Part shown: positions 1-50,186 of the stretch, piece after piece
Position numbering within the stretch: position 1 is the first letter of the stretch
How the letters are laid out: each line of letters begins with the position of its first letter
DNA from: an uncultured Bacillales bacterium
GTDB taxonomy: Bacteria > Bacillota_I > Bacilli_A > RF39 > UBA660
NCBI GenBank assembly: GCA_946629545.1
Contig: CAMOXZ010000001.1
Coordinates: forward strand, 1 to 50,186
Length of the DNA stretch: 50,186 bases
Reading direction: 5' to 3'
Made by a program: the position numbers and the translations under genes
The notes under the pieces: generated by a model
The model's input: the letters and a program-made list of their open reading frames with translations, nothing else
Told to the model about the DNA's origin: nothing
The model's database searches: none

Positions 1-2222
1 ATTACAATTAAAGCAACTGATCAAACAATTAATTATGGTCAATCAATTGCAACTGGAACAGATAAAGTAACAGTTTCAAGTGGAACATTAGTAAGTGGAG
101 ATAGTATAACTGCAATTACATTAGCACAAAGCACAACTAACTACACTACAAATGGAACAATTACACCAAGTGCAGCTACAATCAAGAAATCAAGTACAGA
201 TGTAACAAGCAATTATTCAATTAATTATGCTACAGGTGTATTAAAGATTAATAAAGTAGCAGCAACAAATTCTGTAGCAATTTCTGGTACAAATACATAC
301 GGTAATACATTAACTGCAACTATCACAACAAATAGTGATGGAACTAAGAGTTATCAATGGTATTACAATAGTAGTAATAGTACAAGCGGTGGAACAGCAA
401 TCTCTGGAGCAACAGGAAATACTTATACAATTGGAACAGGTTTAGTAGGTAAATACATTTATGTTAAAGCTAGTGTAGCAGCAGGAACAAACTGGAATGC
501 TGCAACAGATGCTTACGATATAACTGACGCTACTGCAAACTCAACTGCGACAGTAGCAGCAAGAGCTATTACAATTAAAGCAACTGATCAAACAATTAAT
601 TATGGTCAATCAATTGCAACTGGAACAGATAAAGTAACAGTTTCAAGTGGAACATTAGTAAGTGGAGATAGTATAACTGCAATTACATTAGCACAAAGCA
701 CAACTAACTACACTACAAATGGAACAATTACACCAAGTGCAGCAACAATCAGTAAATCTGGAACAGCTATAACTGGTAACTATAATATTAGTTATGCTAC
801 AGGTGTATTAAAGATTAATAAAGTAAATGCAACATGTCCAACAGTATCTAACTATAGTGGACAATATGATGGTGGTACACATACTATTGGAGTAAGTGGA
901 AGTGCTAGTGGTGGAACATTAAAATTCAGTACTGATAATAGTACATGGAGTACAACAAATCCTGCTCTAGGACCAAACGCTGGAACAAATACAACAGTAT
1001 ATGTAAAAGTTGATGGTGATGGAAACCATAACACAGTTAACTGTTACGTAAGTGGAACAACAAGTCCAAAGGTAACAATTACACAAAAGACTGCTACAAA
1101 CTCAGTAGCAATCACAGGAACAAATACTTATGGAAATACATTAACTGCAACTATTACAACAAACAGTAATGGTACTAAGGGATATCAATGGTACTACAAT
1201 AGTAGTAATAGTACTTCAGGAGGAACAGCAATCTCAGGAGCAACAGGAAGTACATATACAATTGGAACAGGATTAGTAGGTAAGTATATCTATGTAGTAG
1301 CGAGTGTAGGAAGTAGTACAAACTACACTACACCAAGTAATTCAACAGATATAACTGACGCTACTGCAAACTCAACTGCGACAGTAGCAGCAAGAGCAAT
1401 TACAATTAAAGCAACTGATCAAACAATTAATTATGGTCAATCAATTGCAACTGGAACAGATAAAGTAACAGTTTCAAGTGGAACATTAGTAAGTGGAGAT
1501 AGTATAACTGCAATTACATTAGCACAAAGCACAACTAACTACACTACAAATGGAACAATTACACCAAGTGCAGCTACAATCAAGAAATCAAGTACAGATG
1601 TAACAAGCAATTATTCAATTAATTATGCTACAGGTGTATTAAAGATTAATAAAGTAGCAGCAACAAATTCTGTAGCAATTTCTGGTACAAATACATACGG
1701 TAATACATTAACTGCAACTATCACAACAAATAGTGATGGAACTAAGAGTTATCAATGGTATTACAATAGTAGTAATAGTACAAGCGGTGGAACAGCAATC
1801 TCTGGAGCAACAGGAAATACTTATACAATTGGAACAGGTTTAGTAGGTAAATACATTTATGTTAAAGCTAGTGTAGCAGCAGGAACAAACTGGAATGCTG
1901 CAACAGATGCTTACGATATAACTGACGCTACTGCAAACTCAACTGCGACAGTAGCAGCAAGAGCTATTACAATTAAAGCAACTGATCAAACAATTAATTA
2001 TGGTCAATCAATTGCAACTGGAACAGATAAAGTAACAGTTTCAAGTGGAACATTAGTAAGTGGAGATAGTATAACTGCAATTACATTAGCACAAAGCACA
2101 ACTAACTACACTACAAATGGAACAATTACACCAAGTGCAGCAACAATCAGTAAATCTGGAACAGCTATAACTGGTAACTATAATATTAGTTATGCTACAG
2201 GTGTATTAAAGATTAATAAAGT
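1..2222 (+). repeat. Long direct in-frame repeat: nt 1-824 are identical to nt 1399-2222 (period 1398 bp = 466 codons). Nested sub-repeats: 1-176 matches 568-743, and 259-567 is similar to 1096-1398
   Basis: A line-by-line comparison of the two copies found no mismatch until nt 825 versus 2223 (gta aat versus gtt gca). Confidence 0.85.
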
Positions 2223-5200
2223 TGCAGCAACATTAACATGTAGTAATAAAACTTATGATGGAACTGAACAAACAGCATGTAGCTGTAGTGGTGGTACAGT
2301 AGGTGGTACATATAAAGCTACATATTATAGTGCAACAGCATATACTGCATCATGTACACCAGATGGTAACCACTCAGCTCCAGAAAATAAGACATGGACA
2401 ATGAGTAAGAGGTCTATTACAATCACTGCAAAACCACAAACAGTTAATTATGGTACAGCAATTAGTAAGACAACAAGTGATGTAACAGTAGCTACTCTTG
2501 GAACTGGTGATACTTTAACTGCAATCACATTAACACAAAGTACAACAAATTACACAACAAATGGAACTATTACACCAAGTGCAGCAACAATTAAGAAATC
2601 AAGCACTGATGTAACAGGAAACTATACTATAAGTTATGCTACAGGTGTATTAAAGATTAATAAAGTTGCAGCAACATTAACATGTAGTAATAAAACTTAT
2701 GATGGAACTGAACAAACAGCATGTAGCTGTAGTGGTGGTACAGTAGGTGGTACATATAAAGCTACATATTATAGTGCAACAGCATATACTGCATCATGTA
2801 CACCAGATGGTAACCACTCAGCTCCAGAAAATAAGACATGGACAATGAGTAAGAGGTCTATTACAATCACTGCAAAACCACAAACAGTTAATTATGGTAC
2901 AGCAATTAGTAAGACAACAAGTGATGTAACAGTAGCTACTCTTGGAACTGGTGATACTTTAACTGCAATCACATTAACACAAAGTACAACAAATTACACA
3001 ACAAATGGAACTATTACACCAAGTGCAGCAACAATTAAGAAATCAAGCACTGATGTAACAGGAAACTATACTATAAGTTATGCTACAGGTGTATTAAAGA
3101 TTAATAAAGTAGCAGCAACATTAACATGTAGTAATAAAACTTATGATGGAACAGAACAAACAGCATGTAGCTGTAGTGGTGGTACAGTAGGTGGAACATA
3201 TAAAGCAACAAATTATAGTGCAACAGCATATACTGCTTCATGTACACCAGATGGAAACCATACTGCTCCAGATAATAAGACATGGACAATGAGTCAAAGA
3301 GCCATTACAGTAACAGCAGGAAGTACTAGTCGTGCATGGAATGGAAATGCATTAACTAATAGTTCTTGTACTATAACAAGTGGTTCATTAGGAACTGGTG
3401 ATAGTGCACCAACATGTGCGATGACTAGTGGAAGTACAATAACAGTAGCAAGTACAACAATAGGACAAAGTGCTAGTGTAAATAATACAATCAACACAGT
3501 AACAATCATGAAAGGAAGCACAAATGTAACAAGTAACTATAACATTACTAAAGCAAATGGAACATTAACAATTTCTTATGCAACTCCAACAGTTAATTTA
3601 ACTGCAAAAGAAACTGCATGGACAGGAAATGCAATTACTGCTAATAATGCAAGTGCAACTCCAAATTCAAGCCCAACATTTACATATACATACTACACAG
3701 ATAGTAGTTGTAGTACACAAACAACAACTTCTCATGGAGCAAGTGCAACTGGAGGAGCACCAAGTGTAGCAGGACAATACTATGTTAAGGCTAAAGCTAG
3801 TCCTGTAAGCACTAAGACTAATGAGGCTTATAGTGCATGTACTTCTCATAAGATTACAGTACCTACACCAACAGTAAGTTTAACTGCAAAAGAGACTGTA
3901 TATACAGGAAGTGCAATTTCTGCTAATACTGCAACAGTAAGCCCTAACTCAAATCCAACAATTACATATGTATACTACACAGATAGTGGATGTAGTACAC
4001 AAACAACTGCAGCAAATAGTGGTGCATCAGCTAATGGATCTGCACCAGTATATGCAGGACAATACTATGTAAAAGCAAATGCAGCAGCTGTAACAAATAA
4101 GACAGCAGCTGCAAGTAGTGCATGTACTTCTCATAAGATTACTCAAAAACCAATCACAGTAACAGCTGGAAGTACTAGTCGTGCATGGGATGGAAATGCT
4201 TTAACAAATAGCAACTGTACAGCTAGTGCTTTAGGAACAGGGGATTCTGTATCTTGTGCAATGACTAGCGGAAGTACAATAACAGTAGCAAGTACAACAA
4301 TTGGATCAAGTGCTAGTGTAAATAATACAATCAACACTGTAACAATCATGAAGGGTAGTGTTAATGTAACAAATAGTTATAGTATTACTAAAGCAACTGG
4401 TACATTAACAATCACTTATGCTGATCCAACAATTAGATTAACTGCAAAAGAGACAAATTATACAGGTAGTCCTATAGCAGCAAATACTGCAAGTGCAAGT
4501 CCTAATTCAAGTCCAAAATTTACATATTATTACTATACAAATAGTTCATGTACTGCTGGTGAAACTACAACAGCACCAACAAATGCAGGACAATATTATG
4601 TAAAAGCAAAAGCAGATCCTGTAAGTACAAAAACAAATGTTGCTTATAGTCAATGTACTTCTCATAAGATAAACAAGATTACATGTCCAGCACCAAGCGG
4701 TGTAACAATAAGTTCCGCTGGCTCAGTATCATGGACAGGAGTTAGTGCAGCAACTGGTTACCAAATAAGTATAGATAATAGTAATTGGACATCAGCAACT
4801 AGTCCAAAAGATTATAAGAGTACTATCACTGCTGCTACAGGAGCAAGAAATGTATATGTACGTAGTGTATGTAATACAACAAACTATTCAAGTTCAACAA
4901 GTGCTAGTGTATATGGATCTACAACAGTATATAGTGTAAGTTTAACTAAGGGTACTGGTATCAGTTCAGTAAGTGGAGCTGGAAACTATATTACTGGTTC
5001 AACAGCTTCAATTAGTGCAGAAGTATCTACTGGATATACATGGGCTAATTGGACAGGTTCATCTACAATATCAGATAGATCAACAAGTATTACAGTAAAT
5101 GGAAATAAATCATATACTGCTAATACAGTATCAAATATTTATACAATTACATTAGATCAACAAAGTGGTTCTGGTGGTACTACAGCAATATATGAAAAAT

Positions 5201-8200
5201 ATGCAACAGGATACTATTTAACAAATAGTGGTGGTACAGTATCTAATCAAATGAGTACAAGTGCTAATGGTGTAACTGTACCTACAAGAACTGGTTATGC
5301 ATTTGGTGGATATTATACTAATACAAATGGTGGAGGAACACAATTTATTGGTACTAATGGTAAATTGACTTCATCAGCAAGTACTACACAGTTTACTGCA
5401 AATGGAAATTTATATGCTAAATGGACAGCTAATACATATACATTAACAATCAATGCAAATGGTGGAACATATTCAGGTACTACACCAAGAACAATGACTT
5501 ATAATGAAACTACTAATAATGATATTGGTGTAGCTTCAAGAGGTGGATATACATTCCTTGGATGGTATGATACACAATACACTGGCGGAACGAAAGTATA
5601 TAATGCTAATGGACAAAAGAATACAGATGCAAGTGCTTATTGGACTTCTGATGGTAAGTGGAAGAAAACAAATAATGTAGAAGTATTTGCACGTTGGAAA
5701 CTTCCAACACCTTCTACTCCAACAATAAATGGTGGAGCTACAAAGGTATATGGATCTACAGCTGCAACACTTACATGTAATCAAAATGTAAGTTATACTG
5801 CAGGTACAAAGATGTATTCATTTGGATATTCAACATCAAGTGGTGTAACACCAACAAGTTGGTCAACTCCATCAACTTCAAATCAACATCTTGTTTATAC
5901 AGATTACTTTGGTTCTAGATATTATTACTGTAAAGTATACTTATCAGATGGAACTGCTGCATGGAATTCTGCGGAATCTACAAGTACATCAACAACAGTT
6001 ACAGTAAATAATGCTACTATCACTTTTAACGCTGGTACTGGTGGTACAGTATCTGGTGGTGTAGAAATTAATGGTACACATTATGCATATGTTAATAATG
6101 GAATGACTGGTTTATACAGTACGAAACAAGGTACTACTGCAATTTCAACACCATATTATCCAATTGCAAGTAAGAATGGTTATGGTTTTGATGGTTGGTA
6201 TACTGAAAACTATAGTGACTTAGTTATTACTACTGCTAAAAGTATCAGTGCTAATACTAGTGTAACGGCTGCAAATAGCTACTGGACAATAACATCTGAT
6301 ATAACACTATATGCAAAATATACACCAAATACTGTTACTGTTACATATAGTTGTGGTGATGATGCTTCACCAAAAACTTTCACTAATGGTTTCCCTGTTG
6401 ATACTGAGGTAACTTTACCAAGTACAGGATGTACAAAACCAGGTTATAAATTAAGTGGATGGGCTAGTACACCAGGTGGTTCAGCATTATCTCAAGGTCA
6501 AGTAATTATGGGCCCTGAACCTATGACATTATATGCACTTTATAGCCCTAATACATATACAATTACATTAGATAAACAAAGTGGTACTGGTGGTACTAGT
6601 ACAATTTATGAAAAATATGCTGATGGATATTACTTAACTAATAGTAATGGAACTCTATCAAATAAAATGAGTACTAGTGCTAATGGTATAACAGTACCAA
6701 CAAGAACATATTTCACATTTGGTGGATACTATACTGCAGCAAATGGTGGTGGTACACAATACATTGATGCTAATGGTAAAATAACAAGTAGTGCAAGTTC
6801 TACCAACTTCACATCTAATGGAACATTATATGCTAAGTGGACTCCTAATAGTTATAGTGTTACACTTGATAATAACTATTATCAAAATGATTTGTTTACG
6901 AAATCTAGTACTTTCCATTGGGATGTATCAGTTTCTTCTGCTGCTGATAAAGATGGTGTATATGCAGTTTATCACATGAAACCTAATAATTCTCAGGGTT
7001 CTAACTATGGTTGGACTAATGATTCAAGTGCTAAGGAAGGTAATTATAAGAGCATGGAATTAGCAAAAAATAGTAAGCCAGGATATTCACAAACAGTGAG
7101 TTTATCAGCAAACACAACTTATACTTGGTCTGTTAGATTAAAATCATCTAGTGCAAGAACAATTCAAATTGGTATTGAAAATGGTGGTTTGAAGAGCGTA
7201 GCTCTGACTACTGATTGGCAAACATTTAGTCATACCTTTACACTAACTACTGCAACTACTCAACCTATCTTCTATTTCGATAAGGCAGGTGCCACTAGTG
7301 CATATGATCTTGATATAAAAGATTTATATTTAGTTCAAGGAGATGGTAGTGGAAAGAGTTCAACTGTTTCGGTTCCTTATGGATCAACATTACAAACACC
7401 TACAAGAACTGGATATACATTCCAGGGTTGGTATACAGATCCTATCGGTGGAACTCAAGTAACAACATTTACTGCTACTAATAATCCAACATATTATGCA
7501 CATTGGACAATAAATACGTATAGATTTGAAATGCAAAATTATTTTAATAATACAATAGCAAATTATGAACTGGTTGGATGTGGTCAAGAAGCAATTTGGA
7601 GTCCCGTAATTACATTATGGGGAATCGAAGGATGGAATGATGATGATGGTCACTGGTATTGGAATCTTCCATATAATACTCCATACAAAGTAGAATTAGT
7701 GACTTCAATTGCATCTACAAAAGATTGTACTTTAAGCGGTCCTACTACATATGAAGGACAGATGGGTGCTTCAAACATTTTAATTAATTTATACTATTCG
7801 TTCACTTCGAAAACATATAGCTATACAGGTGGAACACAATCATTTACCGCTCCTGTAACCGGAACATATTCATTTGATGTATATGGAGCTGCAGGTGCAG
7901 GAACTAATAATCGTGGTAATGGTGGTATGGGTGGTCATTCATCTGGTACTAAGGTATTAAACGGTGGTGATACAATATATGTTGTAGTTGGTAAAAAAGG
8001 TGCTACAAATGGTTCTGTCGCCTATAATGGTGGAGGTAAAGGTAATGGCCATAGTGGTTATACTACTCACGCTGGAGATGGTGGTGGCCTTACACATATA
8101 GGAACTGTAAATAACCAATTAAAGAACTATACATCTGCTCAACGTAATAGCACATACGTTTACATCGTTGCCGGCGGCGGTGGCGGTGGTGCAGGATATG

Positions 8201-8583
8201 CAGGTAATAATGGTGGTACTGGAGGAGGCGAATCTGGTACTAAAGGTGGCGGCTCTTGGGGCGGCGGCGGCGGTACTCAATCCGCCGGTGGTGCTTGGAA
8301 CGGAAGTAGTTCTAATAGTAGTGGAAAAGGTGCATTTGGCCAAGGAGGTCATGCTGTATCAATGAGCTCGTGTGATCACGATCGTATATACGGTGGCGGC
8401 GGCGGCGGCGGCTGGTATGGCGGCGGCGCCGGTGACTATGCTTGTAAGGTAGCAAATCGTAATAAAACTGGTGCCGGTGGTGGTGGTTCCGGATATGTCG
8501 GAGGTGTCACTAACGGTGTCATGGAAAACGGTACGGGCCCTGATAGTAATGGTTCAGCCACAATCACATTGACATCTTACTAA
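1..8583 (+). CDS. Giant repetitive surface/secreted protein, 5'-truncated by the window edge (at least 2860 aa here). Modules: MBG (YGX-type) repeats, Ig-like YQWYY repeats, an FN3-like module (~4680-4920), multiple Listeria-Bacteroides (InlB B-type) repeats (~4920-6850 and 7345-7520), a CBM-like jelly roll (~6870-7340), and a C-terminal glycine-rich domain (~7810-8580)
   Basis: Frame 1 is open from nt 1 to the TAA at 8581-8583. My translation of the parts of 1-2400 I read (nt 1-~260 and 781-1080; the rest rests on nucleotide identity with repeat units I did translate) gives ITIKATDQTINYGQSIATGTDKVTVSSG...YATGVLKINK...YQWYYNSSNSTSGG with no stop and no Met. The track start at 2401 is therefore only the first in-frame ATG. 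Recognised motifs are ITI(K/T)A..QT.NYG...Y.I.YATGVLKINK (MBG) and GY.F.GWYT...GG...LYAKWT (Listeria-Bacteroides repeat). Confidence 0.9.
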   Translation: MTIKATDQTINYGQSIATGTDKVTVSSGTLVSGDSITAITLAQSTTNYTTNGTITPSAATIKKSSTDVTSNYSINYATGVLKINKVAATNSVAISGTNTYGNTLTATITTNSDGTKSYQWYYNSSNSTSGGTAISGATGNTYTIGTGLVGKYIYVKASVAAGTNWNAATDAYDITDATANSTATVAARAITIKATDQTINYGQSIATGTDKVTVSSGTLVSGDSITAITLAQSTTNYTTNGTITPSAATISKSGTAITGNYNISYATGVLKINKVNATCPTVSNYSGQYDGGTHTIGVSGSASGGTLKFSTDNSTWSTTNPALGPNAGTNTTVYVKVDGDGNHNTVNCYVSGTTSPKVTITQKTATNSVAITGTNTYGNTLTATITTNSNGTKGYQWYYNSSNSTSGGTAISGATGSTYTIGTGLVGKYIYVVASVGSSTNYTTPSNSTDITDATANSTATVAARAITIKATDQTINYGQSIATGTDKVTVSSGTLVSGDSITAITLAQSTTNYTTNGTITPSAATIKKSSTDVTSNYSINYATGVLKINKVAATNSVAISGTNTYGNTLTATITTNSDGTKSYQWYYNSSNSTSGGTAISGATGNTYTIGTGLVGKYIYVKASVAAGTNWNAATDAYDITDATANSTATVAARAITIKATDQTINYGQSIATGTDKVTVSSGTLVSGDSITAITLAQSTTNYTTNGTITPSAATISKSGTAITGNYNISYATGVLKINKVAATLTCSNKTYDGTEQTACSCSGGTVGGTYKATYYSATAYTASCTPDGNHSAPENKTWTMSKRSITITAKPQTVNYGTAISKTTSDVTVATLGTGDTLTAITLTQSTTNYTTNGTITPSAATIKKSSTDVTGNYTISYATGVLKINKVAATLTCSNKTYDGTEQTACSCSGGTVGGTYKATYYSATAYTASCTPDGNHSAPENKTWTMSKRSITITAKPQTVNYGTAISKTTSDVTVATLGTGDTLTAITLTQSTTNYTTNGTITPSAATIKKSSTDVTGNYTISYATGVLKINKVAATLTCSNKTYDGTEQTACSCSGGTVGGTYKATNYSATAYTASCTPDGNHTAPDNKTWTMSQRAITVTAGSTSRAWNGNALTNSSCTITSGSLGTGDSAPTCAMTSGSTITVASTTIGQSASVNNTINTVTIMKGSTNVTSNYNITKANGTLTISYATPTVNLTAKETAWTGNAITANNASATPNSSPTFTYTYYTDSSCSTQTTTSHGASATGGAPSVAGQYYVKAKASPVSTKTNEAYSACTSHKITVPTPTVSLTAKETVYTGSAISANTATVSPNSNPTITYVYYTDSGCSTQTTAANSGASANGSAPVYAGQYYVKANAAAVTNKTAAASSACTSHKITQKPITVTAGSTSRAWDGNALTNSNCTASALGTGDSVSCAMTSGSTITVASTTIGSSASVNNTINTVTIMKGSVNVTNSYSITKATGTLTITYADPTIRLTAKETNYTGSPIAANTASASPNSSPKFTYYYYTNSSCTAGETTTAPTNAGQYYVKAKADPVSTKTNVAYSQCTSHKINKITCPAPSGVTISSAGSVSWTGVSAATGYQISIDNSNWTSATSPKDYKSTITAATGARNVYVRSVCNTTNYSSSTSASVYGSTTVYSVSLTKGTGISSVSGAGNYITGSTASISAEVSTGYTWANWTGSSTISDRSTSITVNGNKSYTANTVSNIYTITLDQQSGSGGTTAIYEKYATGYYLTNSGGTVSNQMSTSANGVTVPTRTGYAFGGYYTNTNGGGTQFIGTNGKLTSSASTTQFTANGNLYAKWTANTYTLTINANGGTYSGTTPRTMTYNETTNNDIGVASRGGYTFLGWYDTQYTGGTKVYNANGQKNTDASAYWTSDGKWKKTNNVEVFARWKLPTPSTPTINGGATKVYGSTAATLTCNQNVSYTAGTKMYSFGYSTSSGVTPTSWSTPSTSNQHLVYTDYFGSRYYYCKVYLSDGTAAWNSAESTSTSTTVTVNNATITFNAGTGGTVSGGVEINGTHYAYVNNGMTGLYSTKQGTTAISTPYYPIASKNGYGFDGWYTENYSDLVITTAKSISANTSVTAANSYWTITSDITLYAKYTPNTVTVTYSCGDDASPKTFTNGFPVDTEVTLPSTGCTKPGYKLSGWASTPGGSALSQGQVIMGPEPMTLYALYSPNTYTITLDKQSGTGGTSTIYEKYADGYYLTNSNGTLSNKMSTSANGITVPTRTYFTFGGYYTAANGGGTQYIDANGKITSSASSTNFTSNGTLYAKWTPNSYSVTLDNNYYQNDLFTKSSTFHWDVSVSSAADKDGVYAVYHMKPNNSQGSNYGWTNDSSAKEGNYKSMELAKNSKPGYSQTVSLSANTTYTWSVRLKSSSARTIQIGIENGGLKSVALTTDWQTFSHTFTLTTATTQPIFYFDKAGATSAYDLDIKDLYLVQGDGSGKSSTVSVPYGSTLQTPTRTGYTFQGWYTDPIGGTQVTTFTATNNPTYYAHWTINTYRFEMQNYFNNTIANYELVGCGQEAIWSPVITLWGIEGWNDDDGHWYWNLPYNTPYKVELVTSIASTKDCTLSGPTTYEGQMGASNILINLYYSFTSKTYSYTGGTQSFTAPVTGTYSFDVYGAAGAGTNNRGNGGMGGHSSGTKVLNGGDTIYVVVGKKGATNGSVAYNGGGKGNGHSGYTTHAGDGGGLTHIGTVNNQLKNYTSAQRNSTYVYIVAGGGGGGAGYAGNNGGTGGGESGTKGGGSWGGGGGTQSAGGAWNGSSSNSSGKGAFGQGGHAVSMSSCDHDRIYGGGGGGGWYGGGAGDYACKVANRNKTGAGGGGSGYVGGVTNGVMENGTGPDSNGSATITLTSY
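2221..3290 (+). repeat. Tandem 444-bp (148-codon) repeat: copies 2221-2664 and 2665-3108 are identical. A diverged partial third copy spans 3109-~3290
   Basis: Direct comparison of the nucleotide lines. The protein unit VAATLTCSNKTYDGTEQTACSCSGG...KTWTMSKRSITITAKPQTVNYG...GVLKINK repeats exactly. Confidence 0.9.
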
Positions 8584-8595
8584 ACACCGTAATAA

Positions 8596-8625
8596 AAATA
8601 CTGACTAAATGTCAGTATTTTTTTG
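8596..8625 (+). terminator. Intrinsic terminator of the giant gene
   Basis: 10-bp stem aaatactgac/gtcagtattt with loop taaat, followed by a T-run. Confidence 0.8.
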
Positions 8626-8729
8626 TGTTAATTATTAGGTTTTTATTGTATAATATTTATGTAAATAGATGTTTATTTTGTCTTTATAAGTGTATTGATA
8701 AGTCATTTATTGTGGTTTAAGGTGGTTAT

Positions 8730-9557
8730 ATGGAGAAGTATAAAGAGATAGAAAGAAGTATAATAAAGAAATATCGTAAAGATATTTGGAGTTTATTTGT
8801 TAAAGCTTGTCAGGAATTTGAACTTATTCAAGAAAATGATAAGATAATGGTTTGTATAAGTGGAGGAAAAGATTCATTTTTATTAGCTAAATGTATGGAA
8901 GAGATTAAAAGACATGGTAAAGTTAATTTTGACTTATGTTTTGTATGTATGAATCCTGGATATAGTGAAAAGAATAGAAAACTTATATTAAGTAATGCTA
9001 AAAAGATGAATATTGATCTTGAGATGTTTGATTCTGATATCTTTGATATAGTAAAAGATGTTGATAGAAGTCCATGCTACTTATGTGCTAGGATGAGAAG
9101 AGGTTGTCTATATAATAAAGCTAAAGAACTTGGATGTAATAAAATAGCACTTGGTCATCACTTTGATGATGTTATTGAAACTATTCTATTATCTATGTTT
9201 TATGGGGCTGAGATTAAGACTATGATGCCTAAACTACATAGTGAAAACTTTGAAGGATTAGAACTTATTAGACCCTTATATTTTGTTCATGAAGAGGCAG
9301 TTAAATCCTGGGCTAAATTTAATGGTTTGACCTTCCTAAACTGTGCTTGTAGGTTTACAGAAGAGAACTATGAAAAGGTGGAAACTGATAGTAAGAGATT
9401 AGAAATGAAAAGATTAATTAAGAAATTAAAAGAGTCTAATCCAAATATTGATTATAATATTTATAAAGCACTTGATAATATTAATTTAGATTGTGTAATT
9501 GGATATAAGAAAGAAAAGCAAAAATATAGTTTTTTAGAAGATTATGATAAAAAGTAA
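8730..9557 (+). CDS. ttcA: TtcA-family PP-loop ATPase (tRNA 2-thiocytidine synthetase-like)
   Basis: SGGKDS PP-loop, CYLCARMRRG and ALGHHFDDVIETILLSMFYG...MMPKL motifs typical of TtcA. Confidence 0.8.
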   Translation: MEKYKEIERSIIKKYRKDIWSLFVKACQEFELIQENDKIMVCISGGKDSFLLAKCMEEIKRHGKVNFDLCFVCMNPGYSEKNRKLILSNAKKMNIDLEMFDSDIFDIVKDVDRSPCYLCARMRRGCLYNKAKELGCNKIALGHHFDDVIETILLSMFYGAEIKTMMPKLHSENFEGLELIRPLYFVHEEAVKSWAKFNGLTFLNCACRFTEENYEKVETDSKRLEMKRLIKKLKESNPNIDYNIYKALDNINLDCVIGYKKEKQKYSFLEDYDKK

Positions 9558-9570
9558 TCTTTTTTTTTGT

Positions 9571-9599
9571 TTGACATAAACTACCGATATCGGTATAAT
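9571..9599 (+). promoter_or_regulatory. Consensus sigma-A promoter (TTGACA-17-TATAAT). A perfect 14-bp palindrome TACCGATATCGGTA (9582-9595) spans the spacer and the -10 element
   Basis: TTGACA at 9571-9576, a 17-nt spacer, TATAAT at 9594-9599. SD gaggtgg at 9606-9612 and ATG at 9617. Confidence 0.7.
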
Positions 9600-9616
9600 A
9601 TGCTTGAGGTGGTTTT

Positions 9617-10537
9617 ATGGAATATATGACAACAAAAGAGGCTGTGAAGAAGTGGAATATTAGTGAAAGAAGAATAAGACAATTATTGAATGAATCTAGA
9701 ATAGAAGGGGCTATAAAGATTGGTAATAGTTGGAATATTCCAATTGATGCAGATAAGCCTATTGATAAAAGAAGTACGAGTATTGGCAATATTAAATTTG
9801 GGATAAATGATGATTATTTTGAGAGGGTGGAAAAGTTACTCATAGAATATAGAACTAAGATGAATGAATCTAGTAATAGTGTTAAGTCATTACAAAATGC
9901 GATTAACTTAGAATGGACATATAATAGTAATGGTATAGAGGGTAATACTTTAACATTGCGTGAGACTCAAGTTGTTTTAGAAGGAATTACTATTGGAGGT
10001 AAAACTCTAAAAGAACATTTAGAGGTAATTAATCATGATAAAGCTATTTTATTATTAGAAGATATAGTTAAGGATAAGGAACCTATAAGTGAGTGGAATA
10101 TTAAATGTATTCATGGATTAATATTAAGAGAAATAGATGATAAGAATGCGGGTAAATATAGAGAAGAGAATGTTATTATAAAGGGAGCTAAGCATATACC
10201 TCCTAATCATCTTATTGTTCATGAATTAATGGAAAAATTAATAATAAATTATGGTAGTTGGAAGAAATATCATCCTATTATAAGAGCTTCTTTATTACAT
10301 GGAGAATTAGTTAAAATACATCCATTTATTGATGGTAATGGTAGAGTTTCTAGATTAGTTATGAATTTATCACTTATGAATAGTGGTTATCTTCCAGTTA
10401 TTATTAAAAAAGATACGAGATTAGAGTATTATAATGTATTAGATAAAGCTCATACTACTGGTGATTATACGGAGTTTATTAAATTAATAAATGATCTTGA
10501 GATAGAGATGTTAAGTAAGTATTTGGAATTATTATAA
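9617..10537 (+). CDS. Fic-domain protein with an N-terminal excisionase/MerR-like HTH (class II Fic with an N-terminal inhibitory motif)
   Basis: Fic motif HPFIDGNGRVSR. Inhibitory-helix motif S-NGI-E-G (SNGIEGN) fits (S/T)xxxE(G/N). The N-terminus MTTKEAVKKWNISERRIRQLL resembles an HTH. Confidence 0.85.
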   Translation: MEYMTTKEAVKKWNISERRIRQLLNESRIEGAIKIGNSWNIPIDADKPIDKRSTSIGNIKFGINDDYFERVEKLLIEYRTKMNESSNSVKSLQNAINLEWTYNSNGIEGNTLTLRETQVVLEGITIGGKTLKEHLEVINHDKAILLLEDIVKDKEPISEWNIKCIHGLILREIDDKNAGKYREENVIIKGAKHIPPNHLIVHELMEKLIINYGSWKKYHPIIRASLLHGELVKIHPFIDGNGRVSRLVMNLSLMNSGYLPVIIKKDTRLEYYNVLDKAHTTGDYTEFIKLINDLEIEMLSKYLELL

Positions 10538-10538
10538 A

Positions 10539-10568
10539 AGTCTTAAAGTAATGTTTAAGACTTTTTTT
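10539..10568 (+). terminator. Intrinsic terminator
   Basis: Stem agtcttaaa/tttaagact with loop gtaatg, followed by a T-run. Confidence 0.75.
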
Positions 10569-10590
10569 CATATAATATATTGGTGATTAT

Positions 10591-11241
10591 ATGAAATATA
10601 CTGTTAAAAAAGGTGATACTTTATGGGGTATTAGTAATCAATATGGGGTTAATGTTAGTGATTTAGCTAGTTTGAATGGAGTTAGTGCTGATACTTTAAA
10701 AGTAGGTATGGTTTTAATTATACCTAGTGTTGGTGGTAATAATCCAGATAATATGTTTATGTATACTGTTAAAAAAGGGGATAGTTTATGGAGTATTTCT
10801 AAAATATATGGAACTAGTGTAGAAGAGATTAAAAGAATTAATTATCTAACTAACAATACTTTATATATAGGACAAGTTCTTAGAATACCAGAAATGTATA
10901 CAAAGGAAGAAGATATGGTAGTACCTAGTTATATAAATTATAAAGTAGTTAGTGGAGATACTTTATATAGTATAGCTAAGAAATATGGGGTTAGTATTGA
11001 TACTATTGTGAGTGATAATGCTTTGAAAAATAATATTTTAAGTATTGGTCAGAATCTAAAAATTAGAGTTTCTGGAGGAGTTATTGAAGAGTGTTTTGGG
11101 GAAGAAAATAATTATACTGTAGTTAAGGGAGATACTTTGTATTCTATAGCTAGGAAGTTTAATACTACTGTGGATAAAATAAAGAAAAAGAATAATCTTG
11201 TGGATAATACTTTAAGTATTGGACAAATATTAAATATATAG
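10591..11241 (+). CDS. Protein with four LysM repeats and no signal peptide
   Basis: Four copies of Y.V(K/V).GD(T/S)L(W/Y)(G/S)I(S/A)......(V/I)...N.L....L..GQ.L.I. The N-terminus begins directly with a LysM repeat. Confidence 0.85.
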   Translation: MKYTVKKGDTLWGISNQYGVNVSDLASLNGVSADTLKVGMVLIIPSVGGNNPDNMFMYTVKKGDSLWSISKIYGTSVEEIKRINYLTNNTLYIGQVLRIPEMYTKEEDMVVPSYINYKVVSGDTLYSIAKKYGVSIDTIVSDNALKNNILSIGQNLKIRVSGGVIEECFGEENNYTVVKGDTLYSIARKFNTTVDKIKKKNNLVDNTLSIGQILNI

Positions 11242-11249
11242 GAGGATAT

Positions 11250-11618
11250 ATGAATATAGAAGAGTTTAAGAAAAGTAGTGAATATGCTTTATTTATAAGG
11301 GAAAATAGTGGTATTGGTAGATTAAAAATAAGAGCATATGCAGCTAGTGAAGCACTACCAGTAAGTGGTTTAAATATTATAGTTAGTAGTGTTGTTTCTG
11401 GTATGAAAATTATTTTTTATAGTGGTGTTACTGATAGTAGTGGAATTATAGATACTTTGGAATTACCATGTCCTAAATTATTATCTAATTTAGAGATACC
11501 CAAGACTATTAAATATGATATAGAGGTAGTTGGGGGTAATACTTTTAGTATTAATATGTATGATGGTGTTTGTGTAGTACAAAATATTAATTATACTGGT
11601 GATATTTATGGCAATTAG
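11250..11618 (+). CDS. 122-aa protein resembling the N-terminal pre-region of the spore cortex-lytic enzyme SleC
   Basis: The position and beta-rich pattern (GRLKIRAY...LPVSGLNIIV...TDSSG...LELP) resemble my recollection of clostridial SleC N-termini. It ends 20 nt inside the next ORF. Confidence 0.5.
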   Translation: MNIEEFKKSSEYALFIRENSGIGRLKIRAYAASEALPVSGLNIIVSSVVSGMKIIFYSGVTDSSGIIDTLELPCPKLLSNLEIPKTIKYDIEVVGGNTFSINMYDGVCVVQNINYTGDIYGN

Positions 11619-12942
11619 ATATCCTGTAGTACCTAAAAATATTACTGTTCATTTAGGTAAACCTAGTGATAATAGTGATAATATTACTATTAGTTTTATA
11701 GATTATATTTCTAATGTAGCTTGTAGTGAAATATATCCTACATGGCCAATTGAAGCATTAAAAGCTAATATTTATAGTATTATTAGTTTTACTATGAATA
11801 GAGTTTATAATGAATGGTATAGAAGTAAAGGATATAGTTTTGATATTACTAGTAGTAGTGTGTATGATCAAGCTTTTGTATTAAATAGAAGTACATATGA
11901 AAATATTAATAATATAGTAGAAGAAATATTTAATAATTATATAGTTAAAGGTAATGGAATAGAACCTTATTTTACAACGTATTGTGATGGTAGAAATACT
12001 ACTTGTAATGGACTAAGTCAATGGGGGACTGTGTCTTTAGCTAATAGTGGTAAGAATTATTTGGAGATACTTAGATATTATTATGGAAGTGATATTAGTA
12101 TTAAATATAATGCCGAAGTAGGAGATGTAGTAGGTTATCCTGGTTATGTTGTAGGACTTGGTAGTGCTGGTAATCCAGTTCTTGCGATACAAAGAGATTT
12201 AAGAAGAATTCGTAAGAATTATCCTGCTATACCTAATATTACTAGTACTTTAGGAATATATGATGAAGAAACTAAGAATGCTGTTAAGAAGTTTCAAGAA
12301 ATATTTTCTTTACCTATTACTGGTAGTGTAGATAAAGCTACTTGGTATAAGATTAAATATATTTATACTAGTGTTAAGAAGTTGTCGGACTTATATTCTG
12401 AAGGATTAAGTAAAGATGAAGCTACTTTTTTATATGAAGATGAATTAAATTATGGGGATACTGGTATAGAGGTTGAATATATACATTATTTCTTAGATGC
12501 AATAGCTTTTTTAGATCCTGATATTCCAAGACTTAAGACTAATTCTATATATAATGATAATAGTATTACGATGGTTAAGGCATTTCAAAAGAAATATGGT
12601 CTTCCTATTACAGGAGTATTTACTTATAGGGATTGGAATAAATTAAAAGAAGTGTATGATAAGATTTTAAAAAATCTTGATAATGAATTTGTTTCTGACT
12701 TATATCCGGATAATTTTTTAAGTACTGGTAGTAGTGGTGAAGATGTGGTTAAATTTCAAAGATATTTATTAAGTATTTGTAGGTATGATCATTCTATACC
12801 TGGTGTTAGAGTTAATGGGGTATTTGATGATTTAACTAGAAAAAGTGTATTAAAACTACAAAGAGATTTTGGATTAGAAGAGAATGGGGTTGTAGGACCA
12901 GTATTATGGAAAAAAGTAGTAGAATTATCTAAAAGAAATTAA
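11599..12942 (+). CDS. sleC: SleC-like spore cortex-lytic enzyme: catalytic region plus three PG_binding_1-type repeats
   Basis: YISNVACSEIYPTWPIEALKANIYSIISFTMNRVYNEWYRSKGYSFDITSS closely parallels the remembered SleC core (KNVACSEIYSTWP...ISFTLNRVYTEWYRGKGYNF). Three repeats of the ...VK.FQ...GLP.TG.....W type follow. The start could be GTG 11599 or ATG 11608. Confidence 0.75.
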   Translation: MIFMAIRYPVVPKNITVHLGKPSDNSDNITISFIDYISNVACSEIYPTWPIEALKANIYSIISFTMNRVYNEWYRSKGYSFDITSSSVYDQAFVLNRSTYENINNIVEEIFNNYIVKGNGIEPYFTTYCDGRNTTCNGLSQWGTVSLANSGKNYLEILRYYYGSDISIKYNAEVGDVVGYPGYVVGLGSAGNPVLAIQRDLRRIRKNYPAIPNITSTLGIYDEETKNAVKKFQEIFSLPITGSVDKATWYKIKYIYTSVKKLSDLYSEGLSKDEATFLYEDELNYGDTGIEVEYIHYFLDAIAFLDPDIPRLKTNSIYNDNSITMVKAFQKKYGLPITGVFTYRDWNKLKEVYDKILKNLDNEFVSDLYPDNFLSTGSSGEDVVKFQRYLLSICRYDHSIPGVRVNGVFDDLTRKSVLKLQRDFGLEENGVVGPVLWKKVVELSKRN

Positions 12943-12996
12943 TGTATAAATAATAGTTTTTTGTATCATAACTTTTATGAATAAAGACAAGTTAAT

Positions 12997-13025
12997 TTGA
13001 CTTTGAAAAGTTAATATAGTAGAAT
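12997..13025 (+). promoter_or_regulatory. Sigma-A-type promoter TTGACT-17-TAGAAT
   Basis: Hexamers at 12997-13002 and 13020-13025. Confidence 0.55.
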
Positions 13026-13053
13026 AGTTTTTATTCGGGAGGATTTGAAACAC

Positions 13054-14061
13054 ATGAAAAAAACTGATTTACCCTCGAAGATAAGATTTTTATCTTTAGT
13101 AGGAATAGCTTTAATTATAATGGTAGGATGTTATGTATATCATAACTATTATACTTATAATAGTATTAAGGTAGTAGTTAAGAAAAATGCATCTATTGCC
13201 TATGGTAGTGCTAATTATAATTTAAGTGATTTAATCAAGAAGGTAGATGGGGAAATAGTATCAGTAAAGAATAGTATTGATACAACGGTTGAAGGAGAAC
13301 AAGAAGTAGTAGTTGAAGTTAAAAAGGATAATATAGTTAAAAATGTACCTATAGTATTAAATGTAGTTGATAATGAAGGACCTGTTATTACTCTTAAAGA
13401 AGAAAAGGTTACAATAACAGAGGGAGATGACTATGATTTAACTTGGAATGTAGCTTCTGTAATAGATGATGTAGATGGAGAAATGTATTATAATGGTGAA
13501 GTAAATGAAGAAAGCACTATGTATTATGATTTCTCATATAACTACGATGAAATAGACCATGTTGGGGAACATGAAGTAGTAGTAAATGCTAAAGATAGTA
13601 AAGGTAATACTAGTACTAAATCTTTTATTCTAAATGTAGAAGAAAGAAAGTATTATGCACCTGTTTATTATGATGCTCCTAGTAGTCAATATGGTGGAAG
13701 TGCAGTAGGTGTTGCTTATTCATTACTTGGTGCTCCATATATAGGTGGGGCTAATGGTCCATATGGATTTGACTGTAGTGGATTTGTACAATATGTTTAT
13801 TCTAGAGTAGGTGTTTATGTAACTAGAAGTACATGGTCACAAATGTATGATGGTGTAGGAGTTAGTTATAGTGCAGCTCAACCTGGAGATATTCTAGTAT
13901 GGGGTTATCCAGGAGGATATGCTACACATTCTGCATTATATGTAGGTAATGGTCAAATGATTCATGCAGCTAATCCAGGTACTGGAGTTATATTAAGTTC
14001 AGTGGATTATTGGTTAAGTGGATCTGGTACTACAATACTAGCAGTAAGAAGAGTTAATTAA
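13054..14061 (+). CDS. Membrane-anchored NlpC/P60 peptidoglycan endopeptidase with an Ig-like middle domain
   Basis: C-terminal GFDCSGFVQYVY...GDILVW...HSALYVG...IHA (Cys/His NlpC/P60 signature) and an N-terminal TM helix. ATG 13054 is preferred over the track's TTG 13045, which lies only 2 nt after the GGGAGG SD. Confidence 0.85.
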   Translation: MKKTDLPSKIRFLSLVGIALIIMVGCYVYHNYYTYNSIKVVVKKNASIAYGSANYNLSDLIKKVDGEIVSVKNSIDTTVEGEQEVVVEVKKDNIVKNVPIVLNVVDNEGPVITLKEEKVTITEGDDYDLTWNVASVIDDVDGEMYYNGEVNEESTMYYDFSYNYDEIDHVGEHEVVVNAKDSKGNTSTKSFILNVEERKYYAPVYYDAPSSQYGGSAVGVAYSLLGAPYIGGANGPYGFDCSGFVQYVYSRVGVYVTRSTWSQMYDGVGVSYSAAQPGDILVWGYPGGYATHSALYVGNGQMIHAANPGTGVILSSVDYWLSGSGTTILAVRRVN

Positions 14062-14118
14062 TAACTCTTTTTTTGTATATATTTATTTAATTTGGTTATC
14101 CTATTTCTAGGAGGTAAT

Positions 14119-14325
14119 ATGGAAACATTACAGAAAATTGCATTAGTAGTTACTATAATAGGTGCAGTTAATTGGGGATTAATAGGTTTATTTGATTTTG
14201 ATTTAGTTGCCTTACTATTTGGTGCAGGTTCTTTTCTTTCTAGAACGGTATATACATTAGTAGGAATAACTGGTCTTATTAATATAGGAATATTAATGAC
14301 TCATCTTGATTATAAAAGAGACTAA
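14119..14325 (+). CDS. DUF378-family small membrane protein
   Basis: IIGAVNWGLIGLFDFDLVALLFG motif. The AGGAGG SD lies 4 nt before ATG 14119, so the track start at 14092 is unlikely. Confidence 0.75.
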   Translation: METLQKIALVVTIIGAVNWGLIGLFDFDLVALLFGAGSFLSRTVYTLVGITGLINIGILMTHLDYKRD

Positions 14326-14364
14326 AAAGTCTTTTTTTTTGTTTGTAATTGTGATAAATTAATA

Positions 14365-16617
14365 GTGTTGGGGGGCGTTTTCTTGAAGGATTATATTAAC
14401 TTTGTGTTGAGAAAAGAAAAGAAGCCGGTTGAAATAGAAAAATTATATAAAAAGATCGAAAAAATTAGGCAATTTGAAGATTCTACTTATTCTATAACTA
14501 CAGAAGATATTGAAGAGATAGATAGTATTCTTAGAAGAGGTATATCTGGGTTTGAGTATTATAAGACTCCTAATGGTAAATATACTCTTTTATCTAAAAC
14601 TTCATTTAGAAAAGGTAGATTCCATGGTAATCGTATAGGTGAAGGTTTTGTAGTATGTACTACTGCTTATACTAAAAAAGGTGGAGAAAGAGTAGTTAGA
14701 GAAGAAAAGTTTAGTGTTTCTAAGGATCAATGTAATAATGCTGTAGATGGAGATTTTGTATTAATAGATATTGGTGGTAATGGTAAAAAACCAAGTGTAG
14801 TTAAAATAATGGATAGAAATATAGGTAATATAGTAGGTGTAGTTACTAAGATAGGTACAAAGACTTATGTTAAACCTATAGATAAAAAGAAACAATTATT
14901 AACTATTGAATTAAATGAAGATATAGAAGATGAAAGTATTGTTTCTGTATCTTTAGATACTCTTAAAGATAATAATCATTATATAGGAAAAGTAGTAAGA
15001 GTGTTTAAACATGCTAATGGGGCTCATTCAGGGGCTTTATTTGAAGCATTTAAATGTGGTATGCCTGAAGGTTTTAGTGAAGCTAGTATGAAACAACTAG
15101 AATTAATTCCTGATGTGGTTAGAGAAGAAGATAAGAAGTTTAGATATAATTTTACTGATAAAGAGATATTCTCTATAGATGGTAAGGATACTAAAGATAA
15201 AGATGATGCTATATCACTTAGAATACTTTCTAATGGTAATTATTTATTAGGAGTTCATATTGCTAATGTAACGCATTATGTTAAACCAGGTACTCCTATA
15301 GATAAGGATGCTTTTAGAAAAGGAACTAGTTATTACTTTGCTGGTTTAGTAGAACCACAACTTCCACCTAAACTTAGTAATGGTATTTGTTCTTTAAATG
15401 AAGGTGTTGAAAGATTAACTATATCTATATTAATGGAATATGATAAGAATGGTAATATAGTTAGTAGATCATTAGTACCTAGTGTTATTAAATCTAGAAA
15501 AAGTATGGTTTATGATGAAGTTAATGATTTATTACGTGGTAAAGAAGTAGAAGGATATATGCCTTTTAAGTATACTTTACAAAAGATGAATGATTTAGCT
15601 TATATTTTTAGAAAAAAACGTATATTAGATGGAGCTATTATTTTTAATAAACCAGAATTAACATTTATTAGAGATGATATGGGAGTTCCTATAACTACGT
15701 CTTTAAGATGTGAAAATATGGCTGATATGATAATAGAAGAGTTTATGTTAGCTGCTAATAAAAATGTAGCTGAGATATTTGAAGAAAATAATATACCTTG
15801 TGTATTAAGAGTACATGATGCACCTAATTGTGATAAACTTGGTGAATTCTTAAGATTATTAGAGGCTATTAATATGCCATTTGAATATAGTGTTGAAGAT
15901 ATTCTTAAAGATAAACAAGTATTACAATTATTAGCATTACATATTAATAAGAATCCTATGTATGCACCTATGTTAAACACTAATTTAGTTAGATGTATGT
16001 CTCATGCAGCATATAGTACTAATAATATAGGACATTATGGTGTTGGATTTTCTATATATTCTCATTTTACTTCTCCTATTAGAAGATTAGCTGATTTATC
16101 TCTTCATAGGGAAATAGAAGAATGTATTTTTGAGAGAAATTCTAATGTTAGAGAAAAAAATATTAAGAAGTGGGCAAATTTAGCTGATGATTATGCTCTT
16201 CAAGCTACTAAAATGGAACGTGTTGAAGAAGATGTAGAGAAGAATGTATTATATATGGAAATGGCTGCTTATTTGAATGAATTCATAGGTCAAGAGTTTG
16301 AAGGTACTGTAGTTACTTTAAGTAATAATGGTATTTGTGTACAATTAGATAATTTACTAGAAGGAAAAGTAAGAAGTCGTCATTTACCAGGAGAATATGT
16401 TTATAATCCACAAACATTTACTTTATTATCTATGGAGAATAAAGGTAATTATTATGTAGGAGACAGATTAAAATTAAAATTAATTGATACATCAACTGAT
16501 ACTAAGTCAGTAGACTTTATAGTATTAGAAAAAATAAAAGAAAATACTATTAAAGATAAACATCATTCTAATGAATATGTTAAATCAAAAGTACAAGATA
16601 GAAAGACTTTGTTATAA
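14365..16617 (+). CDS. rnr: Ribonuclease R (RNB domain plus C-terminal S1 domain)
   Basis: IDGKDTKDKDDA, HYGVGFSIYSHFTSPIRRLADL and a C-terminal S1-like EFEGTVVTLSNNGICVQL. The start is uncertain (GTG 14365 or TTG 14383). Confidence 0.9.
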   Translation: MLGGVFLKDYINFVLRKEKKPVEIEKLYKKIEKIRQFEDSTYSITTEDIEEIDSILRRGISGFEYYKTPNGKYTLLSKTSFRKGRFHGNRIGEGFVVCTTAYTKKGGERVVREEKFSVSKDQCNNAVDGDFVLIDIGGNGKKPSVVKIMDRNIGNIVGVVTKIGTKTYVKPIDKKKQLLTIELNEDIEDESIVSVSLDTLKDNNHYIGKVVRVFKHANGAHSGALFEAFKCGMPEGFSEASMKQLELIPDVVREEDKKFRYNFTDKEIFSIDGKDTKDKDDAISLRILSNGNYLLGVHIANVTHYVKPGTPIDKDAFRKGTSYYFAGLVEPQLPPKLSNGICSLNEGVERLTISILMEYDKNGNIVSRSLVPSVIKSRKSMVYDEVNDLLRGKEVEGYMPFKYTLQKMNDLAYIFRKKRILDGAIIFNKPELTFIRDDMGVPITTSLRCENMADMIIEEFMLAANKNVAEIFEENNIPCVLRVHDAPNCDKLGEFLRLLEAINMPFEYSVEDILKDKQVLQLLALHINKNPMYAPMLNTNLVRCMSHAAYSTNNIGHYGVGFSIYSHFTSPIRRLADLSLHREIEECIFERNSNVREKNIKKWANLADDYALQATKMERVEEDVEKNVLYMEMAAYLNEFIGQEFEGTVVTLSNNGICVQLDNLLEGKVRSRHLPGEYVYNPQTFTLLSMENKGNYYVGDRLKLKLIDTSTDTKSVDFIVLEKIKENTIKDKHHSNEYVKSKVQDRKTLL

Positions 16618-16629
16618 GTCTTTTTTTTA
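16602..16629 (+). terminator. Intrinsic terminator overlapping the rnr stop codon
   Basis: Stem aaagactt/aagtcttt followed by T9. Confidence 0.7.
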
Positions 16630-16640
16630 TTATTCTTGGG

Positions 16641-16669
16641 TTGATAAATTTCTTATAAAATGATAGAAT
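16641..16669 (+). promoter_or_regulatory. Sigma-A promoter TTGATA-17-TAGAAT with an extended -10 TG
   Basis: Hexamers at 16641-16646 and 16664-16669, with TG at 16661-16662. Confidence 0.55.
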
Positions 16670-16717
16670 TATATTACATATGGGGTTAGTTAGAAAACTA
16701 GGTTAGGAGATGACGAG

Positions 16718-17554
16718 ATGTCGATAAATTTTACAGATATTTTAAATGTACTAAGAAAATTAGTTGATATTTCTTTAGTATGGTTTATATTTTATTATAT
16801 ATTAAAGAATATTAAGAATAATGTTAAATTATCTTTAATATTTAAAGGAGTAGCATTTGTAATTATATTAAGAATTATAAGTGATTGGTTAGGATTTATA
16901 ACAGTAGGATACTTACTTGATTATATTATTCAATGGGGACCTGTTGCATTAATAATTATATTCCAACCTGAAATTAGAAATATTCTTGAACAATTAGGTA
17001 GAAGTCAATTACTTGGAAGACATAAAGTATTAACAGTTGATGAAAGAGAAAGAATGGTTTATGAAATGGTTAATGCTATTGATTATCTTCGTAAAGAGAG
17101 AATTGGAGCATTAATAGTGATTGAAAGAGATATAAGTTTAGGTAATTATATAGATAAAGCTAAGAAATTATATGCAGATTTATCTAGTGACTTATTAATA
17201 GCAATATTCTATGAAGGTAATCCATTACATGATGGTGGAGTTATCATTCAAGGAGATAGAATTACTTGTGCTGGAGCAGTATTCCCAACAAGTAATAGTT
17301 CTAAAATCAATAGACGTTTAGGTACTCGTCATAGAGCAGCTTTAGGTGTTGCAGAGGAAACTGATGCAATATGTATAGTTGTTTCTGAAGAGACTGGTCG
17401 AGTTTCTATAGCATTAAAGGGAGAAATGCTATATAACTTAACAATCGATGACGTTAGAATGATGTTAATCGATGAGTTAAGACCTAAAAATGAAGTTGAA
17501 TTAGAAGACGAAGAAGAAGTTAAAGAGGAAGAGATTTATGAAGAAGATAGGTAA
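16718..17554 (+). CDS. cdaA: Diadenylate cyclase CdaA (DisA_N domain, three N-terminal TM helices)
   Basis: LHDGGVII and GTRHRAALG motifs. Confidence 0.9.
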   Translation: MSINFTDILNVLRKLVDISLVWFIFYYILKNIKNNVKLSLIFKGVAFVIILRIISDWLGFITVGYLLDYIIQWGPVALIIIFQPEIRNILEQLGRSQLLGRHKVLTVDERERMVYEMVNAIDYLRKERIGALIVIERDISLGNYIDKAKKLYADLSSDLLIAIFYEGNPLHDGGVIIQGDRITCAGAVFPTSNSSKINRRLGTRHRAALGVAEETDAICIVVSEETGRVSIALKGEMLYNLTIDDVRMMLIDELRPKNEVELEDEEEVKEEEIYEEDR

Positions 17555-18893
17555 AGGTATAGTAAGATTTTTTAGAAATATTCTATTATTCTTCGATAAA
17601 TGGTTAATAACTCCCTTAACTAAATTAATATTAAAAATAATGAGACTTTTAAAAGATTTAACTAAGAATTTTGATAAAGTTTCAAGTAAAAAATCAACTT
17701 TATTAATAATAAGTTTATTACTTGCATTTATTGTATTTATTATAATAGATCAAGAATCTAATATAATGATAGATCAATATGCAGAAATATTACCAAATCA
17801 ACCTGTAAGTGCTGTATATAATGAAGAATTATATGTAGTAGAAGGTTTACCTAAAGAAGTAGATATTACATTAATTGGTCAAAGAAGACATATCTTCTTA
17901 GCTAAACAATCTCCTTCTAAAGGTGTTAGTGTTGATTTAACTGGTTTAAAACCTGGTAATCATAGAGTTACATTAAAGTATACTCAAAGACTTAGATCAT
18001 TAGATTATAAACTAGATCCATCTCAAGTTACAGTTACTATTTATGAAAAAGTTAGTCAAAATAGAACTTTAACTTATGATGTATTACATCAAGAAGCATT
18101 AGATACTAAGTTATATATTAGTAATGCTGAAATTGATAGAAGTGAAGTAATCATTAAAGGTGCAGAATACATGCTAAATGATGTAGCAAGTGTTAAAGCA
18201 TTAATTGATGTTAGAAATATTCCAAATCCTAAGGCAGGAGAAATTACTGTTAAGGATATACCTTTAGTTGCATATAATAATGATGGTAAGGTTTTAGATG
18301 TAGAAATAGTACCTAAAACTGTTGCAGCTAATGTAACTATTACTTCTCCAAGTAAAGAAGTACCAATTAGAATTATACCTAAAGGTAACTTGGCATTTGG
18401 TAAATCTATTAAATCAATGGATGCTAATATATCTAAGATTACTGTATATGGTGCACAAGAAGCTGTAGAAAAACTTGAACAATTAGAAGTAGAAATTGAT
18501 GTTAAAGGATTAGATAGAGATAAAGAATTTAACGTTACTGTAAAAAGACCTAAGGGCATTACAGAAGTATCTAATAAAACTATGACTATTAAAGTTACAG
18601 TTGATAATTCTTCTAGTAAAGAAATTGAAAATATACCTGTAGGTGCTGAAAACTTAGCTTCTAACTTAAAAGTTCAAGCATTAAGTGAATCAGATAGAGC
18701 TGTTACTGTAGTAGTTAAAGGTAGTGAAGACGCTATTAAAGATATAACTGCTAATGATATTACTGCTTATGTAGATTTAACTAACTATGGTGTTGGAGAA
18801 CATGAAGTAGAAGTTAAAGTTACTGGAACTGATTTAAAACTTGCTTATGGTTCTAAGACTAAGAAAATAAAGGTAAGAATTACACAAAAATAG
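17538..18893 (+). CDS. cdaR: CdaR (YbbR-repeat regulator of CdaA)
   Basis: 17-nt overlap with cdaA, an N-terminal TM helix, and repeated YbbR-like beta-rich modules (...VTV.Y..., ...V.V.V.G...). Confidence 0.8.
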   Translation: MKKIGKGIVRFFRNILLFFDKWLITPLTKLILKIMRLLKDLTKNFDKVSSKKSTLLIISLLLAFIVFIIIDQESNIMIDQYAEILPNQPVSAVYNEELYVVEGLPKEVDITLIGQRRHIFLAKQSPSKGVSVDLTGLKPGNHRVTLKYTQRLRSLDYKLDPSQVTVTIYEKVSQNRTLTYDVLHQEALDTKLYISNAEIDRSEVIIKGAEYMLNDVASVKALIDVRNIPNPKAGEITVKDIPLVAYNNDGKVLDVEIVPKTVAANVTITSPSKEVPIRIIPKGNLAFGKSIKSMDANISKITVYGAQEAVEKLEQLEVEIDVKGLDRDKEFNVTVKRPKGITEVSNKTMTIKVTVDNSSSKEIENIPVGAENLASNLKVQALSESDRAVTVVVKGSEDAIKDITANDITAYVDLTNYGVGEHEVEVKVTGTDLKLAYGSKTKKIKVRITQK

Positions 18894-18917
18894 GAATTGG
18901 AAACAATTCCTTTTTTT
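18893..18917 (+). terminator. Intrinsic terminator
   Basis: Stem ggaattg/caattcc with loop gaaa, followed by T7. Confidence 0.8.
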
Positions 18918-18964
18918 ATGTATAAAATATTATTTTTCTCATATTATTTAGTACGAGGTGGAAT

Positions 18965-19945
18965 ATGAAAAGAATAGTTATTTTATTGATTATTAGTTTA
19001 TTTGTATTAACTGGGTGTGGTAAATATAGTAAAGATAGTATTGTTAAAGAGTTAGATAAAAAGGCTAGAGGTGGTTATAAATTAAGTGGTAGTTTAAATG
19101 TAGTTAATAATGATGAAAACTATGATTATGATATAGATGTATATAATAAAGATGATTATTATAAGGTTATTCTTACTAATAAAGCCAATTCTCATACACA
19201 GATAATATTAAAAAATAAGGATGGTGTTTATGTACTTACACCTGCTTTAAATAAGAGTTTTAAATTTCAAAGTGATTGGCCATATAATAATTCTCAAATA
19301 TATTTATTAAAAGCATTAATTAGTGATATAAAAGAAGATAAGAATTTAGTATTTAAAAAGAATGATAATAGTTATATCTTTAAGACTAAGGTTAGATATG
19401 TGAATAATACTAAGTTAGTTAATCAAAACATAGTTATTGGTAAAGACTTAGACTTTGAAAAGGTTATTGTTTATGATAAAGATGGAGTAGAGGTAATGAC
19501 TATGGTATTTGATAGTATAGATTATTCTTATAAGTTTAAGAATGATGAATTTGATTTAGATAAGATAATTGATAATAATGAAGAAGAGATTGTTGAGAGT
19601 AGTAGTTTAGATGATATTATATATCCTTTATATATACCTAATGGTACTAAATTAGTAAATGAAGATAAGATAGATAAACCTGATGGTAAAAGGGTAATTA
19701 TGAATTATGATGGGGATAAATCATTCTTATTAGTAGAAGAGACTAGTGATGTATTTGATGAGTTTACTGTGATACCTACTGTAGGGGAACCATATTTACT
19801 TATGGATACTTTAGGAGTAGTTACTAATAATTCATTGTCTTGGACTAGTGGTGGGATTGATTACTATTTAGTTAGTGATGTTATGAGTCAATCTGAATTA
19901 ATTGAGGTTGCTCAAAGTATTAGTGGTATTGTCTCTATGAAATAA
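18965..19945 (+). CDS. Lipoprotein, possibly with a LolA-like/YdcC-like fold
   Basis: Lipobox LTGC after a signal peptide. The fold assignment is only an impression. Confidence 0.6.
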   Translation: MKRIVILLIISLFVLTGCGKYSKDSIVKELDKKARGGYKLSGSLNVVNNDENYDYDIDVYNKDDYYKVILTNKANSHTQIILKNKDGVYVLTPALNKSFKFQSDWPYNNSQIYLLKALISDIKEDKNLVFKKNDNSYIFKTKVRYVNNTKLVNQNIVIGKDLDFEKVIVYDKDGVEVMTMVFDSIDYSYKFKNDEFDLDKIIDNNEEEIVESSSLDDIIYPLYIPNGTKLVNEDKIDKPDGKRVIMNYDGDKSFLLVEETSDVFDEFTVIPTVGEPYLLMDTLGVVTNNSLSWTSGGIDYYLVSDVMSQSELIEVAQSISGIVSMK

Positions 19946-19974
19946 TTTTGCTATAATTATTTTGGGTGAATTAA

Positions 19975-20493
19975 ATGTCAAAAGGTAAAAGAGGAACAAG
20001 AAAAGTAAAAAATAATAATAGTAAAAGAATAGAAGAGGTTATTAGTGATGATAGTACTTTAATGGATAAATTCTTTATAGTAGCAGCTGTAATATTATTT
20101 CTATTATGTTTTTATATATTAACTGTATATATTACTAATAAGAATAGTGATGATACTAAAGAAGAAGAAGAAAAGACTGTAGAGATATCTAAAGATGAAA
20201 TTGTTTTAGGTAGTAGTTTATCTATGAAAGGTGATTATTACGTAATATATTATAATAAGGGTAATGATACTATAGAAGAAATTATTAAGAATTATGGTGG
20301 AGAATTATCTTTATATAAAGTAGATATGAGTAATGCATTTAATAAGAAATATGCTACTAGTGAAGAATCTAATAAGAGTCCTAGTAAAGTAAGTGAATTT
20401 AAGATTAATGGACCTACACTTATTAAGGTATCTAATAAGAAAGTGGTAAATTATATTGAAGGTGAAGATGAGATAAGAACTATTTTAAATTAG
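19975..20493 (+). CDS. Hypothetical single-pass membrane protein
   Basis: Basic N-terminus and one TM helix. No motif recognised. Confidence 0.55.
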   Translation: MSKGKRGTRKVKNNNSKRIEEVISDDSTLMDKFFIVAAVILFLLCFYILTVYITNKNSDDTKEEEEKTVEISKDEIVLGSSLSMKGDYYVIYYNKGNDTIEEIIKNYGGELSLYKVDMSNAFNKKYATSEESNKSPSKVSEFKINGPTLIKVSNKKVVNYIEGEDEIRTILN

Positions 20494-20539
20494 TTCTTTT
20501 TTCTTATAAAGTATGATATTATAATTATGGGATGATGAT

Positions 20540-21799
20540 ATGAAAAAGAAAAGTAGAAAGAAAAAGAGTTTTATTAAAGATATTAAGAAAACTATTAATA
20601 GACAATTAAATGGTAAAGATTTAGCTTCTTTTACTATATTAGAAGTTATTTTAATTATATTTATATCTATATTATTTGGTGTAATAGTAGGTTATTTTAT
20701 TAATTATAGTAAAAATGATACTACAAAGGATTCTAATTTAAATGAGATAGTTTCTACATATAATAGTATAGTTAAGAATTATTATGGAGATTTAGATAAA
20801 AAAGAATTAAAAGATGCAGCAATAAAAGGAATGATTGAATCTTTAGATGATCCATATTCTAGTTATATGGATGGAGAAGTAGCAGATGATTTTAATGAAA
20901 CTATAGATGGTTCATTTAGTGGTATAGGTGTAGTAATTCAAACAGAAGAAGGTAATGATTATACTACTGTTATTGAGGTGTATGATGATTCACCTGCTAA
21001 AAAGGCTGGTATACTTGTTGATGATATGATTATTAAAGTTGATGGTGAAGATGTTAAAGGAAAAACAGGTAGTGAACTTGCAGCATTAGTTAGAGGTAAA
21101 AAAGGTACTATAGTAAATATTACTGTTAAGAGAAATGGTGAAGAAAAAGATTTAAATATTAAACGTGATGTTATTGATTTAATTAGTGTAACTGATAAGA
21201 TAATAGAATATGATGGTAAGAATATTGGTTATATTAGAATTGATTCTTTTGCAGCTAATACTTATTCACAATTTTATAAATCATTGAAAGCTCTTGAAAA
21301 TAAAAAGATTGATTCATTAATAATAGATGTTAGAAGTAATCCTGGAGGACATTTACAACAAACTAAACAAATACTAAGTTTATTCTTTGATAGTAAGACT
21401 GTTTTATATCAAATTAAATCTAAAGGTAAGACAGAGAAAGTATATTCATATTCAAATGAAAGTAGAAAATATCCAGTAGCAGTACTAATAGATAGTGCTA
21501 GTGCTAGTGCTTCTGAGATATTAGCTTCTTGCTTTAAAGAGAATTATAAGAAAGTATTTATTGTAGGTAATACTACTTATGGTAAAGGTACTGTTCAACA
21601 AACAGATACTTTAAGTAATGGTACTACTATTAAATATACTATTGAGACATGGTTAACTTCTAAAGGTAAGTTTATAAATGATGTAGGGGTAAGTCCTACT
21701 GTTGAAGTTAATTTAACTGAAGAGTACGTTAATAATCCTTGTGATGATACAGATGATCAGTTAAAAACAGCATTAGAAAAATTAAAAGAGTCTAAGTAG
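20540..21799 (+). CDS. S41 carboxyl-terminal processing protease (PDZ domain)
   Basis: DPYSSYM, a PDZ-like SPAKKAGILVDDMIIKVDG, DVRSNPGG and ASASASEILA motifs. Confidence 0.85.
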   Translation: MKKKSRKKKSFIKDIKKTINRQLNGKDLASFTILEVILIIFISILFGVIVGYFINYSKNDTTKDSNLNEIVSTYNSIVKNYYGDLDKKELKDAAIKGMIESLDDPYSSYMDGEVADDFNETIDGSFSGIGVVIQTEEGNDYTTVIEVYDDSPAKKAGILVDDMIIKVDGEDVKGKTGSELAALVRGKKGTIVNITVKRNGEEKDLNIKRDVIDLISVTDKIIEYDGKNIGYIRIDSFAANTYSQFYKSLKALENKKIDSLIIDVRSNPGGHLQQTKQILSLFFDSKTVLYQIKSKGKTEKVYSYSNESRKYPVAVLIDSASASASEILASCFKENYKKVFIVGNTTYGKGTVQQTDTLSNGTTIKYTIETWLTSKGKFINDVGVSPTVEVNLTEEYVNNPCDDTDDQLKTALEKLKESK

Positions 21800-21808
21800 A
21801 CTCTTTTT
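21784..21808. terminator. Bidirectional hairpin shared by the convergent S41 protease and sortase genes
   Basis: Stem aaaagagtct/agactctttt with loop aagt. It has A- and T-runs on either side and overlaps both stop codons. Confidence 0.6.
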
Positions 21809-22274
21809 CTATGCAATTTATTACGAGTTGGTATCCTTCTTTATTAGGACTACATGTGGTTAATATTAGTTGTTTTGTATTTTCTCTATTAAAACTAATA
21901 TAACCAGTCTTTTTTTCTTCCCATATATCTTTTACTTTATAGATATATTTTTTATTTTCTATTATAAGAATGATTTCATCATTTAATTCTAGTTTATCTA
22001 ATTCTTGGAAGTAGGCTAATGGTCCTATTCCTGAGTGAGCAGCAATTATCATTAAGTTAGTAGTTGATTCTTTTAGAATAGAAACATGTTTCTCTATAGT
22101 ATTTTCACTACTATTTATAGGAAATAATTCTTCTTTTAAATTTATTTTATTAATAATAAGCATACCATAATAATCTGTTTTTAATTGTTTAGTATTTTCA
22201 CTTATTTTAACTATAGATATTGGTGTGGTTATTACTACTATTATTAATAATATTGTATATAGTCTTTTTACCAT
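21792..22274 (-). CDS. Small sortase (160 aa), translationally coupled to the upstream adhesin gene
   Basis: N-terminal TM helix, IIAAHSG (catalytic His context) and LILTTCSP (TLxTC). The ATGGTAA overlap joins its start to the adhesin stop. Confidence 0.75.
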   Translation of the reverse strand: MVKRLYTILLIIVVITTPISIVKISENTKQLKTDYYGMLIINKINLKEELFPINSSENTIEKHVSILKESTTNLMIIAAHSGIGPLAYFQELDKLELNDEIILIIENKKYIYKVKDIWEEKKTGYISFNRENTKQLILTTCSPNKEGYQLVINCIEKEST

Positions 22275-23701
22275 AATATTAATAAGTATTTAATAATTAG
22301 TAATAATAGATAATTATTAGTACTAGTATTAGGTACTTCTATTATTATTTCTTTTTTTTCTACAGGTACTTCTATTTTTAGATCTTTTATTTCTATTAAT
22401 TCATTAGTAGTATTATCTACATTAATAGTAATATCATCTGCTTTATAATAGCCTTCTGTAGTATTAATTTGTTTTAGAGTATATGTACCATAAGGAAGAG
22501 TTATTTCAGCTATACCTTGGTTATTTGTGGTTATAGAGGATATTTCTTCATAGTTAGAATTAATAATTTGAAATTCTATGTTTTCTTCTCCTATGAAGTT
22601 ATCATTTTCACCATATTTCTTTTCTATAGTAATATTTTTATCTATTACTTTATTTTCTACTATTACTTGGTGTTTAGATTTTTCTTTAGTTATATTTACT
22701 TCATATGTATTAGTATCTAATAGATAGCCTGTTCCTGCTTCTTTTTCTTTTAGATAGTATTTTCCAAATGGTATATTATTGATAATGGCTTGATTATTCT
22801 CTATTACTAAGTCTTTTATTAGATTATTATTTTCATCATATAAAGAGTAAATAGCTCCATCTAGAGATGCTTCTCCTTTTGGTAATATAGATTTAGTATC
22901 TTTATCTAATTTAGTTAATTCTATTTCTGTTTTTATAACATTTACTTTGAATGATGTGGATACATTTGGGATATTACCTGTTTGTAGTAAATCTTGACTA
23001 GTACTAGATTCATAGAAGATATATGGTTTATTATGAATATTATCTTCTTTTTCTAATTTATATATGTGTTCTCCTTCAGTAGTTGGATTAATAATTAATT
23101 TATTATTTTCTATTCTTAGATTATCTCCTGTTACTTTTAGATTAGATATATCTTTTTCTAATACTAATTCATTACCACTAATAATAGTATATTCATTATC
23201 AAAACTAGGTAATTTATTATAATTATCAATTAAACTATTAATCTCATTCATTTCATCTTGGAATCTATCAATTTTATTACCATTTAAGTAATTAGTAAAA
23301 TAATAATATCCATATGCAGATTCTTTCCATATCATGAATTGAGTTATAGCATACCATTTAGGTTCTGTATGATTCTTATAACCATATCCAAAATAAGCTA
23401 TTTTAGTTATCCTATCTATTTGTGATTCAGATAGAATACTAGGTTTAGTAGTTGATTCATATGAGGCCATCTCATCAAATTGAGAAAATGGTTCTATACA
23501 ATATGCATATTCATTTGTACCCCTTTTTCTAAAAAATCTAGCTGTTTGGAAATAAGCTATATGAGTATCGTAGTTGTATTTATTTATATAGATATCATCT
23601 ATATACTCAGCCTCGTAAAAACTTGCACTTTCTGCTTTTACATTTATAAGTGATATAAATATAGAAGCTATTAATATTAAGAAAATATTTATTTTTTTAA
23701 T
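22268..23701 (-). CDS. Surface adhesin: signal peptide, thioester (TED/TQXA)-like domain, two SpaA/Cna-B-type domains, and an atypical C-terminal sorting signal. Proposed ATT start
   Basis: The frame stays open for 77 codons upstream of the track ATG (23470). It encodes IKKINIFLILIASIFISLINVKA|ESAS (signal peptide) and YAYCIEP. A GGAGG SD lies 7 nt before ATT 23701-23699, and there is no ATG/GTG/TTG between that codon and the in-frame TAA upstream. AITQFMIW is a TQxA(I/V)W-like motif. G.YYLKEKEAGTGY and YGTYTLKQINTTEGY are Cna-B/SpaA hallmarks. Confidence 0.65.
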   Translation of the reverse strand: MKKINIFLILIASIFISLINVKAESASFYEAEYIDDIYINKYNYDTHIAYFQTARFFRKRGTNEYAYCIEPFSQFDEMASYESTTKPSILSESQIDRITKIAYFGYGYKNHTEPKWYAITQFMIWKESAYGYYYFTNYLNGNKIDRFQDEMNEINSLIDNYNKLPSFDNEYTIISGNELVLEKDISNLKVTGDNLRIENNKLIINPTTEGEHIYKLEKEDNIHNKPYIFYESSTSQDLLQTGNIPNVSTSFKVNVIKTEIELTKLDKDTKSILPKGEASLDGAIYSLYDENNNLIKDLVIENNQAIINNIPFGKYYLKEKEAGTGYLLDTNTYEVNITKEKSKHQVIVENKVIDKNITIEKKYGENDNFIGEENIEFQIINSNYEEISSITTNNQGIAEITLPYGTYTLKQINTTEGYYKADDITINVDNTTNELIEIKDLKIEVPVEKKEIIIEVPNTSTNNYLLLLIIKYLLILW

Positions 23702-23920
23702 AAAAATCCCTCCTTCTTTTTCTTAATGAGCTAAATACTAACACTTGGATTTTTATTAAGCAAATGGGACTTTTTACTAATTAAATGAATAATATTAAGT
23801 AAAAATAATAATTCACTAAGAGAATTATTATTTTTTATGTATAATATGTATTTGAAAAAACAAGTTTTATAATATTAAAAAATATTATAATACATGGTAT
23901 AATCTATGTGAGGTGATTTT

Positions 23921-25537
23921 ATGAACGATATAGAAATCTCTAATAAAAGTATTAAAAAACCAATAACTGAAGTTATTAAGAATATTGGAATAAGTGAAGA
24001 AGATACTTATATATGTGGTAAGTATAAAGCTAAGATATGTTTAAAGAATTATAAAGAGTTAGAACATAATCCTAAGTTAATATTAGTAACGGCTATGTCT
24101 CCTACTCCATATGGAGAAGGTAAAACTACTGTTAGTATTGGACTTAGTGATGCATTATGTCGTTTAAATTATAAATGTATTGCATGTTTAAGAGAACCTT
24201 CAATGGGACCAGTATTTGGTTTTAAAGGAGGAGCTACTGGAGGAGGACTTGCTCAAGTAGTACCTATGGAAGATATTAATCTTCATTTTACTGGGGATCT
24301 ACATGCTATTACTAGTGCTAATAATTTAATTAGTGCAGCTATTGATAATCATATTTATTTTGGTAATAAATTAGATATAAAGAAAGTTTTATTTAAAAGA
24401 TGTGTAGATGTTAATGATAGAGCACTACGTAGAGTTAAATTAGATGGTAGAGATGAAAGTTTTACTATAACTGCTGCTAGTGAAGTAATGGCATTATTTA
24501 CTTTAGCAAAAGACTTAGATGATTTAAGAGAAAGACTTGGTCGTATCGTTATAGGAATCAATAGTAAAGATGAATATGTATATGTAAGAGATTTAAATTT
24601 AGAGGGAAGCTTAGTAGCTTTATTAAAAGATGCGATAAATCCTAATGTAGTTCAAACATTAGAAAACAATCCAGCATTTATTCATGGAGGACCATTTGCA
24701 AATATAGCTCATGGATGTAGTAGTATTATTTCTACTAAAACTGCGATGAAAGTGGCTGATTATGTTGTTACTGAAGCAGGATTTGGAGCTGATTTAGGTG
24801 CTGAGAAATTCTTTGATATTAAATGTAGAGTAGGAGAATTAACTCCATATAAAGTTGTATTAGTATCTACTATTAAGGCTTTAAAGTATCATGGAGGATG
24901 TACTGGAAGTATTTATGATGAGAATTATGATGCTTTAGAAAAAGGATTTGCTAATCTAGATAAGCATTATGCTAATCTAAAGAAATTTGGTGTTAATGTA
25001 ATAGTTTGTTTAAATCAATATAATACTGATAGTGATAAAGAAATAGAAGTATTTAAAAAACATTGTATGGATAAGGGATATGATTATACAATATCTAATT
25101 CATATATTGCTGGTGGAGAAGGATCTATAGATTTAGCTAATAAGGTTCTTGAAGAAAAGGAAAGTAACTTTAATTATTTATATGAACTTGATGAAAGTTA
25201 TATGGATAAGATAAATAAGGTATGTAAGGAAATATATGGTGCTAAAGATGTTAAGTTTAGTGACGAAGCTATTACTAAATTGAAGTTTTTAGAGAAAAAT
25301 GAAGTGTTTAATCTTCCTATTTGTGTGGCTAAAACACAATATTCGTTCTCTGATGATAAAAATAAATTAGGAGTACCTACTGATTTTGAGGTAACAGTTA
25401 AAGATGTTCAATTATATCTAGGTGCTGGATTCTTAACTGTATATTTAGGAGATATTCTAACTATGCCTGGTTTACCAGAAAAACCTAATTATGAAGTAAT
25501 TGATGTAGAGAATGGTGAAATAATTAATTTAAGTTAA
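23921..25537 (+). CDS. fhs: Formate-tetrahydrofolate ligase
   Basis: PTPYGEGKTT P-loop, EPSMGPVFG.KGGATGGG and VTEAGFGADLGAEKF. Confidence 0.92.
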   Translation: MNDIEISNKSIKKPITEVIKNIGISEEDTYICGKYKAKICLKNYKELEHNPKLILVTAMSPTPYGEGKTTVSIGLSDALCRLNYKCIACLREPSMGPVFGFKGGATGGGLAQVVPMEDINLHFTGDLHAITSANNLISAAIDNHIYFGNKLDIKKVLFKRCVDVNDRALRRVKLDGRDESFTITAASEVMALFTLAKDLDDLRERLGRIVIGINSKDEYVYVRDLNLEGSLVALLKDAINPNVVQTLENNPAFIHGGPFANIAHGCSSIISTKTAMKVADYVVTEAGFGADLGAEKFFDIKCRVGELTPYKVVLVSTIKALKYHGGCTGSIYDENYDALEKGFANLDKHYANLKKFGVNVIVCLNQYNTDSDKEIEVFKKHCMDKGYDYTISNSYIAGGEGSIDLANKVLEEKESNFNYLYELDESYMDKINKVCKEIYGAKDVKFSDEAITKLKFLEKNEVFNLPICVAKTQYSFSDDKNKLGVPTDFEVTVKDVQLYLGAGFLTVYLGDILTMPGLPEKPNYEVIDVENGEIINLS

Positions 25538-25540
25538 AAA

Positions 25541-25567
25541 AAAGAAGTTATTCAGTAACTTCTTTTT
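25541..25567. terminator. Bidirectional hairpin between convergent genes
   Basis: Stem aaagaagtta/taacttcttt with loop ttcag, flanked by an A-run and a T-run. Confidence 0.6.
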
Positions 25568-26342
25568 CTTTATCAGTTTCTTTATTTTCTTCTTGTTGTT
25601 TTTCTACACACTTTTTATCATCTTTATTATATTCTTTGTTTTCGTCATTACATTTACAAGTACTTCCATCTAATTTAGCATCATCTGGACATGTAGTAGT
25701 AGTTTCAGGTGATATTATTGTAGGACCCGGATCTCTTACTTCTACTTTTCCTTGGTATGTTACACCTTTATATACAATATAATAAGTATAATCTCCTTGA
25801 TTTTGTGTATCAACTTTAGATATATCTAATGTTAAGTTATTATATACTTCATCAGTAATTTCTCCTTCAATGAAGGTTCTTGGATTACTTGATAAAGATT
25901 CTTTTGTTTGTAGTTTAATATTTTTTAATGTAAGAGTTACATTAGGTAATTCTTTTTCATTTACTGTTATAGTACCAAGATATCTCTTTTTACCATAAGT
26001 AATTACATATTTATAAGTACCTGGTTGATTAATATTAACTAATGATGTATCTAGTTTTAAAGCTTTTATTGTTGATTCTTTTAATTTTTCAACATCTTCT
26101 AAATAATCTTTAACATTAATACTAATAGGATTGTTTATTTCAATTTCTATATCTTTTAATTTAATTTCATCTGTTTTTGCTTGAGTTTCAGCAATTTTCT
26201 TTTTATCTATTGATACTGTGTATTTAGTTTGAACAACAGGTTTATCTTGAGAAGTCATTACTATTCCACTAATTATCATGAATATACTGAAGCCAGCTAT
26301 TGTTGATGAAAGTATGCAAAATTGTTTTCTATTAAATTTCAT
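25548..26342 (-). CDS. Hypothetical membrane-anchored protein with Ig-like repeats and a Cys-rich acidic tail
   Basis: N-terminal TM helix, repeated GTYKYVITYG / GDYTYYIVYKG beta motifs, and CPDDAKLDGSTCKC near the C-terminus. Confidence 0.6.
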   Translation of the reverse strand: MKFNRKQFCILSSTIAGFSIFMIISGIVMTSQDKPVVQTKYTVSIDKKKIAETQAKTDEIKLKDIEIEINNPISINVKDYLEDVEKLKESTIKALKLDTSLVNINQPGTYKYVITYGKKRYLGTITVNEKELPNVTLTLKNIKLQTKESLSSNPRTFIEGEITDEVYNNLTLDISKVDTQNQGDYTYYIVYKGVTYQGKVEVRDPGPTIISPETTTTCPDDAKLDGSTCKCNDENKEYNKDDKKCVEKQQEENKETDKEKEVTE

Positions 26343-26407
26343 AAGCTTTCTCCTATCCTGTATATATAATTATACATTATTATAGCTTTATATACAAGTC
26401 TAAATCA

Positions 26408-26436
26408 TTGACTTTTTGGGGTTTTTATGCTACAAT
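26408..26436 (+). promoter_or_regulatory. Strong sigma-A promoter TTGACT-17-TACAAT with an extended -10 TG
   Basis: TTGACT at 26408-26413, TG at 26428-26429, TACAAT at 26431-26436. Confidence 0.7.
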
Positions 26437-26442
26437 AAAAAC

Positions 26443-26567
26443 AGTTAAGAGGGAGTAGTTCCCATTCAATTATTTGAATGTTTTTCATTCGTCAGGACGA
26501 GTAATTTCCGGATGAAAAGTAGTAATATGGAGCAAGACTTTTACAAATGTAAGGGTCTTGCTTTTTT
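26443..26567 (+). ncRNA. Candidate ~125-nt structured small RNA, family not recognised
   Basis: It lies between its own promoter and a 12-bp-stem terminator (GCAAGACUUUUA/UAAGGGUCUUGC, 26532-26561, followed by U6). Internal hairpins are GGGA-GUAGU-UCCC, AUUCAA-UUAU-UUGAAU and a 10-bp UUUUCAUUCG/CGGAUGAAAA stem with a 17-nt loop. There is no SD-preceded ORF. Confidence 0.5.
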
Positions 26568-26610
26568 GTACCCTTACGGATAGGGGATGATCAAAATGTT
26601 TTGAAGAGAC

Positions 26611-26640
26611 TTGAAAGATTTTAATGAAATAGAATATAAT
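26611..26640 (+). promoter_or_regulatory. Sigma-A promoter TTGAAA-18-TATAAT for nfeD-SPFH
   Basis: Hexamers at 26611-26616 and 26635-26640, downstream of the sRNA terminator. Confidence 0.55.
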
Positions 26641-26657
26641 TTAAGTGAGGTGAAGTT

Positions 26658-27077
26658 ATGGTTATAGGATGGTTTATAGCATTCGTAATTCTATTAATTA
26701 TTGAATTAGTAACAGTAAACTTAGTTACTATATGGTTTGCGATAGGTGCTGTAGCTGCTATTATAACTACAATATTTACTGATTCAGTATTGATTCAGTC
26801 TATTGTCTTTGTAGTAGTTAGTGTAATTGCATTATTAATCACAAAGCCATTAATAAAGAAGTTTAAAAAATTTGAAGTAGAACCTACTAATTCTGATAGA
26901 GTTATTGGAAAAGTTGGGGATGTAACTAAAAAAATTGAAAAAAATAAATATGGAGAAGTAAAGGTTTATGGAAATACTTGGACAGCTTCTAGTAAAGAAG
27001 TAATTGAAGTAGGAGAAAGAGTTAAAGTATTATCTATAGACGGAGTAAAATTAATAGTAGAAAAGGAGAAAAAATAA
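26658..27077 (+). CDS. NfeD-family membrane protein
   Basis: Two or three N-terminal TM helices plus a C-terminal OB-like G.V...I......G.V...G..W.A motif. It sits immediately upstream of an SPFH gene. Confidence 0.8.
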   Translation: MVIGWFIAFVILLIIELVTVNLVTIWFAIGAVAAIITTIFTDSVLIQSIVFVVVSVIALLITKPLIKKFKKFEVEPTNSDRVIGKVGDVTKKIEKNKYGEVKVYGNTWTASSKEVIEVGERVKVLSIDGVKLIVEKEKK

Positions 27078-27078
27078 T

Positions 27079-27966
27079 ATGATAGGAATAATAATATTAA
27101 TAATTTTAGTAGTAATTTTTATATCTGGAATTAAAATAATTCCACAATCAAAAGCTTATGTAATTGAAAGATTAGGTGCATATCATAGAACTATGCAAAC
27201 TGGTATGCATTATGTAATACCTTTTATTGAAAGAATTTCAAATAAGGTTAGTTTAAAAGAAATAGTAAAAGACTTTGCACCACAACCAGTTATCACTAAA
27301 GATAACGTTACAATGCAAATCGATACAGTAGTTTATTTTCAAATTACTGATCCTAAATTATATTCATATGGTGTAGAAAATCCAATTAATGCAATTGAGA
27401 ACTTAACTGCAACTACACTTCGTAATATAATTGGTGAACTTGAATTAGATGAAACATTAACATCTCGTGATGTAATTAATACTAAGATGAGAAGTATCTT
27501 AGATGAAGCAACAGATCCATGGGGAGTTAAAGTAAATCGTGTAGAGGTTAAAAATATTTTACCTCCAAGAGACATTCAAGAATCTATGGAAAAACAAATG
27601 CGTGCTGAACGTGAAAGACGTGAAGCTATTCTTAAAGCAGAAGGTGAAAAGAAAGCTGCTATCTTAATTGCTGAAGGTGAAAAAGAAAGTACTATTCTTA
27701 GAGCTGATGCTCAAAAAGAAGCAAAAATTAAACAAGCAGAAGCTGAAGCAGAATCTATCTTAAAGATTCAAGAAGCTACAGCTCAAGGTTTAAAATTATT
27801 AAAAGATGCAAAAGTTGATGAATCAGTATTAAAATTAAAGAGCTATGATGCTATGGTTAATGTAGCTAATGGTAATGCTACTAAAATTATTGTTCCAAGT
27901 GACTTACAAGGATTAGTAACTGCTGGAACAGTATTAAAAGAAACATTAACAAAAGAAGATAAATAA
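27079..27966 (+). CDS. SPFH/band-7 (stomatin-like) protein
   Basis: Typical PQ...V.ER.G.Y......G.H...PFI, T.DN.....D..V.F.I.DP and an Ala/Glu-rich coiled-coil tail. Confidence 0.88.
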   Translation: MIGIIILIILVVIFISGIKIIPQSKAYVIERLGAYHRTMQTGMHYVIPFIERISNKVSLKEIVKDFAPQPVITKDNVTMQIDTVVYFQITDPKLYSYGVENPINAIENLTATTLRNIIGELELDETLTSRDVINTKMRSILDEATDPWGVKVNRVEVKNILPPRDIQESMEKQMRAERERREAILKAEGEKKAAILIAEGEKESTILRADAQKEAKIKQAEAEAESILKIQEATAQGLKLLKDAKVDESVLKLKSYDAMVNVANGNATKIIVPSDLQGLVTAGTVLKETLTKEDK

Positions 27967-28022
27967 TACTAAACTTGTAAATTGAAATAGATTTATAAGA
28001 TGAAAAATTAAAAATTACTAAG

Positions 28023-28051
28023 AGAATCTGAATTATTCAGATTCTTTTTTT
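28023..28051 (+). terminator. Intrinsic terminator of the nfeD-SPFH operon
   Basis: Stem agaatctgaa/ttcagattct followed by T7. Confidence 0.8.
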
Positions 28052-28127
28052 GTTGAATTAGATAAATTAATTGTTTGCTATGATTTTTATTTTCTTGTAT
28101 AGTGATACCTCAAAGGAGGTAAAATAT

Positions 28128-28933
28128 ATGGAAATAAAAGTAGAAAATCAAATTATAATTATATTAAATTTGATGGGGAAGATTATATTTCTATAACTGA
28201 TATGTTAAAAAATAAAGATGGATATTTCTTTATTACTGATTGGTTAAGAAATAGGAATACTCTTGAATTTTTAGGTATATGGGAAGAACTTAATAACCCT
28301 AGTTTTAATTATGGCGAATTCGCCATAATTAGAAGTCAATCAGGATTAAATAGTTTTAAAATAAGTGTAAAAGAGTGGGTAGAAAAAACTAATGCAGTTG
28401 GAATTATATCTAAGGCAGGTAGATATGGTGGTACCTATGCTCATAAAGATATTGCTTTTGAATTTGGAATGTGGATTAGTCCAAAATTCAAATTACTATT
28501 GATAAAAGAATTCGAAAGATTAAAAAAACAGGAACAGTCCAAAATAGAATGGAATGCTAAAAGAGAATTATCTAAGATTAACTATCATATTCATACAAGT
28601 GCTATTAAACATAATTTAATACCAAATAAATTGACTAAAGAACAAATAAACTATGTGTATGCAGAAGAAGCAGACGTATTAAATATGGCTTTATTCGGTG
28701 TTACTGCTAAACAATGGAGAGAAGAACATCCTAATATGGGTGGAAATATTAGAGATTATGCATCAATAAATGAATTAATATGTTTGGCAAATTTAGAAAA
28801 CTTAAATTCTGTCTTTATTAAGGATGGTATCAGTCAATCAATACGATTAGGGAGATTAAATAAAATTGCAATATTGCAAATGAATGTATTAAATATGAGT
28901 GATAAAAGTACAACAAAAAAAGAGATTACTTAG
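28128..28933 (+). pseudogene. KilA-N domain gene with an apparent 1-nt frameshift near codon 10
   Basis: A strong SD (AAAGGAGG) precedes ATG 28128, which gives MEIKVENQIIIILNLMGKIIFL and then a stop. The main ORF frame is open from 28139 and encodes ...NYNYIKFDGEDYISITDMLKNKDGYFFITDWLRNRNTLEFLGIWE..., the KilA-N family N-terminus. The track ATG at 28202 has no SD. Confidence 0.6.
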
Positions 28934-29855
28934 TCTTTATGCCTTGATAAGTATCTCTTTTTACCATTTCTTTGTCTATATCATTTAATACACAAAACTT
29001 TTTTACTAGCCATTTTGGTTCTATTAGATCTTCTAATTTAGGATCTCCTGTTATTCTATGTATTACTATTTCTGGTCTTAGTAATTCTAACTCGTCTATT
29101 ACTATATCAATATATTCATCTTTAGTTAATACATGGAATGGATGTTCATAGTAGTAGTTTTCTAATCTAGTATTTTTAGTAATACTAAGCATATGTATCT
29201 TTATACCTTGTATATCTAATTTATTTAAATATTTAACTGTGTTTAGCATATCTTCTTTAGTTTCATTAGGTAATCCATTAATAATATGTACTACTACATC
29301 TATATTTCTTTTTCTTAATTTATTTACCATATCTTCAAATTCTTTAAGTGTATGACATCTATTAATAAGAATAGATGTTTCTTCTTTTATAGTTTGTAAT
29401 CCTAATTCTATAGTTAAATAAGTTCTTTTATTTAAATCTTCTAAGTAATCTAAACATTCATCAGTAATTGAATCAGGACGTGTAGCAATATTTATACCAA
29501 TAACGTCTTTATAAGTTAGTACTTCCTCATATATTTCTTTTAATTTATCTACTGGAGCATAAGTATTAGTTCTTGCTTGAAAATAGGCAATATATTTTGC
29601 TTTAGGCCATTTTTTTAGCATCATATTTTTTATTTCATCAAATTGCTTTTTTATTTCATCTTTAGGATTACCAGCAAATTCACCAGATCCTGAAGCTGAA
29701 CAGTAGATACAACCACCAAATCCTTTAGTTCCATCTATATTAGGGCAGGTAAAACCTGCATTTAAACTTACTTTAAATATCTTTTCATTAAATCTATTTT
29801 TATAATAGTAATCTAATGTATGATATCTTTTATTTGTATTTGAATATTTAAACAT
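28926..29855 (-). CDS. Radical SAM protein, TIGR01212 (YtqA/YhcC) family
   Basis: FTCPNIDGTKGFGGCIYCS cluster motif and the overall family pattern. Confidence 0.85.
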   Translation of the reverse strand: MFKYSNTNKRYHTLDYYYKNRFNEKIFKVSLNAGFTCPNIDGTKGFGGCIYCSASGSGEFAGNPKDEIKKQFDEIKNMMLKKWPKAKYIAYFQARTNTYAPVDKLKEIYEEVLTYKDVIGINIATRPDSITDECLDYLEDLNKRTYLTIELGLQTIKEETSILINRCHTLKEFEDMVNKLRKRNIDVVVHIINGLPNETKEDMLNTVKYLNKLDIQGIKIHMLSITKNTRLENYYYEHPFHVLTKDEYIDIVIDELELLRPEIVIHRITGDPKLEDLIEPKWLVKKFCVLNDIDKEMVKRDTYQGIKTK

Positions 29856-29935
29856 ATTATCACCTAAATCGGTTATATTTTAACATGATATATAGTTTTT
29901 TTCAAATATGTGATAGAATTATACTAGGTGAGAAT

Positions 29936-30442
29936 ATGGATACTAAGTTTTGGATAGCACAATTTATTGGTTTAATAGCTTTTTGTATTTTAGGATGTAG
30001 TTATTATAAGAAGACAAAGAGAGACATTTTATTACTTCAAATGATGGCTTATATTGCATTTATAATACATTATCAATTACTAGGTGGTATTACTGGTAGT
30101 GTGTGTAATTTACTAGCATTAGTATCATTTATAATAATTTATTTATTTGATAGATTTAAAAAGAATAAGAAAATATTAGTAGGTATATTAGTACCTATAC
30201 TTATAGTTATATCTTTTCTTACATTTGAGAATATATATTCAATATTTCCTATAATTGGAAGTGTTGTGGCTGTATTTTCATTTATAACTGATAAAGAGGA
30301 TTTAATAAGAAAATTTGGTATAGTAGCAGTAATATGTTGGTTAATATATGCTATTGTGTATAATTCATATGTATCGATTATATTTGAGTTTGTTACTTTA
30401 ATAGTAGTAACTATAGCTTATTTCAAAAGAAGAAAGAAGTGA
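29936..30442 (+). CDS. YgjV-like inner membrane protein
   Basis: Five or six TM helices with N-terminus FWIAQFIGLIAF. The AGGTGA SD precedes ATG 29936, so the track start at 29885 is unlikely. It ends TGA followed by an in-frame TAA. Confidence 0.6.
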   Translation: MDTKFWIAQFIGLIAFCILGCSYYKKTKRDILLLQMMAYIAFIIHYQLLGGITGSVCNLLALVSFIIIYLFDRFKKNKKILVGILVPILIVISFLTFENIYSIFPIIGSVVAVFSFITDKEDLIRKFGIVAVICWLIYAIVYNSYVSIIFEFVTLIVVTIAYFKRRKK

Positions 30443-30446
30443 TAAT

Positions 30447-31571
30447 ATGAAGAAGACTAAGATTAAAGTTAAACCTAGAGTTATTACTGTATTAAAAGTT
30501 ATTGGAGTTATTTTATGTTTATTACTAGGGGTATTTTTATTCTATTTAAAACAAATAAATGATTTAAAATCTCTTGATTATAGTGATAAAGCTAGTAATA
30601 AGATATTATTTTCATATAAAAAAGATTATATAATGTCTATTGGTAAGAATGAGACATTAAATAAGGCTTTTGAAAGTGATGATTATAATGAAGATAATTT
30701 AGATATTTATAGAAGAATTAAGTATGTTCCACATAAAGATTTAATTAGTAATATTAATAAAGCTATTAAACTAGGTTATAAGTATAGTGATATTAATATT
30801 ATATTTAAACATGGTGATAATGATAGTGTTAAAAGATTTTTAAAAAGAGATAAAGTTAAATATTTAGAAGAATTCTTTAGTATAGATTATGCTAAATTAG
30901 ATAATTATGAAAGATATTTAAAGTATGCCGATGAAACAGGGGAAGATGAGGATGTTACTGTTTTATGTGTTAATCTTGATTTAGATAAAGAAGATTATGT
31001 TGATGCGGTTAAAGTAGAAAAATTCTCTATAGATATGTTAGTTAATAAACATAGATATTTAAGTGAAGATTATGAGCCTAATGATTTAATGGAAATACCA
31101 GAAGAATATGTTTCTGAAGCTGGTATGAAGAGTAGTAGAATAGCCTTTAATGCATTTAAAGAAATGAGTAATGCTGCTTCTAAAGAAGGATATGGAATAG
31201 TTATTAATTCTGCATATAGAAGTTATCAAGATCAAGTAGAATTAGGTGAATACTATAAGAAATGGTATGGACAAAGTTATGTTGATAAATATGTAGCTAA
31301 ACCAGGTTTTTCTGAACATCAAACTGGGTTAGCATATGACGTTGGAAGTAGAAGTGTTAATGTATTTGCTAATTCTAGGGAATATCAATGGATGAAGGAT
31401 AATGCTTATAAGTATGGATTCATTGAAAGATTTACTAAAAGATATGAAAATATCACAGGATTTAGAATGGAAGCATGGCATTATAGATATGTTGGAAAAG
31501 ACATAGCTAAGTATATTCATGATAATAATATTTCATTTGAAGAATACTGGGCAATTAATTTAGATAAATAG
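30447..31571 (+). CDS. Membrane-anchored D-alanyl-D-alanine carboxypeptidase (VanY/M15B)
   Basis: SAYRSYQDQ, SEHQTGLAYD and EAWHYRYVG zinc-peptidase motifs. Confidence 0.88.
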   Translation: MKKTKIKVKPRVITVLKVIGVILCLLLGVFLFYLKQINDLKSLDYSDKASNKILFSYKKDYIMSIGKNETLNKAFESDDYNEDNLDIYRRIKYVPHKDLISNINKAIKLGYKYSDINIIFKHGDNDSVKRFLKRDKVKYLEEFFSIDYAKLDNYERYLKYADETGEDEDVTVLCVNLDLDKEDYVDAVKVEKFSIDMLVNKHRYLSEDYEPNDLMEIPEEYVSEAGMKSSRIAFNAFKEMSNAASKEGYGIVINSAYRSYQDQVELGEYYKKWYGQSYVDKYVAKPGFSEHQTGLAYDVGSRSVNVFANSREYQWMKDNAYKYGFIERFTKRYENITGFRMEAWHYRYVGKDIAKYIHDNNISFEEYWAINLDK

Positions 31572-31650
31572 GAAATAATTCCTATTTTTTTTCTTTAAAT
31601 ATTTTGTTATTTATGTTATTATGTTAATAGAGTATAAGAAGGTGTTTTGT

Positions 31651-34065
31651 ATGTATCCACTTGGAAAACAATTTGAAGTAGATTATACTAAGGCTAAGAG
31701 TGACAAGAAGACAATTATTCAAGGCTCTAATTATAGAATTTCTGTTATTACAGAGAGAGTTGTTAGACTTGAATTTTCACCTAATGGCCAATTTAACGAT
31801 AGACCAACACAACTTATCAAAAAGAGAAATGTTGGGATACCGGATTTTTATGTTAGACAAGATGCTACTATGCTTGAATTAACTACAAAATACATGTCTT
31901 TAACATATATTAAAGGTCAACCTTTTGTAGGAACTAAATTAGATCCTATGAAGAATTTAAAAGTTACTCTTTTATCAAAAGAAAGAGATAGAGCTAAAGA
32001 TTGGTATTATGGACATCCTGAAGTTAGAAATATGTTAGGTAATATGATTAGTATTGATGCTAATACACCTAAAAATCAACAAAAAGGATTATATTCATTA
32101 GAAGGATTCTGTTCTATAGATGATTCTAATGATAAAGTTATTATGGAGGATGGTACTCTAGGTAATCCATTACCAAATCATATAGATATATATGTATTTA
32201 TGTATGATAAAGACTTTAGACAAGCTTTATTTGATTATTTTAAAATGACTGGAGCTCCTGCTTTAATACCTAGATATGCTTTAGGTAACTGGTGGAGTAG
32301 AAATACAACATATGATGATAAGACTACTAATGATTTAATAAGAAATTTTGAAAGAAAGAAAATACCTATATCAGTATTATTATTTGATCATGATTGGCAT
32401 GTTAGAGATGTAGGTAATAGTAAAGGTTTAAAGACTGGGTTTACTTTTAATGAGAAATTATTTAAAGATCCTAGTAAGACTATTAGTGAATTACATAAGA
32501 AGGGTATTCGTGTAGGATTATGTGTTAATCCTATGAATGGAATATATCCTCATGAACAATACTATAAAGAAGCAAAAGAATTCTTACAATTACAAGATAA
32601 TACAATTATTAAGTTTGATCCATTAAATCCTAAGTTAGTAGATGTATTACTTAAGATGTTTATACATCCATTAGAGGCTTTAGGAGTAGATTTCTTTTGG
32701 AATGATTTTAAAGGTGATGTCACTCAAATGTGGGCATTAAACCATTATATGTATTTAGATTCTGGAAGAGATAATAATAAACGTGCTTTATTATTAAGTA
32801 GAGGAGGAATACTTGCTCCTCATAGATATCCAGTATTATATGGTGGTAGTAGTGAAATTAGTTGGAAAAGACTAAAAGAATTACCATTCCTTTATCTTAA
32901 TGCAGCTAATATTGGTGTTAGTTGGTGGAGTCATGATGTTGCTGGTAACCATGGTGGTATTGAAGATGGAGAATTATATCTTAGATATCTTCAATTAAGT
33001 ACTTTTGGACCAATACTAAGATTTCATGGGGCACGTGGTAGATACTATAAGAAAGAACCTTGGTTATGGGATGCTAAAACAGAAAATATAGCAGCTGATT
33101 ATTTAAGACTTCGTCATAGATTAATACCATATTTATATACAGAAGGTTATAATTATACAAAGAGTGGAACTCCTCTAATTCAACCTTTCTATTATAATTA
33201 TATGTGGGTATATGATGATGAATTATATCGTAATCAATACTATTTAGGTTCACAATTATTAGTATGTCCAATACTAGAACCTAAAGATCCTGTAATGAAC
33301 AGATCTATTCATAGATTCTTTGTACCTGATGGTACTTGGTATGATTTAGTTACTGGTAAGAAATTCCCAGGTAATAAGAAATATGTATCATTCTTTAAAG
33401 AAGAAGATTATCCAGTATTTGCACATTCTGGTTCAATAATCCCATTCTCTAATAGAAGTGATTATAATAATATAGGTCTTCCAACAGACTTAGAAATTCA
33501 AATATTCCCAGGTGCATCTAATACTTATACTTTATATGAAGATGATGGAATTACTTCTTTATATAAACAAGGATATTTCTTAAAGACTTCAATAGACTAT
33601 AACTACTTAAGAAATAATTATACTGTTATTATTAGATCTATTGATGGTAAGAGTGGTATTGCTCCTGAGAAGAGAAATTATAAAATGGTATTTAGAAATA
33701 CTAAAGAAGCAGAAAATGTTACAGTATACTTTAATTCAGATAAGTTAGAATCCGAAAACTATGTAGATGGTAATGACTTTATAGTTGAAGTTAGAAATGT
33801 TCCTACTATAGGACAATTAACTATTAACTGTAAGGGTAAAGATATTGAAATAGATGCAGTTAGACTTATTAATGATGATATTGATAGTATCTTAATGGAT
33901 CTAAAGATTGATACTTATTTAAAAGAAGAAATAGCTGGTATAATATTTGGTGAATTACCAATTAATAAGAAGAGAATTGAAATTAGAAAGTTAAAGACAA
34001 AGGGGTTATCTAAAGAATACATTGGATTATTCTTGAAATTATTAGAGTACATCAATGAATTCTAG
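31651..34065 (+). CDS. Glycoside hydrolase family 31 protein (cytoplasmic)
   Basis: GH31-like core (ALGNWWSR, IPISVLLFDHDW, GVDFFWNDF nucleophile region, SWWSHDVAG). The AAGGTG SD precedes ATG 31651. Confidence 0.7.
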   Translation: MYPLGKQFEVDYTKAKSDKKTIIQGSNYRISVITERVVRLEFSPNGQFNDRPTQLIKKRNVGIPDFYVRQDATMLELTTKYMSLTYIKGQPFVGTKLDPMKNLKVTLLSKERDRAKDWYYGHPEVRNMLGNMISIDANTPKNQQKGLYSLEGFCSIDDSNDKVIMEDGTLGNPLPNHIDIYVFMYDKDFRQALFDYFKMTGAPALIPRYALGNWWSRNTTYDDKTTNDLIRNFERKKIPISVLLFDHDWHVRDVGNSKGLKTGFTFNEKLFKDPSKTISELHKKGIRVGLCVNPMNGIYPHEQYYKEAKEFLQLQDNTIIKFDPLNPKLVDVLLKMFIHPLEALGVDFFWNDFKGDVTQMWALNHYMYLDSGRDNNKRALLLSRGGILAPHRYPVLYGGSSEISWKRLKELPFLYLNAANIGVSWWSHDVAGNHGGIEDGELYLRYLQLSTFGPILRFHGARGRYYKKEPWLWDAKTENIAADYLRLRHRLIPYLYTEGYNYTKSGTPLIQPFYYNYMWVYDDELYRNQYYLGSQLLVCPILEPKDPVMNRSIHRFFVPDGTWYDLVTGKKFPGNKKYVSFFKEEDYPVFAHSGSIIPFSNRSDYNNIGLPTDLEIQIFPGASNTYTLYEDDGITSLYKQGYFLKTSIDYNYLRNNYTVIIRSIDGKSGIAPEKRNYKMVFRNTKEAENVTVYFNSDKLESENYVDGNDFIVEVRNVPTIGQLTINCKGKDIEIDAVRLINDDIDSILMDLKIDTYLKEEIAGIIFGELPINKKRIEIRKLKTKGLSKEYIGLFLKLLEYINEF

Positions 34066-34074
34066 GAGGTTTGT

Positions 34075-34824
34075 ATGGAAAAAAAGGATATAAGTATTAA
34101 GAGATTAAAAGTACTAGAAAATGCAATGATACTTAATCACTTAACAGAAATTGATTTTAATAGTAATGAAGAGAGATCTTTGGCTTATGAGACTTTATTA
34201 TCTAAAACAATAATTGAAGGAAAATTTGATGATATATTTGTATCAGATGAATTAGAAGGTTTAGATAATTCAGAAAAAGAAAAAATATTTGATTTAAGTA
34301 GAAAATATAGTTCTTTATGTTTCTATCGTGGAGATATAGATTACTGGTTAGATTCAGTTGAGGGTATAACATTAGGTAATGAAAATACAACTGCTGAGAT
34401 ATTACTTAGTAATTATAATTACTTAATAAGACTTGCTAAAAATGGTGGAGAAGAAGTTTTAAAATTTTTGAATAAATTTAATAGTAATGAATCTTTTGAT
34501 AATTGTTCTATTATAGCTTCATTATTACTTCGTTTTGCTAATGAAGATATATTAGAAAAAGTATTAATAGAAATGGTATCTGAAAATGGTTTATATAAGA
34601 ATTTTACTGATACTCAAAAGATTATAATGTGTGATTCTCCTGATGGAATACTATATAAAGAAAATGAAAGTGGTAGTATTGAGTTAATATCTTGTGAAGG
34701 AATAATTAGTAAGATGCATGATGGAGCAGAAGATTATCCAATGAAGGATATTGATTCTGATGTATTTAAAAAGTACATTGAAGAAATTTGCTCTGATTAT
34801 ATTGGAGCAGTTATTAAGAAGTAA
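34075..34824 (+). CDS. Hypothetical cytoplasmic protein
   Basis: Long ORF with a GGAGG SD, 9 nt after the GH31 stop. No motif recognised. Confidence 0.6.
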   Translation: MEKKDISIKRLKVLENAMILNHLTEIDFNSNEERSLAYETLLSKTIIEGKFDDIFVSDELEGLDNSEKEKIFDLSRKYSSLCFYRGDIDYWLDSVEGITLGNENTTAEILLSNYNYLIRLAKNGGEEVLKFLNKFNSNESFDNCSIIASLLLRFANEDILEKVLIEMVSENGLYKNFTDTQKIIMCDSPDGILYKENESGSIELISCEGIISKMHDGAEDYPMKDIDSDVFKKYIEEICSDYIGAVIKK

Positions 34825-34831
34825 TAAATAC

Positions 34832-34859
34832 TTGAAATATTTTAGTTTTGTATTATAAT
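34832..34859 (+). promoter_or_regulatory. Sigma-A promoter TTGAAA-16-TATAAT
   Basis: Hexamers at 34832-34837 and 34854-34859. Confidence 0.55.
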
Positions 34860-34865
34860 ATACAT

Positions 34866-35062
34866 ATATTTTGTGAAGAAAAAGAAGTAGTAATAAATTA
34901 ATTCTTTTTAGAGAGTCTATGGTTGGTGGAAATAGATAGGAATTGTTTATGAACTTGTCTTTGGAGCAATTGGGTAATTCCGTTATAAATTATGAGGTAA
35001 TTTATATTACAAATTAAGGTGGTACCACGGAATTTCGTCCTTAGGATGAAGTTCTTTTTTTT
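34866..35062 (+). promoter_or_regulatory. T-box riboswitch leader, leucine specifier (CUU)
   Basis: AGAGAG at 34910-34915, GAA-CTT-G specifier context with CTT at 34954-34956, T-box sequence AATTAAGGTGGTACCACGG at 35012-35030, and a terminator stem at 35030-35054 followed by T8. Confidence 0.85.
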
Positions 35063-35072
35063 GGAGGATTTT

Positions 35073-35456
35073 ATGGATAAATTAGTATTTGAATTATTAT
35101 TATTTATAATATCTTTTATAGTTGTATTTGTGCTCTATCAAATATTTATAGTTAGAAGAGCTAAAAGAGTAAAGAAACCTAAAGAACCAGTTGAGGTTAC
35201 TTATTTAGTTAGAAAGTATAAATTAGATTTAGAGAAAATTAATTATATAAGCTTATTAAATGTAATATCATTAGTATCAAGTTTAGATATTGCGTTAGTA
35301 GTAGTGCTGATACTATTATTTAAAAGTTTTATTTTAGAAATGATAGCTGGATTTGTAGGTACATTTGTAATTATATTAGTTAGTTATCATATTGTTTATT
35401 TAGTATACAAAAAGAAAGGAATGATTAAAGATGAACATAAAGGAAATAGAAAGTAA
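35073..35456 (+). CDS. Small (127-aa) three-TM membrane protein, the first gene behind the Leu T-box
   Basis: The GGAGG SD (35063-35067) lies 5 nt before ATG 35073. The track start at 35019 lies inside the T-box terminator. The ORF overlaps leuS by 26 nt. Confidence 0.6.
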   Translation: MDKLVFELLLFIISFIVVFVLYQIFIVRRAKRVKKPKEPVEVTYLVRKYKLDLEKINYISLLNVISLVSSLDIALVVVLILLFKSFILEMIAGFVGTFVIILVSYHIVYLVYKKKGMIKDEHKGNRK

Positions 35457-37839
35457 ATGGCAAAAATATTGGGATGATAATAAATCTTTTAAAGCAGAAA
35501 CAGGAGGAAATAAGAAACCTTATTATATCTTAGTAGAGTTTCCATATCCAAGTGGTGCAGGACTTCATGTAGGACATGTAAGAAGTTATACTGCGCAAGA
35601 TGCTATGGCTAGAATGATGAGAATGCAAGGATATAATGTTTTATATCCAATGGGTTGGGATGCTTTTGGGGCTCCAGCAGAACAATATGCTATAAAGAAT
35701 CATATTCATCCAAAAGAAGCTGTTAAAGAAAATATAAAGACATTTAAAGCACAAATGAAATCAATTGGGTTCTCATTTGATTGGGATAGAGAGTTTTCTA
35801 CTACTGATCCTGAATATTATAAATGGACTCAATGGCAATTTTTGCAATTTTATAAACATGGAATGGCTTATAAGGATACTATTCCAGTTAACTGGTGTCC
35901 TACTTGTAAGAGTGTTTTAAGTAATGAGGATGCTGCGGGTGGAGTCTGTGAGCGTTGCGGTAGCCAAGTAGAACAAAAAGAAAAGAGTCAATGGATGCTT
36001 AGAATGGGAGATTATGCTGAGGATCTATTAAAAGGATTAGATGATACTAATTTTGCTGATAGAGTTAAATTAGGTCAAATTAATTGGATTGGTAAATCTA
36101 CAGGAGTTGAAGTAGATGTTGAAATAGTTGGTGGAGGAAAGTTTAGTATATTTACTACTTGTCCTGAAACTATCTATGGTATTACATTCTTTGTAATTGC
36201 TCCTGATGGAAAACTTATTAAAGAATTAATGGATAGAGTAGAAAACAAAGATGAAGTTAATGCTTATATTAAAGAAACTGCATTAAAAAGTAATATGGAT
36301 AGAACTGAACTTAATAAAGGTAAAACTGGTGTAGAAGTTAAAGGTATTAAAGCTATTAACCCAGTTAATGGAAAAGAAGTCCCAATATTCTTAGGAGACT
36401 TTGTATTAGGTGATTATGGTACTGGTGCTGTTATGGCTGTACCTAGTCATGATCAAAGAGACTTTGAATATGCAAAAGAACATAATCTTGAAATTATTCA
36501 AGTAATTGATTGTGGTGATATAAGTGAACACGCTATTGAAAAGACTGAATATATGGGTCATGACTATAAGATGATTAATTCAGAAGAATTCAATGGTATG
36601 ACAGTGGATGTTGCTCGTGAAAAGATATCTGATATGCTTGTTGAAAAAGGATTAGGTAGAAGAGTTAATAATTATAAGATGAGAGACTGGATATTCTCAA
36701 GACAAAGATTCTGGGGAGAACCAATTCCTATGGTTAACTGTCCTAAATGTGGATGGGTACCATTAAATGAAGAAGATTTACCATTATTATTACCTGATGT
36801 TGCTGAATATGAGCCTACTGAAGATGGAGAAAGTCCATTAGCTAATATTACTGATTGGGTTAATTGTAAGTGTCCTAAATGTGGAGGAGACGCTAAGAGA
36901 GAGACTGATACTATGCCTAACTGGGCAGGAAGTTCTTGGTATTTCTTAAGATTTATGGATGCACATAATGATAAAGAATTTGCTTCAATGGACGCAATGA
37001 AATACTGGAATAGAGTAGATTGGTACAATGGTGGTATGGAACATACTGCTAGACACTTACTTTATGCAAGATTCTGGGTACAATTCTTATATAACATTGG
37101 ATTAGTTCCTCATAAAGAAATGATTTGGACAAGAGTTAGTCATGGTATGGTACTTGGTAGTGATAATGTTAAGATGTCTAAGTCTAAGGGTAATGTAATT
37201 AATCCTGATGATATAGTTAATGAATATGGTGCAGATACACTTCGTACATATGAAATGTTTATGGGTGATTATCAAATGGATGCTCCATGGAGTACTGATT
37301 CATTAAAAGGATGTAAGAGATTTATTGATAAAGTAGCTAGATTAATAGATAAAGTAAATGATAAATCTGGATTTACTGAAAGTCTAGAATCTATTCAAAA
37401 CAAAACTATTAAAAAGATTGAGTATGATTTAACTCATATGGGTTATAATACTGCAATATCTAGTTTAATGATTTTAACTAATGCTTATGATGACTTAGAA
37501 TCTATTACTAAAGAAGATTATCATTTATTACTTACTTTATTAAATCCAATTGCTCCTCATATAACTGAAGAATTAAATGAAATGATTGGATTTAAACCAA
37601 TATGTGAATCTGAATGGCCTAAATATGATGAAGAAAAAACAGTAGAAACTGTTAAAGAAATAGCTGTTCAAGTAAATGGTAAAGTACGTGGTACTATTGA
37701 AGTACGTGTAGAAGATGATGATAATTCTATTAAAGAAAAGGCTATGGATAATGAAAATGTTAAGAAACATATTGAAGGTCATGAAATAGTCAAAGTAATA
37801 GTTATTAAGGGAAAAATAGTTAATATAGTTATAAAATAA
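35431..37839 (+). CDS. leuS: Leucyl-tRNA synthetase
   Basis: HVGHVRSY (HIGH), VKMSKSKGN (KMSKS), the N-terminus IKEIESKWQKYW, and Zn-finger CPTC/CERC pairs. Confidence 0.95.
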   Translation: MNIKEIESKWQKYWDDNKSFKAETGGNKKPYYILVEFPYPSGAGLHVGHVRSYTAQDAMARMMRMQGYNVLYPMGWDAFGAPAEQYAIKNHIHPKEAVKENIKTFKAQMKSIGFSFDWDREFSTTDPEYYKWTQWQFLQFYKHGMAYKDTIPVNWCPTCKSVLSNEDAAGGVCERCGSQVEQKEKSQWMLRMGDYAEDLLKGLDDTNFADRVKLGQINWIGKSTGVEVDVEIVGGGKFSIFTTCPETIYGITFFVIAPDGKLIKELMDRVENKDEVNAYIKETALKSNMDRTELNKGKTGVEVKGIKAINPVNGKEVPIFLGDFVLGDYGTGAVMAVPSHDQRDFEYAKEHNLEIIQVIDCGDISEHAIEKTEYMGHDYKMINSEEFNGMTVDVAREKISDMLVEKGLGRRVNNYKMRDWIFSRQRFWGEPIPMVNCPKCGWVPLNEEDLPLLLPDVAEYEPTEDGESPLANITDWVNCKCPKCGGDAKRETDTMPNWAGSSWYFLRFMDAHNDKEFASMDAMKYWNRVDWYNGGMEHTARHLLYARFWVQFLYNIGLVPHKEMIWTRVSHGMVLGSDNVKMSKSKGNVINPDDIVNEYGADTLRTYEMFMGDYQMDAPWSTDSLKGCKRFIDKVARLIDKVNDKSGFTESLESIQNKTIKKIEYDLTHMGYNTAISSLMILTNAYDDLESITKEDYHLLLTLLNPIAPHITEELNEMIGFKPICESEWPKYDEEKTVETVKEIAVQVNGKVRGTIEVRVEDDDNSIKEKAMDNENVKKHIEGHEIVKVIVIKGKIVNIVIK

Positions 37840-37863
37840 GGAGTGTTTACTCCTTGTTTTTTT
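37838..37863 (+). terminator. Intrinsic terminator of leuS
   Basis: Stem aaggagt/actcctt with loop gttt, followed by a T-run. Confidence 0.75.
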
Positions 37864-37890
37864 GACTTTTTTAGTAAAATATGATATAAT
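37862..37890 (+). promoter_or_regulatory. Sigma-A promoter TTGACT-17-TATAAT with an extended -10 TG
   Basis: Hexamers at 37862-37867 and 37885-37890, with TG at 37882-37883. Confidence 0.65.
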
Positions 37891-37914
37891 ATCCTGCAAT
37901 TAAGGGGTGTTACT

Positions 37915-39051
37915 ATGTCTAATAAAAAAGAATTTGTTGTAGTAGCGGGAAAAAAGTTTTCATTATCTGCATATGAATATTTATTAAGTAGATTTAAAGA
38001 GGCTTTCTCTCATACAAGTCTTTCTGTTGAAAAGGCTTATGAAGAGTTAGAAAAATGTAATATAACTCTTGAAAAATCTATGGATAAAAATGCATATGAA
38101 TATTATTCATTATTGCCACATAGTGAGAGAAATAGAATTAGAAGTATCCTACACCAAATAATAGTGTTTAAAGGATCTGTTTATGGTGTGATTACTGAGA
38201 AGTTAACAGGGGATACTAAACAATTTGAAAGATTATATCATGATAATTTTATGTATTTTGAAAAATATATATATTATTATATTAGATATGATGCTGATGG
38301 TAATTTTGATAAAGTTGCTACACTACATAATTTAGATACATTATTTGTAAATTTACCATTAAGAAGATTAGCTTATGATAAAGCTTATAATATGAAGAAA
38401 GATAATCTAGATGCATTTGACTATGCTATGTGTTTAGATGAAATAACTTCTGAAGAAATTATCAATATAAATAGTTTAGTTAACTTTAGTGATGTTGATA
38501 AAGTAGATGGTTATAAGACTACTAATAATGATATCGTAACTTCTTCATTTACTCCACTAGATAAAAAGTTTGTTCCTAGTGAAATGGAAAAGTTATTAGA
38601 AGATTATAAACATGATTTTGGATTAACTATATTAGATCCAGATGAAGAAAATATTACTACTGAAGAGAGAAATAAAAGAAGATATAAGTTATTTGAAAAA
38701 GAAGCTACTTTTCATATAAGATTTGAAAGAATCCACCCATTCAATGATGGTAATGGTAGAACTGGTAGAATTATTATGAATAGGAACTTATTAAAGAGTA
38801 AACAAGCTCCAGTATTAATAACAGATGTAATGTCAGATGATTATAAACATTATATTAATACATTTGATGTAGATGGATTAACTAAATTATTATTAAGTAG
38901 TTCATCACAACAATTATCTAACTGGATTTCTTTATATAAAGCAGGACTTGAAATTAGAAAGAAAACTATTAATCCTAATAATGATAAATTAGCTGAATTA
39001 GAAGAATACAGTGAAGGTAAAAAACATATTAAAAAGAAAAATGATGATTAA
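37915..39051 (+). CDS. Fic-domain protein with a long uncharacterised N-terminal region
   Basis: HPFNDGNGRTGR Fic motif near residue 275. Confidence 0.8.
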   Translation: MSNKKEFVVVAGKKFSLSAYEYLLSRFKEAFSHTSLSVEKAYEELEKCNITLEKSMDKNAYEYYSLLPHSERNRIRSILHQIIVFKGSVYGVITEKLTGDTKQFERLYHDNFMYFEKYIYYYIRYDADGNFDKVATLHNLDTLFVNLPLRRLAYDKAYNMKKDNLDAFDYAMCLDEITSEEIININSLVNFSDVDKVDGYKTTNNDIVTSSFTPLDKKFVPSEMEKLLEDYKHDFGLTILDPDEENITTEERNKRRYKLFEKEATFHIRFERIHPFNDGNGRTGRIIMNRNLLKSKQAPVLITDVMSDDYKHYINTFDVDGLTKLLLSSSSQQLSNWISLYKAGLEIRKKTINPNNDKLAELEEYSEGKKHIKKKNDD

Positions 39052-39118
39052 ATAAAATAATCATCATTTTTTTACATATTTTTTAATATTTAGTATTTAT
39101 ACTTTTATTGGTGATTAT

Positions 39119-39295
39119 ATGAAAGTAAAAATATTTGATTATGAAGATGAGATTGATTTAGAAGAAGATATTAATGATTTTATTAGTAATAATAATATAG
39201 AAGTAATAGATATTAAATATCAGATTAGTTCTGCTATATTTGGAGAAGAACAAGTGTTTTGTTTTTCAGGAATGATTATTTATATTGAGGGATAA
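39119..39295 (+). CDS. cse60: Cse60-like small sporulation protein (58 aa), absent from the ORF track
   Basis: My translation is MKVKIFDYEDEIDLEEDINDFISNNNIEVIDIKYQISSAIFGEEQVFCFSGMIIYIEG. It matches the remembered B. subtilis Cse60/YteV pattern (KVKLFDEEHEKDLE..VN.FL......IDIKYQV......GEQIYCFSAMILY). A GGTGAT SD is present. Confidence 0.7.
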   Translation: MKVKIFDYEDEIDLEEDINDFISNNNIEVIDIKYQISSAIFGEEQVFCFSGMIIYIEG

Positions 39296-39325
39296 TTGTG
39301 TTATAATAATAATAGAGGTGAGAAT

Positions 39326-39772
39326 ATGAAAAAGGGAGAAAAGAAAAAGAAAGTTGATAATACAAATAATGATAAGACTAAAAAAGTATTTATAGTAATT
39401 TCTGCAATAGTAATATTTTTAACTATAGCAGGAATAGTATGTGCTATTTTGATGTATAATGCTCAATATAATTCTAAAGGTGTTAGTCATTTCTTAGTAG
39501 TTACTATAGATCCAAATAAAGAGAGAGTACAAATAGGAAGATTAGATGATTATAATGTATATGTAGAAGGATTAAGTAAATATAATTTTAGAACTTTTAA
39601 TGCTGAAAATTTATCAGTAAAAGAAGCTATTGATAAAAAATTAGTATCAGTAGATGAATGGAAGAAATATGCTTTTAGTACTAAGAAAGATAATGATTCA
39701 TTAATACTAGTATTTGAGAATTATGAAATAGCTCTTACTGGTGATGAATGTTTAATTAGACCACGTTCATAG
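39326..39772 (+). CDS. Hypothetical single-pass membrane protein
   Basis: The GAGGTGAG SD precedes ATG 39326. Lys-rich N-terminus and one TM helix. Confidence 0.6.
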   Translation: MKKGEKKKKVDNTNNDKTKKVFIVISAIVIFLTIAGIVCAILMYNAQYNSKGVSHFLVVTIDPNKERVQIGRLDDYNVYVEGLSKYNFRTFNAENLSVKEAIDKKLVSVDEWKKYAFSTKKDNDSLILVFENYEIALTGDECLIRPRS

Positions 39773-39774
39773 TA

Positions 39775-39799
39775 AAAACAGTCATAGGACTGTTTTTTT
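39775..39799 (+). terminator. Intrinsic terminator
   Basis: Stem aaaacagtc/gactgtttt with loop atag. Confidence 0.75.
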
Positions 39800-39827
39800 A
39801 TGTTATAATGATAATAGTGGAGGAATT

Positions 39828-41477
39828 ATGAAAGATGTAACAATGAAGAAAAGTAATTTCGTAAAGGGTGCATTAATTACTACACTTGGTATTGTTATTG
39901 CTAAGATACTAGGTATTTTATATGTTATACCATTTCATGCCATAATAGGTGATGAAGGTGGAGCACTATACGGATATGCTTATACAATTTATACTTTATT
40001 TGTATCATTAGCATCAGCAGGTATTCCTCTAGCTATTTCTAGAATAGTATCGGAATATCAGACAATGGGATACTATAGAGCAAAGAAACGTGTATTTTTA
40101 ATTGGTAGAAAGATAGCTATATTAGCAGGATTTATTTCATTTATAATTATTCTTATTACGGCACCATTACTTGCGAAAGCAGTACTTGGTAATGTAGTGG
40201 GTGGAAGTACTGTTAAAGATGTTACTTTTGTTATTAGAGTAATAGGAACTGCTATATTAATAGTTCCTACACTTAGTATATATAGAGGTTATTTTGAAGG
40301 ACATAGATTATTTAGTCCACCATCAATATCTCAAGTAATAGAACAAATTCTAAGAGTATTCATAATAGTAGTTGGTAGTTATATAGCTATTAAAGTATTA
40401 AAAATAGATTTAACTAGTTCTGTAGGTATTGCTTTAGCTGGTGCTACTGTAGGCGCTTCTATTGCTTATGTATATTTAGTTAATAAAAGAATTAAAAATA
40501 AAAAAGTATTTAATGAAAAGATACGTGTAGTTAATGAACCTAAGATTAGTGATAAAGTAATATTTAGAAAGATATTATATTATGCAGTACCATTTATTAT
40601 GATTGATATATTTAAGTCATTATATAATTATGTAGATATGTTTACTGTAGTTAAAGGATTAGTTAATCTTGCTAAGTTTGAGGCTATAGATGCTGAAACA
40701 ATATATTCTATGTTATCTACATGGGCTAATAAGTTTAATATGATACTATTAGCTATATCTACTGGTGTAATTGTTAGTTTAATACCTAATTTGACTGAGA
40801 GTATTGTTAAGAAGGAACATTTCCAAATAGAAAAGAAAATTAATCAAGCTTTAGGTGTACTTTTATATTTAACTGTACCTATGACTTTAGGAATTAGTTT
40901 TTTAGCTAAACCCATATGGTTATTATTCTATGGAAAAAGTACTTATGGCTCTAGTGTATTAAGTTATTATATATTTGTAGGATTCTTTATAGGTTTATTT
41001 ACTTCATTAATTATAATGATTCAGACTTTAAAGGATAAGAGAATTCTATTAATAAGTTTAGTTACAGGAGTAATTATTAAAATCCTTTTAAATAATTATT
41101 TAATAAGTGCCTTCTATAATGTGGATATGCCTCCATATTATGGCGTAATTACAGCTTCTATTATAGGATATTTAGTATCTTCAATTATATGTTTATTTGT
41201 ATTAAGAAATAAGTATAAGATTAATTTTGAAGAAATAATAAATAATTTTATAAATATAATGTGTGCTGCATTATTAATGGTAATAGTATTATTTATTTGT
41301 AAGTTATTTATACCTATTACTTCTACTAATAGAATTATGAATTTAGTAATTATATTAGTTTATACAGCTATTGGTGCAGTAGTATATTTTGTATATGGAC
41401 ATTTTTCTAAATTAACTAATAAAGTATTTGGAAGAGATATATTTAAAATATTAAATAAATTATTCTTTAGAAAATAA
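39828..41477 (+). CDS. MOP-superfamily flippase (MurJ/YtgP/SpoVB-like)
   Basis: About 14 TM helices. The N-terminus GALITTLGIVIAKILGILYVIPF...GGALYGYAYTIY is typical of YtgP/SpoVB-type proteins. Confidence 0.75.
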   Translation: MKDVTMKKSNFVKGALITTLGIVIAKILGILYVIPFHAIIGDEGGALYGYAYTIYTLFVSLASAGIPLAISRIVSEYQTMGYYRAKKRVFLIGRKIAILAGFISFIIILITAPLLAKAVLGNVVGGSTVKDVTFVIRVIGTAILIVPTLSIYRGYFEGHRLFSPPSISQVIEQILRVFIIVVGSYIAIKVLKIDLTSSVGIALAGATVGASIAYVYLVNKRIKNKKVFNEKIRVVNEPKISDKVIFRKILYYAVPFIMIDIFKSLYNYVDMFTVVKGLVNLAKFEAIDAETIYSMLSTWANKFNMILLAISTGVIVSLIPNLTESIVKKEHFQIEKKINQALGVLLYLTVPMTLGISFLAKPIWLLFYGKSTYGSSVLSYYIFVGFFIGLFTSLIIMIQTLKDKRILLISLVTGVIIKILLNNYLISAFYNVDMPPYYGVITASIIGYLVSSIICLFVLRNKYKINFEEIINNFINIMCAALLMVIVLFICKLFIPITSTNRIMNLVIILVYTAIGAVVYFVYGHFSKLTNKVFGRDIFKILNKLFFRK

Positions 41478-41498
41478 AAAAGGACTAAGTCCTTTTTA
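41477..41498. terminator. Bidirectional hairpin between the convergent flippase and fem genes
   Basis: Stem aaaaagga/tccttttt with loop ctaag. Confidence 0.55.
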
Positions 41499-42788
41499 TT
41501 TTTTAACTATTTTTTTAAGTCCATGGTATAGAGAAAATGTTATTTTATACATTCTATACCAGAATTTAGATATTATTAAATCATATTCACCAATTAATTC
41601 TACTACATGACCTCCAAATGACTTTTTAAATAGATATAATCCAAATAATGGGTTTTCTTTTCTAAAGTCACCTGTAATACCATAGAAGTTATATCTTTTA
41701 TAGTGATTATCTATAGCATATTTAACTCCAGCATAGTGTACTGAATAGGCTGATTGGAATTGCATTAAGTTATCATCTGTTCCTCCAAATAATGATAATA
41801 CTTCATTACCATAAATTAGGAATAGGATAGTACCTAATACTTTCTTTTCTCCATATTCTTTAATATATTCATTAATCTTATCTATTTGTTTATTTAATCT
41901 TTCAATATTATCTTTATCTAATTTATTAGAAGATTCATATTTTTTTTCATTCATTTGAAGAATATTATTATCATGTTTATAAATTCTATCTTTAAGAGCT
42001 TTTTCTGTTTCTTCTAATTCTAATTTAGTATTTTCTAAATACTTATTAAAATCTATTTCTCCAATGAGTATTTTTAAGATACCTGAATCATGTAGATTAT
42101 CCCACATACCTTCATAATAAGATAGGGGACGATCTATGAAATCACGTCTATCTCCAGTGTGTTCCATAATAGATTTAAATACTGGTAGTTCATCTCTTGT
42201 GATTTCACGTGTTGTGATACAGCTTTTCTCATTTTTTCTAAGTATTTGTCTTGTTTTAGATTCCATGTCAGCTTGTACTTCTTCTTCTGTTCTACCATTA
42301 ATTTCTATAACATGCATCCATCTAGGTTGAAGTGTATCTTGCATTAAATTAAATCCATGAAATTTATATCCTAATTTCTTTAGGTTTTCTACAGATTCTT
42401 TATTATTATATCCATCTTCAACAATGTTACCATCATTATCACGTTCTTGGTATTCTACATATGGATCTATTTTTACAAATATTCCACCTTTTTCTTTTAC
42501 AAATTTTTTTAATTCTATTGTGAATTCTTTTAATAAATCATAGTTATTATAATCTATTAAGAAACCTCTAGGTGAGTAAAACATTTTCTTTTTTATTATT
42601 GGAACATTCTTAGCTAAAAGTAGAGCTCCAGCTACAACTTTATCATTATCTTTTAGTCCTACATAGTAAGAATCCCAACCATTTATTTTTTTTAAGTTAG
42701 CCCATTCTTCTGTTTGGTGGAAAGTAATTTGAGGATGTTTATCAGCAAACTTTTTAAATTCATCTTTATTTAGAATCGTTAATTGCAT
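41496..42788 (-). CDS. FemAB-family peptidoglycan-bridge aminoacyltransferase (copy 2)
   Basis: FHQTEEWANLK, FYSPRGFLIDY, QPRWMHVI and YFYGITG motifs, plus a central coiled-coil insertion. Confidence 0.85.
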   Translation of the reverse strand: MQLTILNKDEFKKFADKHPQITFHQTEEWANLKKINGWDSYYVGLKDNDKVVAGALLLAKNVPIIKKKMFYSPRGFLIDYNNYDLLKEFTIELKKFVKEKGGIFVKIDPYVEYQERDNDGNIVEDGYNNKESVENLKKLGYKFHGFNLMQDTLQPRWMHVIEINGRTEEEVQADMESKTRQILRKNEKSCITTREITRDELPVFKSIMEHTGDRRDFIDRPLSYYEGMWDNLHDSGILKILIGEIDFNKYLENTKLELEETEKALKDRIYKHDNNILQMNEKKYESSNKLDKDNIERLNKQIDKINEYIKEYGEKKVLGTILFLIYGNEVLSLFGGTDDNLMQFQSAYSVHYAGVKYAIDNHYKRYNFYGITGDFRKENPLFGLYLFKKSFGGHVVELIGEYDLIISKFWYRMYKITFSLYHGLKKIVKK

Positions 42789-44037
42789 GTTTTACCTCCT
42801 TAATATGTTTTCTCTTTACTGTTTTTCTATATATTGGTACTAATTTAGTAAATACAAAGTACATAAAATGATTAGTAATATAATCTAATTCTCCAATAAA
42901 CTCTGTGTATTCTCCACCTAATCTCTTTTTGAATAACCAAATACCATATTCCGGATCATCATTACTTGGATTATATGAAGTTCCAAAGAAATCAATAGTT
43001 TTATATCCTTCTTTAACAGCATCTTTTATTATTTCATAATAAATTAAATAATTAGCATTTAAAGTTCTAAGTTCAGAACTATTACCACCATGTATTGTCC
43101 ATACTTTATCTCCATATTTAGTTGTGATTATGGATGATAGAGGATATTTATCTTCTTTTATATTATTTATTTCCGAAATTAGTTTATTTAATCTATCTAT
43201 TTGATTACCTAATTCTTTCTTTTTATTTTCACTTGTTAGTTTACTAGAACTTTCTTCTAAATTACTTAAATTATTGTTTAATAAGTTTAAAGTTTTTTCT
43301 TTATTTAAATAAACTATATAAATATCACTATGATTATTTTTATGAAGATCTTTATAAAATGATAGATAGTATTGTTTTGAGTATATTGAGATGTTTTCTC
43401 TATCAGCAGTTGCTTGCATAGTTTTATAAAAATCATCTATATATTTTTCATCATTTTTAAATATTTCTAATTCATAGATATTCCCTTTATTAATAATCTT
43501 TTTAGTAGTTGAATGAAGATTATTATTAATACTTTCTAAACCTTCTGTTAAATCTAGTCTAAAGGTATATCTTGGTTGATTATGTTCAAATGCTTTATTA
43601 TAACCAAGGTGTTTATAACCTAGTTTTTTTAAATAATCAACTAATTCATAATTATCTTTTCCTTCTATTTTATTTCCATCTAAATCAAGTTGTTGTAGTT
43701 TTACATCTGGATCTATTTTAAGAAATATAGCTTTTTGTTTTTTAATAAATGAAACTGTTTTTTGAGTCATTTCTTTTATTACTTCTTTATCATTATAGTC
43801 TAATACAAATCCTCTAGGAGCATAGAAATAACTATAACCTAATGGTAAGTTTTTCTTTAAAAGTAGAGTAGCTGCAACTACTTTATCTTCTTTTGTTAAT
43901 CCTAAATAGAAAGGTGTTAATCCTTTTTCTTTTTGAGCAAATTCACCCCAATCAGTTGATTGAAGAAAATGTGATTTATTATGAGTTGAGACGAAATTTT
44001 CAAATTTATCTTTCTCTAATGTAACTAATTCATACAT
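42766..44037 (-). CDS. FemAB-family peptidoglycan-bridge aminoacyltransferase (copy 1)
   Basis: FLQSTDWGEF, FYAPRGFVLDY, QPRYTFRLDL and DFFGTS motifs, plus a coiled-coil insertion. It overlaps copy 2 by 23 nt. Confidence 0.85.
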   Translation of the reverse strand: MYELVTLEKDKFENFVSTHNKSHFLQSTDWGEFAQKEKGLTPFYLGLTKEDKVVAATLLLKKNLPLGYSYFYAPRGFVLDYNDKEVIKEMTQKTVSFIKKQKAIFLKIDPDVKLQQLDLDGNKIEGKDNYELVDYLKKLGYKHLGYNKAFEHNQPRYTFRLDLTEGLESINNNLHSTTKKIINKGNIYELEIFKNDEKYIDDFYKTMQATADRENISIYSKQYYLSFYKDLHKNNHSDIYIVYLNKEKTLNLLNNNLSNLEESSSKLTSENKKKELGNQIDRLNKLISEINNIKEDKYPLSSIITTKYGDKVWTIHGGNSSELRTLNANYLIYYEIIKDAVKEGYKTIDFFGTSYNPSNDDPEYGIWLFKKRLGGEYTEFIGELDYITNHFMYFVFTKLVPIYRKTVKRKHIKEVKHAINDSK

Positions 44038-44167
44038 TTATATCACCTTCTTTTATAGTATATCATAGAATAGTGAAATATTTAATTAAATAGTTTATTT
44101 TTAAGAGTATTTGTAATATAACGAATATAGAGAAGTAAGTCTGATTTTGGAGATTTTCTTTAGATAG

Positions 44168-44197
44168 CATCTGAAAAATCATTTTCAGATGTTTTTT
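44168..44197 (+). terminator. Orphan plus-strand terminator-like hairpin with no upstream plus-strand gene
   Basis: Stem catctgaaaa/ttttcagatg with loop atca, followed by T6. Confidence 0.45.
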
Positions 44198-44272
44198 ATT
44201 ATCTAACTAGTAGTATCACTACAGTTAATTATTAGAAATAAATAAAAAAATTTCCAAAGAATTTGAAAATTT

Positions 44273-44434
44273 TTATAACATATAGTAATTATCATCTTTT
44301 TTTAGATAATCTTTTTTATTTTCTAAGTTATTTAGTCTTTCTTCTAACTTAGAAATTCTTTCGTTTAATTTAGTGAATTCCTCAATAATATTAAAAAAGT
44401 AATTTGGAGGAAATGGCATATTAAAATTATTCAT
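44273..44434 (-). CDS. Small ORF (53 aa) predicted to form a coiled coil, absent from the ORF track
   Basis: MNNFNMPFPPNYFFNIIEEFTKLNERISKLEERLNNLENKKDYLKKDDNYYML. The AGAGGGA SD lies 5 nt upstream. It is divergent from trmB. Confidence 0.45.
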   Translation of the reverse strand: MNNFNMPFPPNYFFNIIEEFTKLNERISKLEERLNNLENKKDYLKKDDNYYML

Positions 44435-44485
44435 ATTATCCCTCTTTCTTAGTATTTTATGATAAAATAAGAAATAGGTGATATT

Positions 44486-45121
44486 ATGCGTCTTAGAAAT
44501 GTTAAAAATAAGAAAGAAATAATGGATAATTCTAGTTATTTAGTTAAAGATCCTACTATGTATAAAGGTAAATGGAAAGAGTTATTTAATAATAGTAATC
44601 CAATCTATATAGAAATAGGTATGGGTAAGGGTCAATTTATAATTAATAATGCTTTAAAGTATCCAGATATTAATTTTATAGGTATAGAAAAATATGATAG
44701 TGTAATAGCTAAGGGTCTATTGAAAATACCTGAAGGATTAAATAACTTAGCTATGGTTAGATGGGATGCTTTAGGTATAGAAGATATATTTGATAAAGAA
44801 ATAGATAGAATATATCTTAATTTCTCAGATCCATGGCCTAAGAAGAGACATCATTTAAGAAGACTATCTAGTAGGGTATTTCTTGAGAAATATGAGAAAA
44901 TATTTAAGAATGGTAATATTATTGAGATGAGAACTGATAATAGAGATTTATTTCAATATTCATTAGTTAGTTTTAGTGAATTTGGTTATACTTTAGAAGA
45001 AGTTAGTTTAGATCTACATACGGATAATATGCCAGAAATAACTACTGAGTATGAAGATAAGTTTTCTAAAGATGGAATGCCTATATATTATGTAATGTGT
45101 AATAAAGGTGTAAATAAATAG
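44486..45121 (+). CDS. trmB: tRNA (guanine46-N7)-methyltransferase
   Basis: IEIGMGKGQF and FSDPWPKKRHHLRRL motifs. Confidence 0.92.
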   Translation: MRLRNVKNKKEIMDNSSYLVKDPTMYKGKWKELFNNSNPIYIEIGMGKGQFIINNALKYPDINFIGIEKYDSVIAKGLLKIPEGLNNLAMVRWDALGIEDIFDKEIDRIYLNFSDPWPKKRHHLRRLSSRVFLEKYEKIFKNGNIIEMRTDNRDLFQYSLVSFSEFGYTLEEVSLDLHTDNMPEITTEYEDKFSKDGMPIYYVMCNKGVNK

Positions 45122-45177
45122 AAAAAGTTTTCATATTTGAAAAAATAATGATATAATGATATAAGAGTAGGTGAAAT

Positions 45178-45837
45178 ATGAAAAGATTAATTGTTTTGCT
45201 CTCTATCGTTACTATTTTGGTAACGGGTTGCAGTATTAATAGACTTGATGATAAAGATATTGATAGTAATATTAAAACTCTTATGTCTGAGAATAATAAA
45301 TTATATAATGTTCATTATGAAGGATATAAGTATTATTTACCAAAAGGAATTGGGTTCTTAGACAAAGATGATTATAATGCTATATTAAAAGATAAAAATA
45401 ATAATAAGTATTATTTATATGTAGATGTTATTAGTTATTATCATGAAGTAGAAAATGATTATGAGATTAATAAGAATTCATATTATTCTAAAAGATTAGA
45501 TTATAAAGATAAAACTGGTTATATTCAAATAGATGAAGTTGATGCTGAATACTTTATACAGTTTGTATATAATTATGCTAAGATGGAAGCTTATGTCAGT
45601 AAAAAAGATTTGGTAGATGTAGTTACTAATATGTGCTTTATTCTTAGAAGTATTAGTTATAATGATGTAGTATTAGAAAGTTTAATAGGAGAAAACAAGA
45701 TTAACTATAAAGAAGAAGATTATACTTTATTTAAAGCAGATTCTTCAAAAGAATCATTCTTGGATGTAGTTAAGAAAGAAGAGACTGAAAAGTATAAAAA
45801 GGATTTAGAGGATGAAAAAATAAACTTAAATGATTAG
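45178..45837 (+). CDS. Hypothetical lipoprotein
   Basis: Signal peptide with lipobox LVTGC. Confidence 0.65.
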   Translation: MKRLIVLLSIVTILVTGCSINRLDDKDIDSNIKTLMSENNKLYNVHYEGYKYYLPKGIGFLDKDDYNAILKDKNNNKYYLYVDVISYYHEVENDYEINKNSYYSKRLDYKDKTGYIQIDEVDAEYFIQFVYNYAKMEAYVSKKDLVDVVTNMCFILRSISYNDVVLESLIGENKINYKEEDYTLFKADSSKESFLDVVKKEETEKYKKDLEDEKINLND

Positions 45838-45848
45838 GAGGGTAACAT

Positions 45849-46913
45849 ATGGGTGTATTTGATAAAATTAAAAATGCTTTATTCGAAGTTGAATATGTAG
45901 AAGTAGATGAACCACCTAAAAAAGAAAAAAAGGAAAAGAGAAAAGACAAAGAAAGAAATATAGAAGAAGATAAGCCTATAGCTAAAAGAGTTGTTTTACC
46001 TGATAAGAAGGAAGAAAAAATTGAAGAATTAAAAGAAGAAGAATTATTAGATGAAGATTTTGAAGTTCGTCCTTTAGAAGAAGAAAAACCTCGTGAACAG
46101 TTTAAGTTTATGGATGATAATGATTTCAAAGTTGATGATGGACCTGAGTATTTAGGAGAAGATATAGAAAAATCAGTAGTTGAAGAAAGACCTTTATATG
46201 GTGAATATAAAGAAGAAAGAGTTGAAGAAGTATATACTCCAATAACTACTTATAATAATCCTAATTATTCAAGTAGTTCTGATACTAATTTATATGGTAT
46301 GAATAATCATTCAGCTTATGATGTGCCTGTTCATCAATATGGTACTTATGAAAAATCTGAAAAGACTTACTTTAAACCAAGTCCAATTATTTCACCAATT
46401 TATGGTATCTTAGATAAGAACTATAAAAAGGAAGACGTTAAGGAAAAAAAAGAAATTAGATTAACTGGTTATACTAGAAGTAATATGAATCTTGATGATA
46501 TAAGAGAAAAAGCTTATGGTAAAGAAAAAGAAACAGAACCAGAAGTAGAAAAAAATATTTTTGAAGTAGAAAATGATGCTTCTGATAATGTAATGGTAGA
46601 TTTAAGTGATAGATCTAAACCAGAAGTTAAAGAATTAACTATGGGTGATGCTGAAGAATATTTTGAAGATTTAGGGTTAGAATATAATGTAGATTATGTT
46701 GATGTAAGTACTGATAGATCTAAGATTACTAAAGAAGAACCTAAAGAAGAAAAGGTAGAAGAAAAGCCTGTAGAAATAGAAGAGAATCTTACAAATATAG
46801 AAGAATCTATTGAAAAAGAAAAAATAGATGATATTAAGGTAGAAATAGAAAAAGAAACAGAACCAGACGATGATAACTTATTTGATTTAATTGATTCAAT
46901 GTATGAAGAATAA
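45849..46913 (+). CDS. Highly charged Glu/Lys-rich protein of unknown function
   Basis: Amphipathic N-terminus MGVFDKIKNALF, a conserved-looking FKPSPIISPIYGIL island, and an acidic tail. Confidence 0.6.
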   Translation: MGVFDKIKNALFEVEYVEVDEPPKKEKKEKRKDKERNIEEDKPIAKRVVLPDKKEEKIEELKEEELLDEDFEVRPLEEEKPREQFKFMDDNDFKVDDGPEYLGEDIEKSVVEERPLYGEYKEERVEEVYTPITTYNNPNYSSSSDTNLYGMNNHSAYDVPVHQYGTYEKSEKTYFKPSPIISPIYGILDKNYKKEDVKEKKEIRLTGYTRSNMNLDDIREKAYGKEKETEPEVEKNIFEVENDASDNVMVDLSDRSKPEVKELTMGDAEEYFEDLGLEYNVDYVDVSTDRSKITKEEPKEEKVEEKPVEIEENLTNIEESIEKEKIDDIKVEIEKETEPDDDNLFDLIDSMYEE

Positions 46914-46928
46914 TAAGGAGGAATAAAA

Positions 46929-47219
46929 ATGGAATTTTTGAATGAATTTTTACCTATACTATTATATATAGCAGGTATCGTATTATTAATTGTATTAATT
47001 ATATTAGGAATTAAAGCAATTAAAATATTAGATAATGTGGAAGATATGGTTGAGGATGCTCAAGATAAATTAGATGAGTTTGAAGGAGCTATATCATTAT
47101 TAAGTAAGACTGCTAATAGTTTTGCTGGTATCAGTAGTTCTATAGTTACTGGTATTACAACAGCTATCGGTAAAATATTTACTAAAAAATTAAAAGAGGA
47201 GGAAGATGAAGATGAGTAA
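46929..47219 (+). CDS. DUF948 (YtxG-like) membrane-anchored protein
   Basis: N-terminal TM helix followed by helical repeats. It is paired with a YtxH-like gene, as in the Bacillus ytxGH operon. Confidence 0.6.
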   Translation: MEFLNEFLPILLYIAGIVLLIVLIILGIKAIKILDNVEDMVEDAQDKLDEFEGAISLLSKTANSFAGISSSIVTGITTAIGKIFTKKLKEEEDEDE

Positions 47220-47637
47220 AGAAAAAAGAAGAAAACATTATGGAGGATTTATTCTAGGTGCTTTAGCTGGAGCTAGTTTAGGATTATTATTTGCTCCTAA
47301 GAAAGGTAGTGAATTAAGAGCTGATTTAAAGAAGAAATTAGATGAATTACTTGATCAAGCTAAAGAAATAGATGTAGATGAAGTAAAAGAACAATTCAAT
47401 AAGAAAGTAGAAGAAATCAAAGAAGAATTAGCTGATATGGATAAAGAAAAAGCTATCAAAATCGCTAAGAAAAAAGGAGCAGAAGCTAGAGCTAAAGCTG
47501 AAGAATTAGTTGTATTAGCTAAAGAAAAAGGAACTCCTGCTTTAATGAAAACAGCTGAAAAAGTATTAGAAAACGTAATTAAAGTTTCTAAAGATGCATT
47601 AAAGAAATTAGAAAAAGCTCAAAAAGAAGATAAATAA
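47206..47637 (+). CDS. YtxH-like general-stress-type protein
   Basis: GFILGALAGASLGLLFAPKKGSELR motif followed by an Ala/Lys/Glu-rich helix. Confidence 0.75.
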   Translation: MKMSKEKRRKHYGGFILGALAGASLGLLFAPKKGSELRADLKKKLDELLDQAKEIDVDEVKEQFNKKVEEIKEELADMDKEKAIKIAKKKGAEARAKAEELVVLAKEKGTPALMKTAEKVLENVIKVSKDALKKLEKAQKEDK

Positions 47638-47662
47638 AAAGTCATTTGACTTTTTATTTTTT
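47636..47662 (+). terminator. Intrinsic terminator
   Basis: Stem aaaaagtc/gacttttt followed by a T-run. It overlaps the -35 element of the tyrS leader promoter (TTGACT at 47646-47651). Confidence 0.6.
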
Positions 47663-47679
47663 TATGATAAAATAAAGTT

Positions 47680-47884
47680 AAGTTTTCAGTGATGAAAGAA
47701 ATAGTAGTAAAATAATTATTATTTAGAGATCTAATGGTTGGTGAAAATTAGAAATATTGTTTTATGAATTACAACTTTCTAGAAAACATCGTTAACTGCG
47801 TTAAAGTATAAGTGCATGTAATACATGAATTAAGGTGGTACCGCGAATAATTCGTCCTTAGGATGATTATTTCGCGTTTTTTTA
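47680..47884 (+). promoter_or_regulatory. T-box riboswitch leader, tyrosine specifier (UAC)
   Basis: AGAGA at 47725-47729, specifier TAC at 47770-47772 followed by A, T-box AATTAAGGTGGTACCGCG at 47828-47845, and a terminator at 47843-47876 followed by T8. Confidence 0.88.
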
Positions 47885-47900
47885 TTAAGGAGGAAAAATT

Positions 47901-49130
47901 ATGACATTATTTGAAGAATTAGAATGGAGAGGTCTTGTTAAAGACTTAGCTGGAGATGACATTAAAGATAAATTAAACAATGATAAATTAACTTTTTATT
48001 GGGGAACTGATCCTACAGCAGACAGCTTACATTTAGGACATTATTCTAGTTTAGTTACTGCTAAGAGATTAGCTAAAGCTGGACATCATCCTATATTATT
48101 AGTTGGTGGAGCTACTGGGTTAATTGGAGATCCTAGACCTACTGCTGAAAGAGAGATTATTGCTAAAGAAGTTGTTGATAAAAATGTAGAAGGTTTATCT
48201 AAGCAAGTAAAAGAAATAGTTGGCGATGTAGAAGTAGTTAATAACTATGATTGGATGAAAGAATTTTCATTCTTAGATTTTTTAAGAGATGTTGGTAAGT
48301 ATATTAATGTTAATTATATGTTAGATAAAGATATAATTAGAAGAAGACTCGAAAGTGGAATTACTTTTGCAGAATTCTCTTATATGTTACTTCAAGGATA
48401 TGATTACTTACATTTATTTAGAGAAAAAGGAGTTACTTTACAAGCTGCTGGATCTGACCAATGGGGTAATATTACTACTGGTATAGATTTAATTAGAAAA
48501 ATGGAAGGCAAACAAGTATATGGATTTACAATGCCATTAATATTAGATTCTACTGGTAAGAAGTTTGGTAAGAGTGAAGGTAATGCTTTATGGTTAGATG
48601 AAAATAAAACATCTAGTTATGAGTTATATCAATACTTAATTAATACTGAAGATGCTAGTGTTGAGGAATACTTAAAAGTATTTACATTCCTTAGCCCTGA
48701 AGAAATAACTGATATTATGAAGAAACACACTGAAACTCCAGAATTGAGAATTGCTCAAAAAGAATTAGCTAAACAAATAATTACTGATTTACATGGAGAA
48801 GATAGTTTTAATAGAGCTATTAGTATATCAGAATCTCTATTTAGTGGAGATATTAAGTCATTTACTTCTAAAGAAGTAGAGGAAGCATTCAAAGGACTTG
48901 AACCATTTGAGATTAATAGTGATTTAAATATAGTAGATTTATTAGTAGAAGCTGGAGTTTGTTCTAGTAAGAGAGAAGCTCGTGAATTTATAAGTAATGG
49001 AAGTATTACTTTAAATGGAGATAAGATTACTGATTTAGAATTTACTGTTACTAAGGGTGTTTGTATTGATTCTAAATACTTAGTAGTACGTAGAGGTAAG
49101 AAGAAGTACTTTGTAGGTATATATAAATAG
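47901..49130 (+). CDS. tyrS: Tyrosyl-tRNA synthetase
   Basis: HLGH (HIGH), KFGKS (KMSKS) and a C-terminal S4-like domain. Confidence 0.95.
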   Translation: MTLFEELEWRGLVKDLAGDDIKDKLNNDKLTFYWGTDPTADSLHLGHYSSLVTAKRLAKAGHHPILLVGGATGLIGDPRPTAEREIIAKEVVDKNVEGLSKQVKEIVGDVEVVNNYDWMKEFSFLDFLRDVGKYINVNYMLDKDIIRRRLESGITFAEFSYMLLQGYDYLHLFREKGVTLQAAGSDQWGNITTGIDLIRKMEGKQVYGFTMPLILDSTGKKFGKSEGNALWLDENKTSSYELYQYLINTEDASVEEYLKVFTFLSPEEITDIMKKHTETPELRIAQKELAKQIITDLHGEDSFNRAISISESLFSGDIKSFTSKEVEEAFKGLEPFEINSDLNIVDLLVEAGVCSSKREAREFISNGSITLNGDKITDLEFTVTKGVCIDSKYLVVRRGKKKYFVGIYK

Positions 49131-49152
49131 ATGTCTTGGACATCTATTTTTT
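49126..49152 (+). terminator. Intrinsic terminator of tyrS
   Basis: Stem aatagatgtc/gacatctatt with loop ttg, followed by T6. Confidence 0.8.
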
Positions 49153-49177
49153 ATGATATAATTTAATTGGTGATTAT

Positions 49178-49714
49178 ATGAAAATAGTATTAGTTAGACA
49201 TGCACAGACAGAAGATAATTTTAATCAGATTATGCAGGGATTAAAAAATAATTTATTAAATGATACTGGTAGGAGAGATTGTCAGAGATTAAGAGAAAAA
49301 CTTAAAGATATTAAGTTTGATTACTGTTATACATCTCCATTAGTTAGATGTGTAGAAACTGCATTTATCTTAATAGGTGATAAATGTGAAATGATTAGAG
49401 ATGATAGATTAATTGAAAGAGATTTAGGTAAACTTGAAGGTAAGAAACGTGATAAATATGATGTTGAAAAATATTGGGATTATGATTTAAATAGTAATGA
49501 TCTTGGTGTAGAACCTGTTAGAAGTGTTATTGAAAGATGTAGAGATTTTCTTGAATATATTAAGAATAAGTATTCTTCTGATACATGTATATTAATAGTT
49601 GGTCATAGTGCAACGTGTAAGGCACTTAAATTATTACTAGAAAATAAAGAATTGAAAGGTAGTTTATTTGAGAGAAATATTAAGAATTCTGAATATTTAG
49701 AATTTGAGATATAA
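49178..49714 (+). CDS. Histidine phosphatase family protein (phosphoglycerate-mutase-like)
   Basis: LVRHAQTEDN (RHG motif), SPLVRCVETA and VGHSAT. Confidence 0.8.
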   Translation: MKIVLVRHAQTEDNFNQIMQGLKNNLLNDTGRRDCQRLREKLKDIKFDYCYTSPLVRCVETAFILIGDKCEMIRDDRLIERDLGKLEGKKRDKYDVEKYWDYDLNSNDLGVEPVRSVIERCRDFLEYIKNKYSSDTCILIVGHSATCKALKLLLENKELKGSLFERNIKNSEYLEFEI

Positions 49715-49715
49715 A

Positions 49716-49740
49716 AAAAGAAGAGCAATGCTCTTCTTTT
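49716..49740. terminator. Bidirectional hairpin between convergent genes
   Basis: Stem aaaagaagagc/gctcttctttt with loop aat. Confidence 0.7.
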
Positions 49741-49744
49741 AATT

Positions 49745-50186
49745 TTACTTATTATAGAATTCAACGATTAATGCTTCATCAATATCAGCATTTAATTCAT
49801 TTCTTTCAGGTAATCTTACGTAAGTAGCTTCCATTTTGTTTTCATCATAGTTAATGAATTCAACTCTCTTAGTTACTTTAGCTAAGCTTTCAGCTACTAC
49901 TTTTAAGTTCTTATCTGCTTCTTTCATAGCGATAACATCACCAACTTTAACTCTGTATGATGGAATATCAACTTTCTTACCATTAACAGTTACGTGTCCG
50001 TGGTTAACTAATTGTCTAGCAGCACGTCTAGTAGAAGCAAAACCAATTCTATATACTAAGTTATCTAATCTTGATTCTAATAATCTTAAGAAGTTAGTAC
50101 CATGAATACCAGATAATTTAGCAGCTTCATCAAATGTTTTTCTGAATTGTCTTTCGTTTACTCCATACATGAAACGAACTTTTTGT
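49745..50186 (-). CDS. rpsD: 30S ribosomal protein S4; the 5' end lies beyond the window
   Basis: ...[21 protein letters not shown]...[33 protein letters not shown]. The frame stays open upstream of the track Met to the window edge. Confidence 0.92.

Follow-up and report, generated by a model that had tools for sequence, protein, structure and literature searches.

The final 257 residues encoded by a giant open reading frame at the start of the window, the whole 50,186-nucleotide stretch of DNA from an uncultured Bacillales bacterium analysed here, were confirmed by sequence profiles and structure prediction as a true representative of the family of glycine-rich domains known from the animal receptor kinases ALK and LTK (positions 7810-8580; hereafter GRD). 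Considered as a whole, the findings are best explained by a genuine PF12810 GRD that ends a giant, presumably exported fibre and probably, if not by much, acts as its ligand-binding head.

Architecture of the reading frame and identity of its last domain

Frame 1 is already open at base 1 and holds no stop codon across 2860 codons, until that at 8581-8583; its 5' end lies off the window. The translation of 7810-8583 matched exactly the sequence quoted in the first-pass annotation, ending in NGSATITLTSY*, and the stop codon directly follows the domain, in agreement with the extreme C-terminal placement claimed there for this reading frame. The features identified were as follows:

1..8583, + strand: 3' part of the giant open reading frame, 2860 codons plus stop, rich in Thr, Ser, Gly, Ala and Asn; 5' end off the window
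1..3300, + strand: tandem, near-identical stalk units of MBG-like and Ig-like modules (Pfam, DNA self-comparison)
4936..5124, + strand: divergent InlB B-repeat (Flg_new_2), a weak match (22.7 bits; cutoff 23.6)
5437..5619, + strand: Flg_new (Listeria-Bacteroides) repeat (Pfam)
6337..6537, + strand: Flg_new repeat (Pfam)
7072..7281, + strand: CBM_4_9-like region, borderline (26.2 bits; cutoff 25.9)
7348..7503, + strand: last Flg_new repeat (Pfam)
7504..7809, + strand: X domain, about 100 residues, directly N-terminal to the GRD and retained with it in syntenic alleles
7810..8580, + strand: ALK/LTK-type glycine-rich domain (GRD), PF12810, predicted beta-sandwich plus Gly blocks (Pfam, profile, AF2)
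8290..8319, + strand: GRD variable loop, residues 161-170 (conservation 0.21; pLDDT 73)
8350..8388, + strand: GRD variable loop, residues 181-193, with Cys188 (conservation, AF2)
8434..8469, + strand: GRD variable loop, residues 209-220, mostly allele-specific, with Cys212 (occupancy 0.35)
8594..8632, + strand: terminator-like hairpin (8594-8622) and T tract, 11 nt 3' of the stop

Within the stalk, DNA positions 1-561 and 1399-1959 are 100% identical. An earlier description of the stalk as MBG, Ig-like and InlB-B repeats, with a CBM-like jelly roll ahead of the GRD, calls for some correction, the MBG_2 matches (23.7 and 22.3 bits) lying slightly under the Pfam cutoff of 25 and the CBM_4_9 match being borderline. 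Nor does the GRD lie just after the CBM-like region, as had been stated, since the last Flg_new repeat and the X domain intervene. The latter matched neither Pfam nor PHROG families, and in an AF2 model of Flg_new, X and GRD together the GRD was still predicted with confidence, while the preceding 155 residues, for which no alignment was available, fell below a pLDDT of 50.

The Pfam scan proposed in the first-pass annotation recovered PF12810 (ALK_LTK_GRD, formerly Gly_rich) from the last 257 residues at 65.4 bits (E = 1e-17; cutoff 24.5), with an alignment spanning positions 7-203 of the 243 in the profile. Neither NCBIfam nor PADLOC yielded a family for the GRD. Against PDB sequences, a search with the GRD as a single sequence gave only a chance match to cytochrome c1 (E = 0.42), and a profile of relatives was needed: the 119-relative profile, run against 177,635 PDB sequences, retrieved ALK (E = 1.5e-10), SCD-2 (2.5e-9) and LTK (1.3e-6), the sole other row being a chance-level match to Hoc (E 0.47). 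In the profile alignments, the Gly blocks of the GRD follow the same order as those of ALK.

Given that the domain is 31.5% Gly, a generic Gly-rich tail might have drawn a Gly-rich HMM through low complexity alone. Such a reading would also account for the high HMMER bias terms of the ALK alignments and for the behaviour of the Pfam match, which fell to 49.8 bits with the GRD inside a 360-residue fragment and was lost on scanning the entire 2860-residue protein. Set against this, the GRD reached 181.8 bits with a profile that had been built from its relatives, the query being left out, while the maximum among 500 shuffled sequences was -31.5 bits and the reversed sequence gave -34.7. Furthermore, Gly-rich chains such as collagen or keratin were absent from the results of the PDB profile search, and non-Gly strands are conserved among relatives (YTG..Q.FT.P..G.Y...V.GA.G; GGGATHI; V.IVAGGGGG; GNG.A.IT). 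The structural matches described below are likewise exclusive to the ALK/LTK/SCD-2 fold. With the controls so far below the real score, a compositional artefact was rejected and is regarded as exceedingly improbable.

Structural modelling and fold comparison, which had also been proposed beforehand, yielded a confident AF2 model (pLDDT 92.6, pTM 0.92) whose only significant PDB matches were to ALK, LTK and SCD-2. Foldseek returned 21 chains of their TG domains (E 3e-8 to 2e-6, probability 1.0), with a modest fit (TMq 0.43-0.52, rmsd 7.6-10 A); nothing else in the PDB was significant, the next match having E > 1. DSSP assigned seven strands to residues 2-121 of the model and two to residues 234-256, the core between them being neither helix nor strand; this is also the state of the Gly blocks, which are modelled at pLDDT above 90. 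Invariant positions of the GRD are almost all Gly, with no conserved polar pocket, and variation is concentrated in the loops that separate the conserved Gly blocks.

The closest characterized counterpart is the TG supradomain of ALK, LTK and Caenorhabditis elegans SCD-2 (TNF-like plus glycine-rich; 7N00, 7NWZ, 7NX0/1, 7LS0, 7LIR), which shares the PF12810 family and the order of Gly blocks, and in which, as in the model presented here, terminal strands flank a Gly-rich core. Both domains would be extracellular, the window protein by inference. Conversely, the GRD comprises 257 residues rather than the approximately 310 of the animal domain, the two are about 20% identical in sequence, and the TM-score reaches only the range given above. 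The window protein also ends 0 residues after the GRD, and thus lacks the EGF-like module, TM helix and kinase of ALK and LTK. Furthermore, the ALKAL/Augmentor cytokine ligands of ALK and LTK are animal proteins, so that any ligand of the window GRD must differ. The GRD therefore belongs to the ALK/LTK domain family, but the window protein is not an ALK-like receptor.

Bacterial and phage relatives of the domain

The PF12810 family comprises approximately 24,800 cluster representatives, many of which occur in giant proteins, are C-terminal or are present in multiple copies. This makes the window protein a less special case than was implied by its earlier presentation as a tractable bacterial context for the fold; it is a solid but fairly ordinary new member of a family that is very large in bacteria and phages, and a specialist familiar with the Pfam family would not be surprised by one more member ending one more giant protein. 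Of the 120 nearest relatives, 73 have a GRD that stops no more than 10 residues short of the C-terminus. The domain is nevertheless not always a tip: thousands of family proteins, up to 7.8 k residues in length, carry 2-11 tandem GRDs, and the domain is N-terminal in the profiles of all three PHROG families found to carry it (7388, 5811 and 1589, category "unknown function"). In other relatives, the domain is joined to a true prepilin N-terminus (GFTLIE) or a Sec signal. Some short relatives consist of a prepilin fused directly to a GRD, which means that the GRD must be the displayed end of these proteins.

Relatives were also identified in phage and prophage tail modules. One metagenomic protein consisting of a GRD only (P0021) is encoded between Prophage_tail/collagen/CBM_5_12 genes and a holin, and a second, comprising Flg_new and GRD (P0050), lies at the end of a tail module with one 139-residue gene upstream of a holin and a GH25 lysin. 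Foldseek comparison of the GRD model recovered 92 viral predicted structures (TMq up to 0.77), including proteins annotated as "putative short tail fibre" (cyanophage, C7BVH9, BFVD), "tail collar" and "virion structural". A tblastn search with the GRD against 50,697 GenBank phage records gave no match at 1e-5, to which low-complexity filtering may have contributed. The closest of the phage and prophage GRD proteins share 37-45% identity with the window GRD, and in some the GRD is likewise C-terminal and accompanied by Flg_new; their predicted structures resemble the window GRD more closely than does ALK. They differ in being short (250-450 residues) and in lying in tail modules beside lysis genes, whereas the window protein is a chromosomal giant. 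Phage proteins of this fold carry the automatic name "receptor protein-tyrosine kinase".

These tail-module contexts are a stronger functional lead for the GRD than the animal cytokine analogy. Searches of the literature recovered no description of a bacterial or phage ALK-type GRD and no report of a ligand for any bacterial or phage member, consistent with the earlier statement that bacterial members have essentially no assigned function. A comparable pattern of conserved blocks and variable loops is found in the polyglycine-II sandwich of gp38, the adhesin of T2-type phages and of Salmonella phage S16 (6F45). There, the conserved motifs are rich in glycine and make up a rigid PGII scaffold, and the choice of receptor at the fibre tip is determined by hypervariable loops (PMC12892980; bioRxiv 10.1101/2023.11.25.568672). 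Homology to gp38 was rejected, as the GRD had no Foldseek or sequence match to 6F45; gp38 lacks a TNF-like sandwich, and the likeness is one of analogy only.

In its overall construction, the window protein resembles the giant fibrillar adhesins of Firmicutes, which combine Ig-like, MBG and Flg_new modules with one binding domain: it is likewise long, hydrophilic and built of Thr/Ser-rich tandem beta-modules, and shares with them near-identical DNA repeats and a locus that is hypervariable between strains. Unlike these adhesins, it has no C-terminal LPXTG motif, and a PF12810 GRD takes the place of their lectin, TED or LRR head as the specialised domain.

Topology and variation between sister strains

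Across the visible 2860 residues, neither a TM segment nor a C-terminal LPXTG sorting signal (defined as LPXTG with a hydrophobic segment and then a basic tail after it) was detected; a single internal LPSTG occurs at residue 2139, and the maximum 19-residue hydropathy is 1.09. Every contig found through exact proteins of the neighbouring genes ends within the giant gene, the portions that remain encoding at least 628, 3255, 4155 and 4876 residues, and a scan of genome contigs retrieved only two distant stalk relatives. Of the proteins that share stalk modules, one (L003) starts with a signal-anchor, MNDRKRMILTIVAIFLVGLVITGGSYAYFSW, for which TIGR04088 gave only E = 0.062, and another (L004) with a prepilin-like segment, MKKTNKGITLMALVITVIVLLILA. 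The N-domain of the former recurs in two GRD-bearing giants (P0164 and P0261), and N-terminal segments of the signal or anchor type are also present in four GRD-terminal giants (P0250, P0251, P0263 and P0273). Together with the lack of TM and LPXTG features in the visible part, these relatives suggest that the GRD is the distal tip of a surface protein.

Comparison with sister strains revealed a syntenic locus whose flanking genes are 73-95% identical (85-95% for six of the seven compared). Despite this, the giant proteins encoded there align with the window protein over X and GRD only, at 36-46% identity. Indels and substitutions in these alleles fall in the loops of the GRD, and the Gly blocks are kept. 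The syntenic alleles also carry approximately 370 further residues C-terminal to the GRD, indicating that the terminal position is a trait of the window allele and not of the locus. A further ortholog (L001) is 99.7% identical to the window protein and is uninformative on tip variation.

Proposed binding role and its alternatives

We propose that the window protein, which is giant, fibrillar and no shorter than 2860 residues and comes from a low-GC member of the "Bacilli", would be exported and held at the cell by an N-terminal signal or anchor encoded off the window. Its stalk of tandem beta-sandwich modules (MBG-like, Ig-like, Flg_new, borderline CBM_4_9 and X) would project the X-GRD module from the cell. 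The GRD is predicted to be a compact domain in which beta-strands from the N- and C-terminal ends combine into a TNF-like sandwich bearing a Gly-rich lattice; the strands and the invariant Gly blocks would provide a rigid scaffold, and specificity may be set by the poorly conserved loops (residues 81-90, 141-150, 161-170, 181-193, 209-220 and 231-250). The target could be a surface glycopolymer or a protein on another cell, and homologous single-domain proteins in prophage tail-fibre positions appear to do the same job. A binding head is suggested because the domain recurs in prophage tail contexts, in PHROGs and in prepilin and Sec fusions, and is C-terminal in most of the nearest relatives; because X and GRD alone are retained between strains, with change focused on loops; and because the visible part has no TM or LPXTG feature while relatives sharing its stalk modules have signal-anchor or prepilin-like N-termini.

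The C-terminal position of the GRD and the absence of LPXTG would also suit a non-covalent cell-wall anchor (cf. GW, SLH, LysM and CBD modules), which would bind a wall polymer of the producer itself and leave the N-terminal part of the protein displayed. It is common for phage receptor-binding modules that recognise wall polymers of Gram-positive bacteria to be reused for wall targeting, and the GRD relatives in prophage tail modules are compatible with such reuse. Two FemAB enzymes, responsible for building interpeptide bridges, are further encoded in the genome, and a hexaglycine peptide was predicted by AlphaFold to bind a glycine-rich PPII bundle (PMC13243192), both of which are in keeping with an anchor. 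We nevertheless consider anchoring unlikely: N-terminal signal-anchor or prepilin-like segments already exist in stalk-sharing relatives and in other GRD-terminal giants, the GRD of the short prepilin fusions has to be displayed, the syntenic alleles continue well beyond the domain, and its loops diverge strongly between sister strains that would be expected to share wall chemistry. Alternatively, the GRD might be purely structural, serving to stabilise the fibre or bring it to an end as a rigid cap or spacer with no specific ligand, as would befit the bead-on-string arrangement of tandem GRDs in thousands of proteins, the nearly all-Gly invariant positions lacking a conserved polar pocket, and the description of glycine-rich PPII bundles as very stable scaffolds (bioRxiv 10.1101/2023.11.25.568672). 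This appears quite improbable in view of the retention of the GRD, with loop-focused divergence, at an otherwise fully reshuffled syntenic locus, the recurrence of relatives at prophage tail-fibre positions and on prepilins, and the role of the same fold as a ligand-binding site in animals (PDB titles).

The glycine-rich domain of ALK and LTK is medically important, and the structural literature treats the fold as an animal curiosity; in the reviews of PPII-bundle domains that were found, ALK, LTK and SCD-2 alone are given for it. The present locus and its relatives reveal a very wide spread outside animals, in settings that include prophage tail-fibre positions, prepilins and giant fibres, and at one syntenic locus the X and GRD module is the sole part retained amid replacement of the remaining giant protein. 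The analysis also flags two annotation problems, namely kinase names assigned automatically to phage proteins and GRDs that are missed in whole-length scans of giant proteins. A scaffold with variable binding loops is a concrete and cheaply testable hypothesis. In a reading that we offer tentatively, as possible rather than probable, the ALK/LTK glycine-rich fold would be first and foremost a receptor-binding module of prokaryotes and viruses, in which a rigid PGII/TNF-like scaffold bears hypervariable specificity loops on phage tail fibres, pilins and giant bacterial fibres; diversifying selection would maintain it at an adhesin locus that is hypervariable in gut "Bacilli", and the animal cytokine-binding domain would represent a late offshoot, possibly acquired horizontally. 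On this reading, the window protein would offer a convenient bacterial system in which to find a first ligand of the fold outside animals.

A glycine-rich domain at the end of a giant repeat protein

The last 257 amino acids of the giant open reading frame (ORF), which the first-pass annotation had read as an ALK/LTK-type glycine-rich domain (GRD) tipping a giant bacterial surface protein, matched Pfam PF12810 ('ALK/LTK, Glycine-rich domain') with E = 1e-17 and 65.4 bits (cutoff 24.5). Translation of 7810-8583 was identical to the tail quoted there, ending ...NGSATITLTSY*. Because the tail is 31.5% Gly, a composition control was run: against a profile of relatives with the query left out, the real tail scored 181.8 bits, versus a maximum of -31.5 for 500 shuffles and -34.7 for the reversed sequence. 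A compositional artefact was consequently rejected as the cause of the PF12810 match. Searching all PDB sequences with a profile of 119 GRD relatives recovered ALK (1.5e-10), SCD-2 (2.5e-9) and LTK (1.3e-6), which share with the GRD the same order of Gly blocks and flanking strands in the profile alignment, and nothing else under E = 0.4. An AlphaFold2 (AF2) model built on the alignment of the 119 relatives was confident (pLDDT 92.6, pTM 0.92), with nine strands, located at both ends, and a core assigned neither helical nor strand structure. All 21 significant Foldseek matches of this model in the PDB were TG domains of ALK, LTK or SCD-2 (probability 1.0), although TM-scores to these solved domains were only 0.43-0.52. 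The tail is thus neither without a Gly_rich match nor predicted to be disordered or of unrelated fold, the outcome that would have spoken against the original assignment; it is a true PF12810 domain in C-terminal position on a giant protein made of repeats. Unlike the isolated tail, the whole 2860-aa protein scanned in one piece gave no PF12810 match, and GRDs in giant, compositionally biased proteins may be systematically overlooked by annotation pipelines.

The giant ORF runs in frame 1 without a stop from base 1 until 8581-8583 (2860 codons), its 5' end lying outside the window, and is followed by a terminator-like hairpin at 8594-8622. The visible 2860 aa are rich in Thr (19%) and Ser (12%), and contain neither a hydrophobic segment (19-aa hydropathy maximum 1.09) nor a C-terminal LPXTG signal. 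Positions 1-561 are repeated perfectly at 1399-1959; further long direct repeats lie at 568-867, 1966-2265 and 2410-3245, some 100% identical, and the window start falls inside one direct repeat. When 1-10000 was compared with 10000-50186, the giant ORF showed ~34.5% GC and a strongly positive AT skew, against ~26% GC in the remainder of the window, which is consistent with Thr/Gly/Ala-rich coding; foreign origin is also possible. Pfam scanning of the protein cut into pieces, in addition to several Flg_new (InlB B-type) repeats, identified the following C-terminal order:

7072-7281 (+), borderline CBM_4_9 match (26.2 bits, cutoff 25.9)
7348-7503 (+), Flg_new repeat
7504-7809 (+), domain X, ~100 aa, without assignment
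7810-8580 (+), GRD

The MBG modules proposed for the stalk stayed just under the Pfam cutoff (MBG_2, 23.7 and 22.3 bits versus 25). Since Flg_new and X intervene, the GRD does not directly follow the CBM-like jelly roll, as had been suggested. In an AF2 model of Flg_new, X and GRD together the GRD remained confident; the upstream part had pLDDT <50, and the model is uninformative there.

Genomic setting and strain variation

The neighbours of the giant gene, from a Gram-positive bacterium of ~26% GC, have housekeeping roles and include a TtcA-like ATP-binding protein, Fic, LysM, a PG-binding protein, NlpC/P60, RNase R, CdaA, YbbR, FTHFS and GH31; the locus is chromosomal, belonging to neither phage nor plasmid. 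The best named relatives of the LeuRS (89-90% identical) are labelled 'MAG: Bacilli bacterium'. Other features include:

9617-10537 (+), Fic-domain protein with an N-terminal HTH-like segment
21792-23470 (-), sortase gene overlapping a 400-aa TED (thioester) + SpaA protein
28202-28933 (+), KilA-N domain protein amid housekeeping genes
34867-35045 (+), T-box leader of LeuRS (Rfam RF00230, 101 bits)
37915-39051 (+), second Fic-domain protein
41496-44037 (-), two tandem FemAB-family genes
47680-47862 (+), T-box leader of TyrRS (RF00230, 94 bits)

The sortase and TED/SpaA pair forms an adhesin or pilin system of its own that attaches covalently, and the KilA-N protein may be a mobile-element remnant. 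The FemAB pair suggests that an interpeptide bridge is added to the peptidoglycan, which, speculatively, might matter if Gly-rich peptides are ligands of glycine-rich PGII bundles.

Flanking genes of sister strains (contigs L012/L013 and L015-L017) are 73-95% identical to those of the window (85-95% for six of the seven compared, 73% for a 122-aa ORF). By comparison, only X and the GRD align between the giant proteins (36% identity by BLAST, 43-46% by MAFFT), plus weak Flg_new matches. The syntenic alleles (L012 1-8458; L015/L016 1-8469) encode proteins of at least 3255-4876 aa, each with exactly one GRD (L012: Pfam 86.5 bits), after which come ~370 further residues without a Pfam match. Between the giant and ttcA-like genes they carry an extra 165-aa gene lacking a Pfam match (L012 8609-9106; L015 8610-9107), where the window has only a 146 nt spacer. 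The giant-gene locus is hypervariable between strains. Within the GRD, allelic differences and indels sit in loops, with Gly blocks and strands retained. The least conserved blocks among the 119 relatives (aa 81-90, 161-170, 181-190 and 211-220) match pLDDT dips of the model, and Cys188 and Cys212 each lie in one of these poorly conserved loops.

All contigs found with the giant gene, short-read contigs of relatives included, end inside it (remaining lengths at least 628, 3255, 4155 and 4876 aa). Two further genomes, L003 and L004, encode relatives of the stalk. That of L003, a MAG labelled Muribaculaceae, is complete (1107-9647; 2846 aa; 59% identity over shared modules), with a signal-anchor N-terminus, MNDRKRMILTIVAIFLVGLVITGGSYAYFSW, weakly resembling the SipW type (TIGR04088 E = 0.062), and a Cys-rich tail (…DCDTAQCMIDTIDCILDGGTWTGSSCYR) in place of the GRD, indicating that similar stalks bear interchangeable tips. 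The L004 relative (>3000 aa) has a prepilin-like N-terminus, MKKTNKGITLMALVITVIVLLILA. The L003 N-domain recurs in two GRD-bearing giants (P0164 and P0261; 43-61% identity), and other GRD-ending giants have Sec-type or YAFFSD-type N-termini. Judging from these sequences and the lack of a C-terminal anchor, the protein would most likely be anchored or secreted via its N-terminus, with the GRD at the far end.

Bacterial and phage relatives

When 1.84 billion representatives were searched exhaustively with a profile, 24,783 GRD proteins were identified at E <= 1e-3 (6,163 at E <= 1e-30). The best 150 of these 24,783 (P0142-P0291) reach 7.8 k aa and consist largely of 2-11 tandem GRDs (e.g. P0146, P0150, P0153, P0154). 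Among the 120 nearest relatives, the GRD ends <=10 aa from the C-terminus in 73, and N-termini are mixed, with Sec signals, genuine prepilin GFTLIE leaders or no signal.

Signal-less relatives are phage proteins. One (P0021) belongs to the tail module of a prophage, ordered tape measure, Prophage_tail, collagen, CBM_5_12, GRD, collagen, holin; another (P0050; Flg_new + GRD) closes its tail module, upstream of a holin and GH25 lysin from which one 139-aa gene separates it. Three PHROG families, all of unknown function, contain the GRD, and 92 BFVD models match its fold at E <= 1e-3 (TMq up to 0.77), with names including 'putative short tail fibre', 'tail collar' protein and 'virion structural' proteins. 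Many phage and giant-virus BFVD matches are automatically named 'receptor protein-tyrosine kinase', which looks like domain-rule misannotation.

Functional interpretation

We lean towards a ligand-binding role for the GRD, as the head of a fibre held at its N-terminus, in which a conserved scaffold would present variable specificity loops. The role inferred for prophage relatives in tail-fibre position parallels such a head, as does, by analogy only, the scaffold-plus-variable-loops design of the phage tail-fibre-tip adhesin gp38, which Foldseek did not match to the GRD model in the PDB. That the GRD instead serves as a C-terminal wall-anchoring module appears unlikely, and a purely structural module, as multi-copy GRD proteins might suggest, seems a slightly poorer candidate still.

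In literature searches, no publication on the fold in bacteria or phages came up; the Pfam family is very large and has long included such members. The window's GRD gains a little further interest from the link to phage tail fibres, from a hypervariable syntenic locus that retains X and the GRD only, and from the possibility that the animal domain arose from a binding module of prokaryotes or viruses.

Follow-up and report, generated by a model that had tools for sequence, protein, structure and literature searches.

Organization of the adhesin-sortase locus

The DNA analyzed here (the window, 50,186 nt) belongs to an uncultured rumen/gut bacterium and carries on its minus strand a gene for a putative adhesin followed by a small sortase gene (Table 1). 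In all orthologous loci this pair is found between the genes for FTHFS and a CtpB-like protease. The adhesin open reading frame was annotated as 22268-23470. In agreement with the original prediction, our re-reading showed that the frame stays open 5' of its ATG, for 84 codons up to a TAA at 23725-23723, and that no ATG, GTG or TTG occurs in frame between this TAA and ATG 23470. At the base composition of the window we estimate a stop frequency of ~9% per random triplet, and with this estimate the chance of 84 stop-free codons is ~2e-4. Among the ~35 real genes of the window, a leader longer than 24 codons was otherwise found only for a frameshifted KilA-N gene.

The codons after the TAA read GAA AAA GAA GGA GGG ATT TTT ATT AAA AAA ATA AAT, with the second ATT at 23701-23699. 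The perfect GGAGG reported previously was confirmed at 23713-23709 (minus strand), 7 nt 5' of this ATT. The other genes of the window start with ATG (31), GTG (2) or TTG (1), and within the window the ATT start is specific to the adhesin gene. Four sequence-level marks of an AUH (AUU, AUA or AUC) start are present at this codon, namely the lack of a canonical start, a functionally spaced Shine-Dalgarno sequence (SD), starts at the homologous codon of relatives and coding constraint downstream; as read from the sequence, the ATT at 23701-23699 is the only compatible start.

Several other candidates were examined and rejected. At 23707-23705 a further in-frame ATT is only 1 nt away from the SD; in locus L106 the corresponding codon is TTT. 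Termination-reinitiation from an upstream ORF ending in a TAT TAA that overlaps the ATT was rejected because this overlap is gone in ATA lineages. A second AUH candidate of the window (28124) belongs to the KilA-N gene; since the true ATG of that gene (28129) is in another frame, this candidate reflects a frameshift rather than an AUH start.

Table 1. Features of the adhesin-sortase locus in window coordinates
Feature	Position	Strand	Remark
Predicted promoter, extended -10 TGTTAGTAT at 23743-23735	23735..23763	-	Cross-species conservation
Probable helix, 5' arm ATTAAGAAAA	23718..23727	-	Holds the in-frame TAA 23725-23723
Extended Shine-Dalgarno GAAGGAGGG	23708..23716	-	Clade-invariant
ATT start codon, predicted to be decoded as fMet	23699..23701	-	ATA/ATC/ATT/ATG at the identical orthologue position
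Corrected adhesin CDS	22268..23701	-	477 aa + stop, from ATT; translation, Pfam, AF2
Probable helix, 3' arm TTTTCTTAAT	23676..23685	-	Codons 6-9, I-F-L-I
Predicted signal peptide, residues 1-23, (M/I)KKINIFLILIASIFISLINVKA	23633..23701	-	Predicted cut before ESAS
Cys68 TGT codon, predicted thioester Cys	23498..23500	-	10 codons before annotated ATG
Annotated ATG, internal codon Met78	23468..23470	-	Position not kept as Met
TQFMIW motif, T120-W125	23327..23344	-	Adjoins predicted thioester; not bond partner
Gln236 CAA codon (TSQDLL), predicted thioester-forming Gln	22994..22996	-	Alignment to SaTIE
Putative sorting motif VPNTSTN, residues 456-462	22316..22336	-	Followed by hydrophobic tail
Small sortase gene, 160 aa	21792..22274	-	ATG overlaps adhesin stop (TTATGGTAA)
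Terminator-like hairpin	21784..21807	-	Ends the two-gene operon

The upstream extension encodes IKKINIFLILIASIFISLINVKA/ESAS. A KK n-region, a 15-residue hydrophobic core and V-K-A, together with conservation of the region in orthologues, agree with the textbook signal peptide previously proposed ahead of ESAS, and residues 2-18 form a helix in the AF2 model. This signal peptide is encoded only when translation begins at the ATT. Residues 24-77, also upstream of Met78, include ESASFYEAEYIDDIYINK, YNYDTHIAYFQTAR and GTNEYAYCIEPFSQFDE, and later CIEPFSQFDE. A start at the annotated ATG would, as the original prediction held, remove both the export signal and the thioester Cys, which are both encoded upstream of it.

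At the other end of the protein, residues V456, P457 and T459 of the sorting motif are near-invariant among 64 sequences. The C-terminus has no terminal basic cluster and matched the NCBIfam LPxTATN signal weakly (E 0.21), and the sortase scored below the NCBIfam class cut-offs. Under the SD criteria used for the window genes the sortase gene has no SD of its own, and it is probably translationally coupled to the adhesin gene.

For the predicted promoter, a -35 element TTGCTT (23763-23758) is separated by a 17-nt spacer from the extended -10 box, whose TG and TA..AT columns are invariant in the orthologue alignment. Because TTGCTT-17-TGnTAGTAT fell below the threshold of a generic promoter scan and was not listed by it (7/12 consensus positions matched), we base the promoter on cross-species conservation only. 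From its position we predict a transcription start site near 23727-23729, which would put the 5' helix arm at or beside the mRNA 5' end.

Thioester domain and fold of the adhesin

The analysis supports the product as a TIE adhesin that combines a thioester domain of Class II and two SpaA/CnaB-type domains. Pfam TED (PF08341) matched residues 65-143 of the ATT-started protein with 37 bits (gathering cut-off 22), therefore the domain begins 13 residues before the annotated Met. Pfam SpaA matches were also obtained, as well as a PDB profile match to SaTIE-TED. An NCBIfam profile search at E <= 1 matched no TED/TQXA-type model, so Pfam and PDB profiles were used; the anticipated profile hit thus came from Pfam, above the cut-off, and not from NCBIfam. 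The AF2 model (pLDDT 88) had BaTIE (6fwv, E 1.7e-25) as its top PDB fold match and gave a TM of 0.69 against SaTIE-TED (6fx6).

Cys68 is invariant in 64/64 sequences and pairs with SaTIE Cys296 in the profile alignment. Its surroundings, Y67-C68-I69-E70 within YAYCIEP, fit the [YFL]C(hydrophobic)(hydrophilic) motif defined by Miller et al. 2018 (PMC6194298). The second motif, which in this class belongs to the helix beside the bond, lies in the context AITQFMIW, is aligned to ATQMLIW of SaTIE and has Q121, I124 and W125 invariant among the 64 sequences. The original prediction had combined the two motifs into a thioester-domain pair; the assignment to a thioester-domain adhesin holds by Pfam, PDB profile and fold, and the choice of Gln121 as the bond partner does not, as the Gln of TQxx(hydrophobic)W does not form the thioester with the Cys (Miller et al. 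2018, PMC6194298).

The thioester bond is instead predicted between Cys68 and Gln236. The latter is invariant in 64/64 sequences and aligned to residue 218 of the 6fx6 chain, which is Gln467 of SaTIE. In the AF2 model it is placed on a beta-strand (residues 236-240) that follows a seven-strand insert. The Cys68-to-Gln236 distance is 168 residues vs 171 in SaTIE, and the earlier caveat of a too short Cys-Gln spacing falls away because Gln236 is the predicted partner. The seven strands, at residues 170-231 of the predicted model only, correspond to the hallmark of Class II, a ~75-residue seven-strand beta-sandwich between the helical bundle and strand Q (PMC6194298).

With BaTIE (6FWV) and SaTIE-TED (6FX6) the adhesin shares the Cys motif, TQxx(hydrophobic)W and a Gln ~170 residues past the Cys; it is predicted to share with them also the beta-sandwich insert of seven strands, a stalk of CnaB/SpaA domains and anchoring by sortase. 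It differs from them in sequence (~17-18% identity), in a shorter stalk of two SpaA-type domains, in having VPNTSTN instead of an LPXTG-like signal and in the dedicated 160-aa sortase gene that overlaps its own.

The start codon among relatives

The ATT is also present in two further same-species assemblies from other records, that is, in three independent assemblies; it is kept in L022 (99.9% identity to the window over 4463 nt) and in L122 (99.7% over 3113 nt). When the start codons of orthologues were compared, as had been suggested, ATG, ATT, ATA and ATC were all found at the exact position of the ATT. ATT occurs in the window, L022, L122 and L031, ATC in L027 and L030, and ATA in L001, L023-L026, L028, L041, L044, L108-L112, L117-L121 and L123-L124. 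ATG is found in L102-L107, behind an unchanged GGAGGG(A/T)TTTTT spacer, in L113-L116 and also in more distant orthologues. An ATT, ATA or ATC start is seen in at least 14 distinct lineages, and the AUH state spans the clade to about 48% protein identity, with ~35 nt around the start nearly invariant.

Homologues number 956 in all. In a census of the 120 best homologue clusters, the start position was Met in 5 and Ile in 43-44, the latter because these calls read through from an in-frame start upstream. Another 72 were truncated calls, and all of those checked in DNA had ATA or ATT. The non-AUG state is common to ~95% of the 120 clusters.

A probable RNA helix around the ribosome-binding site

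The two arms listed in Table 1 probably form a 10-bp RNA helix that would close the SD and the start codon into a 32-nt loop. RNAalifold found no consensus structure in a MAFFT alignment of 25 start regions, and base-pair counts on this alignment were not above shuffles. In 20 of its rows the core arms do not vary, and the alignment has shifted the divergent rows by one column. With alignment-based tests hampered, we turned to a longest-helix test that needs no alignment, with two nulls, and against composition-matched shuffles it gave P 0.0005-0.045. In L034/36/37 and L006 the arms are of unrelated sequence and complementarity is kept at the same place, while L004/5/7 keep a 10-11-bp helix farther out, at -40/+25. 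Since the distant TED paralogues L045-L073 are mostly without the helix, it is a trait of syntenic orthologues plus a small number of other loci and does not extend to TED genes in general.

The window helix taken alone has an energy of -4.1 kcal/mol vs -5.8 for a different, weak RNAfold MFE structure (z -0.49), i.e. it is marginal. A search of 23400-23920 against Rfam gave no match at E <= 1. An SD-masking RNA thermometer of the fourU or ROSE type was rejected, the SD and start codon being in the loop and not in the stem.

Alternative explanations

It is possible, if on the doubtful side, that the AUH start is real and has no regulatory meaning, being the outcome of weak selection and A/T pressure, and that the helix is a by-product of an A-rich leader and T-rich signal codons. 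The third base of the start is mostly A/T with few C/G, which resembles neutral composition (G in ~4-10% of lineages vs 3% G at four-fold degenerate sites). Relaxed selection together with A/T pressure would give the same pattern as a selected weak start. The negative formal covariation tests on the MAFFT alignment and the marginal stability of the window helix point the same way. Against this, the third base alone varies within its almost invariant surroundings. Over 2871 nt the near-identical strains L107 (ATG) and L001 (ATA) are told apart by one 18-nt indel and 4 substitutions, one of which falls on this base. The complementary arms of unrelated sequence in separate lineages, with their low shuffle P, and the minority TTC Phe codon of the 3' arm, kept in 25/25 distinct orthologous start-region sequences, also argue against a by-product.

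A silenced adhesin or pseudogene in which the ATT is a dead ATG is very improbable. Loss of the ATG would need one G-to-T change, in a genome whose four-fold sites are 97% A/T, and ATG is present in close orthologues; however, the clusters with the non-AUG state reach about 50% identity, and all have an intact ORF, the signal peptide and invariant Cys68 and Gln236. The SD and spacer are near-invariant. Among AUH lineages codons 2-77 showed dN/dS of 0.06-0.30 at dS 0.1-2.2 (three distant pairs being saturated), the remainder of the adhesin gene 0.17-0.50, and judged by these ratios codons 2-77 are under purifying selection. Of the two possibilities left by the original prediction, the AUH clade, the ATG orthologues and this selection thus favor a genuine ATT-initiated gene over a silencing mutation.

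Still less credible is a start at an upstream ATG or GTG ('MLVSxxLRKKGGIFIKK...'), reached in the window via a frameshift or by slippage in A/T runs (phase variation). It can draw on 39-44 database proteins called in this way and on upstream A-runs and T-runs that differ in length between lineages. Yet where upstream in-frame starts are found, they sit inside the conserved TGnTAnnAT -10 box, with no SD of their own; the box of the orthologues provides a spurious ATG/GTG that is picked by gene callers ('MLVS...'). This codon is cut off from the ORF by a TAA in at least 9 distinct lineages and is in another frame in the window, and no conserved upstream ORF was found. In-frame upstream starts are absent, and the TAA present, in the window, L001, L022-L024, L026, L027, L031, L044, L108-L112 and L122-L124. 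These run lengths distinguish one species from another and do not vary inside a species (no differences within L109-L112, within L117-L121 or within L102-L105). Simple-repeat phase variation was not seen in the A-run after the start codon, which is in frame at all loci, and the sole within-species change found at the start region exchanges one base of the start codon.

Equally hard to credit is a cytoplasmic 400-aa protein started at ATG 23470, the first canonical start and the choice of gene callers (P0001), as this ATG has no SD by the criteria applied to window genes, Met78 is not conserved among orthologues (Met in P0006 and the window, Ile/Thr/Glu/Asn in others, with FDEIA in P0002, FNETS in P0003, FNEES in P0004 and FNENA in P0007), the Pfam TED match starts upstream of it and the product would be without signal peptide and thioester Cys, yet retain the sorting signal.

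Discussion

Taken together, 22268-23701 is very likely the lead gene of a functional adhesin-sortase operon, coding for a secreted and putatively sortase-anchored TIE adhesin that would be initiated at AUU. Read against its relatives, the ATT is neither an error nor the mark of a dead gene. AUH-initiated genes are a kind of case already known, and the adhesin gene is a new, well-supported member.

A conserved AUH codon behind a good SD is shared with E. coli infC and pcnB and with the AUA start of S. aureus infC (PMC9723500, PMC5499595, 10.1101/2025.06.19.660503). By analogy with infC-type starts, a third-base mismatch with fMet-tRNA and restraint by IF3, which proofreads non-canonical starts (PMC9723500), would be expected here too. 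In contrast to infC, the product here is a secreted adhesin with no role as a translation factor that would suggest an autoregulatory loop; also, drift of the third base of the adhesin start covers U, A and C, with flips to G inside a species. Closer cases are S. aureus ccpN (AUA), cvfC1 (AUU) and citZ (AUA), identified by Ribo-RET, which are likewise from Bacillota, conserved across species and preceded by an extended SD. Conserved S. aureus AUU/AUA starts with extended SDs reach ~10-30% of AUG output (preprint 10.1101/2025.06.19.660503). The adhesin start differs from these in being deduced by sequence comparison and in its spread over >100 homologue clusters, all from rumen/gut Bacilli that are uncultured. 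Its operon also has a different make-up, an adhesin with its sortase, and the ribosome-binding site is probably enclosed by a helix.

As to mechanism, fMet-tRNA would pair with the first two bases of the AUH codon, with the strong SD keeping the 30S subunit in register. Initiation would be several-fold weaker than at AUG and sensitive to IF3 proofreading, and would hold the adhesin and the coupled sortase at a low level. The low or regulated translation that the original prediction linked to rare ATT starts is a reasonable expectation. Drift of the third base (U, A or C), with an occasional change to G that can separate near-identical strains, may shift the expression level heritably. The helix between the mRNA 5' end and codons 6-9 may protect the 5' end, restrain 30S accommodation, or both. 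In Bacilli, mRNAs are stabilized by 5'-end occlusion or a strong 5' SD even without efficient translation (PMC3997798, PMC5737220). With the aprE leader stem-loop, the cryIIIA STAB-SD and hbs the locus is predicted to share an occluded 5' end and/or a strong SD close to it; it differs from them in that the 3' arm of the probable helix lies within the coding region and the loop contains the entire ribosome-binding site.

A more speculative proposal, which we consider rather unlikely, is that the 5' helix, extended SD, A-rich codons 2-3 and AUH codon act jointly as a post-transcriptional control module, with third-base flips of the start codon serving as a heritable expression rheostat within gut populations. 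If so, the module would give a stable mRNA with a low, IF3- or condition-sensitive translation rate, and single-base flips between AUH and AUG would heritably adjust the level of a covalent adhesin.

Among the closest database entries for the family, only ~4% (5/120) use the true start; the others either lose part or all of the signal peptide or begin too early and run through promoter and SD ('MLVS..RKKGG'). Because of the AUH start, gene finders routinely cut off the export signal, and the call in the window also loses the thioester Cys; therefore, these proteins will be missed or misclassified when rumen/gut Bacilli are surveyed for adhesins, TED domains or secreted proteins. The family also offers extensive natural material on non-AUG initiation beyond infC, as >100 lineages keep AUU, AUA or AUC after the invariant extended SD, with an occasional AUG, and selection for weak starts can here be tested directly against mere tolerance. 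The probable helix is a defined element, open to mutation, with which to study how a covalent adhesin and its sortase are adjusted in level in Bacillota.

An in-frame ATT start upstream of the annotated ATG

On the minus strand the reading frame annotated from the ATG at 23470 (Met78, counting residues from the ATT) stays open for 84 further codons, and the codons that follow the upstream TAA read GAA AAA GAA GGA GGG ATT TTT ATT AAA AAA ATA AAT. Re-checking the sequence bore out the original prediction as to the open frame, the position of the ATT, its spacing from the Shine-Dalgarno sequence (SD) and the lack of any in-frame ATG, GTG or TTG between that TAA and 23470. Translation of the extension also gave the typical signal peptide ((I/M)KKINIFLILIASIFISLINVKA/ESAS), the Cys-containing motif YAYCIEP and, about 50 residues later, AITQFMIW where they had been placed. 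Of the roughly 35 genes of the window, no other real gene combines a long leader with the absence of a canonical start codon; the rest begin with ATG (31), GTG (2) or TTG (1). A second candidate for an AUH (AUU, AUA or AUC) start, at 28124, was rejected as a frameshifted KilA-N gene.

Two more assemblies of this species, taken from separate records, have the same ATT (locus L022, 4 mismatches in 4463 nt; locus L122, 9 in 3113 nt), so it is not an error. In relatives, as in the window, the orthologue sits between the genes for a formate-tetrahydrofolate ligase and a CtpB-like protease, and a sortase gene that overlaps it comes next. Six of these loci (L102-L107, 73-77% protein identity) carry cattaaGAAAAAGAAGGAGGG(A/T)TTTTT, a genuine ATG and then AAA AAA ATA AAT; since this ATG occupies the homologous codon, it pins the window start to the ATT. 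The comparison of orthologue start codons proposed earlier found ATG, ATT, ATA or ATC at this same codon.

Start codons at the homologous position
Codon	Loci
ATA	L001, L023-L026, L028, L041, L044, L108-L112, L117-L121, L123-L124
ATC	L027, L030
ATT	window, L022, L122, L031
ATG	more distant orthologues (39-49% identity)

Coordinates of the features discussed
Feature	Position	Strand	Remark
Upstream in-frame TAA	23725-23723	minus	
GGAGG (SD core)	23713-23709	minus	
ATT start codon	23701-23699	minus	7 nt after GGAGG
Cys68 codon, TGT	23500-23498	minus	in YAYCIEP
Gln236 codon, CAA	22996-22994	minus	in TSQDLL
ORF as annotated	22268-23470	minus	
Sorting motif VPNTSTN	22316-22336	minus	
Sortase gene	21792-22274	minus	160 aa
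Leader arm ATTAAGAAAA	23727-23718	minus	
Coding arm TTTTCTTAAT	23685-23676	minus	codons 6-9
KilA-N gene	28110-28933	plus	
Surface-protein ORF	1-8583	plus	open from window edge, >2860 codons

Gene calling and coding constraint

In the 120 best homologue clusters, Met stands at the correct start in 5, whereas 72 are truncated in or past the signal peptide and 43-44 are called too far upstream ('MLVSxxLRKKGGIFIKK...', with Ile at the start position). Truncated calls examined at the DNA level have ATA or ATT, and seven codons before it stands a TAA. What is read as the Met of 'MLVS' is an ATG or GTG belonging to a conserved TGnTAnnAT box; TTG(C/T)(A/T) precedes the box by 17 nt, and the two together look like an extended -10 promoter. 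'LRKKGG' is the translation of the leader and SD. The N-termini M[LI][VIL]Sxx[LP]RKKGGI[FY]IKK of the database proteins P0008, P0021, P0064, P0097, P0117 and about 40 others, translated from the -10 box, leader and SD, are a recurrent gene-calling artefact resembling a conserved peptide. We rejected the 'MLVS' start as a general solution, because a TAA or frame change cuts this codon off from the ORF in many lineages, the window included.

Across nine AUH lineages (Nei-Gojobori method), dN/dS was 0.06-0.30 for codons 2-77 at dS 0.1-2.2, with three distant pairs saturated, and 0.17-0.50 for the remainder of the gene. Across the orthologues Cys68 never varies, and the signal peptide is conserved. 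By this pattern of substitution, leader codons 2-77 are very probably translated. Initiation at the internal Met78 fits neither the leader constraint nor Cys68 and the signal peptide, and residue 78 is itself not kept as Met in the orthologues. A pseudogene does not fit the dN/dS values or the two conserved elements either.

The protein is a Class II thioester-domain adhesin

Its identity as a thioester-domain (TED) adhesin, read originally from motifs, was supported by Pfam (TED at residues 65-143 plus two SpaA-type domains), by PDB matches of the orthologue profile (SaTIE-TED, 6fx6, E 2.5e-11; BaTIE, 6fwv) and by an AlphaFold2 model (pLDDT 88) whose best fold matches were BaTIE (E 1.7e-25) and SaTIE-TED (TM 0.69). 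Seven strands predicted in the model at residues 170-231 match the Class II beta-sandwich insert. The thioester joins the Cys of [YFL]C(hydrophobic)(hydrophilic) to a distant Gln, Cys296 and Gln467 in SaTIE, while the Gln of TQxx(hydrophobic)W merely adjoins the bond (Miller et al. 2018, PMC6194298). Alignments place these residues at Cys68 and the invariant Gln236, the predicted partner; the Gln of the TQ motif had been misassigned, and the earlier reservation about a short Cys-Gln spacing was an artefact of that choice.

The sorting motif is not LPXTG and reads VP[ND]T[SH]T in relatives. The short dedicated sortase scores under every NCBIfam class cut-off, its closest models being class C/D and the LPxTATN-specific SrtD.

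Start-codon turnover

On a neighbour-joining tree with ATG outgroups, Fitch parsimony required 5-6 changes between ATG and non-ATG. Over 2871 nt, loci L107 (ATG) and L001 (ATA) are separated by only four substitutions, of which one changes the start codon's third base, and by a single 18-nt indel, which is in-frame (six codons) and lies between the two SpaA-type domains (L001 7046 versus L107 2372-2389). In the start-region alignment the SD, leader and spacer hardly change, and the variation sits at this third base. As G makes up only 3% of the window's four-fold degenerate sites (T 56%, A 39%, C 1.6%), the 4-10% ATG observed is near the neutral expectation, and the frequencies appear compatible with a selected weak start and a tolerated one alike.

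Four-fold sites of the window genes are 95% A/T, and all called genes stop at TAA (23), TAG (11) or TGA (1). Over most of its length the window shows a strongly positive GC skew on the plus strand, which also carries most of the genes. The KilA-N domain runs upstream of its called ATG (28202) and an SD-preceded ATG (28129) is in another frame, therefore a frameshift lies around 28150-28165: a pseudogene, a sequencing error in an A/T run or a programmed shift. The very large surface-protein ORF holds near-identical repeats of several hundred residues each (MBG_2-like, Listeria-Bacteroides repeat, Gly-rich C-terminal domain), and these repeats are likely to make assemblies collapse.

A probable RNA helix around the ribosome-binding site

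Over 10 bp the invariant leader block, with which the mRNA is predicted to begin, is perfectly complementary to codons 6-9, and the 32-nt loop between the arms contains the SD and start codon. The pairing, and with it the minority TTC Phe codon, is kept in each of the 25 distinct orthologous start-region sequences with this leader, and some lineages add pairs (CC..GG in L002/L033, AAC..GTT in L030, C..G in L038/L117). L042 has the arms GTTAAGAA/TTCTTAAC; arms of unrelated sequence sit at this position in L034/36/37 (TAGTGCAAA/TTTGCACTA) and L006 (TAGAATCAT/ATGATTCTA), and L004/5/7 have a helix (AATAATACTAT/ATAGTATTATT) at a different place, about -40/+25. By the same measure other window genes average 5.5 bp (maximum 9), and a helix of 10 bp arises at only 0.5% of random positions. 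Dinucleotide shuffling gave P = 0.0145 for the window, whose own helix is marginal, <0.0005 (L002), 0.0005 (L030), 0.0045 (L034), 0.045 (L006) and 0.005 (L005); the helix is the MFE fold in L002, L030, L034, L036, L006 and L117. Neither RNAalifold nor pair counting on the MAFFT alignment gave support, the helix was not found in L010/L011, L008 or L009, and Rfam had no match for the region. On balance, a helix enclosing the SD and start codon is probable.

Proposed mechanism and significance

Third-base-mismatched starts are rejected by IF3 (PMC9723500, PMC5499595), and conserved AUU/AUA starts in S. aureus always occur with extended SDs, yielding ~10-30% of AUG output (preprint 10.1101/2025.06.19.660503). 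From these sources and established knowledge we infer that three features, an extended SD (GAAGGAGGG), a U-rich spacer of 7 nt and AAA AAA at codons two and three, would keep the 30S subunit in register on AUH, with low adhesin output. Sortase output would be low too, because its gene has no SD of its own and its ATG overlaps the stop codon of the adhesin gene (TTATGGTAA). In Bacillus 5' stabilisers, 5'-end occlusion or a strong SD works even without efficient initiation (PMC3997798); by analogy, the helix may protect the mRNA while holding back 30S accommodation.

The ATT finding is real, and its original interpretation holds in essence: translation of this Class II TED adhesin gene very probably does begin at an AUH codon, and its annotation is systematically wrong. 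AUH-initiated genes are already known, and the TED adhesin is an unusually well sampled case, which would gain interest if the start-codon flips and helix form a working control module.
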